A DNA stretch of 64,000 nt. It comes from a virus. This document shows, piece after piece, positions 1-64,000 of this stretch. The translations under genes were made by a program, and so were the position numbers. The stretch spans positions 1-64,000 of the IMG/VR virus record IMGVR_UViG_3300025150_000003. One strand, given 5' to 3'. The number at the start of each line of letters is the position of its first letter. Within the stretch, counting starts at the first letter, position 1. The notes beneath the pieces are model-generated. The model did not search any database, was not told the origin of the DNA, and was given only the letters and a program-made list of their open reading frames with translations.

Positions 1-182
1 GGAGCCGGTGGAATGGCTGTGGAAAGGGTAGTTGCGGTAGCTGCCGCAACCGCTGCCCCAACAGGAGCCGGTGGAATGGCTGTGGAAAGGGTGATTGCTC
101 TCGCCTCGGCACGGGCTGAATCCACCCAGGGGTCGGGCATGAATGGCCCATCAAAATCAGGGGACTGGAAAGGGAGGGTCAT
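1..182 (-). CDS. Partial Ala/Pro/Thr-rich repeat protein (runs off window)
   Basis: ATG at 182 overlaps upstream TGA; MTLPFQSPDF...TLSTAIPPAP repeated; 29-bp direct repeat at 1-29 and 64-92 (63-bp period). Confidence 0.65.
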   Translation of the reverse strand, partial: MTLPFQSPDFDGPFMPDPWVDSARAEARAITLSTAIPPAPVGAAVAAATATTLSTAIPPA

Positions 183-1255
183 GGTCCCACACCTCCGAGT
201 CGCCAGGTTGCTGGGACGCCACTAGCTCCTGCAATGTACTCCGCTGTACCCCCACCGGGCACGATTGAGAGGCCACAGATGGTGAAAGTGCCCAGTCCCG
301 TGGCGATGAGCCGGCCTCGAAGTGTGTCCCCTGCCATCGGCAGGTCAGGGGCAGTAATGGTCACATCACCGGTTCTCAGGTCCGCGTGATACGTCACACC
401 GGGCTCCCCTATCACCGAGGCTGGCCCCGTGACCGTCACGGTCTTGGTACGTGTGAGCCCGTTGACCGTGAGGCTGGTCGCGACCACATCACCACCACCA
501 CCACCACCACCACCTTGCCAGTCGGTGCTACCCAGTTGTGTGTCGATAGCAGTGACGATCTCCGCCCCAGATTGGTCTGCCGTCGCCCCAGTCTCAATCC
601 CGTTGAGTTTGGTCTTGTCTGTACCGGTCATCAACCCGGAGTTACCGGCTGCTACGACCTCGGGAAGAGTGGCATCAGCACCCGTGCTGCTCGCAAGGAG
701 CCGGGATGATGCGGTGTAAGCGAGATCAGTTCCGACGTTGACCTGAGCCCCGGTTGCGATCCCGTTGAGCTTGGTTTTGTCTGTACCGGTCATCAACCCG
801 GAGTTACCGGCTGCTACGACCTCTGGCAGCGTTGCATCGGACCCCGTGCTGCTCGCAAGGAGCCGGGATGATGCGGTGTAAGCGAGATCAGTTCCGACGT
901 TGACCTGAGCGCCTGCGGCGATCCCGTCGAGTTTGGTTTTGTCTGTACCAGTCACCAACCCGGAGTTACCGGCTGCTACGACCTCGGGAAGGGTGACCCC
1001 TGTACCGCTCGATGAGGTCAGGGCTCGGGTCGAGGCAGTGTAACCGAGGTTAGTTGCTCCAGCCCCACCAGCGATAGAGCCTACTAGTTCCCAGACGGCT
1101 GCGTGCCAGCGGTAGATGGCACCCGTGTCGATTTCAAGGACCAGTTGGTCCACAATCGCCGGATCAATGGCCAGCCGTTCCGTGGAATCAGCAACGGACA
1201 CCAGCCCCTGCTGGACCAACTCTTGGAGTTGTTCTTCGGTGACGTTGTATGCCAT
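179..1255 (-). CDS. Fibre-like virion protein with 54-aa tandem repeats
   Basis: Three copies of LAYTASSRLLASSTG.DATLPEVVAAGNSGLMTGTDKTKLNGI; poly-Gly linker; ATG 1255 overlaps upstream stop. Confidence 0.65.
   Translation of the reverse strand: MAYNVTEEQLQELVQQGLVSVADSTERLAIDPAIVDQLVLEIDTGAIYRWHAAVWELVGSIAGGAGATNLGYTASTRALTSSSGTGVTLPEVVAAGNSGLVTGTDKTKLDGIAAGAQVNVGTDLAYTASSRLLASSTGSDATLPEVVAAGNSGLMTGTDKTKLNGIATGAQVNVGTDLAYTASSRLLASSTGADATLPEVVAAGNSGLMTGTDKTKLNGIETGATADQSGAEIVTAIDTQLGSTDWQGGGGGGGGDVVATSLTVNGLTRTKTVTVTGPASVIGEPGVTYHADLRTGDVTITAPDLPMAGDTLRGRLIATGLGTFTICGLSIVPGGGTAEYIAGASGVPATWRLGGVGP
598..1050. repeat. Intragenic tandem repeat, 162-bp unit, about 3 copies
   Basis: Units begin near 601, 763 and 925. 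Confidence 0.9.
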
Positions 1256-1860
1256 CAGACGATGCTCCACTCGGTGCCCGAGAACACGAAGGTCCAGGCA
1301 CCGCGATTGCTGGAGATCGTAGTGCTTGCAGCACCATCAATCGTGTCACCCGCAAAGGCGTTGATGGTGATCGGTGTGGCCAGGGCCATGTTTTTCTTGT
1401 CTTTCACGGTGATGATGCCACTGATGTGGGTGGAGCCTTCAGGTAGGTTGACTGTGAACGCACCAGCCACCGCCGGGTTTACCAGCACCACGTCCGTGTT
1501 GGCATCTACGTCGTAGGGGGTGATGAGGGCCTCCACACGAGTGGTGGCCAGCCCCTGCTTGATGAGGCTCCCCACGAGGAACTCAACCGTGACCTCCCCA
1601 TCAGTGATGAGTCCACGGATGTCCCCGGTCTCGAAGCTCTGGGCCACTAGAGAGGTGAACACCAAGTCGATGTAGCCCGGAGCCCCACCAGGCATGGCGT
1701 AGGGGACGTACTGGGCCGGCAACCGGAGGCCCCGCCGAGCCTCATCACTCTTGATGTCGTCGATGAGGATGGATGAGGTTCGTCGTGTACTCGTACTATA
1801 CGGTGGCGTCGGCAGGAGCCGCCTCGCATGAGTAATTCGGAGTTGGATTCCCTCGGCCAT
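1255..1860 (-). CDS. Hypothetical, probably virion-associated
   Basis: 201-aa ORF with GAGGAG RBS; beta-rich C-terminus (TVNLP...ITVKD...ITINAFAGDTIDG). Confidence 0.65.
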   Translation of the reverse strand: MAEGIQLRITHARRLLPTPPYSTSTRRTSSILIDDIKSDEARRGLRLPAQYVPYAMPGGAPGYIDLVFTSLVAQSFETGDIRGLITDGEVTVEFLVGSLIKQGLATTRVEALITPYDVDANTDVVLVNPAVAGAFTVNLPEGSTHISGIITVKDKKNMALATPITINAFAGDTIDGAASTTISSNRGAWTFVFSGTEWSIV

Positions 1861-1958
1861 GCAGATGAACTCCTCGCCCTGTCATCACCTGATCGCTCCT
1901 ATAGAAGAACAAGCGAGGATTTCCCACGCAGAACAACAATCCCAACTGCTAGTAGGGC

Positions 1959-1986
1959 TTGACATTCAGATCGAAGACTCTATGGT
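1959..1986 (+). promoter_or_regulatory. Sigma70-like promoter
   Basis: TTGACA-N16-TATGGT; leader ATG lies 7 nt after the -10, implying a leaderless start. Confidence 0.6.
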
Positions 1987-1993
1987 AGGGGAC

Positions 1994-2077
1994 ATGATGA
2001 CTCGCAACGCACGCATTCACTTCTTCTAGGTCCCGCCCTGTCGCGGCCCTCCGTGGTTGATCAGCCCCGTCCCCTGA
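1994..2077 (+). promoter_or_regulatory. Leader peptide with internal UAG, RGPP motif and anti-SD (putative translational attenuator)
   Basis: MMTRNARIHFF-TAG(2027)-VPPCRGPPWLISPVP-TGA; CTCCGT 2049-2054 is complementary to SD ACGGAG 2097-2102. Confidence 0.65.
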
Positions 2078-2108
2078 CGCGCTCACCAACCAACAAACGG
2101 AGTCTACC

Positions 2109-2630
2109 GTGAATCACAGCGCACTGAAGAACGAGATCAATCTCCAAGCCACCACGACGCACGATCAGCGTCACGACGCCACCCGCCTGTTCATTAAAGG
2201 CCGCAAGCTCCGCCGTGAAGGCCGTGCCTTGGGGGCTGAGGGCAATGGTGGACCCGACCCTGAAAAGGGAGTGCAGCTCCTCAAGCAGGGCTGGCAGGCG
2301 CACCAGGATGCAGAGTACCTGATCATGACGGGCGAGGACACCCGGTGTGATCGTCGCCACCTGCACCTCGCTGCTGCAATGCTCAACGGCCGGACCTACC
2401 TCCGGTGTGAACGGAGCTACAACGAGCAGGCCACGGGCAAGCCGGGATACCGCACGATCAGGTTCCACATTGAGGACTTCCTCCCGAGCGAAGACAAGGC
2501 CCTGGCCAACGTGCTCGCTCAGGCATGGCTCGACAACGGCAATGTCCGGCTGAAGTACGATCGGGAAACCGATCGTGTTCAGCTCGTCGCGGTCGATGCC
2601 CCGCTTATCGAGCAGGCTGAGGCCGCGTGA
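2109..2630 (+). CDS. Phage hypothetical protein (RHLHLAAAMLNGRTY motif)
   Basis: 173-aa ORF, GGAG RBS, translationally coupled to the next gene. Confidence 0.8.
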   Translation: MNHSALKNEINLQATTTHDQRHDATRLFIKGRKLRREGRALGAEGNGGPDPEKGVQLLKQGWQAHQDAEYLIMTGEDTRCDRRHLHLAAAMLNGRTYLRCERSYNEQATGKPGYRTIRFHIEDFLPSEDKALANVLAQAWLDNGNVRLKYDRETDRVQLVAVDAPLIEQAEAA

Positions 2631-2983
2631 TGTGTGACCGCTTGTACTTCGTCACCCGGGCTGATCTGTCCGAGGGTCGCAGAGCTGCCCAGCTCATCCA
2701 CGCCATGGACCAGTGGTCCCTCCAATTCGGGCCTCAGCAGGGCACGGTCATCGTCTACCAGGTCCCCAACGAGGAGAGTCTGCTGAAAATGTTGCCCGAG
2801 GGTGGACAGACCGTCCTCTGGCGTGAACCGGACCTGGACAACCAGGCCACGGCTTTCGCCACAGACCAGGGGAGGATGGACCTCCCCCTGCTCGGACAAC
2901 GACCCCCCACGCCAGAACCCCTATCGGGTGGCGGCGTAACGCCAGGGGGGACCCGGATTGGGTCCCCCTTCATGCGCGGGTAG
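2630..2983 (+). CDS. Peptidyl-tRNA hydrolase, Pth2-like
   Basis: LYFVTRADLSEG..AAQLIHA and WREPDLDNQATAFA...LPLL motifs. Confidence 0.75.
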   Translation: MCDRLYFVTRADLSEGRRAAQLIHAMDQWSLQFGPQQGTVIVYQVPNEESLLKMLPEGGQTVLWREPDLDNQATAFATDQGRMDLPLLGQRPPTPEPLSGGGVTPGGTRIGSPFMRG

Positions 2984-3170
2984 CTCATCGGTAGAGCATC
3001 AGGTGTAGGCTGAGGAAGGCAGTAGAAGGGTGGGTGGGGCCGGAACCTTCCATCTGGAACTGCACGGACCAAGCCTCGGGCTGAAGCCTTGGAAGAGGGT
3101 CGCTCCCCGATCTACGGCCGACACCGAAACATCCTGAAGGGAGGAGGTTCGATTCCTCCACCGCGTACTA
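2974..3170 (+). ncRNA. tRNA-like RNA with 129-nt insert in place of the anticodon loop
   Basis: Acceptor GCGCGGG/ACCGCGT, D-arm GCTC-ATCGGTA-GAGC, stem TCAGG/CCTGA, T-arm GGAGG-TTCGATT-CCTCC. Confidence 0.7.
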
Positions 3171-3494
3171 GAGCTTGTTGATCTCTTTCTTGCGTTTGGC
3201 GATCAAGCCAACCGCGAGTAGGCGACGGATGGTCTCTTTCCGCTGCCTCCGTTTCTCCTCGAAGAAACGGAGGATGTCCCTGGGCCAGCCCCAGGGACTG
3301 ATGCTACGGAACTCCCCACCGGGGATGACCACAACGACAGGGAAGATCTTCGGACGTTTGGGAGGATGGACCTCTACCTGATAGAGCTTGCCACCGATGC
3401 GGACGGAGGGACTGATCAGGCGACCGTTGATCCACCTCCAGTGCATCGTGTGGGTCGCCTTGAATACCTGGCGGGCGATCTTTCGGTTCGACAT
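3168..3494 (-). CDS. Hypothetical basic protein
   Basis: 108-aa ORF in operon. Confidence 0.6.
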   Translation of the reverse strand: MSNRKIARQVFKATHTMHWRWINGRLISPSVRIGGKLYQVEVHPPKRPKIFPVVVVIPGGEFRSISPWGWPRDILRFFEEKRRQRKETIRRLLAVGLIAKRKKEINKL

Positions 3495-3498
3495 GGCT

Positions 3499-3888
3499 TC
3501 ATCCCTCGCGTCCGAACTTTTCCGATTCCAACTCCTCGATCTCGTTCCGAAGCAACCAGTACCGGGCCGTCCAAGCGTGATCCGTCAGGTGTACTCCGAA
3601 GGACGAGATGCAACAGACGTGGACGGAACACAGGGGCCGCAAATGCGGTGGCGCTGAGCAGGACCCGTCCTCGCGCATCAGAGGATACCTGGGATGGTCG
3701 GTGGGGAGTAGCACTGTGTTCCAGTTCCACTTCGCTTCCTCAATCACCAACAGGCATACGGACTTGTCACAGCAGGAATGAGGTACACGGCACCCCTGCG
3801 CGTGCTTGCCCGAGCACATCGTCTGAGAGTGTTCTGCGATCTCAGCGTAGAGTTGGATCAACCGAGCGTTGATGTCATCGAGAGCCAA
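3499..3888 (-). CDS. Cys-rich hypothetical protein
   Basis: C..C..CC..C and C...RPLC..HVC pattern. Confidence 0.65.
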   Translation of the reverse strand: MALDDINARLIQLYAEIAEHSQTMCSGKHAQGCRVPHSCCDKSVCLLVIEEAKWNWNTVLLPTDHPRYPLMREDGSCSAPPHLRPLCSVHVCCISSFGVHLTDHAWTARYWLLRNEIEELESEKFGREG

Positions 3889-4265
3889 AAGGCCTCCAGT
3901 ACCCTGAGGTACGATTCAGGGTCCAGCCCGTAGGGGTCGAGGGAGTAGCCGTGGTTCATCTCGACGAGAGCGGTCTCTCCCGTGCTCAGGACACCGAAGT
4001 CGAGAGTGTAGCCAGCAGGGGAGTCACCCAAGGCTTGGATGGCCTTGTGCACCACATCAAGGTCGAGGGTCCGTTGCCTCTCCCCATCGTAGAACTGCAC
4101 CCCTACCAGGTCACTTTGAACCACGAAGCATCGCCACTCACTAAGCCACGTCACGATCTCGGAGGCCCACACCTTGGTGCTCAGGCTGGCGTAGTTGACC
4201 TTGAACCCCTCGTAGCCAAGATAGGGAGGGTGATCGGACTCGATGATGGCTTGGATGATTGGCAT
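3858..4265 (-). CDS. ATP-grasp (DUF4343-like) protein, short and possibly truncated
   Basis: SEWRCFV, YTLDFGV...TALVEMN.GYSL..YGL. Confidence 0.6.
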   Translation of the reverse strand: MPIIQAIIESDHPPYLGYEGFKVNYASLSTKVWASEIVTWLSEWRCFVVQSDLVGVQFYDGERQRTLDLDVVHKAIQALGDSPAGYTLDFGVLSTGETALVEMNHGYSLDPYGLDPESYLRVLEAFWLSMTSTLG

Positions 4266-4291
4266 TCGCCCCTCCTGGTTTGGATCACACC

Positions 4292-4972
4292 CTACCCCTT
4301 GAGGGTAGCCTCGATGAAATCACCCAGATTGGCCGTCGCATCGCTGAATGCCTTCTCAGCCACCGGGCGGGGATCGCTGCCTTTCACGCCCTCGGCCCAG
4401 ACGAGGAGGTTCTCATCGACCGAGTCGATGACGGCTTCCCGAACCGTCTGGTAGACCGTGAACACGATGAACTGGGTCATGTTGTTGAGGAACCAGCGGC
4501 AGATGGCGATGTAGTTGCAGCCCCAGGGATCGGTGATGAGCCCGTCATCGACCAGAGCAGTGCGGTTCCACTCACGGAAGGCACCGTGGGTCTCCCCCCC
4601 GTCGTAGTCGTTCTGGAGGTTGGCGGTGTCCTCCGCCAACTTCGCCTCGATCAGGCGGTTGATCTCCGCTTTGGCCTCTGCCCAGCCCGTGCCCCAGGGC
4701 AGGGTGGTGTGATCCTCGGTGAAATCCACACTGTTCTCAGTGAGGTCGGAGAGGATCTTCATCACCCACTCGACGACCTGGTTGGCCTCGAAGCCCCCGA
4801 ACAGGGAGTAGATCGGGCCGCCACGGAACGCCCGCTCGGTCATGTACCGAAGGGACTCCGAGTCCCTCGGAAACAGAGTGACCTTGCCACCGAAGGTGTG
4901 GCTCCGACCGGTCGTGATGACCTTCTGAAGCTCACGCTCGGTCTCGGTCAGGGTAGGGATGCTGTCGGTCAT
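4292..4972 (-). CDS. Hypothetical protein
   Basis: 226-aa ORF, AGGAG RBS, class I motif upstream. Confidence 0.8.
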   Translation of the reverse strand: MTDSIPTLTETERELQKVITTGRSHTFGGKVTLFPRDSESLRYMTERAFRGGPIYSLFGGFEANQVVEWVMKILSDLTENSVDFTEDHTTLPWGTGWAEAKAEINRLIEAKLAEDTANLQNDYDGGETHGAFREWNRTALVDDGLITDPWGCNYIAICRWFLNNMTQFIVFTVYQTVREAVIDSVDENLLVWAEGVKGSDPRPVAEKAFSDATANLGDFIEATLKG

Positions 4973-4996
4973 GTCGTGTGCTCCTTGGTTGCAGCC

Positions 4997-5027
4997 CTAC
5001 TACGGATGGGGTGCAGAACTTGAGCCC
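4997..5027 (-). promoter_or_regulatory. Class I promoter-like motif
   Basis: GGGCTCAA-N15-CGTAGTAG. Confidence 0.8.
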
Positions 5028-5035
5028 CAGATTCC

Positions 5036-5315
5036 GCACGGGGTTTGCACCCGTACTTGGTCTGTTTCTCAACAGATGCCTCTGTATTTTGGGCTAGCGG
5101 GAGGCTCATGTTCTGCGGGGATGGTGGGTCCCCCTTTGAAGTGGCTGGAATCGAACCAGCTAGAGAGGGTTTCATTTGCCCCCTGGCCCGCCATGGACGA
5201 TCACAGGCGGGACCCACCAATACTGGCTTCCGCTCCCCCCAACCCCAAGTCAGAGGGTGTTGAGTCCCCCCACTGAAGGGGGGGCTCCCCAACGAGGGGA
5301 GAGGGCGTGCCAGTA
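5036..5315 (-). ncRNA. Structured ncRNA with T-loop hairpins
   Basis: Own class I motif; stems TACTGGC/GCCAGTA and TGGTGGGTCCC/GGGACCCACCA; T-arm GCTGG-TTCGATT-CCAGC; no credible ORF. Confidence 0.6.
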
Positions 5316-5318
5316 ACT

Positions 5319-5349
5319 CGACTACGCGAAAGGGGTCAGAGTTGAGCCC
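5319..5349 (-). promoter_or_regulatory. Class I promoter-like motif (upstream of ncRNA)
   Basis: GGGCTCAA-N15-CGTAGTCG. Confidence 0.75.
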
Positions 5350-5350
5350 C

Positions 5351-5950
5351 TCAGCCGAGTTGAATTTTCCCGTTCCAGTACGCCCGGCTCTTGCGGAGGG
5401 CCTCGACGAAATCACTGTCCGTCATGTGAGTCTCGGTGCCACCGGACTCGTGGAAGTGGTTGGCCATCAGGGTATCCGGACGGATGGGCTCCTCGTCTTC
5501 GACGAGACGAGCGTTGATGGAAATGATCTCCCAGTTGCCGTCCTCGGCAGGCTGGTCGTTGTCCCTGTCCTCGGCCAGGACTGTGCTCGCGTAGAGGATG
5601 ATGTCCACAGCGACGGCGGGCTGCTTGATACTCGCGTAGTCGTAGACGAGACCACCAGGATGTTTACCGACGACAGGGGGCTCCAGCCCGACGTGCAGGC
5701 GGGGCTCCTCACCCTCCTTGCGGGGCTCGTAGGTGGCCCTGAGGTGCATCCCTTCCTTGAGGTCCACGGTTGCACTGTAGAAGCCTGCCGGGGGCACAGG
5801 GACGACCAGGACACCCTCGCGGTAGCCGGGCTTGGCCTGGCCAAAGGCCTCGGTCACAAGGAACAGAAGGGACTGTTCCGAGAGGATGGTATGGCTGAAA
5901 CGGCTGTTGGGCACCTGCCGTCGAACGAAGCTGTTGAGAATGATGTTCAT
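5351..5950 (-). CDS. DUF3228-like protein
   Basis: NSFVRRQ, GYREGV..VPV, VDIILY, EIISINA, P.TLMAN...GGT. Confidence 0.7.
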   Translation of the reverse strand: MNIILNSFVRRQVPNSRFSHTILSEQSLLFLVTEAFGQAKPGYREGVLVVPVPPAGFYSATVDLKEGMHLRATYEPRKEGEEPRLHVGLEPPVVGKHPGGLVYDYASIKQPAVAVDIILYASTVLAEDRDNDQPAEDGNWEIISINARLVEDEEPIRPDTLMANHFHESGGTETHMTDSDFVEALRKSRAYWNGKIQLG

Positions 5951-5962
5951 CGTGTGGACCTG

Positions 5963-6178
5963 TTAGAGAGTCGTGGGGTGCTCTTTCTGCCACTGGGCGA
6001 GAAGGGCGTCGCCCTTCGGGGCGACCCACATCATCAGGTGCTCACCCAAGGCATCTGCAATGTCAGGAGCGTCCTGCACTTCCAGTGGGGCGATGTAGCT
6101 GTAGAAACGGTTGTACTCCATCCAGTTCAGGACGTGGTCCCGGTCCTCGGTGGAGTCACTCTTCACGTTGCGCAGCAT
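5963..6178 (-). CDS. Hypothetical protein
   Basis: ORF downstream of class I motif. Confidence 0.55.
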   Translation of the reverse strand: MLRNVKSDSTEDRDHVLNWMEYNRFYSYIAPLEVQDAPDIADALGEHLMMWVAPKGDALLAQWQKEHPTTL

Positions 6179-6209
6179 CCATCTTGTTCTCCGATGCCCT
6201 TGTACACCA

Positions 6210-6289
6210 CTATTACGGCTGCCCAAGCAGAGTTGAGCCCCTCGATAACGAAGCAGAGGGGCTCAACACATGACTCGCCCGCGTAGTAG
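6210..6289. promoter_or_regulatory. Divergent pair of class I motifs
   Basis: Minus 6210-6240; plus 6259-6289. Confidence 0.8.
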
Positions 6290-6293
6290 GGGC

Positions 6294-6590
6294 ATGGACC
6301 CGAACGTATGGAAAAAAGACGCTTTGAATTTGGTCAAGGACCTCGCCCAACTTTTTCGTGACCGTGGGGTCGTCATCCGGTTAATCACGGGATTGGCCAA
6401 CACCATCGAGTTGCAAGGTCGGCAAGTTGCCTGGGATAGATGGGTGACTCCGATGTTCCGTCAAGTTGTCCTACGACGTAGCGGTGCTAGCACCAGAAAC
6501 CAGGCTCAAAACCTCGAAGGCCGTCTCCGGTCGCTTGTGTTTACCGGTACGGCTGAAGAGGTTCCTGACCGTCTGAGGAACCTGCTCTAG
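6294..6590 (+). CDS. Hypothetical protein, probably leaderless
   Basis: ATG 4 nt after CGTAGTAG. Confidence 0.65.
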   Translation: MDPNVWKKDALNLVKDLAQLFRDRGVVIRLITGLANTIELQGRQVAWDRWVTPMFRQVVLRRSGASTRNQAQNLEGRLRSLVFTGTAEEVPDRLRNLL

Positions 6591-6623
6591 TCAAGCTCAC
6601 CTCCTGGGACACCAGAAAGTCGG

Positions 6624-6654
6624 GGGCTCAAACCTAAGGCGGTTTGTGTAGTAT
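6624..6654 (+). promoter_or_regulatory. Class I motif variant
   Basis: GGGCTCAA-N15-TGTAGTAT. Confidence 0.6.
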
Positions 6655-6683
6655 GAGAAGCCTTTAAGCTGGCAGGGGTAAGT

Positions 6684-6857
6684 TTGGGCCTCCGTGGTGC
6701 CTACTGGCCTTTCCCTACTCCAGACCGCTTTGTTCCACTATTGGGGTATAGCCTTGGGAACGTGGTTGTGATCAGCAATCGAGCTAATCAACTCAAGAGT
6801 GATGCCACTCTCCAAGAGATGGATGCAGTGGTGCAGTGGCTACAAAAACATCAATGA
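6684..6857 (+). pseudogene. C-terminal remnant of HNH-type endonuclease
   Basis: PTPDRFVPLLGYSLGNVVVISNRANQLKSDAT resembles the SLDR...GY..GNV.VIS.RAN..K pattern; N-terminus missing. Confidence 0.6.
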
Positions 6858-6869
6858 CTACGGGATATT

Positions 6870-7478
6870 ATGTACATAGTGCTAGAAGGCGTGGACGGCT
6901 CGGGAAAAGACACCCAAGCGGACCTGCTTGTCCAGGGACTAGGACCTCGGCCACTCCTTCGAGTGAACGAGCCGGACTCCACATCACCCACCGGCAAGTT
7001 GCTCCGAGAGATGCTCAAGGAGGGCACCTACATTGAGGCTCACGCCGCGATGTTCTTGGCCGACCGGATGGCCATGCTGTCCGAGAAGGTGCGCCCAGCC
7101 CTTGCCGAAGGACGTGACGTGGTGAGCGTCCGTTCCTGGATGAGCACTCTGGTCTATCAACAGGAAACATGGCCCCTGGACTGGTTGATGGACCTCCACA
7201 GGCAACTTCCAGCACGAGCCACGCACCTGATTCTGCTTGACCTCGACCCCGAGGTCGCACTAGGTCGGGCCACCCGGCGACCGGGACACAACGAGTTCTA
7301 CGAAAAACTCGACATCCAGAAGCGAAACCGTCAGCGTTATCTTGACCTGGTCCCTCATGCAGGGCATTTCCTAGCACCCGGCGGACGGGTAGGCGTCATT
7401 GACGCTAACGGGGAGCCCAAAGAAGTCCACATCCGCCTCATGGAATGGATCGCCCGTTTCAAGGAGGACATGGCGTGA
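6870..7478 (+). CDS. tmk: Thymidylate (dTMP) kinase
   Basis: IVLEGVDGSGKDTQ P-loop, FLADR, STLVYQ, LLDLDPEVA. Confidence 0.92.
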   Translation: MYIVLEGVDGSGKDTQADLLVQGLGPRPLLRVNEPDSTSPTGKLLREMLKEGTYIEAHAAMFLADRMAMLSEKVRPALAEGRDVVSVRSWMSTLVYQQETWPLDWLMDLHRQLPARATHLILLDLDPEVALGRATRRPGHNEFYEKLDIQKRNRQRYLDLVPHAGHFLAPGGRVGVIDANGEPKEVHIRLMEWIARFKEDMA

Positions 7479-8044
7479 GCAAGGACAAGAACCAGATTCT
7501 TCGGAAGAAGGCGAAGAAGGCAGAGAAGGCCAAGCGGACCCGCAAGGATCGTCTAGCAAACTTCCGCCAGAACCAGATGGCCAAAATCGCCCGCAGCAGC
7601 AAGGTGTTCAAAGCCGCCAGCCTCCTGCGTGACGGTGAGACGGTGCCGGACATCACCGATGACGAGTACGTGTTCTGGCTCTGCCACGGAGCCAACTTTA
7701 TCGTCTCGGATGAGACCCAAGGCACCTGGGAACCCCTGTTCGATGGCATCTATGAGGGGACCCTCCCTGAACCAGAGCAGGTGGCCCAGTCGGTTATCAG
7801 CCGATACGAGGACCAGATAGCGTCCGAGGACCCCTTGGCTGGCGTCGCTCGGGCAGTGTTGGCGTGGACCGTGACGGAGAAGTCGAACATCCGCATCTAC
7901 AAGTACGAAGCTGAGAGACGACTCCGAGAGAAGAATCCCGAACTGGATCACACCCAGATCGGGGAGCAGGCCCGGCAGCCCTACAACCCCGTGGTGTGGG
8001 GGCTCATGGCCGAGGTCAAGACCCGGACCCTAGAAGCAGGTTGA
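7475..8044 (+). CDS. Hypothetical protein with basic N-terminus
   Basis: GTGA overlap with tmk; AGGAGG RBS. Confidence 0.75.
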   Translation: MSKDKNQILRKKAKKAEKAKRTRKDRLANFRQNQMAKIARSSKVFKAASLLRDGETVPDITDDEYVFWLCHGANFIVSDETQGTWEPLFDGIYEGTLPEPEQVAQSVISRYEDQIASEDPLAGVARAVLAWTVTEKSNIRIYKYEAERRLREKNPELDHTQIGEQARQPYNPVVWGLMAEVKTRTLEAG

Positions 8045-8047
8045 TCG

Positions 8048-8833
8048 ATGAAGACCCCGATGATTGCACTGGTGCTCATCCACCTCATGGCGTGCTCGGA
8101 GGCACCCCACGAGGCCCTGGACTGGAACAAATTTTCCGACCCGGATGACAGCGCCACACTCACCGAGATCCCAGATCCCCCAGAAGTGCCTGACATCTCG
8201 TCCTTCCTCACCGGGAAGGACGAAGTCCAAGAGCCCTTCTACTCCCCCTATGATGCGTGCTGGATTGCTCGCCCCCCGGAGTCTTCTCTGGAGACAGCCA
8301 TTCTCGACCGTGCAATGCAGTGTAACCGCAGCCGGGAGGAACCCGATCGGGGATTGCTGCGGGACATGCTCCGCTATGAAGAGGATTTCCAGGTGCCCCC
8401 GGAGATGCGGGGGATGGTGCTGGCAGCCGCGTGTCACGAGTCTGGCTTCTGCCCTGGGAGTGAAGGCGACCACTCCTTCTCCGCAGACGGCAGGCCAAAG
8501 GCTATCGGCATCCTCCAAATGTGGCCTTGGTGGACAACCTCCCCTTGGGGACCCAAGATCGATCGCCGCAACCCCCGACAAGCGGCCCGAGCCTGGATTG
8601 CACACGTCGCCAAACAGGTGCCTAAGGTCCGTCGTGACTGCAACCTGAACCGCCCCGGTCAGGAACAGCAACTCTGGAAGGTGGCCTGGGTGACGGCCAT
8701 CCGCAAGCCATCCGTGACCCCCAGGTGCTACCAAACCTCCAAGCACTGGGACAGGTTCATCCGTTGGCGAGCATCCTGGGAGGATGATCTTCAGCGAGAG
8801 CAGACCATCTGCACAGCCCAGAATGACAGATGA
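8048..8833 (+). CDS. Putative lipoprotein with lytic transglycosylase-like domain
   Basis: Lipobox-like LMAC; AAACHESGF and GILQM motifs. Confidence 0.6.
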   Translation: MKTPMIALVLIHLMACSEAPHEALDWNKFSDPDDSATLTEIPDPPEVPDISSFLTGKDEVQEPFYSPYDACWIARPPESSLETAILDRAMQCNRSREEPDRGLLRDMLRYEEDFQVPPEMRGMVLAAACHESGFCPGSEGDHSFSADGRPKAIGILQMWPWWTTSPWGPKIDRRNPRQAARAWIAHVAKQVPKVRRDCNLNRPGQEQQLWKVAWVTAIRKPSVTPRCYQTSKHWDRFIRWRASWEDDLQREQTICTAQNDR

Positions 8834-9183
8834 CCCGCTACCTCATCATCGGGATCTTTCTGGGTTGCTTTGCAGCACTGGCCACTTGGATCGGGATCAC
8901 CCTCAGTTCCCCGATCCAAGTGGTTTCCCCACCACTCCCTGACGCCCACCGGCCTCTCCCTGTAGACGATGCCTATCGGGTTCCCCCGATCATCCTGCCC
9001 TTGGATGCGGTAGAGTCCACAGGTGACCACACCGATGGAGGTGAGAGTGATGGGCCAGTCTGCGCTGTATTCGAAGAAGGAAGCCGAGAAGGCCAACCTG
9101 ACGCTAGAGAGTCTGAGGCTCCCCTCATGGGAGCTGGGGGACGTGAAGGTGCTCCAGCTCAAGGTGGGGGCCAAGCCCGTTGA
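8830..9183 (+). CDS. Hypothetical membrane protein
   Basis: N-terminal TM and ATGA coupling; 3' end overlaps the amidase. Confidence 0.4.
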   Translation: MTRYLIIGIFLGCFAALATWIGITLSSPIQVVSPPLPDAHRPLPVDDAYRVPPIILPLDAVESTGDHTDGGESDGPVCAVFEEGSREGQPDARESEAPLMGAGGREGAPAQGGGQAR

Positions 9184-10012
9184 TGGCTGGTTCGGCCCGA
9201 AGAGCATCGCTGCCTGGAAGGCGTGGGCGAAGGTGCATCAGCCCTGCCCCGTCATCGGCCCAGGAGCAGAACCAGGGCAGTTCATCATCGCCCGCAGTGG
9301 GTACACGCCCCCTGCGGGTGTGAGGGTCGTCAACCACCTCGAACCCGGTGGGGTCCCTGCCCAGAGCAACGATGTGAGTGCTCGCACACGCCCCGTGACG
9401 CAGTTTGTGTTCCACCTCGGGGCTGAGACACACCGCAAGGGTGACAACTACGCCCAGGCGACCGAGAAGATTCTTGATGCTCGGGGCCTCTCCACCATCA
9501 TGACGATGGACATCGACGGGACCATCTACCAGCACTTCGACCCAGCCCACCTTCGCGGCAGGCACGCCACGAACCACAACGTGCAGTCGGACTCGATGGA
9601 CATCGGGGGTCCATTCTCCCTCAAGAGAAACGGGGAGCCTGGTCAGAAACCCATGATGTTCAATGCCGCCATCGGACGTGAAGGGGATGGCAAGCCCCCA
9701 CTGACTCGGGGCTATGCCCGTGTGAAGTGCTGGGATCTCACCCCGGCCCAGAAGACTGCACTCGCCCTGTTCGTCCCCTGGTACTGCACCCTGCGAGGCA
9801 TCCCGCTCCGGGCGTGTGACGACTGGCGGACCTTCCGCCTCAGCGGACACCTGAACACCAAGGATCCGGTGACCAACGTGACCGGACTGGTTGCCCACGC
9901 CCAGGTGTCTGATCCGGGACAGCGGGTGGATGGCTTCCGAGCCCTGGCGGCACTGCGTGAGCACGCTGACGTCACCATCGAATGGCGGAGCGGGGTCGAT
10001 TTCCTCAAGTAA
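9050..10012 (+). CDS. N-acetylmuramoyl-L-alanine amidase-like endolysin with peptidoglycan-binding segment
   Basis: VDGWFGPKS; FVFH, IDGTIYQH, HAT.HN, VAHAQV motifs. Confidence 0.75.
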   Translation: MGQSALYSKKEAEKANLTLESLRLPSWELGDVKVLQLKVGAKPVDGWFGPKSIAAWKAWAKVHQPCPVIGPGAEPGQFIIARSGYTPPAGVRVVNHLEPGGVPAQSNDVSARTRPVTQFVFHLGAETHRKGDNYAQATEKILDARGLSTIMTMDIDGTIYQHFDPAHLRGRHATNHNVQSDSMDIGGPFSLKRNGEPGQKPMMFNAAIGREGDGKPPLTRGYARVKCWDLTPAQKTALALFVPWYCTLRGIPLRACDDWRTFRLSGHLNTKDPVTNVTGLVAHAQVSDPGQRVDGFRALAALREHADVTIEWRSGVDFLK

Positions 10013-10042
10013 GGCTCAAGCCGGCCTCCTGCTCCGTAGTAG
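10012..10042 (+). promoter_or_regulatory. Class I promoter-like motif
   Basis: AGGCTCAA-N15-CGTAGTAG. Confidence 0.8.
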
Positions 10043-10066
10043 GGGCAGGAGGCCGGGACACTGATC

Positions 10067-10270
10067 ATGAACCTACGAACCATGGCAGAGAGATTACTGA
10101 CGGTCCCCAACCTGCCGTTGATAGAGGCACAGGTCCTCCAATTTGTGTTGACCACGAATGGGGACAATGACCTGGAAGGGATGCTCTACCCAGCCGTCGA
10201 GGGTCACATCCGAGGCCGGTATGAATGGTTCTTCACCCCCGCAGGTGACCTGCGACGGATGACTAGATGA
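10067..10270 (+). CDS. Hypothetical protein
   Basis: Follows class I motif. Confidence 0.65.
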   Translation: MNLRTMAERLLTVPNLPLIEAQVLQFVLTTNGDNDLEGMLYPAVEGHIRGRYEWFFTPAGDLRRMTR

Positions 10271-10770
10271 CCCACCTCCAAGATAGGCGACTTGCTCTCT
10301 CGCAGATTCACCGGGTCGCCATCGCCAAGAACCTGACACTGGCCACGGCTGAAAGCCTTACCGCCGGGAGGATCTCGGCCGCGATCGCAGACACCTCCGG
10401 GTGCTCGCAGTACCACCAGGGCGGCATCGTGGCCTACAACCTCGAAGCCAAGGTTCACATGCTCAACGTGGACCGAGAGATGGCGGAGAGCTGCAACTGT
10501 GTCTCATCGGCCGTGGCGATGCAGATGGCTATGGGTGCTCGCCACGCCTTCGGCCACGCGGACTTGGTCATCGCGGTCACCGGCTACGCTGAGGCCTGGG
10601 GGGACATTGAGCAACCGTTCGCCCACTACGCCATCCTTTGTGGGGAGTCCTGCTCACAGGGCACCATCCACCTGGATGGGCTGGACAGGAATGAGGCCCG
10701 AGACCAGGTGGTGACCCGCACGTTGTGCGAACTGGCCGCGATGGCGGAGGCGGTCTATGCACGAAGTTGA
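10267..10770 (+). CDS. CinA/PncC family NMN amidohydrolase
   Basis: LATAESLTAG, GGIVAY...K, VS..VA.QMA.GA, AVTGYA. Confidence 0.9.
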   Translation: MTHLQDRRLALSQIHRVAIAKNLTLATAESLTAGRISAAIADTSGCSQYHQGGIVAYNLEAKVHMLNVDREMAESCNCVSSAVAMQMAMGARHAFGHADLVIAVTGYAEAWGDIEQPFAHYAILCGESCSQGTIHLDGLDRNEARDQVVTRTLCELAAMAEAVYARS

Positions 10771-10990
10771 TGCCCGCTCTGGGAACATCGTGCAAGTCAC
10801 GGTGCTCGAAGAGCACCCGGACCTGATGTGTGGTCCTGAATATGTGGCCAGCCGTAAGTTAGGGGTTCTTGGCCAGATCGTTCGAGTCAACACGGTTGAG
10901 GGGCGGGTCACCATTTGGGTAAGGCACGGCCAGACGATGGCCCCCTACTACAACTACGAGTTGAAACTCATCGGGCAGAAGATTCGGTGA
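10757..10990 (+). CDS. Hypothetical protein
   Basis: 77-aa ORF, GGAGG RBS. Confidence 0.6.
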   Translation: MHEVDARSGNIVQVTVLEEHPDLMCGPEYVASRKLGVLGQIVRVNTVEGRVTIWVRHGQTMAPYYNYELKLIGQKIR

Positions 10991-11083
10991 GTTGCAGCCG
11001 AGACGCGCCTGACTCACCGCCACTCGGTGCAGTCCCAGAGCGTCTCTTCCTGCTGTCTCTTCTTGGGTTCCCTCGTTCTGCAC

Positions 11084-11114
11084 CTACTACGGAGCATTTC
11101 CTGATGTTGAGCCC
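11084..11114 (-). promoter_or_regulatory. Class I motif, orphan
   Basis: Perfect consensus; no credible downstream gene. Confidence 0.75.
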
Positions 11115-11214
11115 TTAAACTAGGGAAATTGCAGGAGTTTAGAAGTCTGGGCTTTGGTCTGTACACCATCAGAGAAAGGTCTAAACTCAGCGGCAAAAGG
11201 TCTGGTTATGGCTT

Positions 11215-11778
11215 TTGAGGGTGCTACCTGTAATGCCCCCAGTGCTCGAACATCACCAGTTTGTTGCTAAGGTCTTGAGTTGTGATGCCTGTAGGCTGCG
11301 ACTGAGCCGCACTCACCCAGCGATCTGTAGAGGCCCCCAAAGTGCTCCTCTCATGATTCTTGGCGAAGCTCCGGGTGTCGAGGATGACCAACGCGGTCTC
11401 CCTTTCGTCGGTCCGTCCGGGCTTCTGTTGAGCCATGCCCTACTCCACGCGGAGATACCCGAGGATCAGGTCTACATCTGCAACCTCGTGAAATGTAAGC
11501 CCCCACGGCACCAGATGCCCACCAAGGAGGAGATCCGCTCCTGCCACCCATGGCTCCTACATCAGATCATCACAGTTCAGCCAAGAGCTATCGTGACTGT
11601 GGGCAGGACCGCTACCGCCACCCTAACCGGTCAACGAAAGGTTTGGGCTGAGGATGAAGTTCTCGTCTGCTCGTTTGATGAACGAACGCCCGTGTACCCG
11701 ATTTGGGGGGCTGAACGGCCGAACCATCGGGTAGATGTAGAGCAACTGAGACGTGCCTGGCGGGAGGCCACAACATGA
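11215..11778 (+). CDS. Uracil-DNA glycosylase family 4
   Basis: CxxCxL, GEAPG, PFVGPSG, NLVKCKPP. Confidence 0.9.
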   Translation: MRVLPVMPPVLEHHQFVAKVLSCDACRLRLSRTHPAICRGPQSAPLMILGEAPGVEDDQRGLPFVGPSGLLLSHALLHAEIPEDQVYICNLVKCKPPRHQMPTKEEIRSCHPWLLHQIITVQPRAIVTVGRTATATLTGQRKVWAEDEVLVCSFDERTPVYPIWGAERPNHRVDVEQLRRAWREATT

Positions 11779-12155
11779 TCAAGCAAGTTATCGTGATGAG
11801 AACGGACCTTGGGATGCGCAAGGGCAAGATGATTGCTCAGGGTGCTCACGCTGCCATGAAGGTGCTGCTTGACCGTGGGTCAGTAGGCGACAGTGGACTC
11901 CTGTTCGTGGCGTTGACCGATGAGATGGAGGAGTGGCTCACAGGCTTGTTCACCAAGATCTGTCTACAGGTCGGTTCCGAGAGTGAGTTGCTGGCACTCT
12001 TGCGAAAAGCGCAAGAGTGCCATCTACCTTGCGCCCTAGTCGAAGATGCCGGTCTGACTGAGTTTCACGGGGTGAGGACGGCTACTTGCATTGCAATAGG
12101 ACCGGCAGAGGCGGAGGCTATCGACGCAATCACGGGCCACTTGAGGCTGCTCTAG
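11775..12155 (+). CDS. pth2: Peptidyl-tRNA hydrolase Pth2
   Basis: KQVIVMRTDLGMRKGKMIAQGAHA, DAGLTEF, IGP...ID.ITGHL.LL. Confidence 0.95.
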   Translation: MIKQVIVMRTDLGMRKGKMIAQGAHAAMKVLLDRGSVGDSGLLFVALTDEMEEWLTGLFTKICLQVGSESELLALLRKAQECHLPCALVEDAGLTEFHGVRTATCIAIGPAEAEAIDAITGHLRLL

Positions 12156-12170
12156 CAGCCCTGCCAAAAG

Positions 12171-12211
12171 GAAGGCCCCCTACCTGCCGTCACAACAGGG
12201 AGGGGGCCTTC
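12171..12211. terminator. Hairpin terminator between convergent genes
   Basis: GAAGGCCCCCT...AGGGGGCCTTC preceded by AAAA. Confidence 0.7.
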
Positions 12212-12251
12212 AACATCATCAGGTTCCCGCACGGCTCCTGATGAGTGCAGT

Positions 12252-13142
12252 CTACGGCTGCGGCTTGCTGAGGTCGATGGTCAGGCCGTTCGCGCTGACC
12301 AGAATCTCGTACTCGGTCCCGACCGCCGCAATGTTGGGGACGTTCAGGTGCAGGCGCAGTCGGTCGGTCGTCGGCTTGACCTCCTCCGAACCGAGGGTCT
12401 CCGTCTGGGCCACCGTCAGGATGTCGCCGATCTGGGTGACGTAGAGGGGCTCCCCGCCCACGATGGGGACACCCGTCTCGAAGGCCAGGGCCTCGAAAGC
12501 GAGGCGGGGGATGGTCAGGCGACCACCGCGACCATCGTTGTGGACCACGGCGATGGGGTTGCCGGGGACCATCTTGCCGTTGGCCACCGCGACCGTGCCA
12601 CTCGGAGTCACGGGCGGGATGGGCGAGGCACCGGCCGAACCGGCCGCCTGGTTGGGCGTCGCGTTCAGGAGGGCCGTGGCGGCGCTCGTCTGCCCGCCCT
12701 GGCCGTCCGAGACCATCGGGGCCTCGGCGATGTTGATCTCGAACTCGAAGGCGTCGATCTCGTCCTCGCTCGGGCCGTAGACGTAGACCTCGGTGCCCAC
12801 CGGGGTGCGGGTGTCGGTCCGCTCGGTCCGCCGGACCTTGCGCATCGGACGAGTGCCACCACCGAGGTCATCGGCGTAGCTCGGCATGTCGCCGGAGGCG
12901 AAGTAGTCCTGCACGGCCTGACCGGTCGGACGCTGGTTGACCATCAGGCTCTTGCCTCGCGCCTCACGGAGGGCGTTCACGACGTGGCCGCTGGTGAAGC
13001 ACACGCCCTGCTCGATCCAGAACTCGGTCAGGAACCGGGCACCCTCGGCGGCGTCCTGGGCCGCGTCAGCCGCGCCCTGGACGCTCTGGAAGGGGGAGGT
13101 GGCGATGTTGTTGCCGTTGTCGGGCGAAGTCTCGATGCTCAT
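12252..13142 (-). CDS. Hypothetical protein
   Basis: Strong GC3 bias; class I motif upstream. Confidence 0.8.
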   Translation of the reverse strand: MSIETSPDNGNNIATSPFQSVQGAADAAQDAAEGARFLTEFWIEQGVCFTSGHVVNALREARGKSLMVNQRPTGQAVQDYFASGDMPSYADDLGGGTRPMRKVRRTERTDTRTPVGTEVYVYGPSEDEIDAFEFEINIAEAPMVSDGQGGQTSAATALLNATPNQAAGSAGASPIPPVTPSGTVAVANGKMVPGNPIAVVHNDGRGGRLTIPRLAFEALAFETGVPIVGGEPLYVTQIGDILTVAQTETLGSEEVKPTTDRLRLHLNVPNIAAVGTEYEILVSANGLTIDLSKPQP

Positions 13143-13184
13143 GATGTCTCTGGTCCTTGCCACGGAGGCATTGGTGTTGTGCTT

Positions 13185-13215
13185 CTACTACGCTCGGGGG
13201 CTTGAAGTTGAGCCC
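13185..13215 (-). promoter_or_regulatory. Class I promoter-like motif
   Basis: Perfect consensus. Confidence 0.8.
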
Positions 13216-13222
13216 CCTCAGT

Positions 13223-14266
13223 TCACTTTGCGTTGGCGAGGAAGAACGTTCGGGCATGGTTGCCCACGGCGGTGGAGACCTGGTCCCACACGAGCCCGTA
13301 GTCCTCCAGTTTCAGGGAGCACTCACGGGCCACGTCGGCGGAGATCCACTGGATGAACTTGCCCGTGTTCCGCTTCTCGGCCTTGAGCCCCTGCTGCTCC
13401 AGAGCGTCAAGCCCCTGGAACAGGCGGTTCTCCGAAACCACGTCAAGGACGAAGTCCTTGATAGCTACCTGCACGTCCTCGGCCACAATGGGCCGCTCCC
13501 GAGTGACCTTGGACTCCAGCACGACGCTGTGGGCCTCGGTCTTGTGCTTCCAGTAGAGATCCTCACGTCCAAGGAACTCACCCTGAGGGATCCAGACGAT
13601 GCCCTCCCCAGCCCCATCCAGACCGTACAGGTCACCGTAGGGGCACTGAGCCTCGATGCTGGCGGTGACCCGTGCAGCTTCCACCTGAGCAGCCTCCACA
13701 GAGGCCGGGTCGTTGAAATCCACCGTGATGGTCCAGTTGCCAGCCTTGCGGACGTTGCCGATGCGGGGGTGGATCTTTTGCAGGTTGTCCAGCACCTGGT
13801 TGGACACGTTGACTCGCACCCGTTCGTTGTCACTGGTGACCGCCCACACAGAGAACAGAGCCCAGTGCTTCGGGTCGAACTTGGCGACCGCCACCCCCTT
13901 GGTCCTGCTCACGACGCCTGCACCTACCCACTCACCGTAGAGGGCGAGCTGAACCACCGTGCCAGGGATCCTGGGCAGGATCTGGTCATGGATCAGGGTA
14001 CGAAGGTACTCGTCGTGCTCCTTGACGAACTTGGCGAACCCCTTGTAGTCGGCTTCGGGCGTCAGGTCGCCCTCACGGGACGGAGCCCGGAGGCTGTCGC
14101 CGGGAGTCCAGATGACACCGCAGGTCGACCCGTGCAGCTTGATGCTGCCACGGAACGTGATGGGCCTGGTGATCCGGGACTCCACCGGGACCTCGGGGTC
14201 CGTGTTGACGTGCTCAACGTACTTGAGCACGTTGTGGAACAGGGAAATGTGCGGAAACATGATCAT
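13223..14266 (-). CDS. RNA ligase, Rnl2-like phage family
   Basis: Motif I KLHGS, LYGEWVG, GEGIVW, WKHK. Confidence 0.8.
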   Translation of the reverse strand: MIMFPHISLFHNVLKYVEHVNTDPEVPVESRITRPITFRGSIKLHGSTCGVIWTPGDSLRAPSREGDLTPEADYKGFAKFVKEHDEYLRTLIHDQILPRIPGTVVQLALYGEWVGAGVVSRTKGVAVAKFDPKHWALFSVWAVTSDNERVRVNVSNQVLDNLQKIHPRIGNVRKAGNWTITVDFNDPASVEAAQVEAARVTASIEAQCPYGDLYGLDGAGEGIVWIPQGEFLGREDLYWKHKTEAHSVVLESKVTRERPIVAEDVQVAIKDFVLDVVSENRLFQGLDALEQQGLKAEKRNTGKFIQWISADVARECSLKLEDYGLVWDQVSTAVGNHARTFFLANAK

Positions 14267-14294
14267 CAAAAGGCTCCTGGTGTTGCTTGCATCC

Positions 14295-14325
14295 CTACTA
14301 CGGAGGGGGCGACGGAGTTGAGCCC
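14295..14325 (-). promoter_or_regulatory. Class I promoter-like motif (RNA ligase)
   Basis: Perfect consensus. Confidence 0.8.
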
Positions 14326-14460
14326 CCAGTGAGCATTTTCAGGAGGGGGTGAAACCCCTCCTGGTGCTTCACCCCGTGTTCGAGCGCTTTGGCCAACTGC
14401 TGGAACTTGGGGTAGCCTTGGGTGGTTGAGAACCCCTCGTCTTTCTCACAGTCGCGGATG

Positions 14461-14552
14461 AATCCTGTAGGCGAGTGGTCGAAGCCAAAGGACTCTAAAT
14501 CCTTCGGGGCATTGCGCCCCCACCGCAGGTTCAAACCCTGCCAGGAGCACAA
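14461..14552 (+). tRNA. tRNA with CUA anticodon (amber suppressor type), long variable arm
   Basis: AAGGA-CT CTA AA-TCCTT; GCAGG-TTCAAAC-CCTGC; acceptor only 5/7 paired; CAA instead of CCA. Confidence 0.75.
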
Positions 14553-14554
14553 CC

Positions 14555-15127
14555 TCAGTAGACGAGCTTGCGGAGCTTGTGGGCGACTCGACCCAACTCA
14601 GCACGATGCTCATCTGTGACTTCCACCGTTGCGTCCCAGTCGGCACAGATCCACAGGAACTGCGCTGACTTCGGGCCACGGAAAAAGCTACCTACCAGGC
14701 TCGGGCGAGTGATGATGCTGACTGACCACCCATGCACGATGCCCTGAGCCCCGTACTCGTCGCGGAGTTGCCCTGGACCCATATTCTCCCGACGGATTTC
14801 CAGTTCTCCCTTGGAAAGCACTGCTAGAAGAACGGCTCGGGTATCCCTTTGGAGGGGGACATCACGCCAGGAGGTGCATAGTGAAAAGAATCCCGGTTCC
14901 ACGGACTCCCACTTGGCCGTGGTGACCAACTGCTCGCCAACCCGTGGTGACTCATGTGCATCAAGCACCGTGGCTCGCACAGCACCCGTTGCTTTGACGA
15001 ACTGGTCGAGCGTTCGCTGGATCTCCGCTTGCATCTTGAGCGAACGAACTACAAAGCCAGCGGACCACCAACGATGGAGCACCCACAGCAGAAAAAATCC
15101 CAGGATCAGCACGGTGTTCACGTTCAT
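14555..15127 (-). CDS. Membrane protein with GAF-like domain
   Basis: N-terminal TM then alpha/beta domain; coupled to the kinase gene. Confidence 0.6.
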   Translation of the reverse strand: MNVNTVLILGFFLLWVLHRWWSAGFVVRSLKMQAEIQRTLDQFVKATGAVRATVLDAHESPRVGEQLVTTAKWESVEPGFFSLCTSWRDVPLQRDTRAVLLAVLSKGELEIRRENMGPGQLRDEYGAQGIVHGWSVSIITRPSLVGSFFRGPKSAQFLWICADWDATVEVTDEHRAELGRVAHKLRKLVY

Positions 15128-16908
15128 GGTGCTCCTGCCAAGTCAAAGTGAAAAGTTGTACCGGAACCTTCCTCGGACTGTACTGTGATTTCCCCACCCA
15201 ACTTATTCACGATGGCGGCCACCAACGCTAGGCCCACACCGGTGCCAGGGTACTTCGGGTGCATCCGTTCGAACATCTGAAAGAGCTTACCCTGATACTG
15301 AGTGGGGATCCCCACCCCGTTGTCCGAGACGGAAATCAACCACCGATCATGGAGGAGTTTCTTACCACGGATCAACACCCGTTTTTGCATGGACTCGTTG
15401 AACTTCATGCCATTGTCGATGAGGTTCGAGAACACCTCTCGGAGCATCACGAAATCCCCGAGCACGGTAGGGAGATCTCCCAGTTCTATGATCTCTCTTC
15501 GGGAGGGGCAGTCTACATGAAGATGGCGATGAGGACACCTTGTGCCGATTGGGCATTCCGTACAACGCCGTTTTGCCCGCACCTCCTTGATGCCTTGGAC
15601 CACCTTGTTCAAGTCCACAGGTTCCAGCTCCATTTCGGCTGAAGTTCGAACCGTAGAGAACTTGTACAGCCCGTCTACGATTTCAGCCATCTGGTCAGCA
15701 TCCCCATGGATGTCGTCAAGAAACTGTAGTCCCTCATCGTCCATGAGGTGGCCATAGTCCTCCTTGAGCGCTTGGGCGATGCCGGCAATGGTCCGAGGTG
15801 GGCTGCGGAGTTGATGAGCAGCAACGCTTGCAAAGCGCTCCAGGTCAGCATTACGGGCCTCCAGGCTCACGATCAACTTGTCCAGTTCCAGCTCGTGGCG
15901 CTTCGCTTCCCCGATGTCACGACCCGTAATGTACAGGTAGCCATCGAATTCCAGGCTTGTCCATCCGTAGGACCTACTTGGCTTGTGCTTGCAATGAATG
16001 TCGCAGGCCACGGTCTGATTTGGATTTGCAATTTCCTCCCAGCACTGGACAGCCCTCTTGCCAGCATCACAGTCAATGATGTCCACGATCCGCATGTTGT
16101 AAATTTCAGTGGGTGACCAACCCAGCTCCCGAGCCCAGGCATCATTGACCCAGGTGAATTTCCGCTCTTCTATGGGGACCTGGAGGTTGCACACAGCCAT
16201 CAAGTCATTCGTGATATGAGCCCAGGTGGCCATCTGGCCCTCTTCCTCGAACCGATTGGTCAAATCCCGGCCATAGGCATAGGTCTTTTGAGTCACCGGG
16301 TCACAGAGAGCAGTCCATTCTAGCCAGACCCACTGAGGCTCTCCGTTGGCCAAAAGGTCCTTATGCCGCCAGCGGTTGTAGTAGGACACCATGTCATTAC
16401 TGACCAACCGGTCCGAACCACCAAGCTCAGAGGTCAAATCATCAGGGTGGACGAACTCCGTCCACAGGTGACCTACCATCTCATCAGGTGCATAACCCAG
16501 GCTACGTTTGAAGCCTGGGCCAACCTCCTGGAGGGGAACTAGCCTTTGTTCGTCTGTAATGATCGGGAGGATCTGGCGGTAGTCACCGGATAAGCGCAGC
16601 CATAGGTCCAACTCGTGCGATTTCAAAGCAAAAGCTCGGGTGGAGGAAAACATCTTCAGGAACAGGACCACCACACTCAAAATGCTCAACCCGCTGAGGG
16701 CCAAGGCCCAGGGCCAGTCGAGAAAAGAAAAAAGGACGGTGCCGGTGATAGTCATGTGGATCGTGGTCCACACAGTGAACCACAGGACCCGACGAGACCC
16801 TTTCAGTGCCTGGGAAGCATCGCTGTCTGCAACCAGAACAGGCCCATGGCTTCGATGGTCGTCTGAAAGTCGTTTGGGTCCACAGGCTTGGTTAGGTAGG
16901 CGTTGCAT
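15124..16908 (-). CDS. Membrane PAS-PAS histidine kinase
   Basis: Two TM helices, FVHPDD PAS, H-box AHQLRSP, NLIDNGMKF, DNGVGI, GTGVGL; true start probably downstream of 16803. Confidence 0.93.
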   Translation of the reverse strand: MQRLPNQACGPKRLSDDHRSHGPVLVADSDASQALKGSRRVLWFTVWTTIHMTITGTVLFSFLDWPWALALSGLSILSVVVLFLKMFSSTRAFALKSHELDLWLRLSGDYRQILPIITDEQRLVPLQEVGPGFKRSLGYAPDEMVGHLWTEFVHPDDLTSELGGSDRLVSNDMVSYYNRWRHKDLLANGEPQWVWLEWTALCDPVTQKTYAYGRDLTNRFEEEGQMATWAHITNDLMAVCNLQVPIEERKFTWVNDAWARELGWSPTEIYNMRIVDIIDCDAGKRAVQCWEEIANPNQTVACDIHCKHKPSRSYGWTSLEFDGYLYITGRDIGEAKRHELELDKLIVSLEARNADLERFASVAAHQLRSPPRTIAGIAQALKEDYGHLMDDEGLQFLDDIHGDADQMAEIVDGLYKFSTVRTSAEMELEPVDLNKVVQGIKEVRAKRRCTECPIGTRCPHRHLHVDCPSRREIIELGDLPTVLGDFVMLREVFSNLIDNGMKFNESMQKRVLIRGKKLLHDRWLISVSDNGVGIPTQYQGKLFQMFERMHPKYPGTGVGLALVAAIVNKLGGEITVQSEEGSGTTFHFDLAGAP

Positions 16909-17225
16909 CCTCGATCGTATGCCTTCAAGACATCATTCTCACTGGCAGAGGTGGTAAGCACCACTACAGGGAGACGACGCAGGTTAGGGTCTGCTCGCAT
17001 GGCTTGGAGAACTTCCTCACCATTCACGAGGGGCATCATCCAATCTAGCAGAATCAGGTCCGGCATGGACTTGTTTCCATCCATAAGGTGGTCTAGCGCC
17101 TCCCGGCCATTGTCCACGACATCCACGTCAAGGTCATAGCCCGCTTTCTTCAATGCCCTCTTGGTGAGCCGAACGTCAGAGGGGCGATCCTCTACCAGTA
17201 GAACTCGGGTCCGTCGGTCGGGCAT
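16803..17225 (-). CDS. Single-domain response regulator (Rcp1-like)
   Basis: LLVED, DLILLDW.MP, VVVLTTS, NAYLTKPVD. Confidence 0.95.
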   Translation of the reverse strand: MPDRRTRVLLVEDRPSDVRLTKRALKKAGYDLDVDVVDNGREALDHLMDGNKSMPDLILLDWMMPLVNGEEVLQAMRADPNLRRLPVVVLTTSASENDVLKAYDRGCNAYLTKPVDPNDFQTTIEAMGLFWLQTAMLPRH

Positions 17226-17227
17226 GG

Positions 17228-17779
17228 TTATTTCCCAGCCAGGCCGATGATGTCCGCCAAGCTCACCCCGGTCATCTTCATGATGATGACAAGAATCACG
17301 AGCACCACACCAGCGACGATGTACTTGCCACCGACCTTCCATACCTCGTTGACAGCCGTCTTCACGATCTGCCTGTTGTCCTTACGAGCTTCCCTCCGCT
17401 CCCCCAGCTCCTCTCGGATCATCTCGCGAAGCATGGACGCTTGGTCCTTCTGGACCTCGCGTTCACCCTCGCGACCGTCACTGACGGCTACCCGACGGTC
17501 TTGCCGTTCTTCCCCAAGAAGGTCGTAGATGCGCTTCAGCTCAGCCTGCCGTGCGGACTCAGACTTCTCTGAAGCCAGCCTCATCTCACTGATGGAACGG
17601 TCGAGGTTCTCGACCTTAGCAGCCATGCTGTTGGCGTGCTCGCGTGCCAACTTGCGGCCGTCGATGGACTCCCGGTCGTGTGCCGTCACCACTGCATTAA
17701 GTGCGGTCATCGCCTCCATGTTCGACACCAGGGTGTCTAGCAGACGTGCCTCGACGACGTGATCTGGCTCACTTGCCAT
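17228..17779 (-). CDS. Coiled-coil protein with C-terminal TM
   Basis: Helical charged region then IVAGVVLVILVII. Confidence 0.75.
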   Translation of the reverse strand: MASEPDHVVEARLLDTLVSNMEAMTALNAVVTAHDRESIDGRKLAREHANSMAAKVENLDRSISEMRLASEKSESARQAELKRIYDLLGEERQDRRVAVSDGREGEREVQKDQASMLREMIREELGERREARKDNRQIVKTAVNEVWKVGGKYIVAGVVLVILVIIMKMTGVSLADIIGLAGK

Positions 17780-17783
17780 GACT

Positions 17784-18797
17784 TCACCCCTTCTTGGAAG
17801 CGATGTAGCGCGAAGCCACCCGGCCCACCTGTGCAGGGTCCTGCATCGCCAGGAGGTAGTGCGAAGCCACCCTCATCGTGCGGCGATACGTCTCAGGGAC
17901 CCCATCCTCCCCATTCCAGGGCTTCTGGGTTCCCGATGGGTAGAGCTTGGAGACCTCGGAGAAGTCCCGTTGATCGGTGTCCTTGACGATTCGCATCTCG
18001 TCGGGGTCGCCGGTCGGGGGCTTGATCTTGCCGATGTCCTCGGGGTTGAACTTGGCGGTCTTGCCGTGACAGACCGAGAGCTGCTTGTCAAGGTAGCTTA
18101 TCAGACGGGCCAGGGCGGTCATCCAGTCCTTAACCGCAGCCCCATCCACCTCGCCGGCCAGCAGCTTGGATGCCCGGCCCTGCATGTGGGTGATGTTGCT
18201 GATGATCTTCCCGGCCATCGTGGAGTCCACTGCCCACAGAGCGGACTTCGCTTTGCTGGCCGCACTGTTCAGGTACTCCGAGGCATCCGAGAACTGCATT
18301 CGCTTGAGGGCGTCCCTCGCCGAGGACAGGTCACTCGCGATCTGGCGGAGCGCTGGGATGCAGAAAGCGGTTTCTTGTACACCCCAGCCGAAGCCCACGT
18401 CTCGCTTGAGGCCCACCGGGTACTGACCCTTGGGGAGGGGCCTGCCATCCGGTGTGACGTGACGTGACCCCCAGGCGTCGATGTAGCCCTTGCCGGTCTT
18501 GTCCCGGTACTTGCCTGCTAGGACCCGTTTGGCCTCGGGCAGGGAGAGGTGGCTGAGCTTGCCATCAAACTTCGCTCCGTCGATGCGGCCGGTGAACCCA
18601 GAGTCGGTCAGAGCGCCCCAACGGAGCTTGACGCGCCAGGTCCCATCGTCACTCGGGAGGGCGATGCCCTCATAGAACTTCGAGTGATTCTTGTCCGCAT
18701 CGATCCAGTAGAGCATGAAGCCCTCACCAGTCGAGACTTTGCGGGCGTCCAGGCCATCCGGGGCCAGCATTGGCTTGTGGGCGATCTTCGAGTTCAT
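17784..18797 (-). CDS. WGR-domain protein
   Basis: DADKNHSKFY...RWGA...EAK...KTGKGY; C-terminal RVASHY and RVASRY. Confidence 0.75.
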   Translation of the reverse strand: MNSKIAHKPMLAPDGLDARKVSTGEGFMLYWIDADKNHSKFYEGIALPSDDGTWRVKLRWGALTDSGFTGRIDGAKFDGKLSHLSLPEAKRVLAGKYRDKTGKGYIDAWGSRHVTPDGRPLPKGQYPVGLKRDVGFGWGVQETAFCIPALRQIASDLSSARDALKRMQFSDASEYLNSAASKAKSALWAVDSTMAGKIISNITHMQGRASKLLAGEVDGAAVKDWMTALARLISYLDKQLSVCHGKTAKFNPEDIGKIKPPTGDPDEMRIVKDTDQRDFSEVSKLYPSGTQKPWNGEDGVPETYRRTMRVASHYLLAMQDPAQVGRVASRYIASKKG

Positions 18798-18830
18798 GTC
18801 CGGCCTCCAGAATGGATCAGCCTTGCGGGC

Positions 18831-18862
18831 TTACCTTTCTGGGTCTCATAGGCTGGATAACG
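18831..18862 (-). promoter_or_regulatory. Class II promoter-like motif
   Basis: CGTT-N7-CTAT-N13-GTAA. Confidence 0.5.
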
Positions 18863-18915
18863 ACTCGTCTTGTCAAAACTGGTCAGATCATTGTGCGGTG
18901 CACAATCATCTTTGG

Positions 18916-19155
18916 CTAGGGAAACGTCTCCGTGTCGATGGCAACCATTTTGGTGACTGGTGCTCCCTTGCAGAGAGCCAAGAGACTTTGAGCCAGCCCT
19001 AGAAGTTCCTCACGAAGCTCGTCAGCGACAGATGTCAGTTCATCCAGACCATTCCCATGTCTCCGCCAGAGAGTCTCATTCGTCGTCACCAGCCGGATGG
19101 TGAACTCACCCTCTTTCTCCTCCCACAGGAGGATGGAAACGGTAATGAAGCCCAC
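18916..19155 (-). CDS. Hypothetical protein (possible readthrough extension of 19222-19611)
   Basis: In frame with upstream gene across one TAG; no clear RBS. Confidence 0.45.
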   Translation of the reverse strand: MGFITVSILLWEEKEGEFTIRLVTTNETLWRRHGNGLDELTSVADELREELLGLAQSLLALCKGAPVTKMVAIDTETFP

Positions 19156-19221
19156 TTGGAACGTATCTTGGAAGTACCCCTCATGTTCATCCTCTGTGCA
19201 GGATCTACGGGGTGTTGCGCT

Positions 19222-19611
19222 CTATGCGAAGATGTCGTGCACGGAGTTGAAGGGTCCATCGAACGAGGCCTTCACGGGAGTCGGGGGCTCAGAAGCGACC
19301 TCGACGGTGGAGAGATCACCGAGGCAGAGGACTGTGCGCTTGCCGATGGTCTGGAAGCTGAACACCACGTTGGCAGCCTTCAGCTTGCTCAGCAGATCCT
19401 TGCGGGAAGCCGCGTACTTACTCGACCACTGCTTGGCACTCCCCTTGAGGGTGCTGCCTGACCATGCCTGGTCTCCCGTCATCAGGCTTTCCTGGTAGGA
19501 GCCCTTGGTCTGGGCCATGGCCTTGTTCCAGTTGGGGTCATTCGTGGTCTTGGGCGCGGCAGCCCAGCCGTCGCCGAGGATGATCCAGTCGGAGGGGAGG
19601 GTGAAACTCAT
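19222..19611 (-). CDS. Hypothetical protein
   Basis: GGAG RBS, class I motif upstream. Confidence 0.75.
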   Translation of the reverse strand: MSFTLPSDWIILGDGWAAAPKTTNDPNWNKAMAQTKGSYQESLMTGDQAWSGSTLKGSAKQWSSKYAASRKDLLSKLKAANVVFSFQTIGKRTVLCLGDLSTVEVASEPPTPVKASFDGPFNSVHDIFA

Positions 19612-19641
19612 CGTGGTCTCCAGTGGTTCGGGGTTCTGCTT

Positions 19642-19672
19642 CTACTACGGGCGAGCACCTGATCTTGAGCCC
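19642..19672 (-). promoter_or_regulatory. Class I promoter-like motif
   Basis: Perfect consensus. Confidence 0.8.
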
Positions 19673-19799
19673 TAAAAAAGGTCACACAGGCAGGAGAAGA
19701 TCACGAAAAGGGTCAGGGTCACGAGAGTTCCTTGGTCAGAGAAAGGGACCCACCCCGCCCCCGAAGTGAGCAAAAAGGGGCGAGGTGGGTCTAGGAGAT

Positions 19800-20588
19800 T
19801 CAGGCGGCCTTGCTGCGCTTGATGGCGTCGCGGATCTCGGGGGTGAAGTGGATCCCGTCCTTCTCCGCCTCGACCTCGGCGGTGCCACCGGCACGGAGCA
19901 GGAAGTCGGTGCCCGGCTCCAGGCGGTAGCTGACGTAGCGGCGGATGGGGAGGTGCTTGACGAACAGGTCCTTGGCGACCGTCTTTGCGGCGCTCTGGGC
20001 TTTCGGCACCGGGCCGTTCACGGCCGCGACGAGGACCTTGCTGGCGACCTGGAGACCCTGGAGGTAGATGGTGCCCGGCTTCGCCGGAGCCTCGACACCG
20101 GCGGCCTCGGCCTCGGGCGTCTGACCCTTGTAGACCCGGCATCCGCGAACCGTCTCGCCGTCCACGACCAGGGGCTCGTAGACGTGGGCCGTCGTCGAAG
20201 TGGACGGCTGGTTCGGGTCGAGCGTGCGCTGGTAGCTGGCGACCAGGTCCGCACGGGCCTCCTGCACGTCGGCCAGGGTCAGCTCGACCTCGACCGCGTT
20301 CTTCCCACGCCCCTGCCAGGCCTTGATGCCCTTCTCCTGGGCCTCGGCCAGGATGTCCGTGTCGCTGAGGGTGCTCAGCAGGTTCAGGCTGCGCTGAACC
20401 AGGCCCTCGTACTTGAAACCCGTGAAGACCACGACGTGAACCGTGTCGTCCCCGTAGCGGACCTTGTTGCCCGCCGCCCCCCGCTCGGTGCCCCTTTTCG
20501 TGGTGACGAGACCCGTGAAGGTCCCGACCTTGGCATCGGCGAGGAGCGAAGCGATGAGGTTGCTGTTGGCGTTCGTGTGAGCGTTCAT
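19800..20588 (-). CDS. Hypothetical protein, paralogue of 22618-23385
   Basis: Shared YGDDTVHV, TGF.Y, EPLV, RVY.G, PGT.Y.QG, KTVAK, YRL. Confidence 0.85.
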   Translation of the reverse strand: MNAHTNANSNLIASLLADAKVGTFTGLVTTKRGTERGAAGNKVRYGDDTVHVVVFTGFKYEGLVQRSLNLLSTLSDTDILAEAQEKGIKAWQGRGKNAVEVELTLADVQEARADLVASYQRTLDPNQPSTSTTAHVYEPLVVDGETVRGCRVYKGQTPEAEAAGVEAPAKPGTIYLQGLQVASKVLVAAVNGPVPKAQSAAKTVAKDLFVKHLPIRRYVSYRLEPGTDFLLRAGGTAEVEAEKDGIHFTPEIRDAIKRSKAA

Positions 20589-20631
20589 TGAGGTTCCTTT
20601 CGTGGCGGGTGGTTTGTCCCGCGTTCTGCAC

Positions 20632-20743
20632 CTACTACGGAGGGCTACATAGAATTGAGCCCCTTTTCGGGTTTTCTGCATAAATCCGCTAAGGGCATCC
20701 GGTGTCGTTTTAGGGCTCAATTTCCCGACCCCGTCCGTAGTAG
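20632..20743. promoter_or_regulatory. Divergent pair of class I motifs
   Basis: Minus 20632-20662; plus 20713-20743. Confidence 0.8.
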
Positions 20744-20780
20744 GTGCAGAACGGGAACACACCCCACGGGAGACACCAAG

Positions 20781-21419
20781 ATGACCATCGGCACCATCGA
20801 CCGCAGCACCTGCCGCACCATCTCGGACAAGGCTGAGGCCGCCCTCCAGACCCTCGCCACTGAACTTGGGATGACCCTGAGCCGCGAGACGGCCAGGTAC
20901 GGTAGCGACTTCGCTACCGTGAAGTTCACGTTCAAGGTGAACGCAGCCTCTGGCGTCGCCAAGACGGCCAGCCGCGACGCGGCCCTCCTCGGCCTCCCGG
21001 ACGACATCGTCGGCCGCAAGTTCGTCGCCGGGAACACCACCTACACGGTGACGGACCTCAAGCTCCGCCGCCCGAAGTTCCCGGTCAGTGGGGAAGGCCC
21101 CCACGGCGGGCGCTACAAGTTCACGGTCGAGCAGGTCCTCCGGGGCCTGCTCGACAACGCCACCACCGAGAAGTTCAAGGCGGGATCCTTCGACGCGACC
21201 GTGGTCACCCGGCGGACCGAGTCAGCCATCATGTCCGACATCCTGGATGCCTACGTCGGGCTCAGTCCCGAGAATCTCACCTGCGACGGTGAGGCATCAG
21301 CCGCCCATGTCCGTCGCACTCGCACCGCCCTCAACAAGACCCTCAAGGGCCTGTTCGCCGAGATCGTTCGTGAGGTCAGTGAGGACGAGGCCTACAAGTT
21401 CGCCCGCAAGGCGGCGTGA
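20781..21419 (+). CDS. Hypothetical protein
   Basis: GGAG RBS, class I motif upstream. Confidence 0.8.
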   Translation: MTIGTIDRSTCRTISDKAEAALQTLATELGMTLSRETARYGSDFATVKFTFKVNAASGVAKTASRDAALLGLPDDIVGRKFVAGNTTYTVTDLKLRRPKFPVSGEGPHGGRYKFTVEQVLRGLLDNATTEKFKAGSFDATVVTRRTESAIMSDILDAYVGLSPENLTCDGEASAAHVRRTRTALNKTLKGLFAEIVREVSEDEAYKFARKAA

Positions 21420-21712
21420 ACGTGGCCGAGAACCCCTGCAACACCTGCGGAGCTTGTTGCAGGGGTCTCGAAGTGGACGCAGGTGAGTTCGGGGATGATG
21501 TTCCGGCCCACCTGACCAAGGAAGACCGCCTGCTCGGACTGGTGATGCGAACCCGCAAGGGTCAGTGCATCGCCCTGAGAGGCACCATCGGGGTCAGCAC
21601 CCGATGCTCAATCTATGAAGACAGGCCGCAGGTCTGTCGGGACTTCTCCCCTGGCTGTGAACTTTGCCTCGTTTCGCGAGAGAAAGCGGGACTCAAGGGG
21701 CTCAACTCCTGA
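21416..21712 (+). CDS. YkgJ-family cysteine cluster protein
   Basis: CxxCGACC...CIAL...CSIYEDRPQVCRDF. Confidence 0.9.
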   Translation: MNVAENPCNTCGACCRGLEVDAGEFGDDVPAHLTKEDRLLGLVMRTRKGQCIALRGTIGVSTRCSIYEDRPQVCRDFSPGCELCLVSREKAGLKGLNS

Positions 21713-21728
21713 ACTCCGTCCGTAGTAG
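21698..21728 (+). promoter_or_regulatory. Class I promoter-like motif
   Basis: Perfect consensus. Confidence 0.8.
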
Positions 21729-21762
21729 TGGTGTTCAGAGACGAACACCACGGGAGAACACG

Positions 21763-22182
21763 ATGGCTCGCTTCGGATACATCCCCCACGACCAGGACCG
21801 AGAGGACCAGAAGGCCGAAGAGAAGGCCGCCCTTCGGGCGATGCGGAAGGAAGAGGTCATCTACGTTGAGCCCGATGCCCGCTTCGGAACCCTGAACCCG
21901 AACGATCCCGAGTTTGACTCGGTCGAGGACTTCGCCGAGTTCCTGATGGACGACGACCGTGAGACCTACACCTGCCACGAACTCCAGTGTGTCTGGAGCC
22001 GTGCAAAGGGACTCCGAATCCAGGAGATTCGTGCGGCCCTGACCGAATACGGCTTGACCTTGGGCCAGCGCCCCAAGGAACATGCTGTTCGAGGGTTCAA
22101 CGATAACCCAAATACCCGGTACGCCGGCAACCCGATGTGCGGGGGTGGCGGTGGCGGTTCCATCTACGGGATGGCGGACTAA
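21763..22182 (+). CDS. Hypothetical protein
   Basis: GGAG RBS, class I motif upstream. Confidence 0.75.
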   Translation: MARFGYIPHDQDREDQKAEEKAALRAMRKEEVIYVEPDARFGTLNPNDPEFDSVEDFAEFLMDDDRETYTCHELQCVWSRAKGLRIQEIRAALTEYGLTLGQRPKEHAVRGFNDNPNTRYAGNPMCGGGGGGSIYGMAD

Positions 22183-22352
22183 TGCGACCTTTCACCTGGT
22201 GGGAAATGAAGCAACTGGAGAAACTCCGCCAGGAGCAGAATCCAGGGCTCTTCCAGCAGGAGCAGCCTGCCCTACATCTTCCCCTTCCCGTTCCTTTGGA
22301 ACCGCTCCCCGTAGAGGAGGAAAACCACCGTGTCATCATCATCGACATCTAA
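22182..22352 (+). CDS. Small hypothetical protein
   Basis: TAATG coupling. Confidence 0.55.
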   Translation: MRPFTWWEMKQLEKLRQEQNPGLFQQEQPALHLPLPVPLEPLPVEEENHRVIIIDI

Positions 22353-22617
22353 TAAGGCGTGGTGGGAGGAAGCCTCCGACTGGGTCCATCTCCAGCCTGG
22401 TGCCACCGTGGAAGTTGACACCCGTGAAGGCTTCGGCGGTCTATCAGTGTGGACGCCAGCGACGTTCGTCGCATGGGAAACGGGGACGGGTGCCTACATC
22501 GTAGGGGTCAATTGCTGGATGCGGGTCAGGATGGACCTAGTGCTCCCCACTGCAAACCTCTACGGCCATAGTGGTGACTTCAAGGTCCGAGCCGGTCACG
22601 TCAGAGTCAAGTCCTGA
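22330..22617 (+). CDS. Hypothetical protein
   Basis: GAGGAGG RBS. Confidence 0.55.
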   Translation: MSSSSTSNKAWWEEASDWVHLQPGATVEVDTREGFGGLSVWTPATFVAWETGTGAYIVGVNCWMRVRMDLVLPTANLYGHSGDFKVRAGHVRVKS

Positions 22618-23385
22618 CTAGGGGGCAATCTTGAACAGGCTCAGTACAGCCTGTGGATCGATGCCAATGTGCTTGGCCTTCGCCACCTTCACTGCATCCC
22701 CTGCGACGGACATCTCGGTCACTCGCTCCGGTGACAGCCGGTATTGGCAGTAGAGCCCCACCGGCAACTGCTCTTTGATGATCTGCTTCGCCACCGTTTT
22801 CGGCTTGCTGTCCACTTGCCAGTCTCCGTGCTCGGCTGGGGTGACCAGGTTCTCACCGAGCTTGACACCCTGGACGTAGACGGTCCCAGGCACAGGGGCA
22901 CGAGGGTCCTCGGGATGTGCAGGACCCGTGTAGACCCGGCTGCCTTTCACCTTCACCCCATTGATGACCAGGGGCTCCCAGACGGAGCTACTCATCCCCG
23001 CCCTGGCCGCCCGGTCAGGGTCGGTTCCATCCGCCAGGACCTTGCGGAACCCATCACGGGTCTCCTGCAAGGCGTAGCACACGTCCTCGATGGTAGCCGT
23101 GGGCTCCAGAGCCAGGGTTGCCCGAGCCAGCCGCTCGATGTAGCCACCCTTGGCCAGTTGCTGGTTGAGGACCTTGTGCGACCGAGCAATGAGAGCTTGG
23201 TAGTTGAACCCCGTCCAGATCAGAACATGGACGGTGTCATCACCGTAGACGAGCTTCTTCCCTCTCCCCCGTTCCTTGCCCATCTTGTGGATGCAGGCTG
23301 AAAACAAGGTGCCCTGGTCCAGGGTAGTGAGTTCAGAGAGAACCGAAACCGTCTTCGTATCTGTAGCGTTCGTCTGGATGTTCAT
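22618..23385 (-). CDS. Hypothetical protein, paralogue of 19800-20588
   Basis: GAGGAGG RBS; shared motifs. Confidence 0.85.
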   Translation of the reverse strand: MNIQTNATDTKTVSVLSELTTLDQGTLFSACIHKMGKERGRGKKLVYGDDTVHVLIWTGFNYQALIARSHKVLNQQLAKGGYIERLARATLALEPTATIEDVCYALQETRDGFRKVLADGTDPDRAARAGMSSSVWEPLVINGVKVKGSRVYTGPAHPEDPRAPVPGTVYVQGVKLGENLVTPAEHGDWQVDSKPKTVAKQIIKEQLPVGLYCQYRLSPERVTEMSVAGDAVKVAKAKHIGIDPQAVLSLFKIAP

Positions 23386-23475
23386 CGAACACCTCCTCAC
23401 ATCTTCTACCCCCCTCACGGGGTTCCGAATCCCCCTCCTGGGGTAGAGTTCTCAGTCCTCTCATCGGAGATTCAC

Positions 23476-24096
23476 ATGCGCCCTCGTACTGCCAGCAAGA
23501 TCGTCGCCCGAGTCCAGGCCGGGAAAGTCACCCACAGCTCCTACTCCCGTGTCGAGGTGGAGGCCGCTTTCAAGGCAAGGAACGTGCCCCTGACCCCAGA
23601 GCACCTCAAGCCGTGGATGGACCGTGCCGCCAAGGTGAAGCACATCACCGAGCAGCAGCCCATCGCCCAGGCCTCCATCGAGGCTCGCCGCCAGGCCCGT
23701 GCGGCCCGTATCGCGGCCCGTGTCCAGGCCGCCAAGGAGCGCCAAGAGCGAATCCAGAACCTGGAGGCAGCCCGCCAGGCTCAGGAGGCCGTGGCCGTGG
23801 AGGCAGCCCGTGAGGCGTTCAAGCAGGCCCTCGAGAACGAGGTGACCGAGCTGCCCGAGTCCACCACCCTGGAGACCGGCAGCCCCGAGCTGGACCAGAG
23901 CCTCTTGAAGGCGGGGGAAATCAGCCCGACCCCCGAGGCAGCCCAGATGGCCGCCGCCTCGGGGCAGGATGAGGTCTTCGTGGACTTCGAGTCGAAGAAC
24001 GTGGCGGACCTCAAGGCCCTCGCCAAGGAGCGGGGCCTCTCGGGCTACTCCAGCCTGAAGAAGGACGACCTCATCGCCCTGCTCAAGGGCGAGTGA
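23476..24096 (+). CDS. Protein with C-terminal Rho N-terminal-like helical domain
   Basis: KNVADLKALAKERGLSGYSSLKKDDLIALL. Confidence 0.8.
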   Translation: MRPRTASKIVARVQAGKVTHSSYSRVEVEAAFKARNVPLTPEHLKPWMDRAAKVKHITEQQPIAQASIEARRQARAARIAARVQAAKERQERIQNLEAARQAQEAVAVEAAREAFKQALENEVTELPESTTLETGSPELDQSLLKAGEISPTPEAAQMAAASGQDEVFVDFESKNVADLKALAKERGLSGYSSLKKDDLIALLKGE

Positions 24097-27000
24097 AGTT
24101 CCAGATCCCTTCAAGCTCGGCCGGATAGGGCAAACGACCCCAGGCCTCCAAGTACATCTCCGTGATGTCCTGGAGGGCCTGGCCCATCACATCTGCCGGG
24201 CCGTCACCACCGTACAGGCCATCCACCCCCCTGCCTCTCGCGGGGGTGGATTCCTCCGCCTGTCGTGCCCTCACCGATGGACCACCAGCCCGCCGCCTTC
24301 AGGATGCACCGAGCCGTGAAAGCCCGTCGCCTCTGCCGGTCCTGATTCTTGACCGAGGTTGCCATTTTCCTGATGCCCCCCTGCCGCTGCTGGAGCAGGA
24401 AGCTGTGGGTCTCGTGGTCATCGGCGAACGTCCGTAGCATGTTGTCGAGCCCCAGCCCCAGGTCCCCATGAGCATCCAGGTAGTCCAGGACCCGCTTGAG
24501 GATGGCCTGCCAGGCCCGCTCGGTGTTCAGAGCCCGGATGATGGGGTCCCCCTCCGCCGCGAAATTGGACAAGAATCGGGTCATGTGGTGGGCTTGCAGG
24601 GGGCCGTCCACAGCCTCGTTGCCGAACAGCCCCGTCAGCTTCTCAGCGAGCCCATCGATCTCCTCATCGACCTTCTCGTAGAGCCGCTGGAACATGAGGT
24701 GGTCGCCGTAGGAGCCGGTCACCTGCCAGTGGGTGGTGTGGTAGTTCCAGCTCATCGCCCGAAGGAACCCGAGGACGGGAGATAGAAGGCTGGCTGCATC
24801 ATCGGAAGAGGCTGCCTTGTGGCCCTCCACACAGGTATCCAGCTTCTTGTAGTAGTCCTCGTCCTCGGCCCTGGCTTGGCCCGATCTTGCCTCGGCTGCT
24901 GCCATCTGTTCGAGCTGCCTCAGCATGTCCTTGGCCGCCCCGTGTAGAGCCGCCTGACTACGGTTTTTGAGGGTAACCTGGATGCTAGCGGGATCCTCCG
25001 GCAATCTTGCTGTGAAATCCCCCCCAGTCCCATTGTACGTGAACTTCGTAACCAGTCGGGCGGGCCGATTCAACAGGAGTTCAGTCATGGTGAGATGAGT
25101 ATCTCCTTTGACCCCCTCCAAATGGTAGGATGTGGGGTTCTGCCCCATCCTCATCTTGGTCTTGTAGCCTGCCTTTTCCCAAACGTTCTTGGCGTTCTGG
25201 GCCAAGAATACCACCAGCTCATCATAGGTGGTTGGGATGGCCGTCGCCTCTCGGGTCAGTGCTGCAATTGTTTCATTGGCCAGGACTGCCATCCTCTTCA
25301 CTGATGCACTCACTTTCTTGCCCTTGTTGTCCCGGTTCTGTACCCACCGCCAGAACGCCCCGATGGGCATCGCGGTGTAGTCATCCGCCAGAAAGAACCC
25401 AGGCCGGTCGTACTGCCGCTTGTAGGCCCCGATGGACTCTTCGACGGACTTGAACCCGATCATCACCTTGTCTTCGTCGTATGCCCCATCCCAGGGGTTG
25501 TGCTGGTGAATCACGACGACGATGGATGAGTCGTGGTTGTCGCCCACATAGACGTCGAGCTTGTCACCGTCCACACCCTCGGTGTTCCGAATCTCGCCGT
25601 AGTGGGAGAACATATGGGTGGACCAGTCCCCCTCGGGACCAGTGCCCGAACGGGTGGAGCCCTTGGCGTTCTCTACGTCGATCTCGATGCCCTGGAAGTC
25701 GATGAAGCCTTCGTAGGGAAACTCCTTCCGCTTCGCCTTGGCAGGTTCGAGCTTCACTGGGTGGAAGGTGTTGGGAACCTCGACCACCTTGGCGTTCGAC
25801 TTGGCGGTCTTTGACCAGGACTGAATGCCCTTCGTGTTCAAAGTCACGGCAGCCCTACCACTCCAATGAATGCTGATATGGAACATTCCGGGACCGAACT
25901 TGTGGCTCAAAAGGTAGTCAATGTCGTCCTGCAAGACCTCACTGTATTCGGGGTCCTTGTCGATCTTCTTCCGGTACTTGGGGTGTACCGTCCATGTGGG
26001 GGTGCTACCCACAACCTCGGCATCAACCCACTGAATTGGCCCGACACTGACCTCCATCCTTTCCAGGAACTTCGTGACAGCGGCTGTGGTGAAATGGGAA
26101 GCCAGCTTCACACGGTCGTGCTTGGTGACCTTCTTGGTCTTCGGGTCCACCAGGAACACGCACTCACCATCTCGGTAGGCATCCTGCCCCTGGTAGCGAC
26201 GAACGAACTTGGCGTCCTCGGGCAGGGTAGCAGGGCACGGGGAGACCAGGATGCGCTTGCCGGAACGGAGACCGGGGATGTTGTGCAGAGCCACTCCGGT
26301 GACCTTCTTGAGCAGCTCCCACGCGGCCTTGGTCTGACCGGAATTGATCAGCCGGTCCATGAGGGATTCTTCCGCAGGCTTGGCGATCTGGTAGAACTTC
26401 ATCATCTCCATCGCGCCCATGTTGCCTGGATAGGCTGCCCCTGCCTTGGGGTAGGCAGCTTCATCATCGGCCAGTAGGAACTTGATGGCGAGTTCCTCCT
26501 CGTCTTCTTTCTCTTGCGCCCGCTTGGAGACCTTCTCCTCTACCACCCAGTCTTCGGCATCATCGTGCTTGGCCATCACAGGCTGGACCAACTTGAGTCC
26601 AACGATTTCCGCATCACGATGGCTTCGTGCCTGAAAGTCCTTCTCGAACAGGGTCTTGCCCGAGTTGCTGAACAGGTAGACGGTCCAGGTGGACGGCCCG
26701 CCTGCCCGGCGACCCCCCTCAGCGGAGGATGCAAACCCAGGATGGTCACCGAGCTTCTGGGCGACGTAGCGCATCTCGGCCAGGGACCAGGTCTTGCCCG
26801 TGGGGGAGAGGGCCGTGCGGCTGGTGAACAGGAAGAACTCGGCCCCGTCGGTACGCCAGGGGAATTCCTTCCACATGATCACGTCCCACTGACCCTGGGC
26901 GTTCGACCAGTGGAACGAGAACGCTTTGTGGGCACCCTTCACACGAGGCACCTGCACGGGCTTGTAGACGTGCTTGACAATGCCCTGTGTCAGTGCACGA

Positions 27001-27218
27001 GCGATCTCGGCGATGTCCCCACCGCTCTGCAAGAAGCCGTAGCCCTGCCGTGGGTTCAGCGTGAGCTGCATCTCTTCGGCGGCCACCTTGCCCCCCTTCA
27101 TCTTCTTGTAGATGCCGGTGACGTAAGCCCAGTTCTCTCTCTGGCCCTGCTCAGCAGCCACATCTTGTGCTTTCGCCCAAAGATGCTCGTCGCGCTTGGT
27201 TTTTACGAAGGCAGGCAT
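24083..27218 (-). CDS. Polyvalent protein with InPase and Dps/ferritin-like domains; probable frameshift near C-terminus
   Basis: VENAKGSTRSG...HYGEI..TEGVDGDKLDVYVG...DEDKVM.GF; HTTHWQVTG..GDHLMFQRLYE...DGLAEK; ORF stops at 24204, +1 frame continues to 24083. Confidence 0.8.
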
Positions 27219-27336
27219 TAGCGGATTTCCTTCACCGTCAGCGTTGCAGTGGCCACGACCAGCGCAACCCCACCGGCATCAGGTACAAGCCTGTTGAGGG
27301 CTGCGGGCCAAGTCATGTGTTTCCTCCGAGGTAATC

Positions 27337-27367
27337 CTACCCTCTCGGGGGAATAGTCGAACTAACG
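27337..27367 (-). promoter_or_regulatory. Class II promoter-like motif
   Basis: CGTT-N7-CTAT-N12-GTAG. Confidence 0.55.
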
Positions 27368-27673
27368 CCGCATCCCAGGCACCTTGCCACGATCCCCTGC
27401 TCGCAACTGCCGTGGAGAGTTCGGCCTATTGTCACCGGCGAGACTCTCCATGTCCAGGCAGCGGTGAAGGGCAACCTGATACTGTTCCTCGGTGAAGCTC
27501 TCCGCTCGGACCACCTGAGGCCAAGGGAGCTTTCGGTCCGGGTAGGGCCAGCTGCTGTTGGGAAGCCTCTTCATGAAGCTCAGGGCATCCTGAGCCAGCC
27601 AATCGTCGAGCTGCATAGCCATCAGCTGCTCGATGCGGGAAGCCAGTCCTTCTCGACGGGGGCGTGGGATCAT
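27362..27673 (-). CDS. Hypothetical protein
   Basis: ATGA coupling. Confidence 0.55.
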   Translation of the reverse strand: MIPRPRREGLASRIEQLMAMQLDDWLAQDALSFMKRLPNSSWPYPDRKLPWPQVVRAESFTEEQYQVALHRCLDMESLAGDNRPNSPRQLRAGDRGKVPGMRR

Positions 27674-28212
27674 GGGGTCCCTTTCTTCATCGCCAGAGTT
27701 TCCCATGCTGCCGTGGGACAGATCTTGTCCAGCATCTCAGCGAAGGTGCTGCCAACCTGTCGTGAAAGAGGCCTTTTCCCTTCCCAGTAGAGGTTGCAGT
27801 CGAGGCATCTCCACATAGGCCGTTCCAGCACGTCGTCTTCCTTCACCCTCTTGTGATGGCAAGCCACGTTCTCCTGAAACGGAAGGTTGCGGCGAGCCTC
27901 CAGGATCCAGCCGGTGGCCCATTGGCCACAGGTCCGGCAACGCTGCCGGCGAGCTTTGGAGTTCGAGGGGAAGTCCGGCACTACACAGCACCGGACCTTT
28001 TCGTGATTGGGCTCAGGGAGAGGCCAGGGGCAACCATGCAGGTGCCGGGTGTAGCACAGCAGCCCAGGGTTCCTGTTGATGTTGGTGTACCCACGACCCT
28101 GTACGAAGGTCCCGTAGTCCTCATGGATATGCAAGCACCCTCGGGCGCAGCACTTGTCGTCTAGTACCTCTGCGTCTCGACCATCCCCACGAGCGTTCTT
28201 GATGCAAGCCAT
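27670..28212 (-). CDS. Cys/His-rich zinc-binding hypothetical protein
   Basis: Multiple CxxC; class I motif upstream. Confidence 0.7.
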   Translation of the reverse strand: MACIKNARGDGRDAEVLDDKCCARGCLHIHEDYGTFVQGRGYTNINRNPGLLCYTRHLHGCPWPLPEPNHEKVRCCVVPDFPSNSKARRQRCRTCGQWATGWILEARRNLPFQENVACHHKRVKEDDVLERPMWRCLDCNLYWEGKRPLSRQVGSTFAEMLDKICPTAAWETLAMKKGTP

Positions 28213-28234
28213 CGGTGTCCCTTCCTCCGTGGCT

Positions 28235-28265
28235 CTACTACGGACGAACCTCCGAGGTTGAGCCC
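28235..28265 (-). promoter_or_regulatory. Class I promoter-like motif
   Basis: Perfect consensus. Confidence 0.8.
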
Positions 28266-28585
28266 AGCCGAGCTAGAGTTGTCACCCGGAAGGTCTTGAT
28301 CTCATCCCCTATGAGGACCTTCACACACCGGTGATATTCCATGTCGATGACCTTTCCCTGCTCCCCCGCCTTAGCATACAGGGTATGCGTGTTGCAGGGT
28401 GGCTCACAGGTGGGCCACCCATAGTCCTGTGCCCACCTGAAGTAGGTACGTTGATTCCAGAAGGCCTCTCGTTCCGCGACATCCTTCGGGTTGGGCACCC
28501 GGTAGATGTCACGCAGCACCACGACTTGATCACCGGTCTGGATGTCCCGGTTGCGGCGAGGAGCTTTAGGTTTCCGGTCAGGCAT
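28238..28585 (-). CDS. Hypothetical protein
   Basis: GGAG RBS. Confidence 0.65.
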   Translation of the reverse strand: MPDRKPKAPRRNRDIQTGDQVVVLRDIYRVPNPKDVAEREAFWNQRTYFRWAQDYGWPTCEPPCNTHTLYAKAGEQGKVIDMEYHRCVKVLIGDEIKTFRVTTLARLGSTSEVRP

Positions 28586-28586
28586 A

Positions 28587-29573
28587 CTACTCTCCCTCCT
28601 CTTCTCCGAAGAGGAAGTCAATGAGGGGCACTCCCTTGGGAGGCTCAGGAAGAACCAGAGCCTCCCTCTTGGCCTTGCGAGCCTCCTGGAGGAGCTTCCT
28701 CCGATGAGCAGCCCGGGGGAACTTCTCCGCCAGAGTCTGGTCCAGACCCTGGAGGTAATCTCGACCATAGGTGCCGTTCTCCAGGGTGTCATAGAGCACC
28801 TTGGGGAGCGTTTTCGCCATGTCCTTACAGACGGCTGCCGCCGGCATCGCGATGGCCGCCACGGTGTCTGTATCCCCCGTGTAGGCCACACACGCCTGTA
28901 GTACGTCCCCCAGGCTGTCGTGGTTCACCAGGGCCGTCAGGGCCGCCCGAACCGCTGCAGGGCCAAAGGATCCCACCTTGCCCTTCCAGGGCTTGTGAAA
29001 CCCAACCCCTGGTAGCCAGTTGCCGAGGAACTGAGGGAGATCCGACCGGGGGCCAAGTTCGTGGTAGCAGTAGTGGAACATCAGGGCGGCACCAGCAGCC
29101 GCTGTCATCCCCGGCCAGGTGCCGTGCGTCACCGACGCCTGAAGCATCGCCAGGTCCCGCACCTCGTGGATGTTCTCAAGGAAGCCAATGGGAAACGCCC
29201 GCATCGCGCCCCCGTTCTTGTCTGAGGTTGGACGGATGCGCTGGATCAGGTCCAGGCCGTCATCCACCTCCTGCAACAGCTTGTAGAAGCCACCGGCGTA
29301 GCCGGTGCGCTCATCCCGCTTGAAGGTCATGACCCACCGCTCGGCCAGAGCGAGGTGATTCAGCTCCCCGTCTTCGATCAGATGCTCGGCCAGAGCCAAG
29401 GCCATCTGAGTGTCATCGGTGTAGTAGCCGGGCTTCATCTCCGGCCACTTGGGGTGCTGACGGTAGCCTGCCCCTGGATGGTTGTTCGTCCGCACGGCCA
29501 GGGGCAGGATGTACTCAAATCCTGCCCCGTAGGCGTCCCCAATGGCGCAGGCGAGCATCGGTCCAATCTGCAT
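28587..29573 (-). CDS. ADP-ribosylglycohydrolase (DraG/ARH family)
   Basis: AIGDAYG..FE, YTDDTQM, NGGAMRA.P, TH, GDTDTVAAI. Confidence 0.95.
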   Translation of the reverse strand: MQIGPMLACAIGDAYGAGFEYILPLAVRTNNHPGAGYRQHPKWPEMKPGYYTDDTQMALALAEHLIEDGELNHLALAERWVMTFKRDERTGYAGGFYKLLQEVDDGLDLIQRIRPTSDKNGGAMRAFPIGFLENIHEVRDLAMLQASVTHGTWPGMTAAAGAALMFHYCYHELGPRSDLPQFLGNWLPGVGFHKPWKGKVGSFGPAAVRAALTALVNHDSLGDVLQACVAYTGDTDTVAAIAMPAAAVCKDMAKTLPKVLYDTLENGTYGRDYLQGLDQTLAEKFPRAAHRRKLLQEARKAKREALVLPEPPKGVPLIDFLFGEEEGE

Positions 29574-29576
29574 GGT

Positions 29577-29798
29577 CTAGTTCTCCGGCTGTGGACGGGA
29601 ACCGTACCCGAGGGAGAGGGCGAATTTGTCGCCCCCCTGAGCCCGGAGGTTCCTCCAGTTCTCGTAGGTAGCGCTCCACGACTTGGCGAGGGATCCTGAG
29701 CCCCAGATTGTATCTGAGCTACCCCGCTTGCCGTTCTCAACACTCAGGAGCCGGATGCGATGCAGTTCCTGTTGCAACTCGAAAATGAGGTTTCTCAC
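29577..29798 (-). CDS. Hypothetical protein, probably leaderless
   Basis: GTG 4 nt after class I motif. Confidence 0.55.
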   Translation of the reverse strand: MRNLIFELQQELHRIRLLSVENGKRGSSDTIWGSGSLAKSWSATYENWRNLRAQGGDKFALSLGYGSRPQPEN

Positions 29799-29802
29799 AC
29801 CC

Positions 29803-29833
29803 CTACTACGGGGCAGGAGCCGTTTCTGAGCCC
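29803..29833 (-). promoter_or_regulatory. Class I promoter-like motif
   Basis: GGGCTCAG-N15-CGTAGTAG. Confidence 0.75.
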
Positions 29834-30051
29834 TCTTTGTCGAGACAGTGATGTGGTGGTGGCTCGGGGTCCCACTCGAACCCCTGATAGACCCTGAACT
29901 GGTGGTACGAACAGATGGGGCACCGACCCGGAAACTTCCTCTGGAACTGTTCCAGTGTCTGGCGAGCCTTCTGATTGGCCCTCACACGGAACATCAGAAA
30001 GATGGCGTAGGCTGTGGTCACGAGGAAAAGAATGGTCCAGAGCGCTATCAC
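29806..30051 (-). CDS. Small membrane protein with CxxC
   Basis: N-terminal TM; CPIC. Confidence 0.6.
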   Translation of the reverse strand: MIALWTILFLVTTAYAIFLMFRVRANQKARQTLEQFQRKFPGRCPICSYHQFRVYQGFEWDPEPPPHHCLDKEGSETAPAP

Positions 30052-30226
30052 GATTTGGTCTCCCGTTCCACTTGGACGTGGTAGGTCACTCTGACCTGGT
30101 TCCCTAAAGTGCCTCTCGCTACATCAACCAGGTCTTCTTGCTTCCGCCGCCGCCTCCATTTCTTCCACCTGACATAGAAAGCGTGGATCACGACCACCAA
30201 CAGAAAAGAGATGAACAGGAGCGTGA

Positions 30227-30676
30227 TCAGGACTCGGTTTCCAGGTCCCGGCGGGCAACGGGACCCGTGGCGTTGGGGCCAAACCGATTGTAGTAATTGT
30301 GCCAGGCTTGGACACTGGAGAGGAACATGAGCCCGAACTGGTTCCAGTCCAGGCTCATGTCCTTGCGGAGTGGCATCCCCGCGGCTCGGTCCTCAACGTA
30401 GATGTGGCAGTGACACTTGGGAGAGGTGGTCCACTGACCCTGAGTCGGATGCACTGCTGCACCACCGACCTGAACCCCACGTTTTTCCAACCACTCGATC
30501 GCAAGCTGAAGGTTCTCTTTGTCCCTCATCGTGTTGAGCAGGTACACCACCGGGTACTCTGCCTGTGCTTTGAGCAACCACGGGATGGCTCCCAAGTCCT
30601 CCCCATCCATGAGGGGGTAACAGTGGGAAATGACGGTGCCGTCGATGTCGAGGCCGATGTAGAGGGTCTTGCTCAT
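30227..30676 (-). CDS. HAD-superfamily hydrolase
   Basis: IGLDIDGTV, LNTMR, SPK...YVEDR. Confidence 0.8.
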   Translation of the reverse strand: MSKTLYIGLDIDGTVISHCYPLMDGEDLGAIPWLLKAQAEYPVVYLLNTMRDKENLQLAIEWLEKRGVQVGGAAVHPTQGQWTTSPKCHCHIYVEDRAAGMPLRKDMSLDWNQFGLMFLSSVQAWHNYYNRFGPNATGPVARRDLETES

Positions 30677-31104
30677 TACTCAAACAGTCCGTAGCCGACG
30701 AAACGGATGTGGCGACCCTTCCCATCGTAGCCGTAGAAGGGTAGCATTTCGGGTGGGTTATCCAGAACCTTGATCTCCAAGGTGGGATCCGTGCGGCGAA
30801 GCATCTCGGCCCAGAGACGGGCCATATGTTCATGTGGCGGGTCCTTGAGGATAAGGGTTTCAGGATCCAAACACTCATCGGACTCGAAGAACTCCAAAGC
30901 CCACGGAGGGATCTGATCCGCGTTGATCATACTTTCCCCATACTCGTTGAGGATCGAATGGATGTCGAACATCCACGCGCAACCCTGGAAATGGATCTCG
31001 CGAACTTCCGTAACGGGCTTATTCGATAGCACAGTGAAGAAAGCACACTTGTCATGGCCATCACCAGACCAGTCACCGATGGGGAGCAGGAATTTGTAGA
31101 TCAT
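30676..31104 (-). CDS. Phage hypothetical protein
   Basis: IGDWSGDGH...VGYGLF. Confidence 0.75.
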   Translation of the reverse strand: MIYKFLLPIGDWSGDGHDKCAFFTVLSNKPVTEVREIHFQGCAWMFDIHSILNEYGESMINADQIPPWALEFFESDECLDPETLILKDPPHEHMARLWAEMLRRTDPTLEIKVLDNPPEMLPFYGYDGKGRHIRFVGYGLFE

Positions 31105-31106
31105 GG

Positions 31107-31688
31107 CTAATCCTCCTGGCCGAGCTTGCTGAGGGGCTTCCCATTCTCATCGAGGTTGTTCGCGCTGAGGGCACCCACAGCCAGCCGGTGGTAGGTGCTG
31201 CCCAACCACTGGAACAACCGCTGGGCAGGATCCTGAACGACCAGGACCACCAGGTCAAACGGCCAGAAGGAGATCCAACCGGTCAGTCGCCCCACGTTGT
31301 TCGATGCCTCCATCCTCTTCAGGTGGTAGTAGCGGTTATCAGAAATCCTCCGGTAAAATCGCTCCACCTCTTCCGGTCCCGGGAACTCCGGTGGGACCTC
31401 TTTGGTTTCCTCAACGATCTTCCTGGCCAGGGCACGGACGTGAAACCACCACCGCAACACGCTGTAGAGCCCGCCCACAGCAAAATAGGCCAGTGCCCAA
31501 CCGATGAATGCTGCGGGGTTCTGAACCAGGGGCAGAAAGTCAACGTGGAACAGCCAAGTCATCACGAGGACGGTGACCACCAAATTGACAAAGGCCCCGA
31601 AAGGCTTGCTCACGGCCAGGAATCCAATGGTGATCAGGGACGAGACGATCAGGTAGGCCACCAACTCAAGCGTCCATTCGATGACCAT
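31107..31688 (-). CDS. Multi-pass membrane protein
   Basis: AAGGAG RBS before ATG 31688; several TM helices. Confidence 0.7.
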   Translation of the reverse strand: MVIEWTLELVAYLIVSSLITIGFLAVSKPFGAFVNLVVTVLVMTWLFHVDFLPLVQNPAAFIGWALAYFAVGGLYSVLRWWFHVRALARKIVEETKEVPPEFPGPEEVERFYRRISDNRYYHLKRMEASNNVGRLTGWISFWPFDLVVLVVQDPAQRLFQWLGSTYHRLAVGALSANNLDENGKPLSKLGQED

Positions 31689-31690
31689 GA

Positions 31691-31934
31691 CTACTCCTTC
31701 TCGATCAGGGCGGGGGGGGTGCTGAAGCACCGTGATCCGCTTGTGGAAGTGTGTGTGGACACCGACAGCGTTGACCGACATCGTGTCAGGCATGAGCAGC
31801 GTGACATCGTGTCCACGCTCATGGGCCAGGTAATGGGCGAATTTCATGGCCCAGATGCCACGCACCCGGTTGCCGACGAGCTTGTTGTCGTCGAGTCGGC
31901 CATAGACCTGGCCAGCAGTGATGAGAACTCGCAT
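31691..31934 (-). pseudogene. N-terminal fragment of CoaB/DFP-like protein
   Basis: MRVLITAG....LD..K.V.N...G..A...A......HDVTLL; only about 80 aa. Confidence 0.5.
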
Positions 31935-31943
31935 TTTGCGTCC

Positions 31944-32207
31944 TTAGATGTCGTCCGGTCGGAGCCGGCTCTTGATCTTGGAGGGGAGCACCACATCGAC
32001 ACTGTTGGGGGTCTGACACTCGGGACAGATGACCTGGAAATCCTCCCATACCAGATCCCCATCCACATCGTGGGTGTAGCGTGGACGGAAATCTCCCTGC
32101 CATTTCACGTCCTGGTCGGTGACCCCCAACAGAGCAGAGCACCGGTAGCACTCAACTTGATGCTCCCACTTCGGGGGATTGGGGTTACCTTTCTTCAGGA
32201 CCTTCAT
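31944..32207 (-). CDS. Zinc-ribbon protein
   Basis: CYRC...CPEC. Confidence 0.75.
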   Translation of the reverse strand: MKVLKKGNPNPPKWEHQVECYRCSALLGVTDQDVKWQGDFRPRYTHDVDGDLVWEDFQVICPECQTPNSVDVVLPSKIKSRLRPDDI

Positions 32208-32431
32208 AGCGTATCTTCGTGGTAGAAGTAGTGGATCCGTACCAAGGCATCTTTCGGAGGCGGGGTGTTCAGCGTTACCTTCCCACGAACCACCTTGAAC
32301 TCCTGATAGGTCAGTATCCGGTCGTTGACCCGGACCTCAACGTGAAAAGGTCGGGATCGGCGAAAAATGTGCAGCACCCCAAGAAAGGTGAGCCCACCTA
32401 CGATGATCAGGGTGAGGATCAGCTCTGGCAT
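32204..32431 (-). CDS. Small membrane protein
   Basis: N-terminal TM. Confidence 0.55.
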   Translation of the reverse strand: MPELILTLIIVGGLTFLGVLHIFRRSRPFHVEVRVNDRILTYQEFKVVRGKVTLNTPPPKDALVRIHYFYHEDTL

Positions 32432-32482
32432 GATCAGGCCTTCTTCTGGGCGTGCAATGGGGAGTTCTTGTGGTGATAGGTT

Positions 32483-32653
32483 TTACGAGCCATCGGTCTT
32501 GTCCTTTGCAGCGAAATGGGAGGTGATCTCTTCTTCAAGAGAATCGTGCTGCTTCACCAACTCGGAAGCAGCACTGTCCCATCGGATGAAGTGGGCCATC
32601 TCGTTGGCAAGGTCTCGCATTCGGGTAAACAGATCTTGAGTCTCACTGTCCAT
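32483..32653 (-). CDS. Small hypothetical protein, probably leaderless
   Basis: ATG 4 nt after class I motif. Confidence 0.6.
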   Translation of the reverse strand: MDSETQDLFTRMRDLANEMAHFIRWDSAASELVKQHDSLEEEITSHFAAKDKTDGS

Positions 32654-32657
32654 GCCC

Positions 32658-32688
32658 TTACTACGCAAAGGGTAGGATTTTTGAGCCC
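32658..32688 (-). promoter_or_regulatory. Class I promoter-like motif
   Basis: GGGCTCAA-N15-CGTAGTAA. Confidence 0.75.
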
Positions 32689-32742
32689 TGTTGTTGCCAG
32701 TGAATGATGGTGACTTTGTCACCGACAGCCAGGTGGTAGGTC

Positions 32743-32940
32743 TTAATGGTCAGGGGAGTCCTCCATTGGAGCTTCGGATCCCTTCCCTTCGATGTCTGCA
32801 AGGAAGGGTTCCTTTGCATTCAGGATGAGATGGTGACTGACACCCAGGCATACTCGCTTGGGCTTGCGGAGCACTCCAAAGGACCAGAGGACGGCCCCAA
32901 GGATGAGGACAGTGATCAGAACTTCAAGGACGGTTTCCAT
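32743..32940 (-). CDS. Small membrane protein
   Basis: N-terminal TM. Confidence 0.55.
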   Translation of the reverse strand: METVLEVLITVLILGAVLWSFGVLRKPKRVCLGVSHHLILNAKEPFLADIEGKGSEAPMEDSPDH

Positions 32941-33035
32941 CAGGCCTCAACCTTCTTCTGGGCGTGGCTCGCCGCGGAAGTCTTCATCCCCGACGCCCCA
33001 ACGCTGGCCACCTGGTGTAGTAGCTTTCTGTGACC

Positions 33036-33066
33036 CTACTACGCGGCAGTAGGCAAAGTTGAGCCC
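33036..33066 (-). promoter_or_regulatory. Class I promoter-like motif
   Basis: Perfect consensus. Confidence 0.8.
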
Positions 33067-33704
33067 TTTGGGATGCAGACCCAGGTCTGTGACTTGTTCC
33101 GATTGTGGATGTCCACGTTGAAGGATCGCTCCAGGTTGTTCTTCAACCAGGCCTCTCGGTGCCAGCGGAACTTCGTCACGTCCACACCCAGCCCCTGCCC
33201 TGCCTGGACGTGGAACACCGTCCGACCGACGTAGGCCGAACCCTCGAAGTACCAGCGGCCACAGAACTTGTAGCCCTTGACCGACCACTTGGGCTTGCGG
33301 AAAGTGTTGAACACCAGTTTCCCACCGGGGGCGAGCAACTTCTTGAGCCAGAGGACGGTGGGGATGTCCCAGTTGAGGTAAGCCGCTGCCTGTCGGATGA
33401 AGATCCGGTCGAAGTAGCCGTGGTAGGCGTGGAGGTCACTGAACACGTCACCGAGGTGGTTGGCATCCCCCTGGATCTGGATGACCTCCGGCTTATAGAG
33501 CAGGCGAGGGTTCAGGTCGAGCAGGGTGAGCGTGGAAGGGTCCGCCTCCATCCTCAGGCACTGTCGAGTGAGGGCACCTTCGCCGCCACAGAGGTCCAGG
33601 ACCTTCATCCCAGGCTCGTACCACCCATACTCCAGCAGGTGGTCCTTCAGGAGCCAGCGGGCGTAGAGCAAGGAGTATTTGTCGGTCGTGCACTTCAGGT
33701 TCAT
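33039..33704 (-). CDS. Class I SAM-dependent methyltransferase
   Basis: VLDLCGGEG, LLDLN, QGDA, LAPGGKLVF. Confidence 0.9.
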   Translation of the reverse strand: MNLKCTTDKYSLLYARWLLKDHLLEYGWYEPGMKVLDLCGGEGALTRQCLRMEADPSTLTLLDLNPRLLYKPEVIQIQGDANHLGDVFSDLHAYHGYFDRIFIRQAAAYLNWDIPTVLWLKKLLAPGGKLVFNTFRKPKWSVKGYKFCGRWYFEGSAYVGRTVFHVQAGQGLGVDVTKFRWHREAWLKNNLERSFNVDIHNRNKSQTWVCIPKGSTLPTAA

Positions 33705-34238
33705 CGGAACCTCCGCCCATCGTAGGTGGACAGGTCGAACTGCTGAGGTTCATCCCCGGCCGCCTCCCTCAGAAAAGGAGTGATGTCCCGAAGAGCTTCG
33801 GGTTGGGGTTCTCCCAGAGAACCACCAGAGGTGGGACCGGGACTCGGGAGTCATCAGCTCCATATGGAGCATCACAGTGGGTCTACCCTTGAACTTGCGA
33901 AGTACAGGCTCCCGCAGGACACCCACAACGTCCCCTGGTTGAACTGAGGCCCCTTCCTCGACCAGAGCAGTCACCTCTCCATAGGTGATGACCCCAGACG
34001 GGCCCTCGACAAGGACCGCCTGGGTGTCATTCCACCAAGGGGTGGGGTCAGGTGCACTTGGCCCTGTGAAGCCATCCACTCGGACTACAACCCCTGCCTC
34101 GACGGCCACCACCAAGGTGCCCCGCTCGGCATACAGATCGATGCCCGTGTGAATGTCCTTTGCCCGCACCGTCCCGAAGGACCCTGGGGGATCCGGTAGC
34201 AAGGGCACCTGCCCCTGCAAGGGCCAAACCCAGGTCAT
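33701..34238 (-). CDS. M23 peptidase, frameshifted near C-terminus
   Basis: HTGIDL, VVAVEAGVVV, MLHME; +1 frame after about 33818 gives LRDITPFL and ends at 33701. Confidence 0.8.
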
Positions 34239-34241
34239 GGG

Positions 34242-34898
34242 TTACAGCCCTGAGGTGGCAGCTTGGTTGACGGCGGCATCCAGTTGAGACTGATGAGCCA
34301 GACTGTGATACTCCAGGGCCAGCACGATGTGGTAGTTGTCCCCTGTCAACCCAATGACGACCTGAGTGCGGTCGGTGGTCCACGAAGCCACCTTCATCAT
34401 ATGGCCGATGGACACCGCCATACCCCAATCCGCGGGGTCGTCCTTGTAGAGGTTGTTCACCCAGATGGTATCCTGCTTGGTGGGGGTGCCATACTTGACC
34501 GTGAGCTTCTCGACCAGGTTGTTGAAGTCCGTGATGAAGGCCGTCTTGTTGGAGTGTTCCTCTGTGATCAGGAATCGGCCCTGGGCGAGTTCGTCCTTGT
34601 AGAAGTAGTAGACAGCCTTGCACTGCAAGCCTGCCACCGTGCAGCTCTCCGCGGAGAACAGGACCACCACGTCCTGAAGGCCAGAGTCCAGGATTTCGCC
34701 GTCCATGCCCACGTCAGCACGGGAGAGCCCCCAGGACGCATTGCGGAAGTCGGGGTTGGCCACGAGGGCCTTTGCCTTCCCCTCAAGAGGGGTGGCGGAC
34801 GTTGCCGCAGCAGCCCCAGTCACGGGAAGGGGGTCAGAGGCCACCGGCTTCTCACAACCCATGAGGGACACGACCAGGAACAGAATCAATGAACGCAT
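34242..34898 (-). CDS. Putative lipoprotein
   Basis: Signal peptide with LMGC lipobox. Confidence 0.75.
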   Translation of the reverse strand: MRSLILFLVVSLMGCEKPVASDPLPVTGAAAATSATPLEGKAKALVANPDFRNASWGLSRADVGMDGEILDSGLQDVVVLFSAESCTVAGLQCKAVYYFYKDELAQGRFLITEEHSNKTAFITDFNNLVEKLTVKYGTPTKQDTIWVNNLYKDDPADWGMAVSIGHMMKVASWTTDRTQVVIGLTGDNYHIVLALEYHSLAHQSQLDAAVNQAATSGL

Positions 34899-34937
34899 GA
34901 TCACACACTCCGCTTTGGTGTAGGACAAGTCACGATC

Positions 34938-34968
34938 CCACTACGCACAGGGAGCCCGAGTTGAGCCC
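34938..34968 (-). promoter_or_regulatory. Class I promoter-like motif
   Basis: GGGCTCAA-N15-CGTAGTGG. Confidence 0.75.
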
Positions 34969-35004
34969 CATCGGGGTAGGATGCAAAATCACTGGAGGTG
35001 CCGC

Positions 35005-35916
35005 ATGGCTCGCTTGCAGCTCATCAAAGGCGGAGAGCCCGTGGGGATGGGTCTCGCCGACTACATCTGGCTCGATGACAACGGACTCCTGCTTTTCAAG
35101 AAAAAAAGCATCCTCATCGGCAAGGATGACAAGGGTAACCCCGTCCCCTTGCTAGACCGCTGGACCTACGAGTACGGAGAGCCGGACGACGATCAGACCC
35201 AGACACGGGTCCTGTCCCCCTACTTCTACTTGCCGGATCCCACCCGCCCCCAACCAAACTACCTGGTCCCCTGTGAAGTTCGCGACGCTGAGGATCACTG
35301 TGTCGAGATCAACTGGCGGGCAAAACTCCGTCTGGCCATCGACGATCGGGGCAAGATGACCAACCTTGTCTGGTTCGGTTTCGAGCAAGAGTACCTGCTC
35401 ACTGAGGCCGGGACGAAGGAAGAGGATGGCTACGAGGCTCGCCGGTTCAACACCTCCGAACGTCATCTGGGTGCCTGCTTCGATGCAGGACTCCTCATCC
35501 ACAGTGCATGGAATCCACCGGCTAACAGCCAGCCATGGGACTTCAAGATCGGCTATCGAGGATTCCCGCAAGACCTCGACCCAGACCCACCGAATGCCCT
35601 CATCGTGGCGGACCATCTCATCCTGGCCCGCTACCTGATGGAGAAGATCGGAGGCAGCAAAGGCCTAGTCCCCGAATGGGGGAATCTGAGTATCTTCGTT
35701 TCCACTCCCGCCCTGCGTGAGCCCGGCGGGAACCACCTCGCAGAAGCCACCCGCATGGCAGAGGCTCTCTCGCCCCTGGGCAAGATCAGACACATCCCGC
35801 ACCCCACTCACGGGGGACACCAGTGCCTCCAGGTGAATCGTGACACGCCCCATGACCCCTACAAACTGGCATACGACGTGCTGCTCGCCGTCTGGCCCCT
35901 CGACTCAACGGAGTGA
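35005..35916 (+). CDS. Glutamine synthetase (GSII-like), degenerate
   Basis: ADYIWLD, DP.R...LV.CEV, WFGFEQEY, HL.AC..AGL, DHL..ARYL; C-terminal catalytic motifs not seen. Confidence 0.75.
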   Translation: MARLQLIKGGEPVGMGLADYIWLDDNGLLLFKKKSILIGKDDKGNPVPLLDRWTYEYGEPDDDQTQTRVLSPYFYLPDPTRPQPNYLVPCEVRDAEDHCVEINWRAKLRLAIDDRGKMTNLVWFGFEQEYLLTEAGTKEEDGYEARRFNTSERHLGACFDAGLLIHSAWNPPANSQPWDFKIGYRGFPQDLDPDPPNALIVADHLILARYLMEKIGGSKGLVPEWGNLSIFVSTPALREPGGNHLAEATRMAEALSPLGKIRHIPHPTHGGHQCLQVNRDTPHDPYKLAYDVLLAVWPLDSTE

Positions 35917-35987
35917 TCGTGGAGGTTCTCGACCGTACACACTTCGGTTATGCTCCTATGCCCACTTCTAAGTAGGAGGTGGACGCT

Positions 35988-36857
35988 ATGCCACCAAAAG
36001 CCCCGACAGGTCTTCGATGGTGCAAGACCTGTAATGAGTACCGCCCGGTATTAGAATTTGGCAATGCCCTCTCCGCCTACTGCCATCCTCATTGGCTCAT
36101 CTATAACAGGGCCAAATCAGCAAAGATCCGAAAGAACCATCCTGGAAAGGATGCTGAACGGGTCAAGCGCTGGCAAGAAGCTAACCCCGAGAGGGTCCAA
36201 GCCAGGAACAAGGCCTGGGCTGCGGAACAGAAAGCCTTGGGTTACCCTGGTCTCAAGAGTTGGCTTGCAGCAAATCCTGAGAAGGCCAGGAAGTTGTGGC
36301 GTGATAGTGGCCGTAAGTGGAGGGAGGCCAACCCAGAAAAAGCCGCTGCGGCACGACACAGGAAGCGGGCTCGGAAGGCCAGAGCCCCTGGGCAGCACAC
36401 CGGGGTTGAACTCATGGCCCTTCGAGAGCAGTTCTCCGGGTGCTGCATTTATTGCGGTGCCTCCGCCGATACCTGGGACCATGTGCTGTCTCTGTTCCAA
36501 GGTGGAACCAACTTCATCTGGAATATCGTCCCAGCTTGCCGAAGCTGCAACAGCAAGAAGCAGCACACCCCACCAGAAATGTTCTTGAAGGGTAGAGAAA
36601 TCGCCGTGGAAGCTCTTCAATACATCACCTCAGCCCTGCAACAAGGCGAGGCATTGCTAGAGTCCCACAAGTATCGTCGAAACCCTTACGAGAAGGTAGC
36701 CGAGCAAACGCTCTGGGATGCTGCCAAGCAAGTATTTCAGCAGAACGGCAAGGTCACTGAGATAGGACTGGCTTCGACGAGCTTTCATCCGACTACTTTC
36801 CGACGCCGTCTTGGTGGTATGGGTCACATCAACGCTGTACTGGGAGCAAAGACTTGA
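35988..36857 (+). CDS. HNH endonuclease
   Basis: CIYCG...DHV...GGTN..WNIVPACRSCNSKK. Confidence 0.9.
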   Translation: MPPKAPTGLRWCKTCNEYRPVLEFGNALSAYCHPHWLIYNRAKSAKIRKNHPGKDAERVKRWQEANPERVQARNKAWAAEQKALGYPGLKSWLAANPEKARKLWRDSGRKWREANPEKAAAARHRKRARKARAPGQHTGVELMALREQFSGCCIYCGASADTWDHVLSLFQGGTNFIWNIVPACRSCNSKKQHTPPEMFLKGREIAVEALQYITSALQQGEALLESHKYRRNPYEKVAEQTLWDAAKQVFQQNGKVTEIGLASTSFHPTTFRRRLGGMGHINAVLGAKT

Positions 36858-37552
36858 AATGCAAGGTCGTGTCTGTTGTAGGTTTGATAGGCAGTGGCAA
36901 AACGACTCTCTCACGAGAACTCGCACAGGCACTGGGTGCCCTGTGGTTGAGTGAACCGGATGAAAAGGAGGATCGCAATCCTTTCCTCGCAGACTACTAT
37001 GCAGACCCAACACGGTGGGCGTTCTCCCTACAGATCCATATGCTAGGGATGCGACTGCGTCAGCAACTTCATGCTCAGTGGCACGCAATGAATGGGGAAG
37101 GCCATGCAGTGCTGGACTCCTCATACTGGCAAGACACCGCCTTCGCTCGCCTCCAGCTCAAGGGCGGGATGATGACCGAGCGGGAGTTTGGCACCTACTC
37201 CAGCATCTACCACGCCATGACCGCAGGGGTTCTCCTCCCCTCCGTCTGCGTCCGTGTCCTCGCCTCACCCGAAGTCTGTGAACGACGGGTCGCCAAGCGG
37301 ATGGAGCAGGAGACCGGCCGCAAGTGCGAGGAGGCCATCTCCCTCGACTACCTCCGGGGATTGGAGCAGGAGATTGACCACATGGTCAGTGTGCTCCGGG
37401 GTATGGGAGTCCAGGTCCTCGACGTAGCGTGGGATGTCGATCGGGACACCCCGGAGCTGCGGCAGCAGGCCGTGGAAGCTCTGGCCTCCCGCATCACCGC
37501 CCTCAACCCACCGGACCTGTTCCTCGACATGCACCGGAGAGCAATTCTCTGA
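36854..37552 (+). CDS. Deoxynucleoside kinase (dNK family)
   Basis: GLIGSGKTT, EP, NPFL.DYY.DP.RWAF.LQ, D.S.WQD.AF, I..DYL. Confidence 0.9.
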   Translation: MKCKVVSVVGLIGSGKTTLSRELAQALGALWLSEPDEKEDRNPFLADYYADPTRWAFSLQIHMLGMRLRQQLHAQWHAMNGEGHAVLDSSYWQDTAFARLQLKGGMMTEREFGTYSSIYHAMTAGVLLPSVCVRVLASPEVCERRVAKRMEQETGRKCEEAISLDYLRGLEQEIDHMVSVLRGMGVQVLDVAWDVDRDTPELRQQAVEALASRITALNPPDLFLDMHRRAIL

Positions 37553-37583
37553 ACCCCCACAGAGTTTTGACCGTTACTCGGGA

Positions 37584-37628
37584 GAAACCCCGAAGCCCTA
37601 GATAGCAAAGGACTTCGGGGTTTCTTTT
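37584..37628 (+). terminator. Rho-independent terminator
   Basis: GAAACCCCGAAG...CTTCGGGGTTTC followed by TTTT. Confidence 0.8.
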
Positions 37629-37784
37629 GTCCGGTTTCAGGGGTCTGGAGGGAGGAAAATGGAGTTCACCTGGTGTGAACTCAGAATCCAGGCCGATTCA
37701 GTGCAAGAAACTCCACTTAGGACCCCACTTAGAGAATCTCGGTGGCGAAGTTTCTGTTTCTAGCCTGCAATAAGGCCCTGTTCG

Positions 37785-37848
37785 CAGATTCTCGGGCATC
37801 ACTTACAGATTCTCGGGCATCACCAGGACCCCGAGAATCTGCAAGTGA
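37785..37848. repeat. Iteron-like direct and inverted repeats in non-coding gap
   Basis: CAGATTCTCGGGCATCAC at 37785 and 37806; inverted CCCGAGAATCTGCAAGTGA at 37830. Confidence 0.8.
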
Positions 37849-38002
37849 AGAGGCCAGATCCAATCTGAGAGCGACTGGGACCCCTGACCCATTTGTCCCC
37901 GAACGGGGGGGATCTACCCCAAGAAAGGTAGCCCAGGACTAAGGACCCCCACCACACCCCCCGAAAAACGGGCGGGATGGTTCGAGGGGTTCAACGGGTA
38001 GA

Positions 38003-38554
38003 TCAGGCGATCTTGTTCCCATGACGGTACGGTCGAGTCTGGTTGTAGGCGTGCTTGCGGGCCATCACATCCTGCATGTCGATGCCTGCCCAACCGCAGA
38101 AGTCGAGAATACGGATGATGGCATCAGCCAACTCGACGGGCACCCCTTCGAGCTTGCCGGGCTTGTCCGAGTTCTCGTAGACCTCTGTGTGGCTGTGACC
38201 CGCCCGGTACTCCTCGAACGCCTCGGAGATTTCCGAGTGAAACAGAGCACAGATCTCACCGAAGTTCCGTGGCTTGCCCTCAGCCCACCAGCCTTTGTCC
38301 TTGGCCGTCTGGTGGATGACCTCAGCCCAACCATTGAGGGTCATCGGAGGGGCCTCGCACTCGCAGGGCATCCCACCGAACACGATGGCCCGAGCGCAGT
38401 GCTCAGTGTGACCTCGCTCCATCTCACGGGAGATCTTCTCGGCCTCCAGAGCATTTTGAAGTCGAAGAACCTCGGCAGCGAACCGGATGTTCTCCCTTTC
38501 CAGGTCGGTGATGGAAGGGGTGAGCAGCTCTTGGAATGAGGGCTTGTCGGACAT
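38003..38554 (-). CDS. MazG-like NTP pyrophosphohydrolase
   Basis: ALFHSEISEAFEEYR, VELADAIIRILD, K..YN..R. Confidence 0.88.
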   Translation of the reverse strand: MSDKPSFQELLTPSITDLERENIRFAAEVLRLQNALEAEKISREMERGHTEHCARAIVFGGMPCECEAPPMTLNGWAEVIHQTAKDKGWWAEGKPRNFGEICALFHSEISEAFEEYRAGHSHTEVYENSDKPGKLEGVPVELADAIIRILDFCGWAGIDMQDVMARKHAYNQTRPYRHGNKIA

Positions 38555-38610
38555 AGGTTCATCCTTCGGGGACAGGGTTGGTTCCTGTTCTACCCTAAGA
38601 TGACCCAGAA

Positions 38611-39153
38611 CTACTCGCCCTTGGCGTTCCAGCAACTCCGGCAGCGAGCTTCATACTGGGACGCCCCTACCTCGACCTGATGCTCTTTTGGACCCTTGTG
38701 GAAGGTCCTGCTGGCAGGCTCACCACAGGAGACACAGACCGCTGAGAGCTTCGTCACATCCTCAGCGATAGCCATCAGGGCAGGGATGGGGCCGAAAAGT
38801 TGCCCGTTCGAGTCCAGGTCCAGCCCGGCTACGATGACTCGAACACCCGAGTTCGCTTTGTCTTCACAGAACTCGATCAAGACCGGGAGGAAGAACTGAG
38901 CCTCGTCGATGCCAATGACATCGAGCCCCTGGGCCATCTTGTTGAGATCCCCGACGTTGTGGCAGGGCTTGGCCACGAACGTCACCCCAGTGTGGCAACC
39001 GATGTTCACGGGGTCATAGCGGTCATCCGAAGCGTGCTTGAACGCCCCTACCCGCTTCTTGGCGATCTGGGCTCGCCGAAGTCGGCGGACCAGCTCCTCG
39101 CTTTTGCCACCGAACATGCAGCCGGTGATGACCTCGATGCGTCCTCTCGACAT
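38611..39153 (-). CDS. tdk: Thymidine kinase
   Basis: GCMFGGKSEEL, IDEAQF, VAGLDLD, CVSC...YEARCRSC. Confidence 0.95.
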   Translation of the reverse strand: MSRGRIEVITGCMFGGKSEELVRRLRRAQIAKKRVGAFKHASDDRYDPVNIGCHTGVTFVAKPCHNVGDLNKMAQGLDVIGIDEAQFFLPVLIEFCEDKANSGVRVIVAGLDLDSNGQLFGPIPALMAIAEDVTKLSAVCVSCGEPASRTFHKGPKEHQVEVGASQYEARCRSCWNAKGE

Positions 39154-39191
39154 AGTGACCTCGTACACGGTGAGGGGAGACTTGCTCCATT

Positions 39192-39671
39192 CTACCCGTC
39201 CAGGCACACTCGACGATGGGGGCACGGAGTCGTTGCTGCAAGATACCGTGAGGCAACCCTGTTCGTGGCATCACGAGGGTCAGAGACCAGGGCGACGAGA
39301 TTCTTGCGAACCTGCCGGATCCGCTGGGCGATCTCGGGCATAGGCTTGCCGTCCTCGAAGTCCTCCAACCAGAACCGGGCGTACTCCGCCAGTTCCTCAG
39401 CCGTGTCCCTGTACATCCCAACCGTGTCCAGTCCAGAGGCCTCCTCGGCGAACCCCTCGATGGTCATCAAGTGCTTGCGGATGCAGTCCGGGCAGTGCTT
39501 GTAGGGATGTTGGAGATGATCCTCAAGCAGAAGCATTTGCTTGGCGACTTCGCGCAGGTTGAACCGAGGGTGCAGTAGGGACATCCGCCCACCCGTCTGT
39601 GGAGCATCGCCACAGGCTTGCTTCTGGAACTGGCGGGCCACTAGGCGGCGTTCTGCGTGTCTCGTGTCCAT
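39192..39671 (-). CDS. Hypothetical protein with CPDC and RVASRYL motif
   Basis: LLEDHL...CPDCIRKH. Confidence 0.7.
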   Translation of the reverse strand: MDTRHAERRLVARQFQKQACGDAPQTGGRMSLLHPRFNLREVAKQMLLLEDHLQHPYKHCPDCIRKHLMTIEGFAEEASGLDTVGMYRDTAEELAEYARFWLEDFEDGKPMPEIAQRIRQVRKNLVALVSDPRDATNRVASRYLAATTPCPHRRVCLDG

Positions 39672-39700
39672 ACCCTTCCAGGGGCATAGGTGAAAAATTG

Positions 39701-39731
39701 GGGCTCAACTCAGAACCGCCATCCGTAGTAG
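39701..39731 (+). promoter_or_regulatory. Class I promoter-like motif (upstream of tRNA-like RNA)
   Basis: Perfect consensus. Confidence 0.8.
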
Positions 39732-39737
39732 GGGTGT

Positions 39738-39920
39738 GAGAGTAATAGGCAGGCAAGCCTAGCCTGACCGGGATGCCGGTCAGGAGACAAAACGAGAGGA
39801 CTTTTCTCCTGAGATGGTTTGATTCCGCCCCGCCTGGTTGGCTCGCCTTGGACACAAGGCTTACAGGGCAAGTCTCAGGAGAGGGACCTAACGTTCCTGG
39901 TTCGAATCCAGGTGCTCCCA
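39738..39920 (+). ncRNA. tRNA-like RNA with expanded central domain
   Basis: Starts right after class I motif; GAGAGTA/TGCTCCC, AGGC-AGGCAA-GCCT, CCTGG-TTCGAAT-CCAGG; internal long stems. Confidence 0.65.
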
Positions 39921-39941
39921 CACCCTAACCCACGAGAAGGA

Positions 39942-40580
39942 CTAGACGTCCTCGGCCTCGAACCCCTTCTTCGTTCGCTTGACCGTGTAGCCGGCCTTCT
40001 CGGTGGCGTTGACCACCTGCGCAAGGTCCTCAGCACGGCCCTTGGCCTGAGCCATCTCCAGCTCGTGAAGGACTTTCTTCTGCTTGGCGTTGAGCTTCAT
40101 GTTGCCCTGGGCCGTCATCATCCCGGTGTCTTTGTCCTGCCGGCGTGAAGTGAGACCAGTTGCCCCAGGCTTGAGCAGCTTGACAAGGCGGGGGTCCATC
40201 GAGTGCAGGGCGATGTCCCACTGCATATCGAGGAACAATCCTGCCATCACCTCGACCGGCTTGCCATTGTACATGCTGGGCAAGCGCTCCTTACAGAGCG
40301 AGATGCCTGTCCGGGTCTTCAGCTCCAGGTCGAAGAAGAACACTGACATCGGGGCCGTTGGCTTGTTGAACGTGAGCCGGAACTGCACACCAATGCGGTG
40401 ATCACCGATCAGGAACCGGGGACGGTCCAGGGTGCCCCAACCGTGGATGATGAGCTGAATGTCCTCCGCCTCTACGAGACGGTGGATGACTTCTTGCTCA
40501 TCTTCGGACATCGGGACATAGAGACCTCGGCTATTCTTGCCACCGAAGATGTTGGTCCCGTCGATTTTCTTGCTGCTCAT
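39942..40580 (-). CDS. Hypothetical protein
   Basis: ATGA coupling. Confidence 0.75.
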   Translation of the reverse strand: MSSKKIDGTNIFGGKNSRGLYVPMSEDEQEVIHRLVEAEDIQLIIHGWGTLDRPRFLIGDHRIGVQFRLTFNKPTAPMSVFFFDLELKTRTGISLCKERLPSMYNGKPVEVMAGLFLDMQWDIALHSMDPRLVKLLKPGATGLTSRRQDKDTGMMTAQGNMKLNAKQKKVLHELEMAQAKGRAEDLAQVVNATEKAGYTVKRTKKGFEAEDV

Positions 40581-41074
40581 CGGCACACCCTTACATGACA
40601 AGCCCGAGGCCGCCCTTCGCGGAAGCCTGCAAAAAAGATGATCTGGTGACCCGTGAGGGGTATACGCCCATCAGCAATCTCACTCTCGTGCAGATGGTAG
40701 CTCACCTGATCACTCCCCATGACGAAACCATACCGACGCAGAGCATCGAACGACTCCACCACACCGATGATCATGCGAGGGGTTGTCTCACGAACAACCC
40801 GTTGAGCCCGGGGAGCCTTACCACCGGGCTCACCTTCGGGACTGTCCACCAGCACCCACTCACCAAGAATCGGTGGGGGTGAGTCCACAGGGTTCTGACA
40901 GCGAGGTGGCCCAGGACATCCCATGCACCGAGCCACCTCAACTGATTCCCCCGGGTGGAACACTGCGAGGTGGAAAAACACCTCTCGCAGGGTCCCCTCG
41001 TCATCCAGGCCTGAGCAGAAGCCGTAGAGCTTCTCGGGGATGTACTTGACGACCCGCATCCTGACTGTAGACAC
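40577..41074 (-). CDS. Tandem cold-shock/OB-fold protein
   Basis: YGFC...VFFH and YGFV...YHLH RNP-like motifs. Confidence 0.75.
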   Translation of the reverse strand: MSTVRMRVVKYIPEKLYGFCSGLDDEGTLREVFFHLAVFHPGESVEVARCMGCPGPPRCQNPVDSPPPILGEWVLVDSPEGEPGGKAPRAQRVVRETTPRMIIGVVESFDALRRYGFVMGSDQVSYHLHESEIADGRIPLTGHQIIFFAGFREGRPRACHVRVCR

Positions 41075-41085
41075 GGGAGTCCCCT

Positions 41086-41511
41086 CTACTTGCCGAAATG
41101 GGCATCCAAAGCGGCGAGGATCTCAGCCTTGGTGGCAGTGTCCTCGTGTACCACTCCGTACTGTGCCGCCAAAGCAACCAGGTCGGTTTTCCGGGTGAGC
41201 TTGTCGTAGGTGGGCACCTCAGGCTCGACGACCTCAGCAACGAGGGGCTCCTCTTCGATGACCTTGGGCTCGGTGACAGGAGACTCAGCCCCAGCCTGCA
41301 CGATGTGGTGGTGGTCGTCCGGGGTGCCGAACTTGTGGTCATCCCCAGCCTCTACGACCACATCGACCGCGCCCACGGAGACACGGATGTCCGCCGGAGC
41401 TGGTGGTGCTGTGAGTAGAGCTTCCTCTACGTTCACTGGATCTGTGGAAGGCTTGGGGGGTGCATCGGCTTTGATTTGCCGCATACGAGCGAATGGGGGT
41501 CGGTAGGTCAT
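41086..41511 (-). CDS. Hypothetical protein with C-terminal helix-extension-helix motif
   Basis: RKTDLVALAAQYGV...TKAEILAAL. Confidence 0.7.
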   Translation of the reverse strand: MTYRPPFARMRQIKADAPPKPSTDPVNVEEALLTAPPAPADIRVSVGAVDVVVEAGDDHKFGTPDDHHHIVQAGAESPVTEPKVIEEEPLVAEVVEPEVPTYDKLTRKTDLVALAAQYGVVHEDTATKAEILAALDAHFGK

Positions 41512-41527
41512 CTTGATTCTCCTTGTT

Positions 41528-41905
41528 TCAGGCGACGAGGCTTTTGACAATCCCAGCGAAGATCTGCCCGAAGGCATCACCGACCTTCACGAAGAAGTCA
41601 CGGGCCGAGGACTTGTCATCGGCTTCTGCGTTCTGGATCTTGGCCACGAAGTCCGATGCGGTCCGGGGACTTGCCCAGTCGATCTCGGGGACCTTGTTCT
41701 CGAACAAGGCGTCGATGGCCTTGCGGGCCAGCTCGATGCCAGCCATCCCGTGAGCTGCCACAGCGTCACCGAGAAGGGCCAGGGCGACCTGCGCCCACGG
41801 CTCATCCTGGTCAGCGGCCAGGTCCTTGAACACATCTTCGAGGGTGTCCACGCCAACCTGGCCGAGCACGGGGATCAGATTGTTGAGGAGCTGTTGGAAG
41901 TTCAT
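41528..41905 (-). CDS. Hypothetical protein
   Basis: GGAGG RBS. Confidence 0.75.
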   Translation of the reverse strand: MNFQQLLNNLIPVLGQVGVDTLEDVFKDLAADQDEPWAQVALALLGDAVAAHGMAGIELARKAIDALFENKVPEIDWASPRTASDFVAKIQNAEADDKSSARDFFVKVGDAFGQIFAGIVKSLVA

Positions 41906-41991
41906 CAGTTGCCTCCCGTTGAAGCGGATGCTGGGTAGGTGTGGTTCGCTCGAATAGACGCTGCCAGGTGAGTACCGGCCATAGACCTCAC

Positions 41992-42348
41992 TCATTCCAC
42001 AGGTGCCGGGCACAGGGTGCTGCTGGCAGGGATGACGGGTGGGACCTTGGGCGGGCGGGTGTCACTGATACCAGCGAGGTACAGGCTCATCGCCTTGTGC
42101 CACTCGTGCCGAGCCTCGATGGTCAGGACGAAGTCGGCGGATGCCGCACAGGCGGGGTCCACGAACTTCATTGCCGCATCACAGGTGCAGGAGGTGGCCA
42201 TGAACCCCTTGAGCAAAGCTGCTTGCTTGGTGGCCCAGGCGTCGTACTGGTTCAGCTCGGTCTGGTAGACCACGGTGTCCCGCACGATGTACTCAGTGCA
42301 GCCGGTGAAAACCAGTGCTAGCAAGAGGATGGAGAGGAGCTTCTTCAC
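41992..42348 (-). CDS. Putative lipoprotein
   Basis: KKLLSILLLALVFTGC lipobox. Confidence 0.75.
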   Translation of the reverse strand: MKKLLSILLLALVFTGCTEYIVRDTVVYQTELNQYDAWATKQAALLKGFMATSCTCDAAMKFVDPACAASADFVLTIEARHEWHKAMSLYLAGISDTRPPKVPPVIPASSTLCPAPVE

Positions 42349-42385
42349 GACGACCTCCAGGTGGGATTTAGTAGAGGGTGAGACC

Positions 42386-42736
42386 TTACCCAAGTCCGCC
42401 TTCTGGATCCTCAGAAGGGGTGGGGGGGGCCGTAGGTTTCTTGTCGGGACCATTCGTGACGGTCATACTTCGTCTGGTGACCTCAAACACCTTTCCGTTC
42501 TGAGAGGCGATCTGGGCGATACGGGTGTACTTGTCCAGGCTGGCTTGTCCGAGAATGAACCCTGCTTCCACGAACCCCGCTACAACCACGATAGCGAACA
42601 GGATGATGAACACCTGCTGCGGGATTGAGTCCTTTCCCCAGAAGAGCACCAGCCCTGCCAGGATCTTCCAGGTGATCTCGGCTACCAGGTACGCGATGAA
42701 CTTGCGACTTTTGAGTGGTGGCTCACGCATGGACAT
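42386..42736 (-). CDS. Two-TM membrane protein (holin-like topology)
   Basis: LKSRKF then two TM helices. Confidence 0.6.
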   Translation of the reverse strand: MSMREPPLKSRKFIAYLVAEITWKILAGLVLFWGKDSIPQQVFIILFAIVVVAGFVEAGFILGQASLDKYTRIAQIASQNGKVFEVTRRSMTVTNGPDKKPTAPPTPSEDPEGGLG

Positions 42737-43607
42737 GGTTCACCTGCTTCATTTGTTTGGCTTTTTTGCCTGTAATGGCTGCAGCGATCTGCTCCGGGGT
42801 CTTCGGACGCCCTTTCAAGGCCGCCGACTTTTTTGCCCTGTCCTCTGGGGAACAGACCCGTCCTGAGTTTGCCGCACTGATCCGTGCCTTTGTCACAGAG
42901 GACAAGGGCTTTCCTCGACGGGCCTCGTGGTTACGCACCAAAACCGCCAGGGCTTGAACACGGTGCTCCTCTGTCAAAGGGCAACCACATTTGGCTGCTG
43001 CCACCCGAGAAACATGCTCAGCACTCAAGGTCCGGCCTTGAAGTGCAACCGCAATTTTTGCTCGATGACCCGCGGACTTGGCAACACCTGCTCCCTTACC
43101 CTGCATTGCGGTACTCATCCGGGCACGAGTTGCAGCAGAAACATGACGACCTGCTTGAGCCCGGCTCATCCGCAGCTTTGTTGTGGGGCTCACGGTCTTC
43201 CCTTTGTTTCCTTGGCTGATCTTGGCACAGGTTTCTGGGGAATGTCCCCGTTTACCTTCCTCTACCGCAATCAGATTGTAGCCGTGCTCACGCTCTCTGG
43301 TCTGGTACTGGTTGATGAACTGCGTCTCTAGGATGTCCCGCTCGGCTGGATCACCGCACTCCCGTAGGAGCAGGAACTCAAAAGCTCGCTCACCCAACGT
43401 GGTCCAGGCAGCTTGGAGGTGTGGGTTACCGTGGGACCCTCGGTTCAAGGCCCACCGATGTTGGGTCCAACGACGGAGCACCACCCGGGATTGACCAATG
43501 TAGGCTTTCCCATTGGCACACCGGATCATGTAGATCCCAGCGGTTTGGCGATTCAGGGGTGTACTCTGGAGAGGAGGCTTGCCGTCCATGTCTGTGTCGG
43601 CCATCAA
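42723..43607 (-). mobile_element. GIY-YIG homing endonuclease with NUMOD3-like repeats
   Basis: GIYMI...AYIGQS..RW..H; repeated S.ET.AKIS. Confidence 0.92.
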
Positions 43608-43951
43608 CTGTTCCCTCCACGCCGTGTACCACCGAATCGACCAGTGGCATGAACCCCAATCTTGTTCTGAGACGCCTGGAAAGCGTCTTCAACCACCTTG
43701 GGGTCCACCGCGATCAGATCGGCTGCCGCGATGAGCCCACGCAACCGGATCTGCTCATCTTCGAGCATGTTCGGTACGAGGCGATTGAACGAGGAGCGAG
43801 AGGCGGGGATGCGACGCAGGAAGTCGATGATCACGCCATCATCCAGATGGATCCGGTTGGTGGCATCACCCTCAACTCCCTTGAGGAGGTTGTACCCACT
43901 GTTGTTGATCCACCATTCGCCCACAGACACCTCGACGACGCAGGGAGACAT
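43604..43951 (-). CDS. Hypothetical protein
   Basis: 115-aa ORF; class II motif upstream. Confidence 0.7.
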   Translation of the reverse strand: MSPCVVEVSVGEWWINNSGYNLLKGVEGDATNRIHLDDGVIIDFLRRIPASRSSFNRLVPNMLEDEQIRLRGLIAAADLIAVDPKVVEDAFQASQNKIGVHATGRFGGTRRGGNS

Positions 43952-43955
43952 GTCC

Positions 43956-43986
43956 CTACCTCATCAGGTGTATAGGCTCGCCAACG
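43956..43986 (-). promoter_or_regulatory. Class II promoter-like motif
   Basis: CGTT-N7-CTAT-N12-GTAG. Confidence 0.55.
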
Positions 43987-43996
43987 AAGGGTTGAC

Positions 43997-44944
43997 TCAG
44001 TCTTCGTTGGGCGGCGGTGGTGCGGGGACCGACAGGATGGCGTCGATGTCTACCTCTGCCTCTGCGTTGCCTGCGATGGCCGACAGACTACGTCCCGTCC
44101 TCTTAGGCGGTGACCCCAGGGCAGGTGTTCCACGTCGAGGGGGACGCACCGGCGGGGGCAGGGGAGGCCGGTCAGACTCGACCTCCGTGTTCCTGATGGG
44201 GGCATTGACAGGGTTCCGTACAGCCGGACCCTTGAAATCAAACGGAGACCCGAAGGGTGTCGCAGGGGTGCCGTTGTTCTTCTTGACGGGAGTCTCCCCG
44301 AACAAGGCGTCCAACCCCTCGTCGTCATCAGCCACTGTGATGAATGGGGTGGGTTCAATCTGAACCGTTCGTGGAGTCCCCACTGCGGGTGCAGTCTTCA
44401 TCATGACCGGGGCCTTCACCACTGGCGCTGGCTTGGGTGCCAGAGCTTTCATCACAGGTGCTGGCTCTGGCTTGCCCGCCTTCACAGCGTCAATGGCCTT
44501 GAGCAGCTTGGTCTTCGCCTTCCCAAATGGTTCCGGGTCGATGCCGAGAAAGGTGGCCTCCTGTCTCAGTTCCTCGATGGGAGGGAGGTTCGACTTGCGG
44601 ACCTTGGGGATCTGAGGATCAGACTGGACCTCGTCTGGGGTGAGGTAGTGGATCTCCAGCAGAATCTCCCCTGCCTCGTCCACGACCACCAGGGGTTGAC
44701 CTCTTCGGCCGATCTTCCGGGCGGCGTGTTCCGCGATGATCTCCATCAGAGGATTGGCGGTCAACACTCGGTTGGCCGCCAACACCGCTGCTTGCAACTC
44801 CGCTTTGGCCGCCCCAAGCCGGGCTCCCACGCTGCTATACGCCTCTGGCCTGGAGGCTGCCTCATCCTCGAAAGGGACGTTCAGCAGAGCTTCCGCCAGG
44901 TCCACGGGCAGCGTTTCTCGATGAACTCGGGTGGCTTTCTTCAT
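43997..44944 (-). CDS. Hypothetical protein, Pro-rich C-terminus
   Basis: AAGGA RBS. Confidence 0.7.
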   Translation of the reverse strand: MKKATRVHRETLPVDLAEALLNVPFEDEAASRPEAYSSVGARLGAAKAELQAAVLAANRVLTANPLMEIIAEHAARKIGRRGQPLVVVDEAGEILLEIHYLTPDEVQSDPQIPKVRKSNLPPIEELRQEATFLGIDPEPFGKAKTKLLKAIDAVKAGKPEPAPVMKALAPKPAPVVKAPVMMKTAPAVGTPRTVQIEPTPFITVADDDEGLDALFGETPVKKNNGTPATPFGSPFDFKGPAVRNPVNAPIRNTEVESDRPPLPPPVRPPRRGTPALGSPPKRTGRSLSAIAGNAEAEVDIDAILSVPAPPPPNED

Positions 44945-44963
44945 GGTCCTTGATGTCCTGTGT

Positions 44964-45665
44964 TCAGAGGGGCCACTCGTTGGGCTTGCCGGCCATCCGC
45001 CAGGCCAACAAGCGACCTGGCACCACCTTTGACCAGGCCTCACGGTCCTTGCCTTTCGCCTGCCGAAGCACCTTGTCCACCTCCATGGCCAGACGGCAGT
45101 CCGCCAGGGCCGTGTGGGCGTTCTTGACGGGAATCCCCAGGGCCACGCAGGTGGGCACCAGAGAGATGCTTTCCATCCAGGGCAGCAGGTGCTCCAGGGT
45201 CAAGGTGCAGGTGTCGTAGAGGTGGTAGTCCATCCGGGTCTTGATGCCATGACGCTTGAACGTCGCATTGAGGAACCCTGCATCGAATCGCACGTTCTGA
45301 CCCGCAACGATGGCCTCATCAAGGATGCCGCAGTCGGCAACCTTCTGCCAGAAAACCTTGGGGTCTTCGGCATCCGCCCAGGCTTCCTCCGTGTAGCCGT
45401 TGACTTCCAGTGCCTTTGGGTGAGCGTTCTCCGGCCGTTCCATCTTGACCTTGGAGTGGATCACCCACTCTATCCCATCAGGATTCAGCCGGATGATGGC
45501 GACCTCGATGATGTCGTTGACATCCGGGTCGAGGCCAGTGGTTTCGGTGTCCACCCATACGAAGGGCTTGGCGTAGAGGGGAGTGTAAGTTCGGGCCACA
45601 GGGTACTCCGGGAGTGAGGTCCCCCACCTTACCCACCTCAGCCCGGACCCATGTCCCCCTGCCAC
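44964..45665 (-). CDS. DEDDh 3'-5' exonuclease
   Basis: DTETTGL, GQNVRFD, HTALAD; start uncertain. Confidence 0.92.
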   Translation of the reverse strand: MAGGHGSGLRWVRWGTSLPEYPVARTYTPLYAKPFVWVDTETTGLDPDVNDIIEVAIIRLNPDGIEWVIHSKVKMERPENAHPKALEVNGYTEEAWADAEDPKVFWQKVADCGILDEAIVAGQNVRFDAGFLNATFKRHGIKTRMDYHLYDTCTLTLEHLLPWMESISLVPTCVALGIPVKNAHTALADCRLAMEVDKVLRQAKGKDREAWSKVVPGRLLAWRMAGKPNEWPL

Positions 45666-45955
45666 CAGTAGACGGCTTCAATAGCGAGAGGCACCTCGCA
45701 CCAGAGGTCACACGTGTTGACGGCTTCCAACGTCTTCTGAAAGGACCTCAGTCCACTGCACAAGGTGATGGGACCACGTCCGTATTCGTCCTTCAGAACG
45801 ACCACCACACGAGGTGAGCCCGCGTGTTGCCCGTGTCCACCACGTTCGTAACAGACCTGAACCACCACTTCATCCAGAAGAGTCAGGGTGGCTCGATCCT
45901 GAAGTGGTGACCCGTTCTGATAACGGGTCACCACTCGATCTTTGGTGGTCGCCAT
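45638..45955 (-). CDS. Hypothetical protein
   Basis: 105-aa ORF directly after TAG of upstream gene. Confidence 0.55.
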   Translation of the reverse strand: MATTKDRVVTRYQNGSPLQDRATLTLLDEVVVQVCYERGGHGQHAGSPRVVVVLKDEYGRGPITLCSGLRSFQKTLEAVNTCDLWCEVPLAIEAVYWWQGDMGPG

Positions 45956-46429
45956 CTAGTAGTCCCGACGCCGGTTGGGTACGCAATGACGGAACACCTG
46001 ACCGAAGGTTTCGTAGTCACCCGGAACGTCCAGGGTGTCCAGGTCCATCATGGTGATTAGGATCACCTCGTAGTAGTTGTTGGGGTCGAGAGCTGCCTGG
46101 TTGGCTACCTCGATCGCATTGGCCTTGCTCGCGGTGATGAGCAGGCGCTTGGGAGCCTCCCACGGCTCCATCGCCTCCACGATGTAGAGGTCACTGTCGT
46201 GGACGGCGAACTCGTCGAAGGTGTGCTGAGCAATACGCTCAGCCTCCGCCTCGACGAGGCGGGCGGAGACCTCCTCGTCCACGATCTCGTCGAGGCCCTC
46301 TTCGATGAAGGCACGGTCGAGAGCACGACGACCAACCTTGGAAGCGGCCTTGGCCTCGGCACGGGTGCCACGAAAGCCCCCTCCGTTCTTCGCTCCGCAA
46401 TGTTCAGTCTGGTGAGTCCAGTGCGACAT
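45956..46429 (-). CDS. Hypothetical protein
   Basis: GGAGG RBS, class I motif upstream. Confidence 0.75.
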   Translation of the reverse strand: MSHWTHQTEHCGAKNGGGFRGTRAEAKAASKVGRRALDRAFIEEGLDEIVDEEVSARLVEAEAERIAQHTFDEFAVHDSDLYIVEAMEPWEAPKRLLITASKANAIEVANQAALDPNNYYEVILITMMDLDTLDVPGDYETFGQVFRHCVPNRRRDY

Positions 46430-46452
46430 CTCAGCCCTCCGTTGTTCTGAGT

Positions 46453-46483
46453 CTACTACGGAGCAAGGGGCGAAGTTGAGCCC
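46453..46483 (-). promoter_or_regulatory. Class I promoter-like motif
   Basis: Perfect consensus. Confidence 0.8.
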
Positions 46484-46491
46484 CTTAAACG

Positions 46492-46527
46492 AAAAAAGGC
46501 CGTTCCCAGCGAACTGGGAACGGCCTT
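46492..46527 (-). terminator. Rho-independent terminator
   Basis: AAGGCCGTTCCCAG...CTGGGAACGGCCTT plus T-tract on minus strand. Confidence 0.85.
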
Positions 46528-46555
46528 CGAGTTCCGGCCTGGGGGGCGACCGGGA

Positions 46556-48052
46556 CTAGTTGGCAGCCTCTTCGAGCTTCTTCAACTCGGCTTCCCACCG
46601 CGTGGGTCGCTTGCCGAAGATGCCGATGTAGAACAGGTCACCCAGGGAGGGGTTGAAAGTCCGTGGGATGTAGCCCCCTTCACTGTTGGGGTCTACGCGC
46701 TGCTGCGGGAAGGCTCTGAAATAGTAGCCCTTCGCCCCGACCGAAGCCTGGACGACGTAACCGGTGTAGTAGTTGGCCGCCCGCTTCTCAGTCTTGCCAC
46801 CCCCGGCCCTGTAGGCATCCACAACAATCAGGGCATCAGGGGTGGGCTTGCCACCGGCGTTGTAGATGATCTCGACCTTGCTGGAACCCTGCACCGTGTA
46901 GGGGGCGGTGTACTTATAGATACCAACACCGCGAGCGCTCTGTGCTCCAGGGAACCGCACTGGAGCAGGCTCACCCTTGAACGCGATAAGTACATCCACG
47001 GCTTCGGCGTCAGTGATTGTCCCGAGTTTCCCGTTGAACTTCTCGTACATCGCCTTGTCGAACTTGGGCGACTTGTGCTTGCTTACATCAATCTTGACCG
47101 CGTCACCCTTCCAGAATCGAGCCCCACCACGCTTGGGCTTCGGGTCTTCGGTCTTGATGCCCAGAGTTCGGCTGACGACAGCCTCAACCTCCTTGGGGTG
47201 CATCGGAGACTGAGTGCTCAGTGCCCAACGCACGAAATCCTCGGTCTCCGGCTTGACCGCGACCTTCGTGGCTGAAGCCGTCTTGCCACCCTTGGCCAGG
47301 TAGGCCAGTGCATCATCGACCGAACCATACATCGTTGCATGACCGGTGTCGGCGTCGTCGAGCTTGCCCTTCTCCGACTTCGGGAAGAAGGCAGCGATCA
47401 TCTTGGCCTTCGCCCCGATACCCTTGAACACCTGGGACGGGAAGGTGTCGGTCTTGGTCTTGGACCCAGGCTTCACGAACCCGATCTGAGTGTCCCCCTT
47501 CTTCAAGAGGTAGGCCGTCTTGGACCCGATCTTAATGTTCTCGACCTCAAAGCCAGCCGGAGCCTTGACCGCAACCTTCGTGGCCGAAGCCTTCTTGCCG
47601 TCCTTCTCGTCTTCCTTGCCCTTGAACTTGTCGAGCAAGTCCTTGGGCATCTTGTCTCCAGCCAGCTTGGCGATGACAGGAAGCAACGTGGAGCGCTGAT
47701 CGGGGTTCTGGAACGCCTTGCGGATGAGCTTGCTCCGCAGGGTCTTCTTCGTCTCGGCGGCGGTCTTGCCCTTCAGGAGCTTGGGGTTGGACCAAGCTTT
47801 GTCCTTCCGCATCCTCTGGACTTCCTTTTCCCACTCCTCGTTGGAGGCAGCGTTCCAGCCATCCATGTAGGCCACCACCGCATGGCCAATAGCCTCTTCA
47901 CTCTCCCAGGTCTGGGAGGAGAGCCAAGACATGAACGCCTTGTCTGTCTTGGCCCCATCCAAAGGACGTCCATCCTTGAAGGCCTTGCGACCCAAGGACG
48001 TAGCCTTCGGGTTTGGGGTCGAGCTACGGAAAGCGGCGGTCTTGGTGGTCAT
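46556..48052 (-). CDS. Lys-rich modular protein, possibly virion-internal
   Basis: KTAA and K(K/T)ASATKVAVK linkers; class II motif upstream. Confidence 0.75.
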   Translation of the reverse strand: MTTKTAAFRSSTPNPKATSLGRKAFKDGRPLDGAKTDKAFMSWLSSQTWESEEAIGHAVVAYMDGWNAASNEEWEKEVQRMRKDKAWSNPKLLKGKTAAETKKTLRSKLIRKAFQNPDQRSTLLPVIAKLAGDKMPKDLLDKFKGKEDEKDGKKASATKVAVKAPAGFEVENIKIGSKTAYLLKKGDTQIGFVKPGSKTKTDTFPSQVFKGIGAKAKMIAAFFPKSEKGKLDDADTGHATMYGSVDDALAYLAKGGKTASATKVAVKPETEDFVRWALSTQSPMHPKEVEAVVSRTLGIKTEDPKPKRGGARFWKGDAVKIDVSKHKSPKFDKAMYEKFNGKLGTITDAEAVDVLIAFKGEPAPVRFPGAQSARGVGIYKYTAPYTVQGSSKVEIIYNAGGKPTPDALIVVDAYRAGGGKTEKRAANYYTGYVVQASVGAKGYYFRAFPQQRVDPNSEGGYIPRTFNPSLGDLFYIGIFGKRPTRWEAELKKLEEAAN

Positions 48053-48077
48053 CGTGGCGTCTCCACAAGGGGAAGGT

Positions 48078-48108
48078 CTACTGATTCCTCCGTATAGGCT
48101 ACCTAACG
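48078..48108 (-). promoter_or_regulatory. Class II promoter-like motif
   Basis: CGTT-N7-CTAT-N12-GTAG. Confidence 0.55.
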
Positions 48109-48111
48109 ACC

Positions 48112-48345
48112 TCAGTACCCGTCCTTGTACCAGCCCCCACCCTTGAGCAAGAACGTCCCCCGGCTCATGACCTTCTGGGTCTCCCCACCACAGGTCATCG
48201 GTTCGACCGTGACCTCACTAGACCCGAACTTCTGAGAGGTGATTTCCCCCGTCTGATGGTCACAGGGAGGATTGGGGTCCTTCATCCCCATCATCTTGTC
48301 GAACTTGTGCCCGCACTTCTTGCAAACGTATTCGTAGATGGGCAT
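48112..48345 (-). CDS. FmdB-family zinc-ribbon protein
   Basis: MPIYEYVCKKCG...FLLKGGGWYKDGY. Confidence 0.9.
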   Translation of the reverse strand: MPIYEYVCKKCGHKFDKMMGMKDPNPPCDHQTGEITSQKFGSSEVTVEPMTCGGETQKVMSRGTFLLKGGGWYKDGY

Positions 48346-48349
48346 TGCC

Positions 48350-48640
48350 TCAGTCCTCCAGACCTAGATGCTGCCGACGGATGGCCAGCATCTCTTCGTT
48401 CTCTACCTCGGTGTGGCGCTCCACCCGAGCACCAATGAGAGGTCCCTCGATCATCTCCGCGATGCTCAACGCCTCCCCCGCTGTGCCCACCATCTTCCAG
48501 ATGGTCAGAGTCCCATCGTGACTCAACCCAGGTCCGAGCTTGCCATTCACTCGAATGTCGAAGGGCTCCCCGCCTCGGATGATGAGCGTCCAGACGAGTC
48601 TCAGATCAGCCGGGATACCATCGTCGCTGCTTGCCGCCAT
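48350..48640 (-). CDS. Hypothetical protein
   Basis: ORF in operon; start uncertain. Confidence 0.5.
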   Translation of the reverse strand: MAASSDDGIPADLRLVWTLIIRGGEPFDIRVNGKLGPGLSHDGTLTIWKMVGTAGEALSIAEMIEGPLIGARVERHTEVENEEMLAIRRQHLGLED

Positions 48641-48912
48641 CGTTTCATGTCCTCTGCTTGTGCACTGCTGGAACCACTCCATCCTGTGAACACCACCTGG
48701 AAAGGCTCCGCAGGGAACACCTCATCCGAGGACAGGGCCACCGACAATCGCCCTGAGTCCATCACCAGGGTTCGGCCACCAAAAGGATGACCACTGGACA
48801 GGGCGGAGAGACACTTGAGTCCCTCTTTGGCCTGTTCCGTTGGCACTACTACCACCACCCACAGGTTCTTGACTCTGGCATAGTCCCGGGCAGCGATAAA
48901 GTCCGCGATCAT
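48601..48912 (-). CDS. Hypothetical protein
   Basis: ATGA coupling. Confidence 0.65.
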   Translation of the reverse strand: MIADFIAARDYARVKNLWVVVVVPTEQAKEGLKCLSALSSGHPFGGRTLVMDSGRLSVALSSDEVFPAEPFQVVFTGWSGSSSAQAEDMKRWRQAATMVSRLI

Positions 48913-49985
48913 AGGGTCACCCCAAGGGCTGGGTCCACGCCAAGAATTCGCCCGGCCCAACCCACCGATCGGATGTCCACGGTGTTCATCGCTACGACCT
49001 CCAGGATGACGTGCCCCCGCCTCTCACCAGACCGGCGGGTCAGCCCTTTTGCGATGGCCGTGGCTGCGACATCAATGAGGTTGAACGCCGACTGCACAGC
49101 ACCAGGACCGTCGATGCCCACCTTCCACTCATGAGCCGCCAGTACCGGATGGCTGGTCCCAGGGTCAAAAGGGCGGGTGCTGACATCGAAGCCCTCACTC
49201 CGGAGCTTCACCCCGACCAGCTCGGTGATGCCCTGTATGGCAGACCTTCGGCCCTGTGTTGTCGAGAGGAACTGCCAAGCTCCCTGTCGGCTCTCCTCTG
49301 GGCTCAGGGAGAGCAGCAAGGACCCCGAAGGGCGGGTGACCTTTACGGGGGCTGGAAGATGCCCCCGCCGGTATTCCGGCGCATCCGCCAGGTCGCTCTT
49401 GCCATTCAGCACTAGGTCACGACTTGCACGTTTGGCCAGAGCAGTCCCTGTACCCTCGACCATGTCAAGTAGTGCAGCATCCGCCACGAGATTCAGCCGC
49501 TCAGGCTCCTTGGCCGCCACCTTGGCCGCCATCTCATCAGATGCCTGACCAAGCATCCGACCCAGAGCCACCGGGTTCCGCACGTTGGTATCCACAGACA
49601 CGGCTGGCTTGACGCTTGAGGGCATCGGACCTGTCCGTAGCTCGGGGATGTCTCCGTCGTACTGGGCACGCTCAATGAGCCCCGCCTCCACCAGTGGATT
49701 CAGACGGGGGAGGCCCGTCTTCCGGTGCATGACCAGACCACCATGATCCAGAGGCTGTGCAGCATCCTCTGGGCGGAGAGGAGCCAGCGCTGCCATCGAG
49801 ATCTGCTGGAACCGGCGGGCCAGGCCCGGATTGCTCATCAGTACCTCGGACATCCCTCGCAGGGCGTCCTCATCAGTGATTGAGCCATTCTTGGCCTGGT
49901 CCAGAAGATCCCTCAGCTCCGGGAACTCCCCCGCGACCTGCTGAGCAAAGTCCTGAAGTACCTTGTTCGGATCCTGATCAATCAT
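48909..49985 (-). CDS. Hypothetical protein
   Basis: Long ORF in polymerase operon. Confidence 0.8.
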   Translation of the reverse strand: MIDQDPNKVLQDFAQQVAGEFPELRDLLDQAKNGSITDEDALRGMSEVLMSNPGLARRFQQISMAALAPLRPEDAAQPLDHGGLVMHRKTGLPRLNPLVEAGLIERAQYDGDIPELRTGPMPSSVKPAVSVDTNVRNPVALGRMLGQASDEMAAKVAAKEPERLNLVADAALLDMVEGTGTALAKRASRDLVLNGKSDLADAPEYRRGHLPAPVKVTRPSGSLLLSLSPEESRQGAWQFLSTTQGRRSAIQGITELVGVKLRSEGFDVSTRPFDPGTSHPVLAAHEWKVGIDGPGAVQSAFNLIDVAATAIAKGLTRRSGERRGHVILEVVAMNTVDIRSVGWAGRILGVDPALGVTL

Positions 49986-50640
49986 CGTCCACCTTTTTGC
50001 TGCCACCCAGCACGATGGTGGCACCGATTTGAACCACTCGCACCGTGGACTTCACGGGGGGAGCCCATGGATCACGTTCTGCCAGGGGTGGTTTCCTATC
50101 CGAGGCGGAAGGGAGTCCCCCTAACATCACCTCACCACGGTCCGGGGTGTTACCAGCTCGCGGCAGAACAACAGGTCCCTTTCGGGGGGGAGGGGTGAAA
50201 GGCACAGGAGGATCTTCGTCATCCTGTGCCTCAGAAAGGTCCTCCTCTTCGATGAGGTCTTCTTCCGGTTCGGAGGGTTGCCCATATTGCTGGACAGCCT
50301 CCTCGACCAGTTGGGTGGTGGTCTTTTCAGTGATCCTTCCGTTGGCGGAGGTGACATCAGGAACAGACCAATCCCCCCTCTGGGAACTGATCTCCATCTT
50401 GACGGCCTTCTCCAGAAGGTCCTGGAAGTTGAGACCCGCAATCTGAGCGTACTTCGGGATACCCAGGTCTGCTGAGGGCATCCCGAAGTAGTGTTCCCGC
50501 CAGGTGGCCTGACGACGACTCATGGGGTCTTTCGCCAGGTCACACTTCACCTGGGAGCACCGAGCACACCAGACGTCCTGAAACGACTTTGCGTCGGTCC
50601 TCAGATCCCCGGTGTTACAGGTGGCAAGGTAATCACTCAT
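49978..50640 (-). CDS. Hypothetical protein with CxxC
   Basis: WCARC...C; GAGGA RBS. Confidence 0.75.
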   Translation of the reverse strand: MSDYLATCNTGDLRTDAKSFQDVWCARCSQVKCDLAKDPMSRRQATWREHYFGMPSADLGIPKYAQIAGLNFQDLLEKAVKMEISSQRGDWSVPDVTSANGRITEKTTTQLVEEAVQQYGQPSEPEEDLIEEEDLSEAQDDEDPPVPFTPPPRKGPVVLPRAGNTPDRGEVMLGGLPSASDRKPPLAERDPWAPPVKSTVRVVQIGATIVLGGSKKVDDD

Positions 50641-51040
50641 CTTCCTCGCGCTTTGTCCAAGCGGCGGGTTCATGGGATCCCGCCGTCCCCGGCCGGCGGA
50701 AAATGTTGGCCATGTGGCGGTTACGAGGAGACGCCTCCCCCTGGGCCGAATCTACAACAGGCGTCTCGGTCCCATCAGGCGCCAGCAAGTAGGGTCCCCG
50801 AGTCTTCCAGACCACCTTGCGACGATGTGGGCAACTCAGACAGGGAGTCTCCGCCATGTCAAGCTGGCCACAGATCTTGGTCCAGAGATTCAGCCGGTTG
50901 TACTGTGCCTGATCGATGGCAGCATTGGCTCGAAGGTTCTCTGCATCCTCACCCGCCCCCGGCGGGGGAAAGGTTTTCCAGTGGACGCAGATGTACGTCT
51001 CTTTGCTGTTGCCTTCACCGACGACTTTAAGCGACCTCAT
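50633..51040 (-). CDS. Hypothetical Cys-containing protein
   Basis: 135-aa ORF; CLSCPH. Confidence 0.7.
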   Translation of the reverse strand: MRSLKVVGEGNSKETYICVHWKTFPPPGAGEDAENLRANAAIDQAQYNRLNLWTKICGQLDMAETPCLSCPHRRKVVWKTRGPYLLAPDGTETPVVDSAQGEASPRNRHMANIFRRPGTAGSHEPAAWTKREEDE

Positions 51041-51081
51041 TCTGTACCACCTCGTTGGAGCGACAGCCTATCCTACCCACT

Positions 51082-54000
51082 TCATAGCTTCGCGTCGTGT
51101 GCCAGATAGTAGAACTGCTGATCGTTCACCAGGCAATCCCCATTTCCGGTCCACCAACCGTCCAGCACTGTACCGTCCGGCAGGAGGAGACGGAGCTTCC
51201 GCGTGCCTTTGTTTTTGCAGGCACGGATGACCACCGCCAGTTTGTGCAAGGTGGGCACCGTCAGCGGTGCGTGCAGGACAAAGTCGTAATACCCTCCGGA
51301 GTTGAGCCCCTTGGGGGGTGTGAACTCCGAAACCTGAGGCTCCGGTACGAGGGTGAGCAGTGGGGCCTTCACCACAACCGTGGCTTTATCCTCAGCGGCT
51401 ACTGGTGCCTCCACCTCGGACGAGACCGGCGGGACTGCCCGCTCAGGGGCATCTGAGTAGGTCGTCACGGTTCCTCCCGTTGCGCTTCCCAGGTTCTTGA
51501 ATACCTTGCGCAGTGTCTCGGGGAAACTATGAGGCATGGCCTCCCACTCCGCCTTCTTCTGGGCATGGGCAGCGACGGCATCACTGAATGCCGAGGGAGA
51601 ATCGAAGTCCTTGCGGTCAGGGCTACGTGGCTCCTTGACCTTCTTGTCACCATCGAACCGCACCTCTCGAAACTGCATTGCGTTAAGGTCCCAGGAGACG
51701 GTCCAGTCGCGACCGATCTCACAGTCCGTCGTCAGCGGAACTGGCCACCGTTGGGACAGGATGAACGGGTTGCTGGTCATGATCGGAACGATCTCAGCGA
51801 TCGCTTGTTCGAGGATGCTCTCGTGAACCTCGAACACCAACTCGTCGTGCATCGACGCGATGAGCCGGCAGGTATCAAGCCAGCCCCTCTTCTTGCAGTG
51901 CTTGTAGACCAGAGCCATCGCGATCTTGATCACGTCAGCGCCTGATCCCTGAATGGGACCGTTGACCGAGTTGCGCTCCGCCTTGGACCGGAAACCACCA
52001 TCCGCCGAATGGATGTCGGGGACGGGATAGATTCGACCGAGTGCAGTCGTCACAAACCCATGTTGATGAGCAAAGCGATGTTGTCCTGCCCACCAGTTCT
52101 TCAGCCCGGTGTACGTCCCATCGAACTGGTTCTTGATTCGCCACCCTTCGTTTTTGTCCACCGAACAGGCTCGGACGACCGCATTACCACCGCCACCGTA
52201 GCAAAGGGCGAAGTTCACACCCTTTGCGTTGCCTCGAAGCTGTTTCCACTCAGGCCGACGCATCGCGTCATCCCCATAGATGGACAGAGCCGTCAGAGTG
52301 TGAAGGTCACCAATCTTGTCGGAGCCACAGTTGGGGCAGCGGGCGGGCGGGGCCTTGGGCGTCACACTCCCATCCCCTCGGGAGAACGAACGACCACATC
52401 CACTACACCGGAAGAACTCTTCCAGCCACTTGGGCTCGCGGGACAGGTTGGTGACGAGTCTCAACTCCTCGCCGCTGAAGTCGATGGCGACGAGGAAGTG
52501 CTCCGGCCGAGCCACGACACACTCGCGAAGTCGAGTCATGCAGGCGGGGCGGCGAGGGTCATAGGTGGCGGGCATCGACTGGAGATTGATCTCGGGCCAG
52601 CCTGGGATCCGTTTCGTCTTGACCGTGGACAGCTCTCGCTCGCGGGCGGGCGTGGAAAACCGTCCGGTATTCACCTTGTGAGCGTTGAAATTGATCCGCA
52701 TCGTGAAATCGTTGGGATCTACGTCTTCGAGCATCGGAAACAGGTAGCCGGACAGAGCCTTGTTGGTCTCTCGGAACCGGCGGATCTTGGCCATGAATGG
52801 AAAACGGTCGGCGGCGTTCTCGATGATCTGTTCGAGCACGTCCTTAGCCGTCTTGACCTGCCATTTCCCCTTGTCGGCGTTCTCCTGGGACTTCTCGGTG
52901 AAAACCAGGCCAGGGACCTGCATCTCCTGGAACATCTGACCCAACTGCTTGGGGGCATTCACGTCGTAGATGATCGGCCACTTCAAGCCATCGGACTCAG
53001 CGAGACCCACAGGGTTGGGGAAGAAGCGGTCCTGGAACGATTTGGCTCGTGTCACCTGCTCCGCCAGCAGGTTCAGCGGGTCATCCGCCACGAACCCACC
53101 TTCGTCGGGACCTGGCCGGTTGTTCTTCAGCACCTTGTAGTAACCGGGCATCACGTCCCGGCCCAGGATCTCACTGGCCGCCGCATAGACATCCATGATC
53201 GAATCGAACCACTCTTGCTGGCCGAGCTGGATCAACTCCATGACCACCTTGGGGCTCGTCGGGATGAGGTTGCGCTCCATCCAGCGAATGGCCGTCACGC
53301 AACCCTTCTCGATGCGATAGATCTGCTGCTGGCTGAATCCGTGATCGGGTGTCAGTACGGCTGGCAGGAGCAGATCACAGAGGAGCCAGGTGCAGATCGC
53401 ATCCGAGCACCCGTAGATCCGGGGTCCCTTCTCCGAAGGGTCAAGAAGTGAGAAGTCCAGTTGGTGCTTGGGATGATCCTCGGGGAACAACTCCTCCAGC
53501 TCCAGCATCTTCATCCCGAGCCCTGGGCCTCCACAGACATGCGTCTGATCTGCATCGGTTGGGGCCTCCGAGAGGGACTTGAGCCCCTTACGCCGAGACC
53601 GGCTGAACCGGAGGTACGCCAGAATGAGGGTGTCTTCCCAGCGTTTCGTATTGTCCCACTTGCCGTAGGGCTCCCCACCGTGGAACTCCAAGAACTCCTG
53701 GTCGAACTTGGCGTTGTGAAACACGCCGACAACCTGGTCATTGTCCACCGCATCCATCAGGCGGCGGAACTCCCGGTCGAACAGGCTCCATGGGATGTTG
53801 TGTTGTGCCCCTTTCTGGTGAGCAATCGGGATGTACCATCCCGTGATCCCATCCCCGGACAGGCAGACCCCGACGATCTTGTCCTTGGTGGACTTCGTTA
53901 CTGGATCAACCCGGTTGTCAATGCCCGTGGTCTCAAGGTCAATCGCCACTCGGCCGTGCTTGGCGTTGATGCAGGCGTCGATGCACTCTGTGATGTTCTC

Positions 54001-54096
54001 GGGGGTTACAAGAATGAAGTTGAAATCACCTGATTCCATCCACTCTTGATACTTGATCACCCTCCGGGTATCGAACAGCTCGAACAGATCCATCAC
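51082..54096 (-). CDS. polA: DNA polymerase family A (3'-5' exonuclease plus polymerase)
   Basis: DLETTG, HNAKFD, TGRFS, DFSGEELR (A), RGNAKGVNFALCYG (B), HDEL (C). Confidence 0.97.
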   Translation of the reverse strand: MMDLFELFDTRRVIKYQEWMESGDFNFILVTPENITECIDACINAKHGRVAIDLETTGIDNRVDPVTKSTKDKIVGVCLSGDGITGWYIPIAHQKGAQHNIPWSLFDREFRRLMDAVDNDQVVGVFHNAKFDQEFLEFHGGEPYGKWDNTKRWEDTLILAYLRFSRSRRKGLKSLSEAPTDADQTHVCGGPGLGMKMLELEELFPEDHPKHQLDFSLLDPSEKGPRIYGCSDAICTWLLCDLLLPAVLTPDHGFSQQQIYRIEKGCVTAIRWMERNLIPTSPKVVMELIQLGQQEWFDSIMDVYAAASEILGRDVMPGYYKVLKNNRPGPDEGGFVADDPLNLLAEQVTRAKSFQDRFFPNPVGLAESDGLKWPIIYDVNAPKQLGQMFQEMQVPGLVFTEKSQENADKGKWQVKTAKDVLEQIIENAADRFPFMAKIRRFRETNKALSGYLFPMLEDVDPNDFTMRINFNAHKVNTGRFSTPARERELSTVKTKRIPGWPEINLQSMPATYDPRRPACMTRLRECVVARPEHFLVAIDFSGEELRLVTNLSREPKWLEEFFRCSGCGRSFSRGDGSVTPKAPPARCPNCGSDKIGDLHTLTALSIYGDDAMRRPEWKQLRGNAKGVNFALCYGGGGNAVVRACSVDKNEGWRIKNQFDGTYTGLKNWWAGQHRFAHQHGFVTTALGRIYPVPDIHSADGGFRSKAERNSVNGPIQGSGADVIKIAMALVYKHCKKRGWLDTCRLIASMHDELVFEVHESILEQAIAEIVPIMTSNPFILSQRWPVPLTTDCEIGRDWTVSWDLNAMQFREVRFDGDKKVKEPRSPDRKDFDSPSAFSDAVAAHAQKKAEWEAMPHSFPETLRKVFKNLGSATGGTVTTYSDAPERAVPPVSSEVEAPVAAEDKATVVVKAPLLTLVPEPQVSEFTPPKGLNSGGYYDFVLHAPLTVPTLHKLAVVIRACKNKGTRKLRLLLPDGTVLDGWWTGNGDCLVNDQQFYYLAHDAKL

Positions 54097-54119
54097 CCCT
54101 CCGTTGGTCTTGGTCTATT

Positions 54120-54599
54120 CTACCTACCCCGACCGATGACGAACTCGGCCCCCTCGACAACCACGACGTACTGGCCCTCGACCCAGGCCAATGTTACGAG
54201 AGCCATTGCTCGCCGGGCTTCCTGCACCCCTTCCGGGGACCAACACTCCGGCAGTTTCTTGCACCGGGGATGGCACCGCTTCGGGTCGTGCATCACACAC
54301 GAGTTGGCGAGGCTGCACACGTTGTGGGGATCAGGGATGTGTAGGAGTTGGTGCTGAGGCTCTGGCCCCAAGGACTCCGCCAACGGTCTCATCCACCCGT
54401 GAAGAGCGTGACTCATGGCCTCACCGGTCACGATGGGGATGAGGGTGGCAAACTCAGGTACAAGACGCAAAGGAGCCAGCTCCCCCCAGGGGTCGATGAT
54501 GAGGTCTTCACCGACTCTCACCTCAGAGGGGACGGGGCGTAGGATGCGAACGACCCCACCCAGTGAGCCCAAGTCGAGGCTGAACTGCTGGAGTCTCAC
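54120..54599 (-). CDS. Hypothetical Cys-rich protein
   Basis: GTGA coupling; C....C......C...C....C. Confidence 0.7.
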   Translation of the reverse strand: MRLQQFSLDLGSLGGVVRILRPVPSEVRVGEDLIIDPWGELAPLRLVPEFATLIPIVTGEAMSHALHGWMRPLAESLGPEPQHQLLHIPDPHNVCSLANSCVMHDPKRCHPRCKKLPECWSPEGVQEARRAMALVTLAWVEGQYVVVVEGAEFVIGRGR

Positions 54600-55222
54600 T
54601 CCAACTCCGCCTGAAGATCCTTGAGAATGTCGAGGATACGTTCTCGCAGAGCTGCAAGAACCTGACGGCCCTTCGCCTCATGCCAGACGCCACCATCCCC
54701 GTGAGGACCACGGACGTGATAGAAGGCCTTGTCGAAGGCTTCCCAGAAGCTCAGGAGCCGTTCCAAAGGAAGCTCCCTATCCGTGGTCAGGCCATCGAGG
54801 AGAGCTTTCACCCGTTTGACCTCATCGTCAAACGTCACCCGCTGGTCGAGTTGCTCCTGCATCTCGTGCAGGGCGGTCTCCCCCCTCTCGTCAGCCCCAT
54901 AGTCTACAGGGAGGGGGTCCAGCCCATTGGACTGCTCCAGAATCTTGACGGCTTGCCAGAACCCGATGCCCTGCTTGGTCCGCAGAGTCTCGATGGCATC
55001 ACGGGTGATACCACAAGCGAAGCAGTACCAGGTGTTGCTATCAGGATAGACGCGGGCCGAAGGCTTGTTGTCATGACCGGTGCCGTGGAGGTCACACCGG
55101 AACTGCTGTTCACGGTCCCCACCATCCTCCCGGACATCATAGCCTAGAGCGGCCAGCACCTGGATGATGGGAACCTTCTCACGGATACGTTCAACGGATG
55201 CACGGGCTCTGTTGTTGCTCAT
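54596..55222 (-). CDS. CHC2 zinc-finger protein (DnaG N-terminal-like), no TOPRIM
   Basis: CDLH...D.KPS...WYCFACG...DAI. Confidence 0.85.
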   Translation of the reverse strand: MSNNRARASVERIREKVPIIQVLAALGYDVREDGGDREQQFRCDLHGTGHDNKPSARVYPDSNTWYCFACGITRDAIETLRTKQGIGFWQAVKILEQSNGLDPLPVDYGADERGETALHEMQEQLDQRVTFDDEVKRVKALLDGLTTDRELPLERLLSFWEAFDKAFYHVRGPHGDGGVWHEAKGRQVLAALRERILDILKDLQAELE

Positions 55223-55260
55223 GCTCCGTTCTACCCGAGCCAGGCTCGGGAGGACCTACC

Positions 55261-55315
55261 TTGTTCACGCGCAACCCTTGTTCACGCGGCGTGAACAGGC
55301 TCAAATCGTGAACAA
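55261..55315. promoter_or_regulatory. Four TGTTCACG boxes (2 direct, 2 inverted), operator-like
   Basis: TTGTTCACGCG at 55261 and 55278; CGTGAACA at 55290 and 55307. Confidence 0.6.
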
Positions 55316-55699
55316 CTACTTGTGGGGATCCCAACCCTTCTCGGTGTACCACGACTGGAACTGGTTCAGGGCTTCCTGAAACAGAGCCACCTGGCGGTTC
55401 TTCCAGCCGCGACCCGTTCCCGCATCGCCCACCAGGACCAGGTGGCCCGTGGAGCTGTAGCTCTGACGTTCGTCACCCGACTTGAACCAGTAGACCTTGC
55501 GGCCATAGGTCCGGGCAACCCTGGGTCCCCAACCCGCGAACCCGCCAGGCTGGAGGCGGCGAGCAGTCAGCATCACCCCACCCTCGTCCGTGGCCAGAAA
55601 CTTGGTTTGGAGGACATCGTTGAGCCGAGAGACCACAGCCTCTCGGTTCTCCCGAGAGTCCACTTTGTCCGAGTTGGGGGCTCCGATCCAGAAGGTCAT
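55316..55699 (-). CDS. Hypothetical protein
   Basis: AGGAG RBS, class I motif upstream. Confidence 0.75.
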   Translation of the reverse strand: MTFWIGAPNSDKVDSRENREAVVSRLNDVLQTKFLATDEGGVMLTARRLQPGGFAGWGPRVARTYGRKVYWFKSGDERQSYSSTGHLVLVGDAGTGRGWKNRQVALFQEALNQFQSWYTEKGWDPHK

Positions 55700-55719
55700 C
55701 TCATCTCCTTGGTGCATCC

Positions 55720-55750
55720 CTACTACGGGGGAACCTACACAGTTGAGCCC
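55720..55750 (-). promoter_or_regulatory. Class I promoter-like motif
   Basis: Perfect consensus. Confidence 0.8.
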
Positions 55751-55798
55751 TCCGAGTAGATCCTTTCGAGGTCCTCGGAGGCTTTCTCCATGGCCTGC

Positions 55799-55987
55799 TT
55801 AGCCATAGCCCAGCGGTTGTGAGCGGCCACCCACCCACCCCGGAGTGGGGTATTTCCGGTAGTCCCTATCACACTCAGAGCGTTTCCGGCAAAACACCCA
55901 CTGGAGATGCTTGTGGCAGGCTGTGCGTGTAGCCTTGGCCTCTTGAAGAGCGACGTAGGCCGCCCCCACTCGTTCCAGGTAGTTCAC
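55799..55987 (-). CDS. Small hypothetical protein
   Basis: GTGA coupling. Confidence 0.45.
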   Translation of the reverse strand: MNYLERVGAAYVALQEAKATRTACHKHLQWVFCRKRSECDRDYRKYPTPGWVGGRSQPLGYG

Positions 55988-56685
55988 AGATCAACCTCGT
56001 GCAGCAGGCAGTGCCCTGCCCCGTTGTAGAACTTGATCCCTCGCTCCTCGGCCTGCTGGCCACCATCAGGATGACTGTGCCCAAAGAAGTGATGCGTGAT
56101 CCGGTGCTCCCGGGTGAACAGAGCATCCGCGAGAGGCTGCATCCCGTACCCAGGCTCGCTGTCCAGTATGCCCCGTGGTGGGCCGTGCGTGATGAGGACC
56201 TGGGGGTCACAAGCGAAAGCTCGCTCGATGTGAGGCATCAGGTCATCCGTCTCACCTGCCCAATGGTGACTGCTCTTGTCCCCTTGCACGATGGGGTTGA
56301 TCTGGCGGAAACCAGCGAACCGGATCCCCAGAACCTCGACCATCGGCTGGTCATCGGTGATCTCGTAGACCGTGACCCCGTAGTGGCGAAGGAACTCGGT
56401 GGGGCTGTAGAAGTCGTGGTTGCCCCCGATGTAGAGCACCGGGCAGCCGTTCAAGTCACCGGCCCACTTCTTGGCGTGATCCCGAAACCAGTTCCTCTGG
56501 TACTTCCGCTCATGGGCTGGGCTGATGACCTTGTCGCACCCATAGATCCCATAGTTCGGAACCCAGCCCTTGTTGCCGAAGATGTCCCCCGTGAGGGTCA
56601 GCAAGTCGGCTGACATCCCTGCCACCTGCCGAACGATGCTCGGACGGGCGTGAGTGTCACTGGCGTGGGCGATACGGATCTTCAT
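55984..56685 (-). CDS. Calcineurin-like metallophosphoesterase
   Basis: SDTH, GD, GNHD, THGPP, GHSH. Confidence 0.92.
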   Translation of the reverse strand: MKIRIAHASDTHARPSIVRQVAGMSADLLTLTGDIFGNKGWVPNYGIYGCDKVISPAHERKYQRNWFRDHAKKWAGDLNGCPVLYIGGNHDFYSPTEFLRHYGVTVYEITDDQPMVEVLGIRFAGFRQINPIVQGDKSSHHWAGETDDLMPHIERAFACDPQVLITHGPPRGILDSEPGYGMQPLADALFTREHRITHHFFGHSHPDGGQQAEERGIKFYNGAGHCLLHEVDL

Positions 56686-56689
56686 ACTG

Positions 56690-56720
56690 GTACTACGGAC
56701 GTAGTCAGGGTTCTGAGCCC
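56690..56720 (-). promoter_or_regulatory. Class I motif variant
   Basis: GGGCTCAG-N15-CGTAGTAC. Confidence 0.7.
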
Positions 56721-56956
56721 TGCTCAGCGAAGGACTTGTGAGATCCACAGAACCACTGTCCGTTCACAGCAGCGCAGGGGCACTGGTTCATCCAATCCTC
56801 CCGCTTGTACCTGGTGGGGTACTGGCAACGGATCCTGATCCCGTGCGCCGTTGCCTTGTACACGTTGAACTGGTTGACCACAGCCATCTTGGGACGGTCG
56901 TGTGCGGGCTTGGTAGGGAAACTCGTGTCTTTCACGACTACACCATCCCGATGCAC
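56705..56956 (-). CDS. Small Cys/His protein
   Basis: RCQY...QC..C...FC..H; start uncertain. Confidence 0.5.
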   Translation of the reverse strand: MHRDGVVVKDTSFPTKPAHDRPKMAVVNQFNVYKATAHGIRIRCQYPTRYKREDWMNQCPCAAVNGQWFCGSHKSFAEQGSEP

Positions 56957-57195
56957 TTGTCACAGACAGCACAGTGACGCACATCGTAGGGCATCCCTGC
57001 CACGTCGTAGAAGAACTCGTGTGGGCACGCCGCCTCGCCGATTTGCACCTTCTTGATAGCGGCATCCCGGATGGTGCGAAGCTGGTTGAGATGCTCAAAC
57101 GTCTCCTGAATCAAAACCAGACTCTCAGAACTGGCTTCGGCGATCTTGCTCTGGTCACCATCAGGGTTGAAGAAGAACTTCTGGGGTCGTGACAC
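56938..57195 (-). CDS. Small zinc-binding protein
   Basis: CPH...CAVC; AGGAG RBS. Confidence 0.6.
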   Translation of the reverse strand: MSRPQKFFFNPDGDQSKIAEASSESLVLIQETFEHLNQLRTIRDAAIKKVQIGEAACPHEFFYDVAGMPYDVRHCAVCDKCIGMV

Positions 57196-57205
57196 TGAGG
57201 GACTC

Positions 57206-58189
57206 CTATCGGAAGTAGTCGTGAGCCCAGGCGAACTGGAACCCACAGCGCTGTGCGAAGGTCTGATCCGTCTTCAGGTCCCCAACGCAGATACACTGGG
57301 CAGGGTCGAGCTTGTGCTGCTCGATGAGCAACACTCCCATCCCAGGCATCGGCTTGCGCAAGAAGGTCTGGGGCGGGCCGCCACGCTCCGTGGCGTAAAG
57401 CACCCGGTCGAACTTGATCCCGAGACCCTTCTCAGTCGCCTCGATGCTCGCCTGCACGTTGGCATCGGAGACGTACTTGGCATCCCCGGGCGGGCGACTC
57501 ACACCCGACTGGTTGCTCACCGCGAAGATGAGCCAGCCTTCGGCCTGACGGCGCTGAAGCAGATCGCGGCGTCCGTCGAGGATGATGACCTCACTCGGGT
57601 CACGGGGATAGGGGCACTCCTTCTCGTCCGGCGTCGTGCGAAGGGTTCCATCCAGGTCAAGGATCAGAGCCCGCTTCGTGTATTCAGCTCCCCACACCGT
57701 CTTGACCGTGATCTCCTCGATGGACGAGAAGCCCTCGTCCATCGACGGGTCCGTCATCGCCTTCACGAAGGCGTACTGAACCCCCGGCTGGAACATATTG
57801 GGGTCGTTACAGTAGGGCTTCTCGTCGTAGTCGGTCTTCGACAGGACCTTGCCATACCGCTGCACCTGCCGGCGAGCCGCGAACACCTGGGCCTGCTCGA
57901 TAGGCACCTGGAACCAGAGCACCCGCACGGGGAGATCCAGCTCCTTGGCGACCTGCATCAACACCTCCCGGTGCTCCTTGCGGGTGTAGGTGTTGTCGAG
58001 GATGAACTGACGGTCTCCCGCACGGTAGCAGTCCCGCAGGAACCCGTAGATCAGGGCGGTGGGGCTGTTCAGGACCCCACCGATGGCATCCCGGTTCAGT
58101 CGGCGGTAACCCTTGGCGAGCAAGGCCTTGACGTAGGTGCTCTTGCCGCAGCCGGGGATCCCGACGGTGATGACGATCTCAGGAGTCAT
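57206..58189 (-). CDS. Polynucleotide kinase-like P-loop fused to HAD-IIIA phosphatase
   Basis: GIPGCGKST, LDNT; DLDGTLR, SNQSGV, RKP.PGM, VGD. Confidence 0.9.
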   Translation of the reverse strand: MTPEIVITVGIPGCGKSTYVKALLAKGYRRLNRDAIGGVLNSPTALIYGFLRDCYRAGDRQFILDNTYTRKEHREVLMQVAKELDLPVRVLWFQVPIEQAQVFAARRQVQRYGKVLSKTDYDEKPYCNDPNMFQPGVQYAFVKAMTDPSMDEGFSSIEEITVKTVWGAEYTKRALILDLDGTLRTTPDEKECPYPRDPSEVIILDGRRDLLQRRQAEGWLIFAVSNQSGVSRPPGDAKYVSDANVQASIEATEKGLGIKFDRVLYATERGGPPQTFLRKPMPGMGVLLIEQHKLDPAQCICVGDLKTDQTFAQRCGFQFAWAHDYFR

Positions 58190-58308
58190 TGCAGAACCTA
58201 TCTCCTAGATAGGGGTGGGCTACCAGATGAAGGACGGATACCAGTGGTCGCACTCAATCTCCATCCTCAGAATCTCAAACCTCATGCTCGCCTCTCTTGT
58301 TGATGACC

Positions 58309-58339
58309 CTACTACGCCTGTGGATCAGGAGTTGAGCCC
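58309..58339 (-). promoter_or_regulatory. Class I promoter-like motif
   Basis: Perfect consensus. Confidence 0.8.
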
Positions 58340-58590
58340 TTGGAGTTCATATAGGGTTCCACTAGGAGCGTTATCACGTTCCAGGCCTCCCGGTGACCAG
58401 AAGCGGGCACCTCGCCATAGACACCCTTGTCGGCGTACCGCACCAGGGGGGTGCCTTCGAGCCAGAGCCAGAGCTTGTCATGATCGCTCGTGACGTAGAT
58501 GCCCTTGAAATCCAGTACCGCCCCCTGGTCATCCCGAGGCATCTGCCGGAACTCCTCGAACAGAGCTTCGATGCGTGGGTCTGCGGTCAC
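58312..58590 (-). CDS. Hypothetical protein
   Basis: GTGA coupling, GGAGG RBS. Confidence 0.6.
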   Translation of the reverse strand: MTADPRIEALFEEFRQMPRDDQGAVLDFKGIYVTSDHDKLWLWLEGTPLVRYADKGVYGEVPASGHREAWNVITLLVEPYMNSKGSTPDPQA

Positions 58591-59060
58591 TGGTCCTCCG
58601 AGAGCCACGCGGGGTTGCGCTTGAGAGCCTCGGACCAGTACCAGAGCGTCTGCTTGCCCACGCGGCCTCCCACCTCAGCCTTGACGTACTCGAAGAAGTC
58701 GTAGGCGGGGTCGTTGAGCCCACAGCGGCACAGGCACCGCAGGACTCGGGTGATGCGCAGGTGGTTGTGATCCACGGGCTGACGCCACGCGGTCGTGTTG
58801 TCGAGGAACGCGATGTACCTGCCCAGCAGGGCGAGCATCCGTGCCTTGAGCACCGGATCCATCGAGATCACGTCGTAGTCACTCTGGGTGGCGACGGGGC
58901 TGGTGGGCTGAGCCTGGGAGGGCTCGGGCAGAGGAAATGCCCACTGGATGTGGCCATGACATTGCTCCCAGAACTCGTCGTCGTAACCGAGAATGTCAGA
59001 CAAGGTGAGCCCAATTGAGTTGGGCTCATCACCTCGGAGGAAGTCGATGATGTCGCTCAT
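58587..59060 (-). CDS. OGFr conserved-region protein
   Basis: E..H..IQW.FPL.E.S; DHNHLRITRVL. Confidence 0.88.
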   Translation of the reverse strand: MSDIIDFLRGDEPNSIGLTLSDILGYDDEFWEQCHGHIQWAFPLPEPSQAQPTSPVATQSDYDVISMDPVLKARMLALLGRYIAFLDNTTAWRQPVDHNHLRITRVLRCLCRCGLNDPAYDFFEYVKAEVGGRVGKQTLWYWSEALKRNPAWLSEDQ

Positions 59061-59254
59061 GGGGCCTCCAGCTTCGCGACCACCGGTCGCCAACAGGGGT
59101 CGATGGTAGCCGCGTAGCCCACGGCGTCCTCACGGGTGGGGAACCCTGACCTGGTGGCCAGGGCCTCATCACCGAGATGGTCGGGGTGACCCAGGTAGAT
59201 GACGACCCAGGTGCCCTCAGCCATCGCTACACGGTTGAATCGGTTGTTGCCCAT
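59057..59254 (-). CDS. Small hypothetical protein
   Basis: ATGA coupling. Confidence 0.55.
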   Translation of the reverse strand: MGNNRFNRVAMAEGTWVVIYLGHPDHLGDEALATRSGFPTREDAVGYAATIDPCWRPVVAKLEAP

Positions 59255-59326
59255 CAGGGGATCTTCACGCCGAAGCGGACTCGGAGGTTGAAGAGCAGTT
59301 GCTCCTTTTCTGGTTGGGGTTGATGT

Positions 59327-59752
59327 TCACGATGTTGCTCCCACGAGGATGGTCAGCGAGGGGTTGTTGATGGTGGACTTCCGGTTGGAGTCTAGGTCGA
59401 TGACCTTGACCTGCCGAGTCCACCAACCGCAGCCGTTGTGGTAGGACTTGCCGAAGCCCAGCACCTTGACCCGCACCACCTCTTTGCTGGAGACGGCGTG
59501 CAGGGTGGCACCCACGGTGATTTCGGTGTTGAACATGTCGTAGGCGACCACCAGGTTCGTGTAGGCCGTCGGGTGGCCCTGTTGGCCAACATCTGCGGGG
59601 ACCCGCACGTTGAGAGCGGGGATCCAGAGACCCCTGCCGAAACTCTGGTTCACCAGACCGTCCGGCGTCTCCCGTGAGAGAAGCTCATAGCCGACCACAG
59701 TCTGCCCTGCGAGGGGACCTGTGGAGATGAGGAATTTGCTGTAGTTGCTCAT
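59327..59752 (-). CDS. Hypothetical protein, probably leaderless
   Basis: ATG 4 nt after class I motif. Confidence 0.7.
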   Translation of the reverse strand: MSNYSKFLISTGPLAGQTVVGYELLSRETPDGLVNQSFGRGLWIPALNVRVPADVGQQGHPTAYTNLVVAYDMFNTEITVGATLHAVSSKEVVRVKVLGFGKSYHNGCGWWTRQVKVIDLDSNRKSTINNPSLTILVGATS

Positions 59753-59756
59753 ACCC

Positions 59757-59828
59757 CTACTACGGAGGGGAGGCTGAAATTGAGCCCCTAAAATTGAGGG
59801 CTCAACTTAGCGAAGTCATCCGTACTGG
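59757..59828. promoter_or_regulatory. Divergent pair of class I motifs
   Basis: Minus 59757-59787; plus 59798-59828 (CGTACTGG variant). Confidence 0.75.
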
Positions 59829-59853
59829 GGGCAGAACACAAACGGAGGACCCC

Positions 59854-60216
59854 ATGAGCAGCAACCCCACAGTCGGCGAAGGCGCAACCCTCAACTACTG
59901 GTCCGACCGAGACGCCGGGACGGTCGTGCGGGTCAGCCCCAGCGGCAAGACCGCCTACGTCCGCCGGGACCGGGCCACCCTGCTGAACGGAGCCAACTCG
60001 GGAGAGCCGGATGCTCTCAAGATGTCCCCTGGTGGGTTCTGTGCCCACGTCGAGGGCGTACAACGATACGCCTACGAGCCCAACCCCAAGGGTCGGCTCT
60101 ACAAGGTGACCCTGCGTGCCAACGGTGAGTGGCGGCAGGTGGGCACCAAGGCCGGCGAGAGGGGTGGGACCGTGACCTTCGGTGTCCGCTCCGAGTTCTA
60201 CGACTACAACCGCTAA
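59854..60216 (+). CDS. Phage hypothetical protein
   Basis: PTVGEGAT...WSDR.A.TV..VS; GGAGG RBS. Confidence 0.8.
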   Translation: MSSNPTVGEGATLNYWSDRDAGTVVRVSPSGKTAYVRRDRATLLNGANSGEPDALKMSPGGFCAHVEGVQRYAYEPNPKGRLYKVTLRANGEWRQVGTKAGERGGTVTFGVRSEFYDYNR

Positions 60217-60226
60217 GAGGTTCGAG

Positions 60227-60631
60227 ATGAAGCGTGAGAAGCTGAAGTTCCTGGGCTACCGCAACGTGGCCACCGGGAGGAAGATCCTGGGCCACCTCAA
60301 TCCGCGTGACCTGCCCGAGGCAGACGCCTGGTTCACCTCGGTCATCGACTGCAAGGATGACTCGTACCCGGACCAGCACACGTCCGAGGTGTGCCTGTTC
60401 AACGGGTCCCATCACCACCTCTCGCCGACCTGGCCCATCCTCGGCTTCTTCGACCGGAAGGTGGCGGAGCAGTGGGAGGAAAAGCTCCGTGTGTTCGCCC
60501 GCACCCTGGACCCGGAGAACTCCTTCGACCACTTCGACAAGGAGGTCAACGGAGACAAACGACTCGGTGCTTGGCTCACCGAGCAGGGGTTCGAGCGGTT
60601 CAACCACATCTGGTGGGTGCTCAAAAAGTGA
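60227..60631 (+). CDS. Hypothetical protein
   Basis: GAGG RBS. Confidence 0.7.
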   Translation: MKREKLKFLGYRNVATGRKILGHLNPRDLPEADAWFTSVIDCKDDSYPDQHTSEVCLFNGSHHHLSPTWPILGFFDRKVAEQWEEKLRVFARTLDPENSFDHFDKEVNGDKRLGAWLTEQGFERFNHIWWVLKK

Positions 60632-60639
60632 GGCTGTAG

Positions 60640-60670
60640 GGGCTCAATTTCCGAGTCTCGTCCGTAGTAG
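60640..60670 (+). promoter_or_regulatory. Class I promoter-like motif
   Basis: Perfect consensus. Confidence 0.8.
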
Positions 60671-60703
60671 GTTCAGAACGATGGACACACGGGAGACACC
60701 AAG

Positions 60704-60967
60704 ATGCGTAGCAACACCCAGAGCTTCAACCCCGCCAACTACAACTTCTCGTGGACCTCGGACAACTGGTACGACTGGGATGACAAGGCGGCCCACAAGG
60801 CGGCGATGCAGGACCGCAACGCGGAGGCCAAGCGCCTCAAGCTCGCTGGCCAGACGGTCCGCAAGGGCAGCCGCTCGGGAAACCTCATCACCCGTGGCGG
60901 TATCGGCTCAGGTCACCCGCAAATCGAGATGATCGTCACGGTCTACACCCTGACCGTGGTCGGCTAG
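60704..60967 (+). CDS. Hypothetical protein
   Basis: GGAG RBS, class I motif upstream. Confidence 0.75.
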   Translation: MRSNTQSFNPANYNFSWTSDNWYDWDDKAAHKAAMQDRNAEAKRLKLAGQTVRKGSRSGNLITRGGIGSGHPQIEMIVTVYTLTVVG

Positions 60968-60979
60968 AGGAGAACCACG

Positions 60980-61261
60980 ATGGCCACCACCCAGACTTAC
61001 AATCCACTCATCTTCGGATTCGAGTGGAACCCCGATGGTTCCTTCACCTGGAACCAGGCCGAGGCCACCAAGGCGGCCGATGACGCTTGCGAGAGGGCTG
61101 CTTTGCAACAGGCAGCCCGTGGCTACAACGTGGTGCGATTCCAGGTCCCCGGTCAGGTCACGCGAGCCTACAACCCCCGGACGAAGGCTTACCAGGACTT
61201 CACCGTGACATGCTTCGGGTTCGCGGCTTACGAAGCTGTGACGGTCCTGACCAAGCCCTGA
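60980..61261 (+). CDS. Hypothetical protein, probable paralogue of 60704-60967
   Basis: TQ(S/T)(F/Y)NP..(Y/F).F.W......(Y/F).W...A.KAA shared; GAGGAG RBS. Confidence 0.75.
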   Translation: MATTQTYNPLIFGFEWNPDGSFTWNQAEATKAADDACERAALQQAARGYNVVRFQVPGQVTRAYNPRTKAYQDFTVTCFGFAAYEAVTVLTKP

Positions 61262-61274
61262 ACGGATACAGGCT

Positions 61275-61751
61275 ATGAACGAAAACCACCAACGCGAACA
61301 ATACTGGTTCGACCTCCCCACCCGCCGATTCCTGGTGAGGCTTGTTCGCCAGTACCAGGAGCCACTCCTGCTCTGCTGCCCAATGCTGGGCTATGAGATG
61401 GCTCTAGATCGTAACCCACCCCTTGTCCTCGACATCGACCGTCGGTTTGTGGGTGAGCCCTGGTTTCGAGAGTGGAACCTCCACCGCCCCCAAGCGATGT
61501 TCAAGCCCGACCTCGTGGTGTTCGATCCACCCTTCACCACGGTCAAGCTCGACCGTCTCTGGAATGCCATCCGAGTCCTGGTCATGGGTGACTGGACGAC
61601 TCCCATGGTGGTGGTCTGGCCCAAGTACCGGGAGGCTGACCTTCTGGGCACGTTCCATCAGGCTGGGCTGAAGCCCACAGGCATCATTCCCGGCTACCTC
61701 TCCTGCTCCCCTGGTGCAGAGTTCTACGCCAACTTCGACCTGGAGGGCTAA
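61275..61751 (+). CDS. DPPF-type methyltransferase (EEF1AKMT1/Efm5-like family)
   Basis: EQYWFD..T, LDIDRRF, DLVVFDPPF. Confidence 0.65.
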   Translation: MNENHQREQYWFDLPTRRFLVRLVRQYQEPLLLCCPMLGYEMALDRNPPLVLDIDRRFVGEPWFREWNLHRPQAMFKPDLVVFDPPFTTVKLDRLWNAIRVLVMGDWTTPMVVVWPKYREADLLGTFHQAGLKPTGIIPGYLSCSPGAEFYANFDLEG

Positions 61752-62395
61752 TGGGCCACACCACCCTCATCTTCCTCGACATTGACGGCGTAATGAACCG
61801 TTACGGCCATCCGCAACAGGAAGTGCTGGATGAGCATCTCGTTGGACAACTGAATCGGCTTCAATCCTGGCTTGGGACTCAAGTCGTGTTCAACTCCGCC
61901 TGGAACTCCCATTCCCTGGACTACATGAAAAACGCCTTTGCCAAGGCAGGGCATCTGTACCCGGCAACTCTCATTGGCCAAACCGGAAGCTGTGCCGGTG
62001 GTGGGGATCCCGTGCGGGACTACCTCATCGAGAACGATCTCGTAGGAACCCCGTTCATCATCATCGACGATGGAGACAGCAACTACGGAGAGATGTGGTG
62101 CCGTCTGGTCCGTTGTGACCCGAACGAGGGCTTCACGGACAAGAGAAGGAATCAGGCGGAAGACCTGATCTGGCAGGCCCTCTCTCCCCGAGAGAAGGAG
62201 TCACGGGAGACGGCCGTCAAACACCTTGTGGATCACGCCCACTGGCTGGCAACGCGGACTCACTGGCTCACCCCAGAGGACCGAGAACGCTACATCCGAA
62301 TGGATCTGGACCTCGTGGCACACTGCCTGCTTGTCCCTGATTTCCTGGAACAAGCACTCCTGGTCAAGCCAACTGCTTCGCCAGAATCCGAGTGA
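61751..62395 (+). CDS. HAD phosphatase, RNA-repair-associated (HAD_SAK_2-like)
   Basis: IFLDIDGVMN, VVFNSAW, FIIIDD, V.CD..EGFT. Confidence 0.75.
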   Translation: MGHTTLIFLDIDGVMNRYGHPQQEVLDEHLVGQLNRLQSWLGTQVVFNSAWNSHSLDYMKNAFAKAGHLYPATLIGQTGSCAGGGDPVRDYLIENDLVGTPFIIIDDGDSNYGEMWCRLVRCDPNEGFTDKRRNQAEDLIWQALSPREKESRETAVKHLVDHAHWLATRTHWLTPEDRERYIRMDLDLVAHCLLVPDFLEQALLVKPTASPESE

Positions 62396-62819
62396 TCAAA
62401 GCGTCCTTGCCACCTGGGATCTTCGAGGCTCCCCGGATCCCCAGGTGGTTGGAGGCATAGGAACGCAGCTCCGTGATGGAATGCTGGGCCAACCCTTGTG
62501 CATCCAGGGTGTCCAGATGGTCCCACTCATTGGATTTCGTGACCGGGGCTGGATTCTTGACCGGAACTGGCTTCTTGACCACGGGCGGAGACTCAACCAC
62601 GGGCGAAGACTCGACCACGGGGGGTTTCACCACCACAGGACGTGGTGCCGGGAGGGGCATCCCATCTCTGTAGGGTCGCTCGACCGGGCACCCTAGCAAA
62701 CACCGCTGGGCTCCTGCGTGGAACTTGGCCGAGGGGACATGCCTGCGGCAAGCCCAAGTGTTGTCATCAAGCCAGATGGGGCTCTCAGGGGCGGTTCGTC
62801 TGGCTACGGGATAGTACAT
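62364..62819 (-). CDS. Hypothetical protein with Rho N-terminal-like C-terminus
   Basis: ITELRSYA...LGI.GASK...K..LI..I; PVVE repeats. Confidence 0.65.
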   Translation of the reverse strand: MYYPVARRTAPESPIWLDDNTWACRRHVPSAKFHAGAQRCLLGCPVERPYRDGMPLPAPRPVVVKPPVVESSPVVESPPVVKKPVPVKNPAPVTKSNEWDHLDTLDAQGLAQHSITELRSYASNHLGIRGASKIPGGKDALITRILAKQLA

Positions 62820-62856
62820 TCACGGTCCTATTGGTCTGCACAAAGTTGGGAGCCTG

Positions 62857-63189
62857 TTACACGGTCTCCAGGAAATCCAGCTCCCCTTCGACCACGCAAG
62901 CCACCACATTGGGGTCCTTGTCGTACAACGGTAGAGCCCCATCAGGCATCTTGTCTACGAAGAACACCTTCTGCCCGATGGACTGGTAGTCCCTCCCACC
63001 TCGCAGTGGGTGGGTCATTGAGGCGGTGACCTTGGCTCGACCCTCAGGCGTCGAGAGGTACTGAGCAATGATGCTCTGCTTCAGGTCATAGTCTGATTGA
63101 GGTGGTGGCTCCACAACGGGAGCCACCACGATCTCGGGTTCCTCGTATTCCCAGAACCAATCGGGCAGGACGGGGGGCATGGGGGTCAC
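62857..63189 (-). CDS. Hypothetical protein, possibly related to a capsid N-terminal segment
   Basis: KQSIIAQYL.T..GRAK..ASM..PLR..RDY...G.K.F.V...PDGALP.YDKDP. Confidence 0.55.
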   Translation of the reverse strand: MTPMPPVLPDWFWEYEEPEIVVAPVVEPPPQSDYDLKQSIIAQYLSTPEGRAKVTASMTHPLRGGRDYQSIGQKVFFVDKMPDGALPLYDKDPNVVACVVEGELDFLETV

Positions 63190-63482
63190 CTTGGGTTCGT
63201 GCAGCCTGGAAGCTGAGAGCAGGACGTCATCCCCATCACGCAGGTAGGGTTCAACGGATGCCCACTCTCTTGTGTGTCTGTGCAGAACTTCACACAGCTC
63301 GTGCCGTCTTCCAATGGAAGACCCTCGGGGCAACCAAGCTGCTGTAACTTCTCACAGGCCGCAGGGCAATTCTCTGTGTCCGTCGGCTCGATGGCGATCG
63401 GTGGGGGGCGAGTCTGGCAGGTGGACCCTAGCAGGAAGCTGGCCACCACCAGAGCAAGAATCATCCGAAACAGACGCATCAT
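63186..63482 (-). CDS. Cys-rich putative lipoprotein or secreted protein
   Basis: Signal peptide; seven Cys after the signal/lipobox Cys. Confidence 0.7.
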   Translation of the reverse strand: MMRLFRMILALVVASFLLGSTCQTRPPPIAIEPTDTENCPAACEKLQQLGCPEGLPLEDGTSCVKFCTDTQESGHPLNPTCVMGMTSCSQLPGCTNPR

Positions 63483-63835
63483 GTCTCCTCGGGCTTTCCG
63501 AACAGCAAACTGTCGTCCACGTTGAACAGGTAGATGACCCCAAGGTCGGTAGACGGATCGTAGTTGGCCTCGATGTGAGGCGGACCCGGCTCATCCGGCC
63601 CCAGAGGCTCCACCACGATGCCTTGGTCGGCCAGGAGATTCTTGAGACGATGAGACTCCTGGATCAACTGTTCACGGGGACAGGTCATGAACACGTTGGG
63701 AAACGGCAGAGCACACTCCATCTCCCCGTTCGAGACTCCGTCACCAGAGTCCGTCGTGTGGAACCCCCACAGTTGAAGTTGCATCACCGTCCGACGAATG
63801 CCGGGGCAGAGGTCCTCTGGATTGAAATCACTCAT
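63479..63835 (-). CDS. Hypothetical protein
   Basis: PGIRRTV..L...GF.TTDSGDG. Confidence 0.7.
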   Translation of the reverse strand: MSDFNPEDLCPGIRRTVMQLQLWGFHTTDSGDGVSNGEMECALPFPNVFMTCPREQLIQESHRLKNLLADQGIVVEPLGPDEPGPPHIEANYDPSTDLGVIYLFNVDDSLLFGKPEET

Positions 63836-64000
63836 CCCTGTCGCTCCTGGTAGGTCTCGAAGCCAGCCTGGGGAACCCAGAAATCGCTGCTGACGTCACT
63901 GATCAGTGTCGCGGGATCCATCAGGTAGAAGCCGTTGTCACCCCAGTTGGTGCCCCACGAGTTCTCTCCGATGAACTTCCCATCCTTCATACCCACAATG
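63832..64000 (-). CDS. Papain-like C1 peptidase, C-terminal part
   Basis: IVG...FIGENSWGTNWGDNGF. Confidence 0.8.
   Translation of the reverse strand, partial: IVGMKDGKFIGENSWGTNWGDNGFYLMDPATLISDVSSDFWVPQAGFETYQERQG

What the first reader, a model, noticed from the sequence alone, without database searches (positions are those of the whole stretch)
1959..3170. Candidate amber-readthrough sensor: UAG + RGPP leader gating a peptidyl-tRNA hydrolase operon
Seen: a sigma70-like promoter (TTGACA-N16-TATGGT) precedes a likely leaderless uORF MMTRNARIHFF ending in TAG (2027-2029). The same frame continues VPPC-RGPP-WLISPVP-TGA. The Pro-Pro-Trp codons contain CTCCGT (2049-2054), the exact complement of the next gene's SD ACGGAG (2097-2102), and GTTG/CAAC extends the stem. 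Downstream are a 173-aa protein, a Pth2-like hydrolase and a tRNA-like RNA. Known: RAPP/RGPP motifs arrest ribosomes in the ApdA/ApdP/ApcA-type monitoring peptides, and Pth recycles dropped-off peptidyl-tRNA. Inference: a ribosome that terminates at UAG does not reach the anti-SD. One that reads through stalls at RGPP and exposes the SD. The operon would therefore switch on when UAG termination fails (RF1 loss or suppression), a phage translation-termination surveillance module I do not know to have been described.
Basis: partly seen in the sequence, partly recalled or inferred. Interest (0 to 1): 0.93.

Follow-up and report, generated by a model that had tools for sequence, protein, structure and literature searches.

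The report
Suppressor-tRNA-gated ribosome-stall switch in phage
A large groundwater phage that uses the normal genetic code has a small operon that can probably be translated only when a phage-made tRNA reads through a UAG stop in its short leader and the ribosome stalls just beyond it; this gives the unexplained stop-reading tRNAs of such phages a conserved target, but no experiment has tested it.

Summary
Observation confirmed. The leader (sigma70 promoter, leaderless uORF, stop, 1-7 codons, Arg-Gly-Pro-Pro, anti-SD in the Pro-Pro codons) precedes this operon in 28 of 29 assessable close relatives and in distant ones, always in frame. This genome has a CUA tRNA at 14461, but it is atypical, with a damaged acceptor stem. 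Six cultured phages gate the same Pth2-like family with a TAG at codon 2-4 instead, which supports 'readthrough = ON'. Modelling keeps the SD paired with a ribosome at the stop and opens it at RGPP. Caveats: the 'hydrolase' has a Pth2 fold but lacks the canonical Lys/Asp/Thr; the physiological trigger (release-factor shortage, tRNA charging or phage timing) is unresolved; nothing is experimental. The operon ends in a conserved 197-nt tRNA-shaped RNA without an anticodon. I found no published description. This scan has reported the same system before on other phage DNA.

The parts
1959..1986 (+). host sigma70-type promoter (-35 TTGACA, -10 TATGGT); start site predicted at the uORF ATG (leaderless mRNA)
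   Evidence: TTGAC lies 33-39 nt (mostly 35) before the uORF ATG in 23 of 34 leaders
1994..2029 (+). leaderless uORF, 11 codons, ending in the gating TAG (2027-2029)
   Evidence: residue before the stop is Thr/Ser in 21 of 33 and the one before that Phe/His/Trp/Tyr in 22 of 33
2030..2077 (+). readthrough extension VPPC-RGPP-WLISPVP-stop; RGPP arrest motif at 2042-2053
   Evidence: motif kept with 6 Arg codons and 4 Gly codons; spacer 1-7 codons
2049..2059 (+). anti-SD strand inside the Pro-Pro-Trp codons
2097..2102 (+). Shine-Dalgarno of gene 1, sequestered by the anti-SD
   Evidence: unpaired probability 0.00 free, 0.00 with ribosome at the stop, 0.50 with ribosome at RGPP
2109..2630 (+). gene 1, 173 aa, basic helical-hairpin protein of an unnamed phage family (invariant Arg83, Glu101, Trp140)
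   Evidence: no Pfam/PHROG hit; no specific fold match
2630..2983 (+). gene 2, Pth2-fold protein (core about 90 aa), start overlapping the stop of gene 1; its tail runs in a shifted frame to a TAG inside the RNA gene
2974..3170 (+). tRNA-shaped RNA: acceptor, D, anticodon and T stems kept; anticodon loop replaced by a ~129-nt folded insert; G1-U72 and A73
   Evidence: no Rfam family (4, 38)
14461..14550 (+). amber suppressor tRNA (CUA), long variable arm, acceptor pairs 1-2 mismatched, no encoded CCA; candidate key for the leader, acting in trans

Best explanation
A lock-and-key translational switch. Host RNA polymerase makes a leaderless mRNA. Normally the ribosome terminates at the leader UAG, the Pro-Pro codons stay paired with the SD of gene 1, and the operon is off. 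[quoted passage not shown] The suppressor is most likely a deliberately weak, dedicated probe, and the signal is a shift in the competition at the stop codon: too little free release factor, or more charged suppressor. The output would be a small translation-rescue module. Shown: anatomy, conservation, stop/anticodon matching, predicted pairing. Inferred: transcription start, charging of the tRNA, readthrough, arrest, SD release. Least certain: the trigger and what the products do.
For: Leader in 28 of 29 assessable close loci and in distant ones, spacer always a whole number of codons. Arg and Gly vary synonymously, so the peptide is selected. SD partner maps to the Pro-Pro codons in nearly all loci; mean unpaired probability 0.09 free, 0.09 at the stop, 0.51 at RGPP (Wilcoxon p 7e-10, loci not independent). 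The Pro2 wobble base co-varies with the base 5' of GGAG (G-C 8, T-A 8; 16 of 30 against 10.0 in shuffles, p 0.01, not corrected for kinship). Stop and anticodon match: 21 TAG/CUA, 6 TAA/UUA; TAA is scattered on the tree (6 changes, at least 2 forced). The 51 suppressor tRNAs keep a 7-pair acceptor stem and A37-A38 (43). A second architecture puts TAG at codon 2-7 of the Pth2-like ORF in 10 metagenomic loci and 6 cultured phages. TAG-recoded Lak-A2 uses a TAA leader (RGSP variant) right behind a UUA tRNA, as expected if the gate must stay shut by default. RGPP is the strongest and most context-tolerant arrest core (PMC12992588); the stall geometry is from PMC10951233; SD unmasking by arrest is established (PMC10987492).
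Against: No RNA, ribosome or reporter data. This genome's only detected suppressor is 11 kb away, class II, with mismatched acceptor pairs and no CCA, unlike the 51 others; the record is about 32% complete. TAG ends 49 of 143 predicted genes with no excess of back-up stops, so suppression must be weak or brief. The modelled SD opening is partial (0.5). Known RAPP/RGPP peptides are longer and were not tested at 15-25 residues in the papers I read. Gene 2 lacks the canonical Pth2 Lys/Asp/Thr (87).
Confidence: 0.68

Rival explanations
1. Developmental AND-gate or timer. The mRNA is made from the start by host polymerase but translated only after a phage promoter has produced the suppressor tRNA; no stress is sensed. 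(Same switch, different trigger.)
For: The operon has the record's only strict sigma70 match, while 16 other sites use a phage motif; in L004, L064, L066, L068, L069 and L076 the suppressor tRNA lies just behind that motif. Stop-codon recoding as a timer was proposed for recoded phages (10.1101/2021.08.26.457843).
Against: A phage promoter in front of the operon would do the same more simply. In L002, L017, L020, L021, L027, L046 and L093 a suppressor lies inside the operon. Recoded Lak-A2 uses a separate TAA gate instead of its general TAG recoding.
Confidence: 0.2
2. Release-factor or termination sensor independent of the suppressor. Near-cognate host tRNAs read through, or a ribosome paused at the stop opens the SD.
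For: Only UAG and UAA, the RF1 codons, occur as gates; residues before the stop are conserved; this genome's suppressor looks damaged.
Against: Stop and anticodon change together; a ribosome modelled at the stop does not open the SD; RGPP is conserved beyond the stop.
Confidence: 0.08
3. Feedback on the suppressor itself. The products deacylate, recycle or inactivate the suppressor tRNA, or release RGPP-stalled ribosomes, so the circuit only limits suppression.
For: Sign fits negative feedback; gene 2 has a tRNA-acceptor-binding fold; the suppressor is often in the operon.
Against: It does not explain why the suppressor exists: I found no other conserved amber target in the genome.
Confidence: 0.15
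4. In this particular phage the circuit is decaying: the key tRNA is damaged and the operon is silent.
For: Acceptor mismatches and missing CCA in the tRNA; frame-shifted tail of gene 2 running into the RNA gene (43).
Against: Promoter, leader, hairpin, both ORFs and the RNA scaffold are intact; the tRNA keeps a perfect anticodon arm and sits next to the histidine kinase gene as in relatives; two thirds of the genome may be missing.
Confidence: 0.12

Closest known systems
RAPP/RGPP arrest peptides (ApdA, ApdP, ApcA, SecM RAGP, CruR, Streptomyces uORFs; PMC12992588, PMC10987492, PMC10951233)
   Same: RGPP core upstream of a gene whose SD is in a stem that a stalled ribosome would open.
   Different: Here access to the motif is gated by an in-frame stop; the peptide is 15-25 aa with no localisation signal; arrest is the induced state and is not released by pulling; the anti-SD is in the Pro-Pro codons; the host is a phage.
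prfB (RF2) autoregulation through an early in-frame UGA (own knowledge; also named in earlier scan notes)
   Same: An early stop codon reports competition with a release factor and turns on a translation factor.
   Different: prfB uses a +1 frameshift and no extra tRNA; here readthrough is in frame, uses a dedicated suppressor and acts on a downstream gene.
Stop-codon-recoded phages and their suppressor tRNAs (10.1101/2021.08.26.457843)
   Same: A phage tRNA reads a stop codon and so controls phage gene expression.
   Different: This genome is not recoded (TAG ends about a third of genes); the target is one regulatory codon; UAA versions exist.
PepNL (PMC11890864) and TnaC-type leaders
   Same: Short leader whose outcome depends on release factor versus tRNA at its stop codon.
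   Different: In PepNL the stall is at the stop and readthrough by Trp-tRNA cancels it; here readthrough is predicted to cause the stall.
Pth2 (PF01981; AF2095 3erj, MJ0051 2zv3, human Bit1 1q7s)
   Same: Fold (Foldseek E 5e-4 to 8e-4, TM 0.58-0.66) and the RxDL..G...AQ..HA motif.
   Different: No Pfam hit; 90-aa core; Lys of GK not kept and the DAG.T loop replaced by EPDL, as I recall for PTRHD1-like proteins; a canonical Pth2 is encoded separately at 11775-12155.
tmRNA, YrlA-type Y RNAs, intron-containing tRNAs, T4 species 1 RNA (own knowledge and earlier scan notes)
   Same: tRNA-like upper body carrying an extra folded domain.
   Different: D stem and anticodon stem are kept, no tag ORF was called, no Rfam match, and the insert is shorter than known self-splicing introns.

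Membership tests
RAPP/RGPP arrest peptides | Conserved R-[A/G]-P-P core at peptide level | tested here: met
   33 leaders; 6 Arg codons, 4 Gly codons
RAPP/RGPP arrest peptides | Downstream SD held in a stem that the stalled ribosome covers | tested here: met
   (prediction and covariation only)
RAPP/RGPP arrest peptides | Motif-dependent elongation arrest | not testable with these tools
   needs toeprint or PURE assay
Sec/YidC monitoring substrates | N-terminal signal or membrane segment, and sec/yidC gene downstream | tested here: not met
   11-codon soluble uORF; downstream genes are unrelated
Stop-codon-recoded (code 15) phage | In-frame TAG in many genes, TAG avoided as terminator | tested here: not met
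   TAG ends 49 of 143 ORFs; reading TAG as sense barely changes coverage
Pth2 (PF01981) | Pth2 alpha/beta fold | tested here: met
Pth2 (PF01981) | Pfam profile above cut-off | tested here: not met
   (no hit); weak phrog_1866 hit, E 1.3e-6
Pth2 (PF01981) | Catalytic Lys/Asp/Thr (positions from own knowledge) | tested here: not met
   alignment with the genome's canonical Pth2
Pth2 (PF01981) | Peptidyl-tRNA hydrolysis | not testable with these tools
   needs assay
Decoding tRNA (RNA at 2974-3170) | 7-nt anticodon loop | tested here: not met
   replaced by ~129-nt insert in 13 loci
tmRNA / group I intron / other Rfam family (RNA at 2974-3170) | Match to the family model | tested here: inconclusive
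   no hit at gathering score or at E<0.5; splicing not testable, no RNA run listed
Functional amber suppressor (14461-14550) | CUA anticodon in an intact cloverleaf with chargeable acceptor end | tested here: inconclusive
   Rfam tRNA 45.7 bits, anticodon arm perfect, acceptor pairs 1-2 mismatched, no encoded CCA

The most novel reading that the evidence does not exclude
The suppressor tRNA is a dedicated sensor molecule. It lacks a fixed acceptor identity and is charged, or wins at the stop codon, only when host defence or infection stress removes release factor or ties up the competing tRNA (for example as peptidyl- or acetylated tRNA). It then switches on a three-part rescue module: helical protein, non-canonical Pth2-fold protein and an anticodon-less tRNA-shaped RNA. 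That would be a natural orthogonal tRNA-based stress circuit.
Probability: 0.25. Interest if true: 0.93.

Novelty: new variant of a known kind. Interest (0 to 1): 0.8.

Why it matters
Suppressor tRNAs in standard-code phages have had no known target. The XacN1 genome paper says so outright (PMC5852040), yet XacN1 has ATG-AAG-TAG in frame before its Pth2-like fusion gene. This system supplies a conserved target, shows stop and anticodon evolving together, and adds a new input (stop-codon suppression) to ribosome-arrest leaders. It can be tested in cultured phages on M. smegmatis and with simple reporters. If it reports release-factor or tRNA stress, it points to an unrecognised host attack on termination or tRNA and a phage counter-measure. 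It is also a ready-made, natural orthogonal translational switch.

Tried and rejected
Genome-wide TAG recoding: rejected. Chance occurrence of stop plus RGPP: rejected by frame and background controls. RGPP kept only as an RNA anti-SD: rejected, since Arg and Gly vary synonymously and the Gly wobble does not co-vary with the SD flank. Assembly error in the tail of gene 2: not seen in four runs. Hammerhead or other Rfam identity for the long RNA: no match. Single-sequence fold z-scores for leader and RNA are not significant. Single-protein locus searches found almost nothing; alignments were needed. PDB sequence search with gene 2 gave no hit; profile comparison with the canonical Pth2 was weak. 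Fold searches for gene 1 gave only generic helical hairpins. Complex prediction of gene 1 with gene 2: no verdict. No RNA holder listed among sequencing runs. No release factor gene in the partial record. No other conserved stop-RGPP leader in the genome (one TAA..RAPP match without promoter). In-frame TAG gene junctions are not clearly enriched (4 TAG, 2 TAA, 2 TGA). No viral contig matched the window's suppressor anticodon/variable arm. Powers et al. 2005 was not available, so Pth2 catalytic positions rest on my own knowledge. Nine literature searches found no description of the circuit.

Full report
Context. The window is the first 64 kb of a 169-kb virus record, about 32% complete by CheckV, found in groundwater, aquifer and hot-spring metagenomes. 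One close homologue lies in a Bradymonadia (Myxococcota) MAG, a weak host hint. The code is standard: TAG ends 49 of 143 predicted ORFs and reading TAG as sense barely changes coverage. The record encodes one CUA tRNA (14461-14550) and a canonical Pth2 (11775-12155).

Observation. The promoter is the only strict sigma70 match in the record, while 16 sites carry a phage-specific motif. The ATG lies 35 nt after the -35 box, so the mRNA is probably leaderless; the same spacing holds in most relatives. Four sequencing runs show no differences in 1900-3250.

Conservation of the leader. Homologues of both proteins were collected. A uORF-stop-spacer-RGPP leader lies 61-90 nt before the first gene in 28 of 29 assessable close loci and in several distant ones. 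The spacer is 1-7 codons and always in frame. The stop is TAG or TAA, never TGA. Controls: the other two frames hold such a stop in 4 and 1 of 33 cases, and only 8 of 111 non-leader R[AG]PP sites have one. Arg uses six codons and Gly four, so the peptide is under selection; the first Pro is mostly CCT, which builds the anti-SD. Residues before the stop are biased (Thr/Ser at -1, aromatic or His at -2). The window's extra VPP is not conserved.

RNA switch. In nearly all loci the SD pairs with the Pro-Pro codons. Mean unpaired probability is 0.09 on free RNA, 0.09 with a ribosome modelled at the stop, and 0.51 with one at RGPP; in the window 0.00, 0.00 and 0.50 (footprint to +13 from the P-site codon is my assumption, and the stall register follows PMC10951233). 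The wobble base of the second Pro co-varies with the base before GGAG. This is the SecM-type unmasking logic (PMC10987492), and RGPP is the strongest context-tolerant core (PMC12992588).

The key. Suppressor tRNAs sit near most loci. Where both are seen, TAG goes with CUA (21 loci) and TAA with UUA (6 loci: five, L078); Fisher p 1.5e-5 for 21/5, not corrected for kinship. TAA leaders are scattered on a poorly resolved tree (6 changes, at least 2 forced by well-supported branches). The 51 tRNAs are class I, with full acceptor stems and mostly A37-A38, but no fixed acceptor identity. The window's tRNA is different: long variable arm, a D loop that looks tRNA-Tyr-like to me, two acceptor mismatches, no CCA. 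It lies beside the histidine kinase gene that flanks the suppressor in relatives, but inverted. Whether it works is open.

A second architecture fixes the sign. In 10 metagenomic loci and in cultured phages Catera, Myrna, ME3, RAS14, XacN1 and fHe-Yen9-03, the Pth2-like ORF itself carries a TAG at codon 2-7 (2-4 in the cultured ones), with a CUA tRNA in the locus or, by pattern match, elsewhere in the genome (none seen in the fetched DNA of L055). There the protein can only be made by readthrough, so readthrough means ON. The XacN1 paper reported its CUA tRNAs and found no target (PMC5852040). TAG-recoded Lak-A2 has a TAA leader ending RGSP right behind a UUA tRNA, which suggests that the gate must stay closed even when TAG is generally read.

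Products. Gene 1 is a basic helical hairpin of an unnamed phage family with no specific fold match. Gene 2 has the Pth2 fold but not the canonical Lys, Asp and Thr, so 'hydrolase' is a lead only. Its start overlaps the stop of gene 1, which suggests coupling; in this phage its tail has shifted frame and ends at a TAG inside the RNA gene. The RNA at 2974-3170 keeps acceptor, D, anticodon and T stems with compensatory changes (18 of 31 pairs; 93% of cells paired against about 50% when slid), with G1-U72 in 10 of 11. A ~129-nt insert replaces the anticodon loop; one small hairpin in it is conserved. It is found in 13 loci, many relatives lack it, and Rfam has no match. It is an accessory part and cannot decode unless spliced.

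Mechanism and odds. The gate (suppressor readthrough, RGPP stall, SD release) is my best reading at about 0.68. Because TAG is a common true stop with no excess of back-up stops, suppression must be weak or brief, which suits a probe. The trigger is not settled. Release-factor shortage fits the use of only UAG and UAA. More charging of the suppressor when its competitor tRNA is tied up fits the missing acceptor identity and gives the right sign for a Pth-like output (inference; synthetase competition is from my own knowledge). A timer fits the promoter split. The rivals listed share the switch and overlap in part.

Novelty. Each part has a precedent: RAPP-type leaders, prfB, PepNL, recoded phages. 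I found no paper that joins them. I file it as a new variant of arrest-leader control with a new input. The scan has reported both architectures on other genomes and similar tRNA-shaped RNAs. These are unchecked AI notes and not independent support; one later check put the bold reading at 20 in 100. What this locus adds is a key tRNA acting in trans and possibly damaged, the sole host-type promoter, and the long tRNA-shaped RNA as operon end.

Noticed in passing
L011 2418-2501, L013 2424-2501, L043, L045, L052, L058 (just before 2501): A third layout: the Pth2-like ORF has no free start; its reading frame begins inside the upstream tRNA-like gene. In L011 and L013 the ATG lies in the anticodon loop (L013 with GGAG in the stem). 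Translation may depend on tRNA processing or cleavage.
   Followed up: partly
L075 2795-3617, L076 2166-2837, L078 2141-2426: Arrays of tRNA-shaped genes after or before the Pth2-like gene, with the anticodon loop sealed (often by a UUCG hairpin) or replaced by long inserts.
   Followed up: partly
window 39732-39925: Second tRNA-shaped RNA with T arm and acceptor stem but no anticodon loop, directly behind the phage promoter motif; not matched by the model of the operon RNA.
   Followed up: partly
window 5036-5349 (- strand): ORF-poor, structured region behind the phage promoter motif, with a T-arm-like hairpin; possible ncRNA.
   Followed up: no
window 11775-12155: Canonical Pth2 (PF01981, E 1.5e-32), itself ending in TAG, so the phage has two Pth2-fold genes.
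   Followed up: partly
genome-wide, e.g. window 13215, 14325, 21698, 28265, 33066, 39701, 46483, 55750, 58339: Phage promoter-like motif GGGCTCAAC-N14-CGTAGTA, 16 copies in the record, also in relatives.
   Followed up: partly
L002 765-1214, L004 1760-2155, L007 1758-2153: A GNAT acetyltransferase gene lies between the suppressor tRNA and the leader in three relatives; absent from this record.
   Followed up: partly
L095 1939-2800, L096 1939-2800: In RAS14 and XacN1 the amber-gated gene is a fusion of an HD-like domain and the Pth2-like domain, annotated from a later start codon.
   Followed up: partly
L001 2438-2482, L028 2776, L032 2784, L037 1788, L055 2771: Leader variants: double TAG ending in TPP, and RSPP, RDPP or RGPP leaders at other positions in the cassette.
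   Followed up: no
G000 89935, 132792, 164310 and window 45955: Four TAG-ended ORFs are followed in frame within one codon by the next ORF; possible readthrough fusions, but TAA and TGA cases exist too.
   Followed up: partly
window 179-1860 (- strand): Tail-fibre and baseplate-like genes with internal repeats diverge from the operon promoter; relatives have other genes here, so the cassette's upstream neighbourhood was rearranged.
   Followed up: no

Follow-up and report, generated by a model that had tools for sequence, protein, structure and literature searches.

The window analysed here is the first 64 kb (64,000 nucleotides) of a 169,413-bp IMG/VR virus record (IMGVR_UViG_3300025150_000003; 60% G+C). 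CheckV estimates the completeness of this 169-kb record at 32%, which implies a phage of about half a megabase. Within the window we describe a plus-strand operon that ends in a tRNA-shaped RNA (2974–3167, + strand). A sigma-70-like sequence, TTGACA-16-TATGGT (1959–1986, +), is the sole promoter-like site found upstream of the operon, and no terminator-like site was found between it and the RNA. The first gene, ORF X (2109–2630, +), encodes a conserved helical protein whose homologues lie directly upstream of the Pth2-like gene in relatives; its AF2 model reaches a pLDDT of 91.5 and has no PDB fold match at E<=0.001. The second gene (2630–2983, +) has a start codon that overlaps the stop of X, and its ORF runs uninterrupted from the ATG at 2630.

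The product of the second gene is recognised only by fold search, Pfam and PDB sequence searches being negative. It has 126 homologues, mostly on long uncultured-phage contigs, and the AF2 model built from 36 homologues (pLDDT 95.2) gave top Foldseek matches that were all Pth2/Bit1 (probability 1.0, E 4e-4, TM ~0.6). The modelled structure thus points, at the level of fold, to a peptidyl-tRNA hydrolase 2-like enzyme, and the "Pth2 operon" named in the first-pass annotation, with one promoter-like site before it, is right in that sense. The conserved part of the ORF covers about 92 residues and ends near 2900, while an unconserved tail crosses a hairpin and runs into the first 10 nt of the RNA. 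This G+C-rich hairpin (2946–2969, +) has no U tract and stands 4 nt (2970–2973) before the RNA 5' end, and analogous hairpins precede the homologous RNAs in L028, L046 and L050. Its probable role is to shield the 3' end of the mRNA once RNase P has cut.

The wider neighbourhood holds further genes. In several relatives the X/Pth2-like pair is preceded by a GNAT acetyltransferase gene (PF00583; L026:262–711, L046:1200–1595), and genes for a histidine kinase with a response regulator and for PspA are also syntenic there. Near the RNA locus in the window are an R2K-clade ATP-grasp domain protein (PF18299, E 3e-30; 3858–4265, −) and a thymidylate kinase (PF02223, E 9e-30; 6870–7478, +).

The RNA was delimited, from the acceptor 5' end to the discriminator base, by sequence reading, ARAGORN -i, a covariance model (R1, 207 bits) and covariation. 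Its 5' half (2974–3003, +) comprises the acceptor 5' strand, U8A9, the D arm, A26 and the 5' strand of the anticodon stem, and its 3' half (3133–3167, +) the anticodon-stem 3' strand, variable loop, T arm, acceptor 3' strand and A73. As read from the sequence, the acceptor strands GCGCGGG (2974–2980) and ACCGCGT (3160–3166) form a stem with a G1.U72 pair and a G7xA66 mismatch. U8A9 lies directly 3' of the first of these strands and is followed by the D arm GCTC-ATCGGTA-GAGC (2983–2997), A26 and the anticodon stem TCAGG (2999–3003)/CCTGA (3133–3137). The variable loop AGGGA (3138–3142) has the 5 nt of a class I shell, and the T arm GGAGG-TTCGATT-CCTCC (3143–3159) and the acceptor 3' strand lead to the discriminator A3167, after which no full CCA is encoded in the window RNA. 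The acceptor, D and T arms and the conserved tRNA residues (U8, D-loop GG, T-loop TTCRA) are therefore all present, and the D arm, T arm, 5-nt variable loop and anticodon stem earlier described as canonical can each be read directly from the sequence. Between the two anticodon-stem strands lie 129 nt (3004–3132) instead of the expected 7, with the same boundaries as were first proposed for this insert, and a 7-nt anticodon loop with U33 and purine 37 is absent from the window RNA.

Standard tools pass over this gene. Default ARAGORN does not call it at 2974–3167, and Rfam RF00005 has no match at 2974–3170, either at the gathering threshold or at E<=10. Of the tRNA checks listed in the first-pass annotation, default ARAGORN and Rfam were therefore silent, and ARAGORN with introns allowed (-i) called a tRNA-Val(aac) only by forcing a loop with A33. 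Folded on its own, the sequence has an ordinary energy (z = −1.0), so the evidence has to come from its relatives.

Homologous RNAs occupy the slot right after the Pth2-like gene in at least 10 related giant-phage contigs; the members are L028, L026, L046, L050, L059, L061, L063 (two in tandem), L064 and L067, and the insert varies from 104 to 130 nt across homologues. The model R1, built from the three closest sequences, gives eight members scores of 72–207 bits. Covariation was assessed on an alignment of these eight, in which 93% of cells are paired. The alignment was fitted to the model, which inflates the pair counts; RNAalifold, run afresh on the same alignment, re-predicted the same architecture of shell plus three-way junction. 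Double changes are found in 37 of the 55 base pairs, against 20.5±2.7 in shuffles (0/500 reach 37) and 9–14 when the partners are slid. The acceptor stem, the anticodon stem (TCAGG/CCTGA, CCGGG/CCCGG, CCGTG/CACGG) and six of seven insert helices all contain compensatory pairs, the exception being the apical stem of arm I, and the D stem is invariant across the aligned members. G1.U72 is kept in 7/8 members and A73 in 8/8, partial CC(A) is encoded in relatives, and the homologue in L050 reaches 37.2 bits against the Rfam tRNA model when read with a giant insertion. Because the homologues are syntenic and covary, chance is excluded, and this comparative evidence demonstrates a real, conserved and structured RNA gene without an anticodon loop in an X/Pth2-like context. 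The covariation on homologues that had been suggested as a check is thus clear in outcome.

The family has a restricted distribution. Large-insert members were found only among closer relatives, and in five larger relatives with the Pth2-like gene R1 detects only normal-length tRNAs and no large-insert member, so that the RNA is dispensable for the Pth2 module. The locus had no blastn match among 50,697 GenBank phages, and the phage's own 169-kb genome contains no second copy of the RNA. Within IMG/VR, single-protein scans with both flanking ORFs returned no relatives, the exact 21-mer of D arm and anticodon stem had no match, and the pattern GAGGAAG..ACGGACCARGCC gave just chance matches in coding DNA. 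Neither the RNA nor its flanking genes occur in the fragments examined of the PolA relatives L005–L009, and the ARAGORN -i calls made there were rejected as junk.

In the eight-member alignment, RNAalifold folds the insert into a three-way junction with two arms. Arm I (3007–3076, +), defined by RNAalifold and covariation, begins with the helices AGGCT/AGCCT and GG/CC; a purine-rich internal loop separates these from GCAGT/ACTGC, above which sits an apical hairpin that varies. In this arm (helices 4–7) 14 of 20 pairs have double changes, and its basal helix reads AGGCY/RGCCU across members, with Y and R covarying. A 6-nt palindrome (GGUACC, CGGCCG, GACGUC) often forms the apical loop, but some members lack it, so that a dimerising kissing loop is only conceivable. 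Arm II (3077–3126, +), seen by covariation in helices 8–10, starts with a basal CGG/CCG helix; beyond an internal loop of facing purine strands (GAA//GRA) a further helix leads to the apical hairpin GGG-TCGCT-CCC (3097–3107, +), whose loop U(C/A)GC(U) is conserved; this pentaloop motif has a single occurrence in the 169-kb record. An unpaired strand of 5–6 nt leads back to the anticodon stem across members, and its sequence in the window, AAACAT (3127–3132, +), is conserved only in the closest relatives. Among the internal pairings put forward earlier, GCAGT/ACTGC is supported by the comparison, GGCTGAGG/CCTCGG gives way to AGGCT/AGCCT plus GG/CC, and GAAGG/CCTTC falls within the apical hairpin of arm I, which varies between members and whose register is uncertain.

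Against Rfam 15 the insert has no match, either in the window (E<=10) or in nine homologous loci (E<=1), the group I intron, ribozyme, tmRNA and Y RNA models included. Tertiary contacts were also looked for. A pseudoknot partner for the UCGCU loop, AGCGA, is found only in the L059/L063b/L061 subgroup and was rejected as inconsistent; no loop-loop covariation between arms I and II was found; and the internal loops were rejected as k-turn or loop-E motifs, their strand lengths misfitting a standard k-turn. Resemblances to RNase P RNA were noted for GAGGAAG and CAAGGCCAAG (CR-I and CR-IV) and for the UCGCU loop (T. maritima P17 loop). Kinship with RNase P RNA was rejected, because these motifs lie on different strands in different members and the Rfam RNase P models are silent, and we treat the resemblance as coincidence.

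Several other tRNA-like genes are present in the window and in related phages. An intact CUA (amber-reading) tRNA with a long variable arm lies at 14461–14550 (+; ARAGORN "Pyl", Rfam tRNA 45.7 bits), and a CUA or UUA suppressor tRNA is found within ~1–2 kb of the Pth2-like gene in most of ~75 relative loci. Arrays of tRNA look-alikes stand beside the Pth2-like gene in L063 (1873–2131), L064 (1885–2286), L077 (1346–1423) and L111, L117 and L123 (1340–1423). In these arrays the anticodon stem is elongated and closed off by UUCG, UCGG, GUAG or CUAG, or the loop has 6, 8 or 9 nt; most of the look-alikes score above the Rfam tRNA threshold, without a usable anticodon. Beside a distant Pth2-like gene, L122 carries at 2294–2438 a gene resembling tRNA-Ile(GAU) with a ~70-nt insert just after the anticodon loop, and at 2501–2680 a complete Ile(AAU) anticodon arm together with a ~100-nt variable-region insert containing GGCG-AUAGCUA-CUCC. 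Elsewhere in the window, ARAGORN -i reports a 184-nt tRNA-like gene (39738–39921, +) whose T arm (CCTGG-TTCGAAT-CCAGG) is perfect, whose acceptor has 6/7 pairs and which contains long internal helices such as TCTCCTGAGA/TCTCAGGAGA; it was rejected as a member of the Pth2-linked family, since R1 does not match it. On the minus strand of a gene-poor stretch (5036–5349) are hairpins that resemble T arms (GCTGG-TTCGATT-CCAGC), with a tail ending in CCA behind them; the stretch has neither an Rfam match nor an ARAGORN call.

The pentaloop hairpin also recurs outside the family. We scanned IMG/VR for GGGTCGCTCCC with a T-arm motif 30–60 nt downstream, 20 bases being specified in total, and obtained 43 loci, where chance would give about one at this collection size. 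Several of these are other tRNA shells, in which the hairpin lies inside a 143-nt A+T-rich insert (L133/L159), in an insert made of arm II only (L136) or in an anticodon-stem insert (L146). In L153 (IMGVR_UViG_3300027790_000038) an GGGGTCGCTCCCC hairpin sits inside the D loop of a tRNA-like gene (~11460–11560), whose anticodon stem is capped by GGG-UAGC-CCC, giving two copies of the module on one shell. At further loci the hairpin is found just upstream of ordinary tRNAs in arrays. The stems flanking its fixed core covary, with at least 3 extra pairs in 13/32 loci compared with 7.6% at random positions.

A similar hairpin is present in phage T4, whose tRNA cluster encodes two stable RNAs without an assigned role (PMC3014915). 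Nucleotides 9–23 of one of them, species 2 RNA (rnaD), read CCGG-GUCGCUA-CCGG, with the same loop as the window hairpin, and match GGUGG-AUCGCUA-CCGCC of L028. This segment, invariant in T4-like phages, is the best-conserved part of rnaD across T4-like genera, and no other part stays at 94–97% identity in the most distant of them. Across these genera, the first 34 nt of rnaD, including the hairpin, and its 3' end, ATCACAGCAGAAACGGCGCACC, are nearly invariant (T4 rnaD at L177:1554–1672, −; L178–L181) while the middle diverges, and in GenBank records the gene is often unannotated or overlaid by "hypothetical protein" calls. A model of arm II (R2) has no match in T4 at E<=1, and R1 matches only true tRNAs in the T4 locus. 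We estimate the chance of finding such a hairpin in rnaC plus rnaD at ~1%; with this chance, and with nothing similar beyond the hairpin, the link to rnaD is suggestive and serves as a lead only.

Taken together, we suggest, with somewhat better than even confidence, that the locus encodes a non-decoding, tRNA-shaped stable RNA: a scaffold or mimic that is carried by the operon, processed by tRNA enzymes and left unspliced. It would be transcribed as the last element of the X/Pth2-like operon, and its acceptor, D and T arms would let host tRNA enzymes excise it, with RNase P cleaving at 2974 and 3' trimming followed by CCA addition after A3167. The product would be an unspliced RNA of ~194–197 nt. 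Its anticodon stem is predicted to open into the three-way junction with its two conserved arms, and because this junction replaces the anticodon loop the RNA should be unable to read codons. The shell would then serve as processing handle, stabiliser and tRNA mimic, and the arms may present surfaces to a protein or RNA partner, above all through the U(C/A)GCU pentaloop hairpin and the two purine-rich internal loops. The RNA always lies beside the Pth2-fold enzyme, suppressor tRNAs and anticodon-less look-alikes, and on this genomic context its partner most likely belongs to tRNA or translation surveillance. In bacterial initiator tRNA a weak 1-72 pair alters handling by Pth and EF-Tu, and by analogy the G1.U72 pair of seven out of eight members is notable. 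Processing, stability, lack of splicing and the scaffold or mimic role are inferences. Of the functions considered at first pass, that of a functional RNA in a tRNA shell fits best, given an insert that is both conserved and covarying and a hairpin module that is found again in other shells.

Other readings have to be weighed against this one. The insert lies exactly between the two anticodon-stem strands and might be an intron of 120–130 nt, removed by self-splicing or by phage or host enzymes, with ligation of the halves into a working tRNA; the ARAGORN -i call of tRNA-Val(aac) and the conserved, unclassified tRNA "introns" reported in Lak megaphages (PMC6784885) would agree with this. We consider it unlikely on several grounds. 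The group I catalytic core (P3–P8) finds no Intron_gpI match, nor does any ribozyme model match, in the window (E<=10) or in nine homologous loci (E<=1). The smallest known group I introns are ~200 nt (Azoarcus), so that the insert has ~60% of the minimum size and was correctly described as short for this class. The alignment has no conserved U at −1 of the 5' junction and no conserved terminal G at the 3' end. In 6/8 members (the window RNA and 5/7 others) no single excision yields a 7-nt loop with U33 and R37; the two members with a possible canonical loop give different anticodons, and the ARAGORN identities of the homologues (Val, His, Ala, Arg) are inconsistent. RtcB (PF01139) and the splicing endonuclease EndA (PF01974) are missing from the fragment, which is weak evidence given that the record is 32% complete, and the putative junctions lie at the ends of a plain helix, where a bulge-helix-bulge intron would have 3-nt bulges; for protein splicing the picture is less clear-cut. 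The same loci also carry short look-alikes above the Rfam tRNA threshold with an anticodon stem capped by UUCG, UCGG or GUAG; shells lacking an anticodon are therefore kept for their own sake. With no intron match, no restorable loop in six of eight members and capped relatives alongside, splicing of the RNA appears unlikely, with some probability left for a mechanism of a new kind, and the proposal of an intron-bearing tRNA repaired by a phage ligase is not borne out. At the other extreme, the locus might hold a dead tRNA gene broken by an insertion or an ARAGORN false positive, junk calls by ARAGORN -i arising about once per 50–80 kb in these G+C-rich genomes. Position and structure are nevertheless kept across at least 10 contigs with compensatory changes, and the insert is not repeated elsewhere in the 169-kb genome; this reading has next to no probability and is, in our assessment, effectively refuted by the covariation.

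Two further readings concern function. A tRNA-shaped decoy or sponge for a host tRNA- or RNA-directed defence enzyme, with the pentaloop as bait, would suit the context of a Pth2-fold enzyme and suppressor tRNAs and the display of the hairpin on many different tRNA shells. MazF-mt7 recognises the pentad U^CGCU and requires its third G (PMC5408214), and the loop U-(C/A)-G-C-U with its invariant G resembles this pentad. With ~20 toxin motifs known, five matching nucleotides are nonetheless weak evidence, no defence gene is linked to the locus, and the RNA offers no anticodon loop to anticodon nucleases; the anticodon-nuclease decoy first envisaged might thus hold only as a tRNA decoy in a broader sense. 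E. coli, the host of the rnaD-bearing T4, is not known to possess a UCGCU-specific MazF, which also counts against it, and we hold the decoy reading to be doubtful. Its stronger form, in which the conserved, G-C-closed pentaloop hairpin is a portable bait or recognition module on phage tRNA-shaped carriers (the window RNA, many other phage tRNA shells and T4 rnaD) and captures or diverts a host RNA-targeting factor, for example a MazF-type endoribonuclease with U^CGCU-like specificity, is quite improbable; if true, it would explain what T4 species 2 RNA does, a puzzle dating from the 1970s, and establish a new kind of counter-defence based on RNA. Lastly, the RNA has the topology of tmRNA, in which a large insert likewise takes the place of the anticodon arm in a tRNA-like domain, and in two distant relatives (L093, L105) the Pth2-like gene has a real tmRNA downstream of it, so that a miniature rescue RNA entering stalled ribosomes and working with the Pth2-like enzyme might be imagined. 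ARAGORN finds no tmRNA at the locus, however, and the RNA has G3-C70 instead of G3.U70, a G.U being found only in L063b. It also has a full 4-bp D stem (GCTC/GAGC), which bears out the earlier remark that the RNA is unlike tmRNA in keeping this stem, and its insert is taken up by covarying helices, with no conserved reading frame or resume codon. SmpB is lacking from the 169-kb fragment (32% complete), and overall we rate this reading as very improbable.

Many giant-phage tRNA genes are missed by standard tools or labelled as intron-bearing or of undetermined type, and at least one such group is, by covariation, a selected family of non-decoding tRNA-shaped RNAs, tied to a Pth2-fold enzyme and suppressor tRNAs. 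Counts of giant-phage tRNAs, and inferences of genetic-code change drawn from them, should leave out such look-alikes. The family adds a defined, testable member to the few phage tRNA-like RNAs without an assigned role (T4 RNAC, RNAD and the Lak "introns"), and the short hairpin that T4 rnaD also carries can be mutated in a cultivable model phage.

Comparison with known systems places the RNA among several partial relatives, and no published description of a Pth2-linked large-insert tRNA-like RNA family was found in the literature searched. Like tmRNA, it combines a tRNA-like domain and a structured insert for the anticodon arm with a translation-rescue context; it differs in having a full D arm, no tag frame or G3.U70 and half the tmRNA size, and neither ARAGORN nor Rfam detects a tmRNA at the locus. 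YrlA and other bacterial Y RNAs (RF02553) are likewise non-coding, carry a tRNA-mimicking module and occur in phages, but they are permuted, with their ends on the anticodon side and the acceptor closed, whereas the window RNA ends at the acceptor as a tRNA does; RF02553 has no match in the window, and YrlA matches in relatives only span junctions between adjacent tRNAs, far below threshold. The tRNA genes with group I introns of cyanobacteria and Azoarcus are likewise bacterial-type and interrupted in the anticodon loop, and the window insert departs from them in core, splice-site signatures and size (~60% of the known minimum). T4 rnaD resembles it as a stable phage RNA encoded with tRNAs and bearing an RUCGCUA hairpin near its 5' end; it has no obvious complete tRNA shell and no similarity beyond the hairpin.

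A further comparison is with the tRNA genes of Lak megaphages, giant-phage genes with conserved large inserts that were called enigmatic introns and are unclassified by Rfam (Devoto et al. 2019, PMC6784885). The Lak tRNAs were taken to be decodable, with anticodons assigned and the inserts treated as introns, whereas the window RNA has no restorable anticodon loop, and Lak phages are A+T-rich gut phages, in contrast to the 60% G+C of the window phage. On the sequence features compared here, the RNA is a distinct variant, with a class I shell, G1.U72 and a three-way-junction cargo bearing the UCGCU hairpin.
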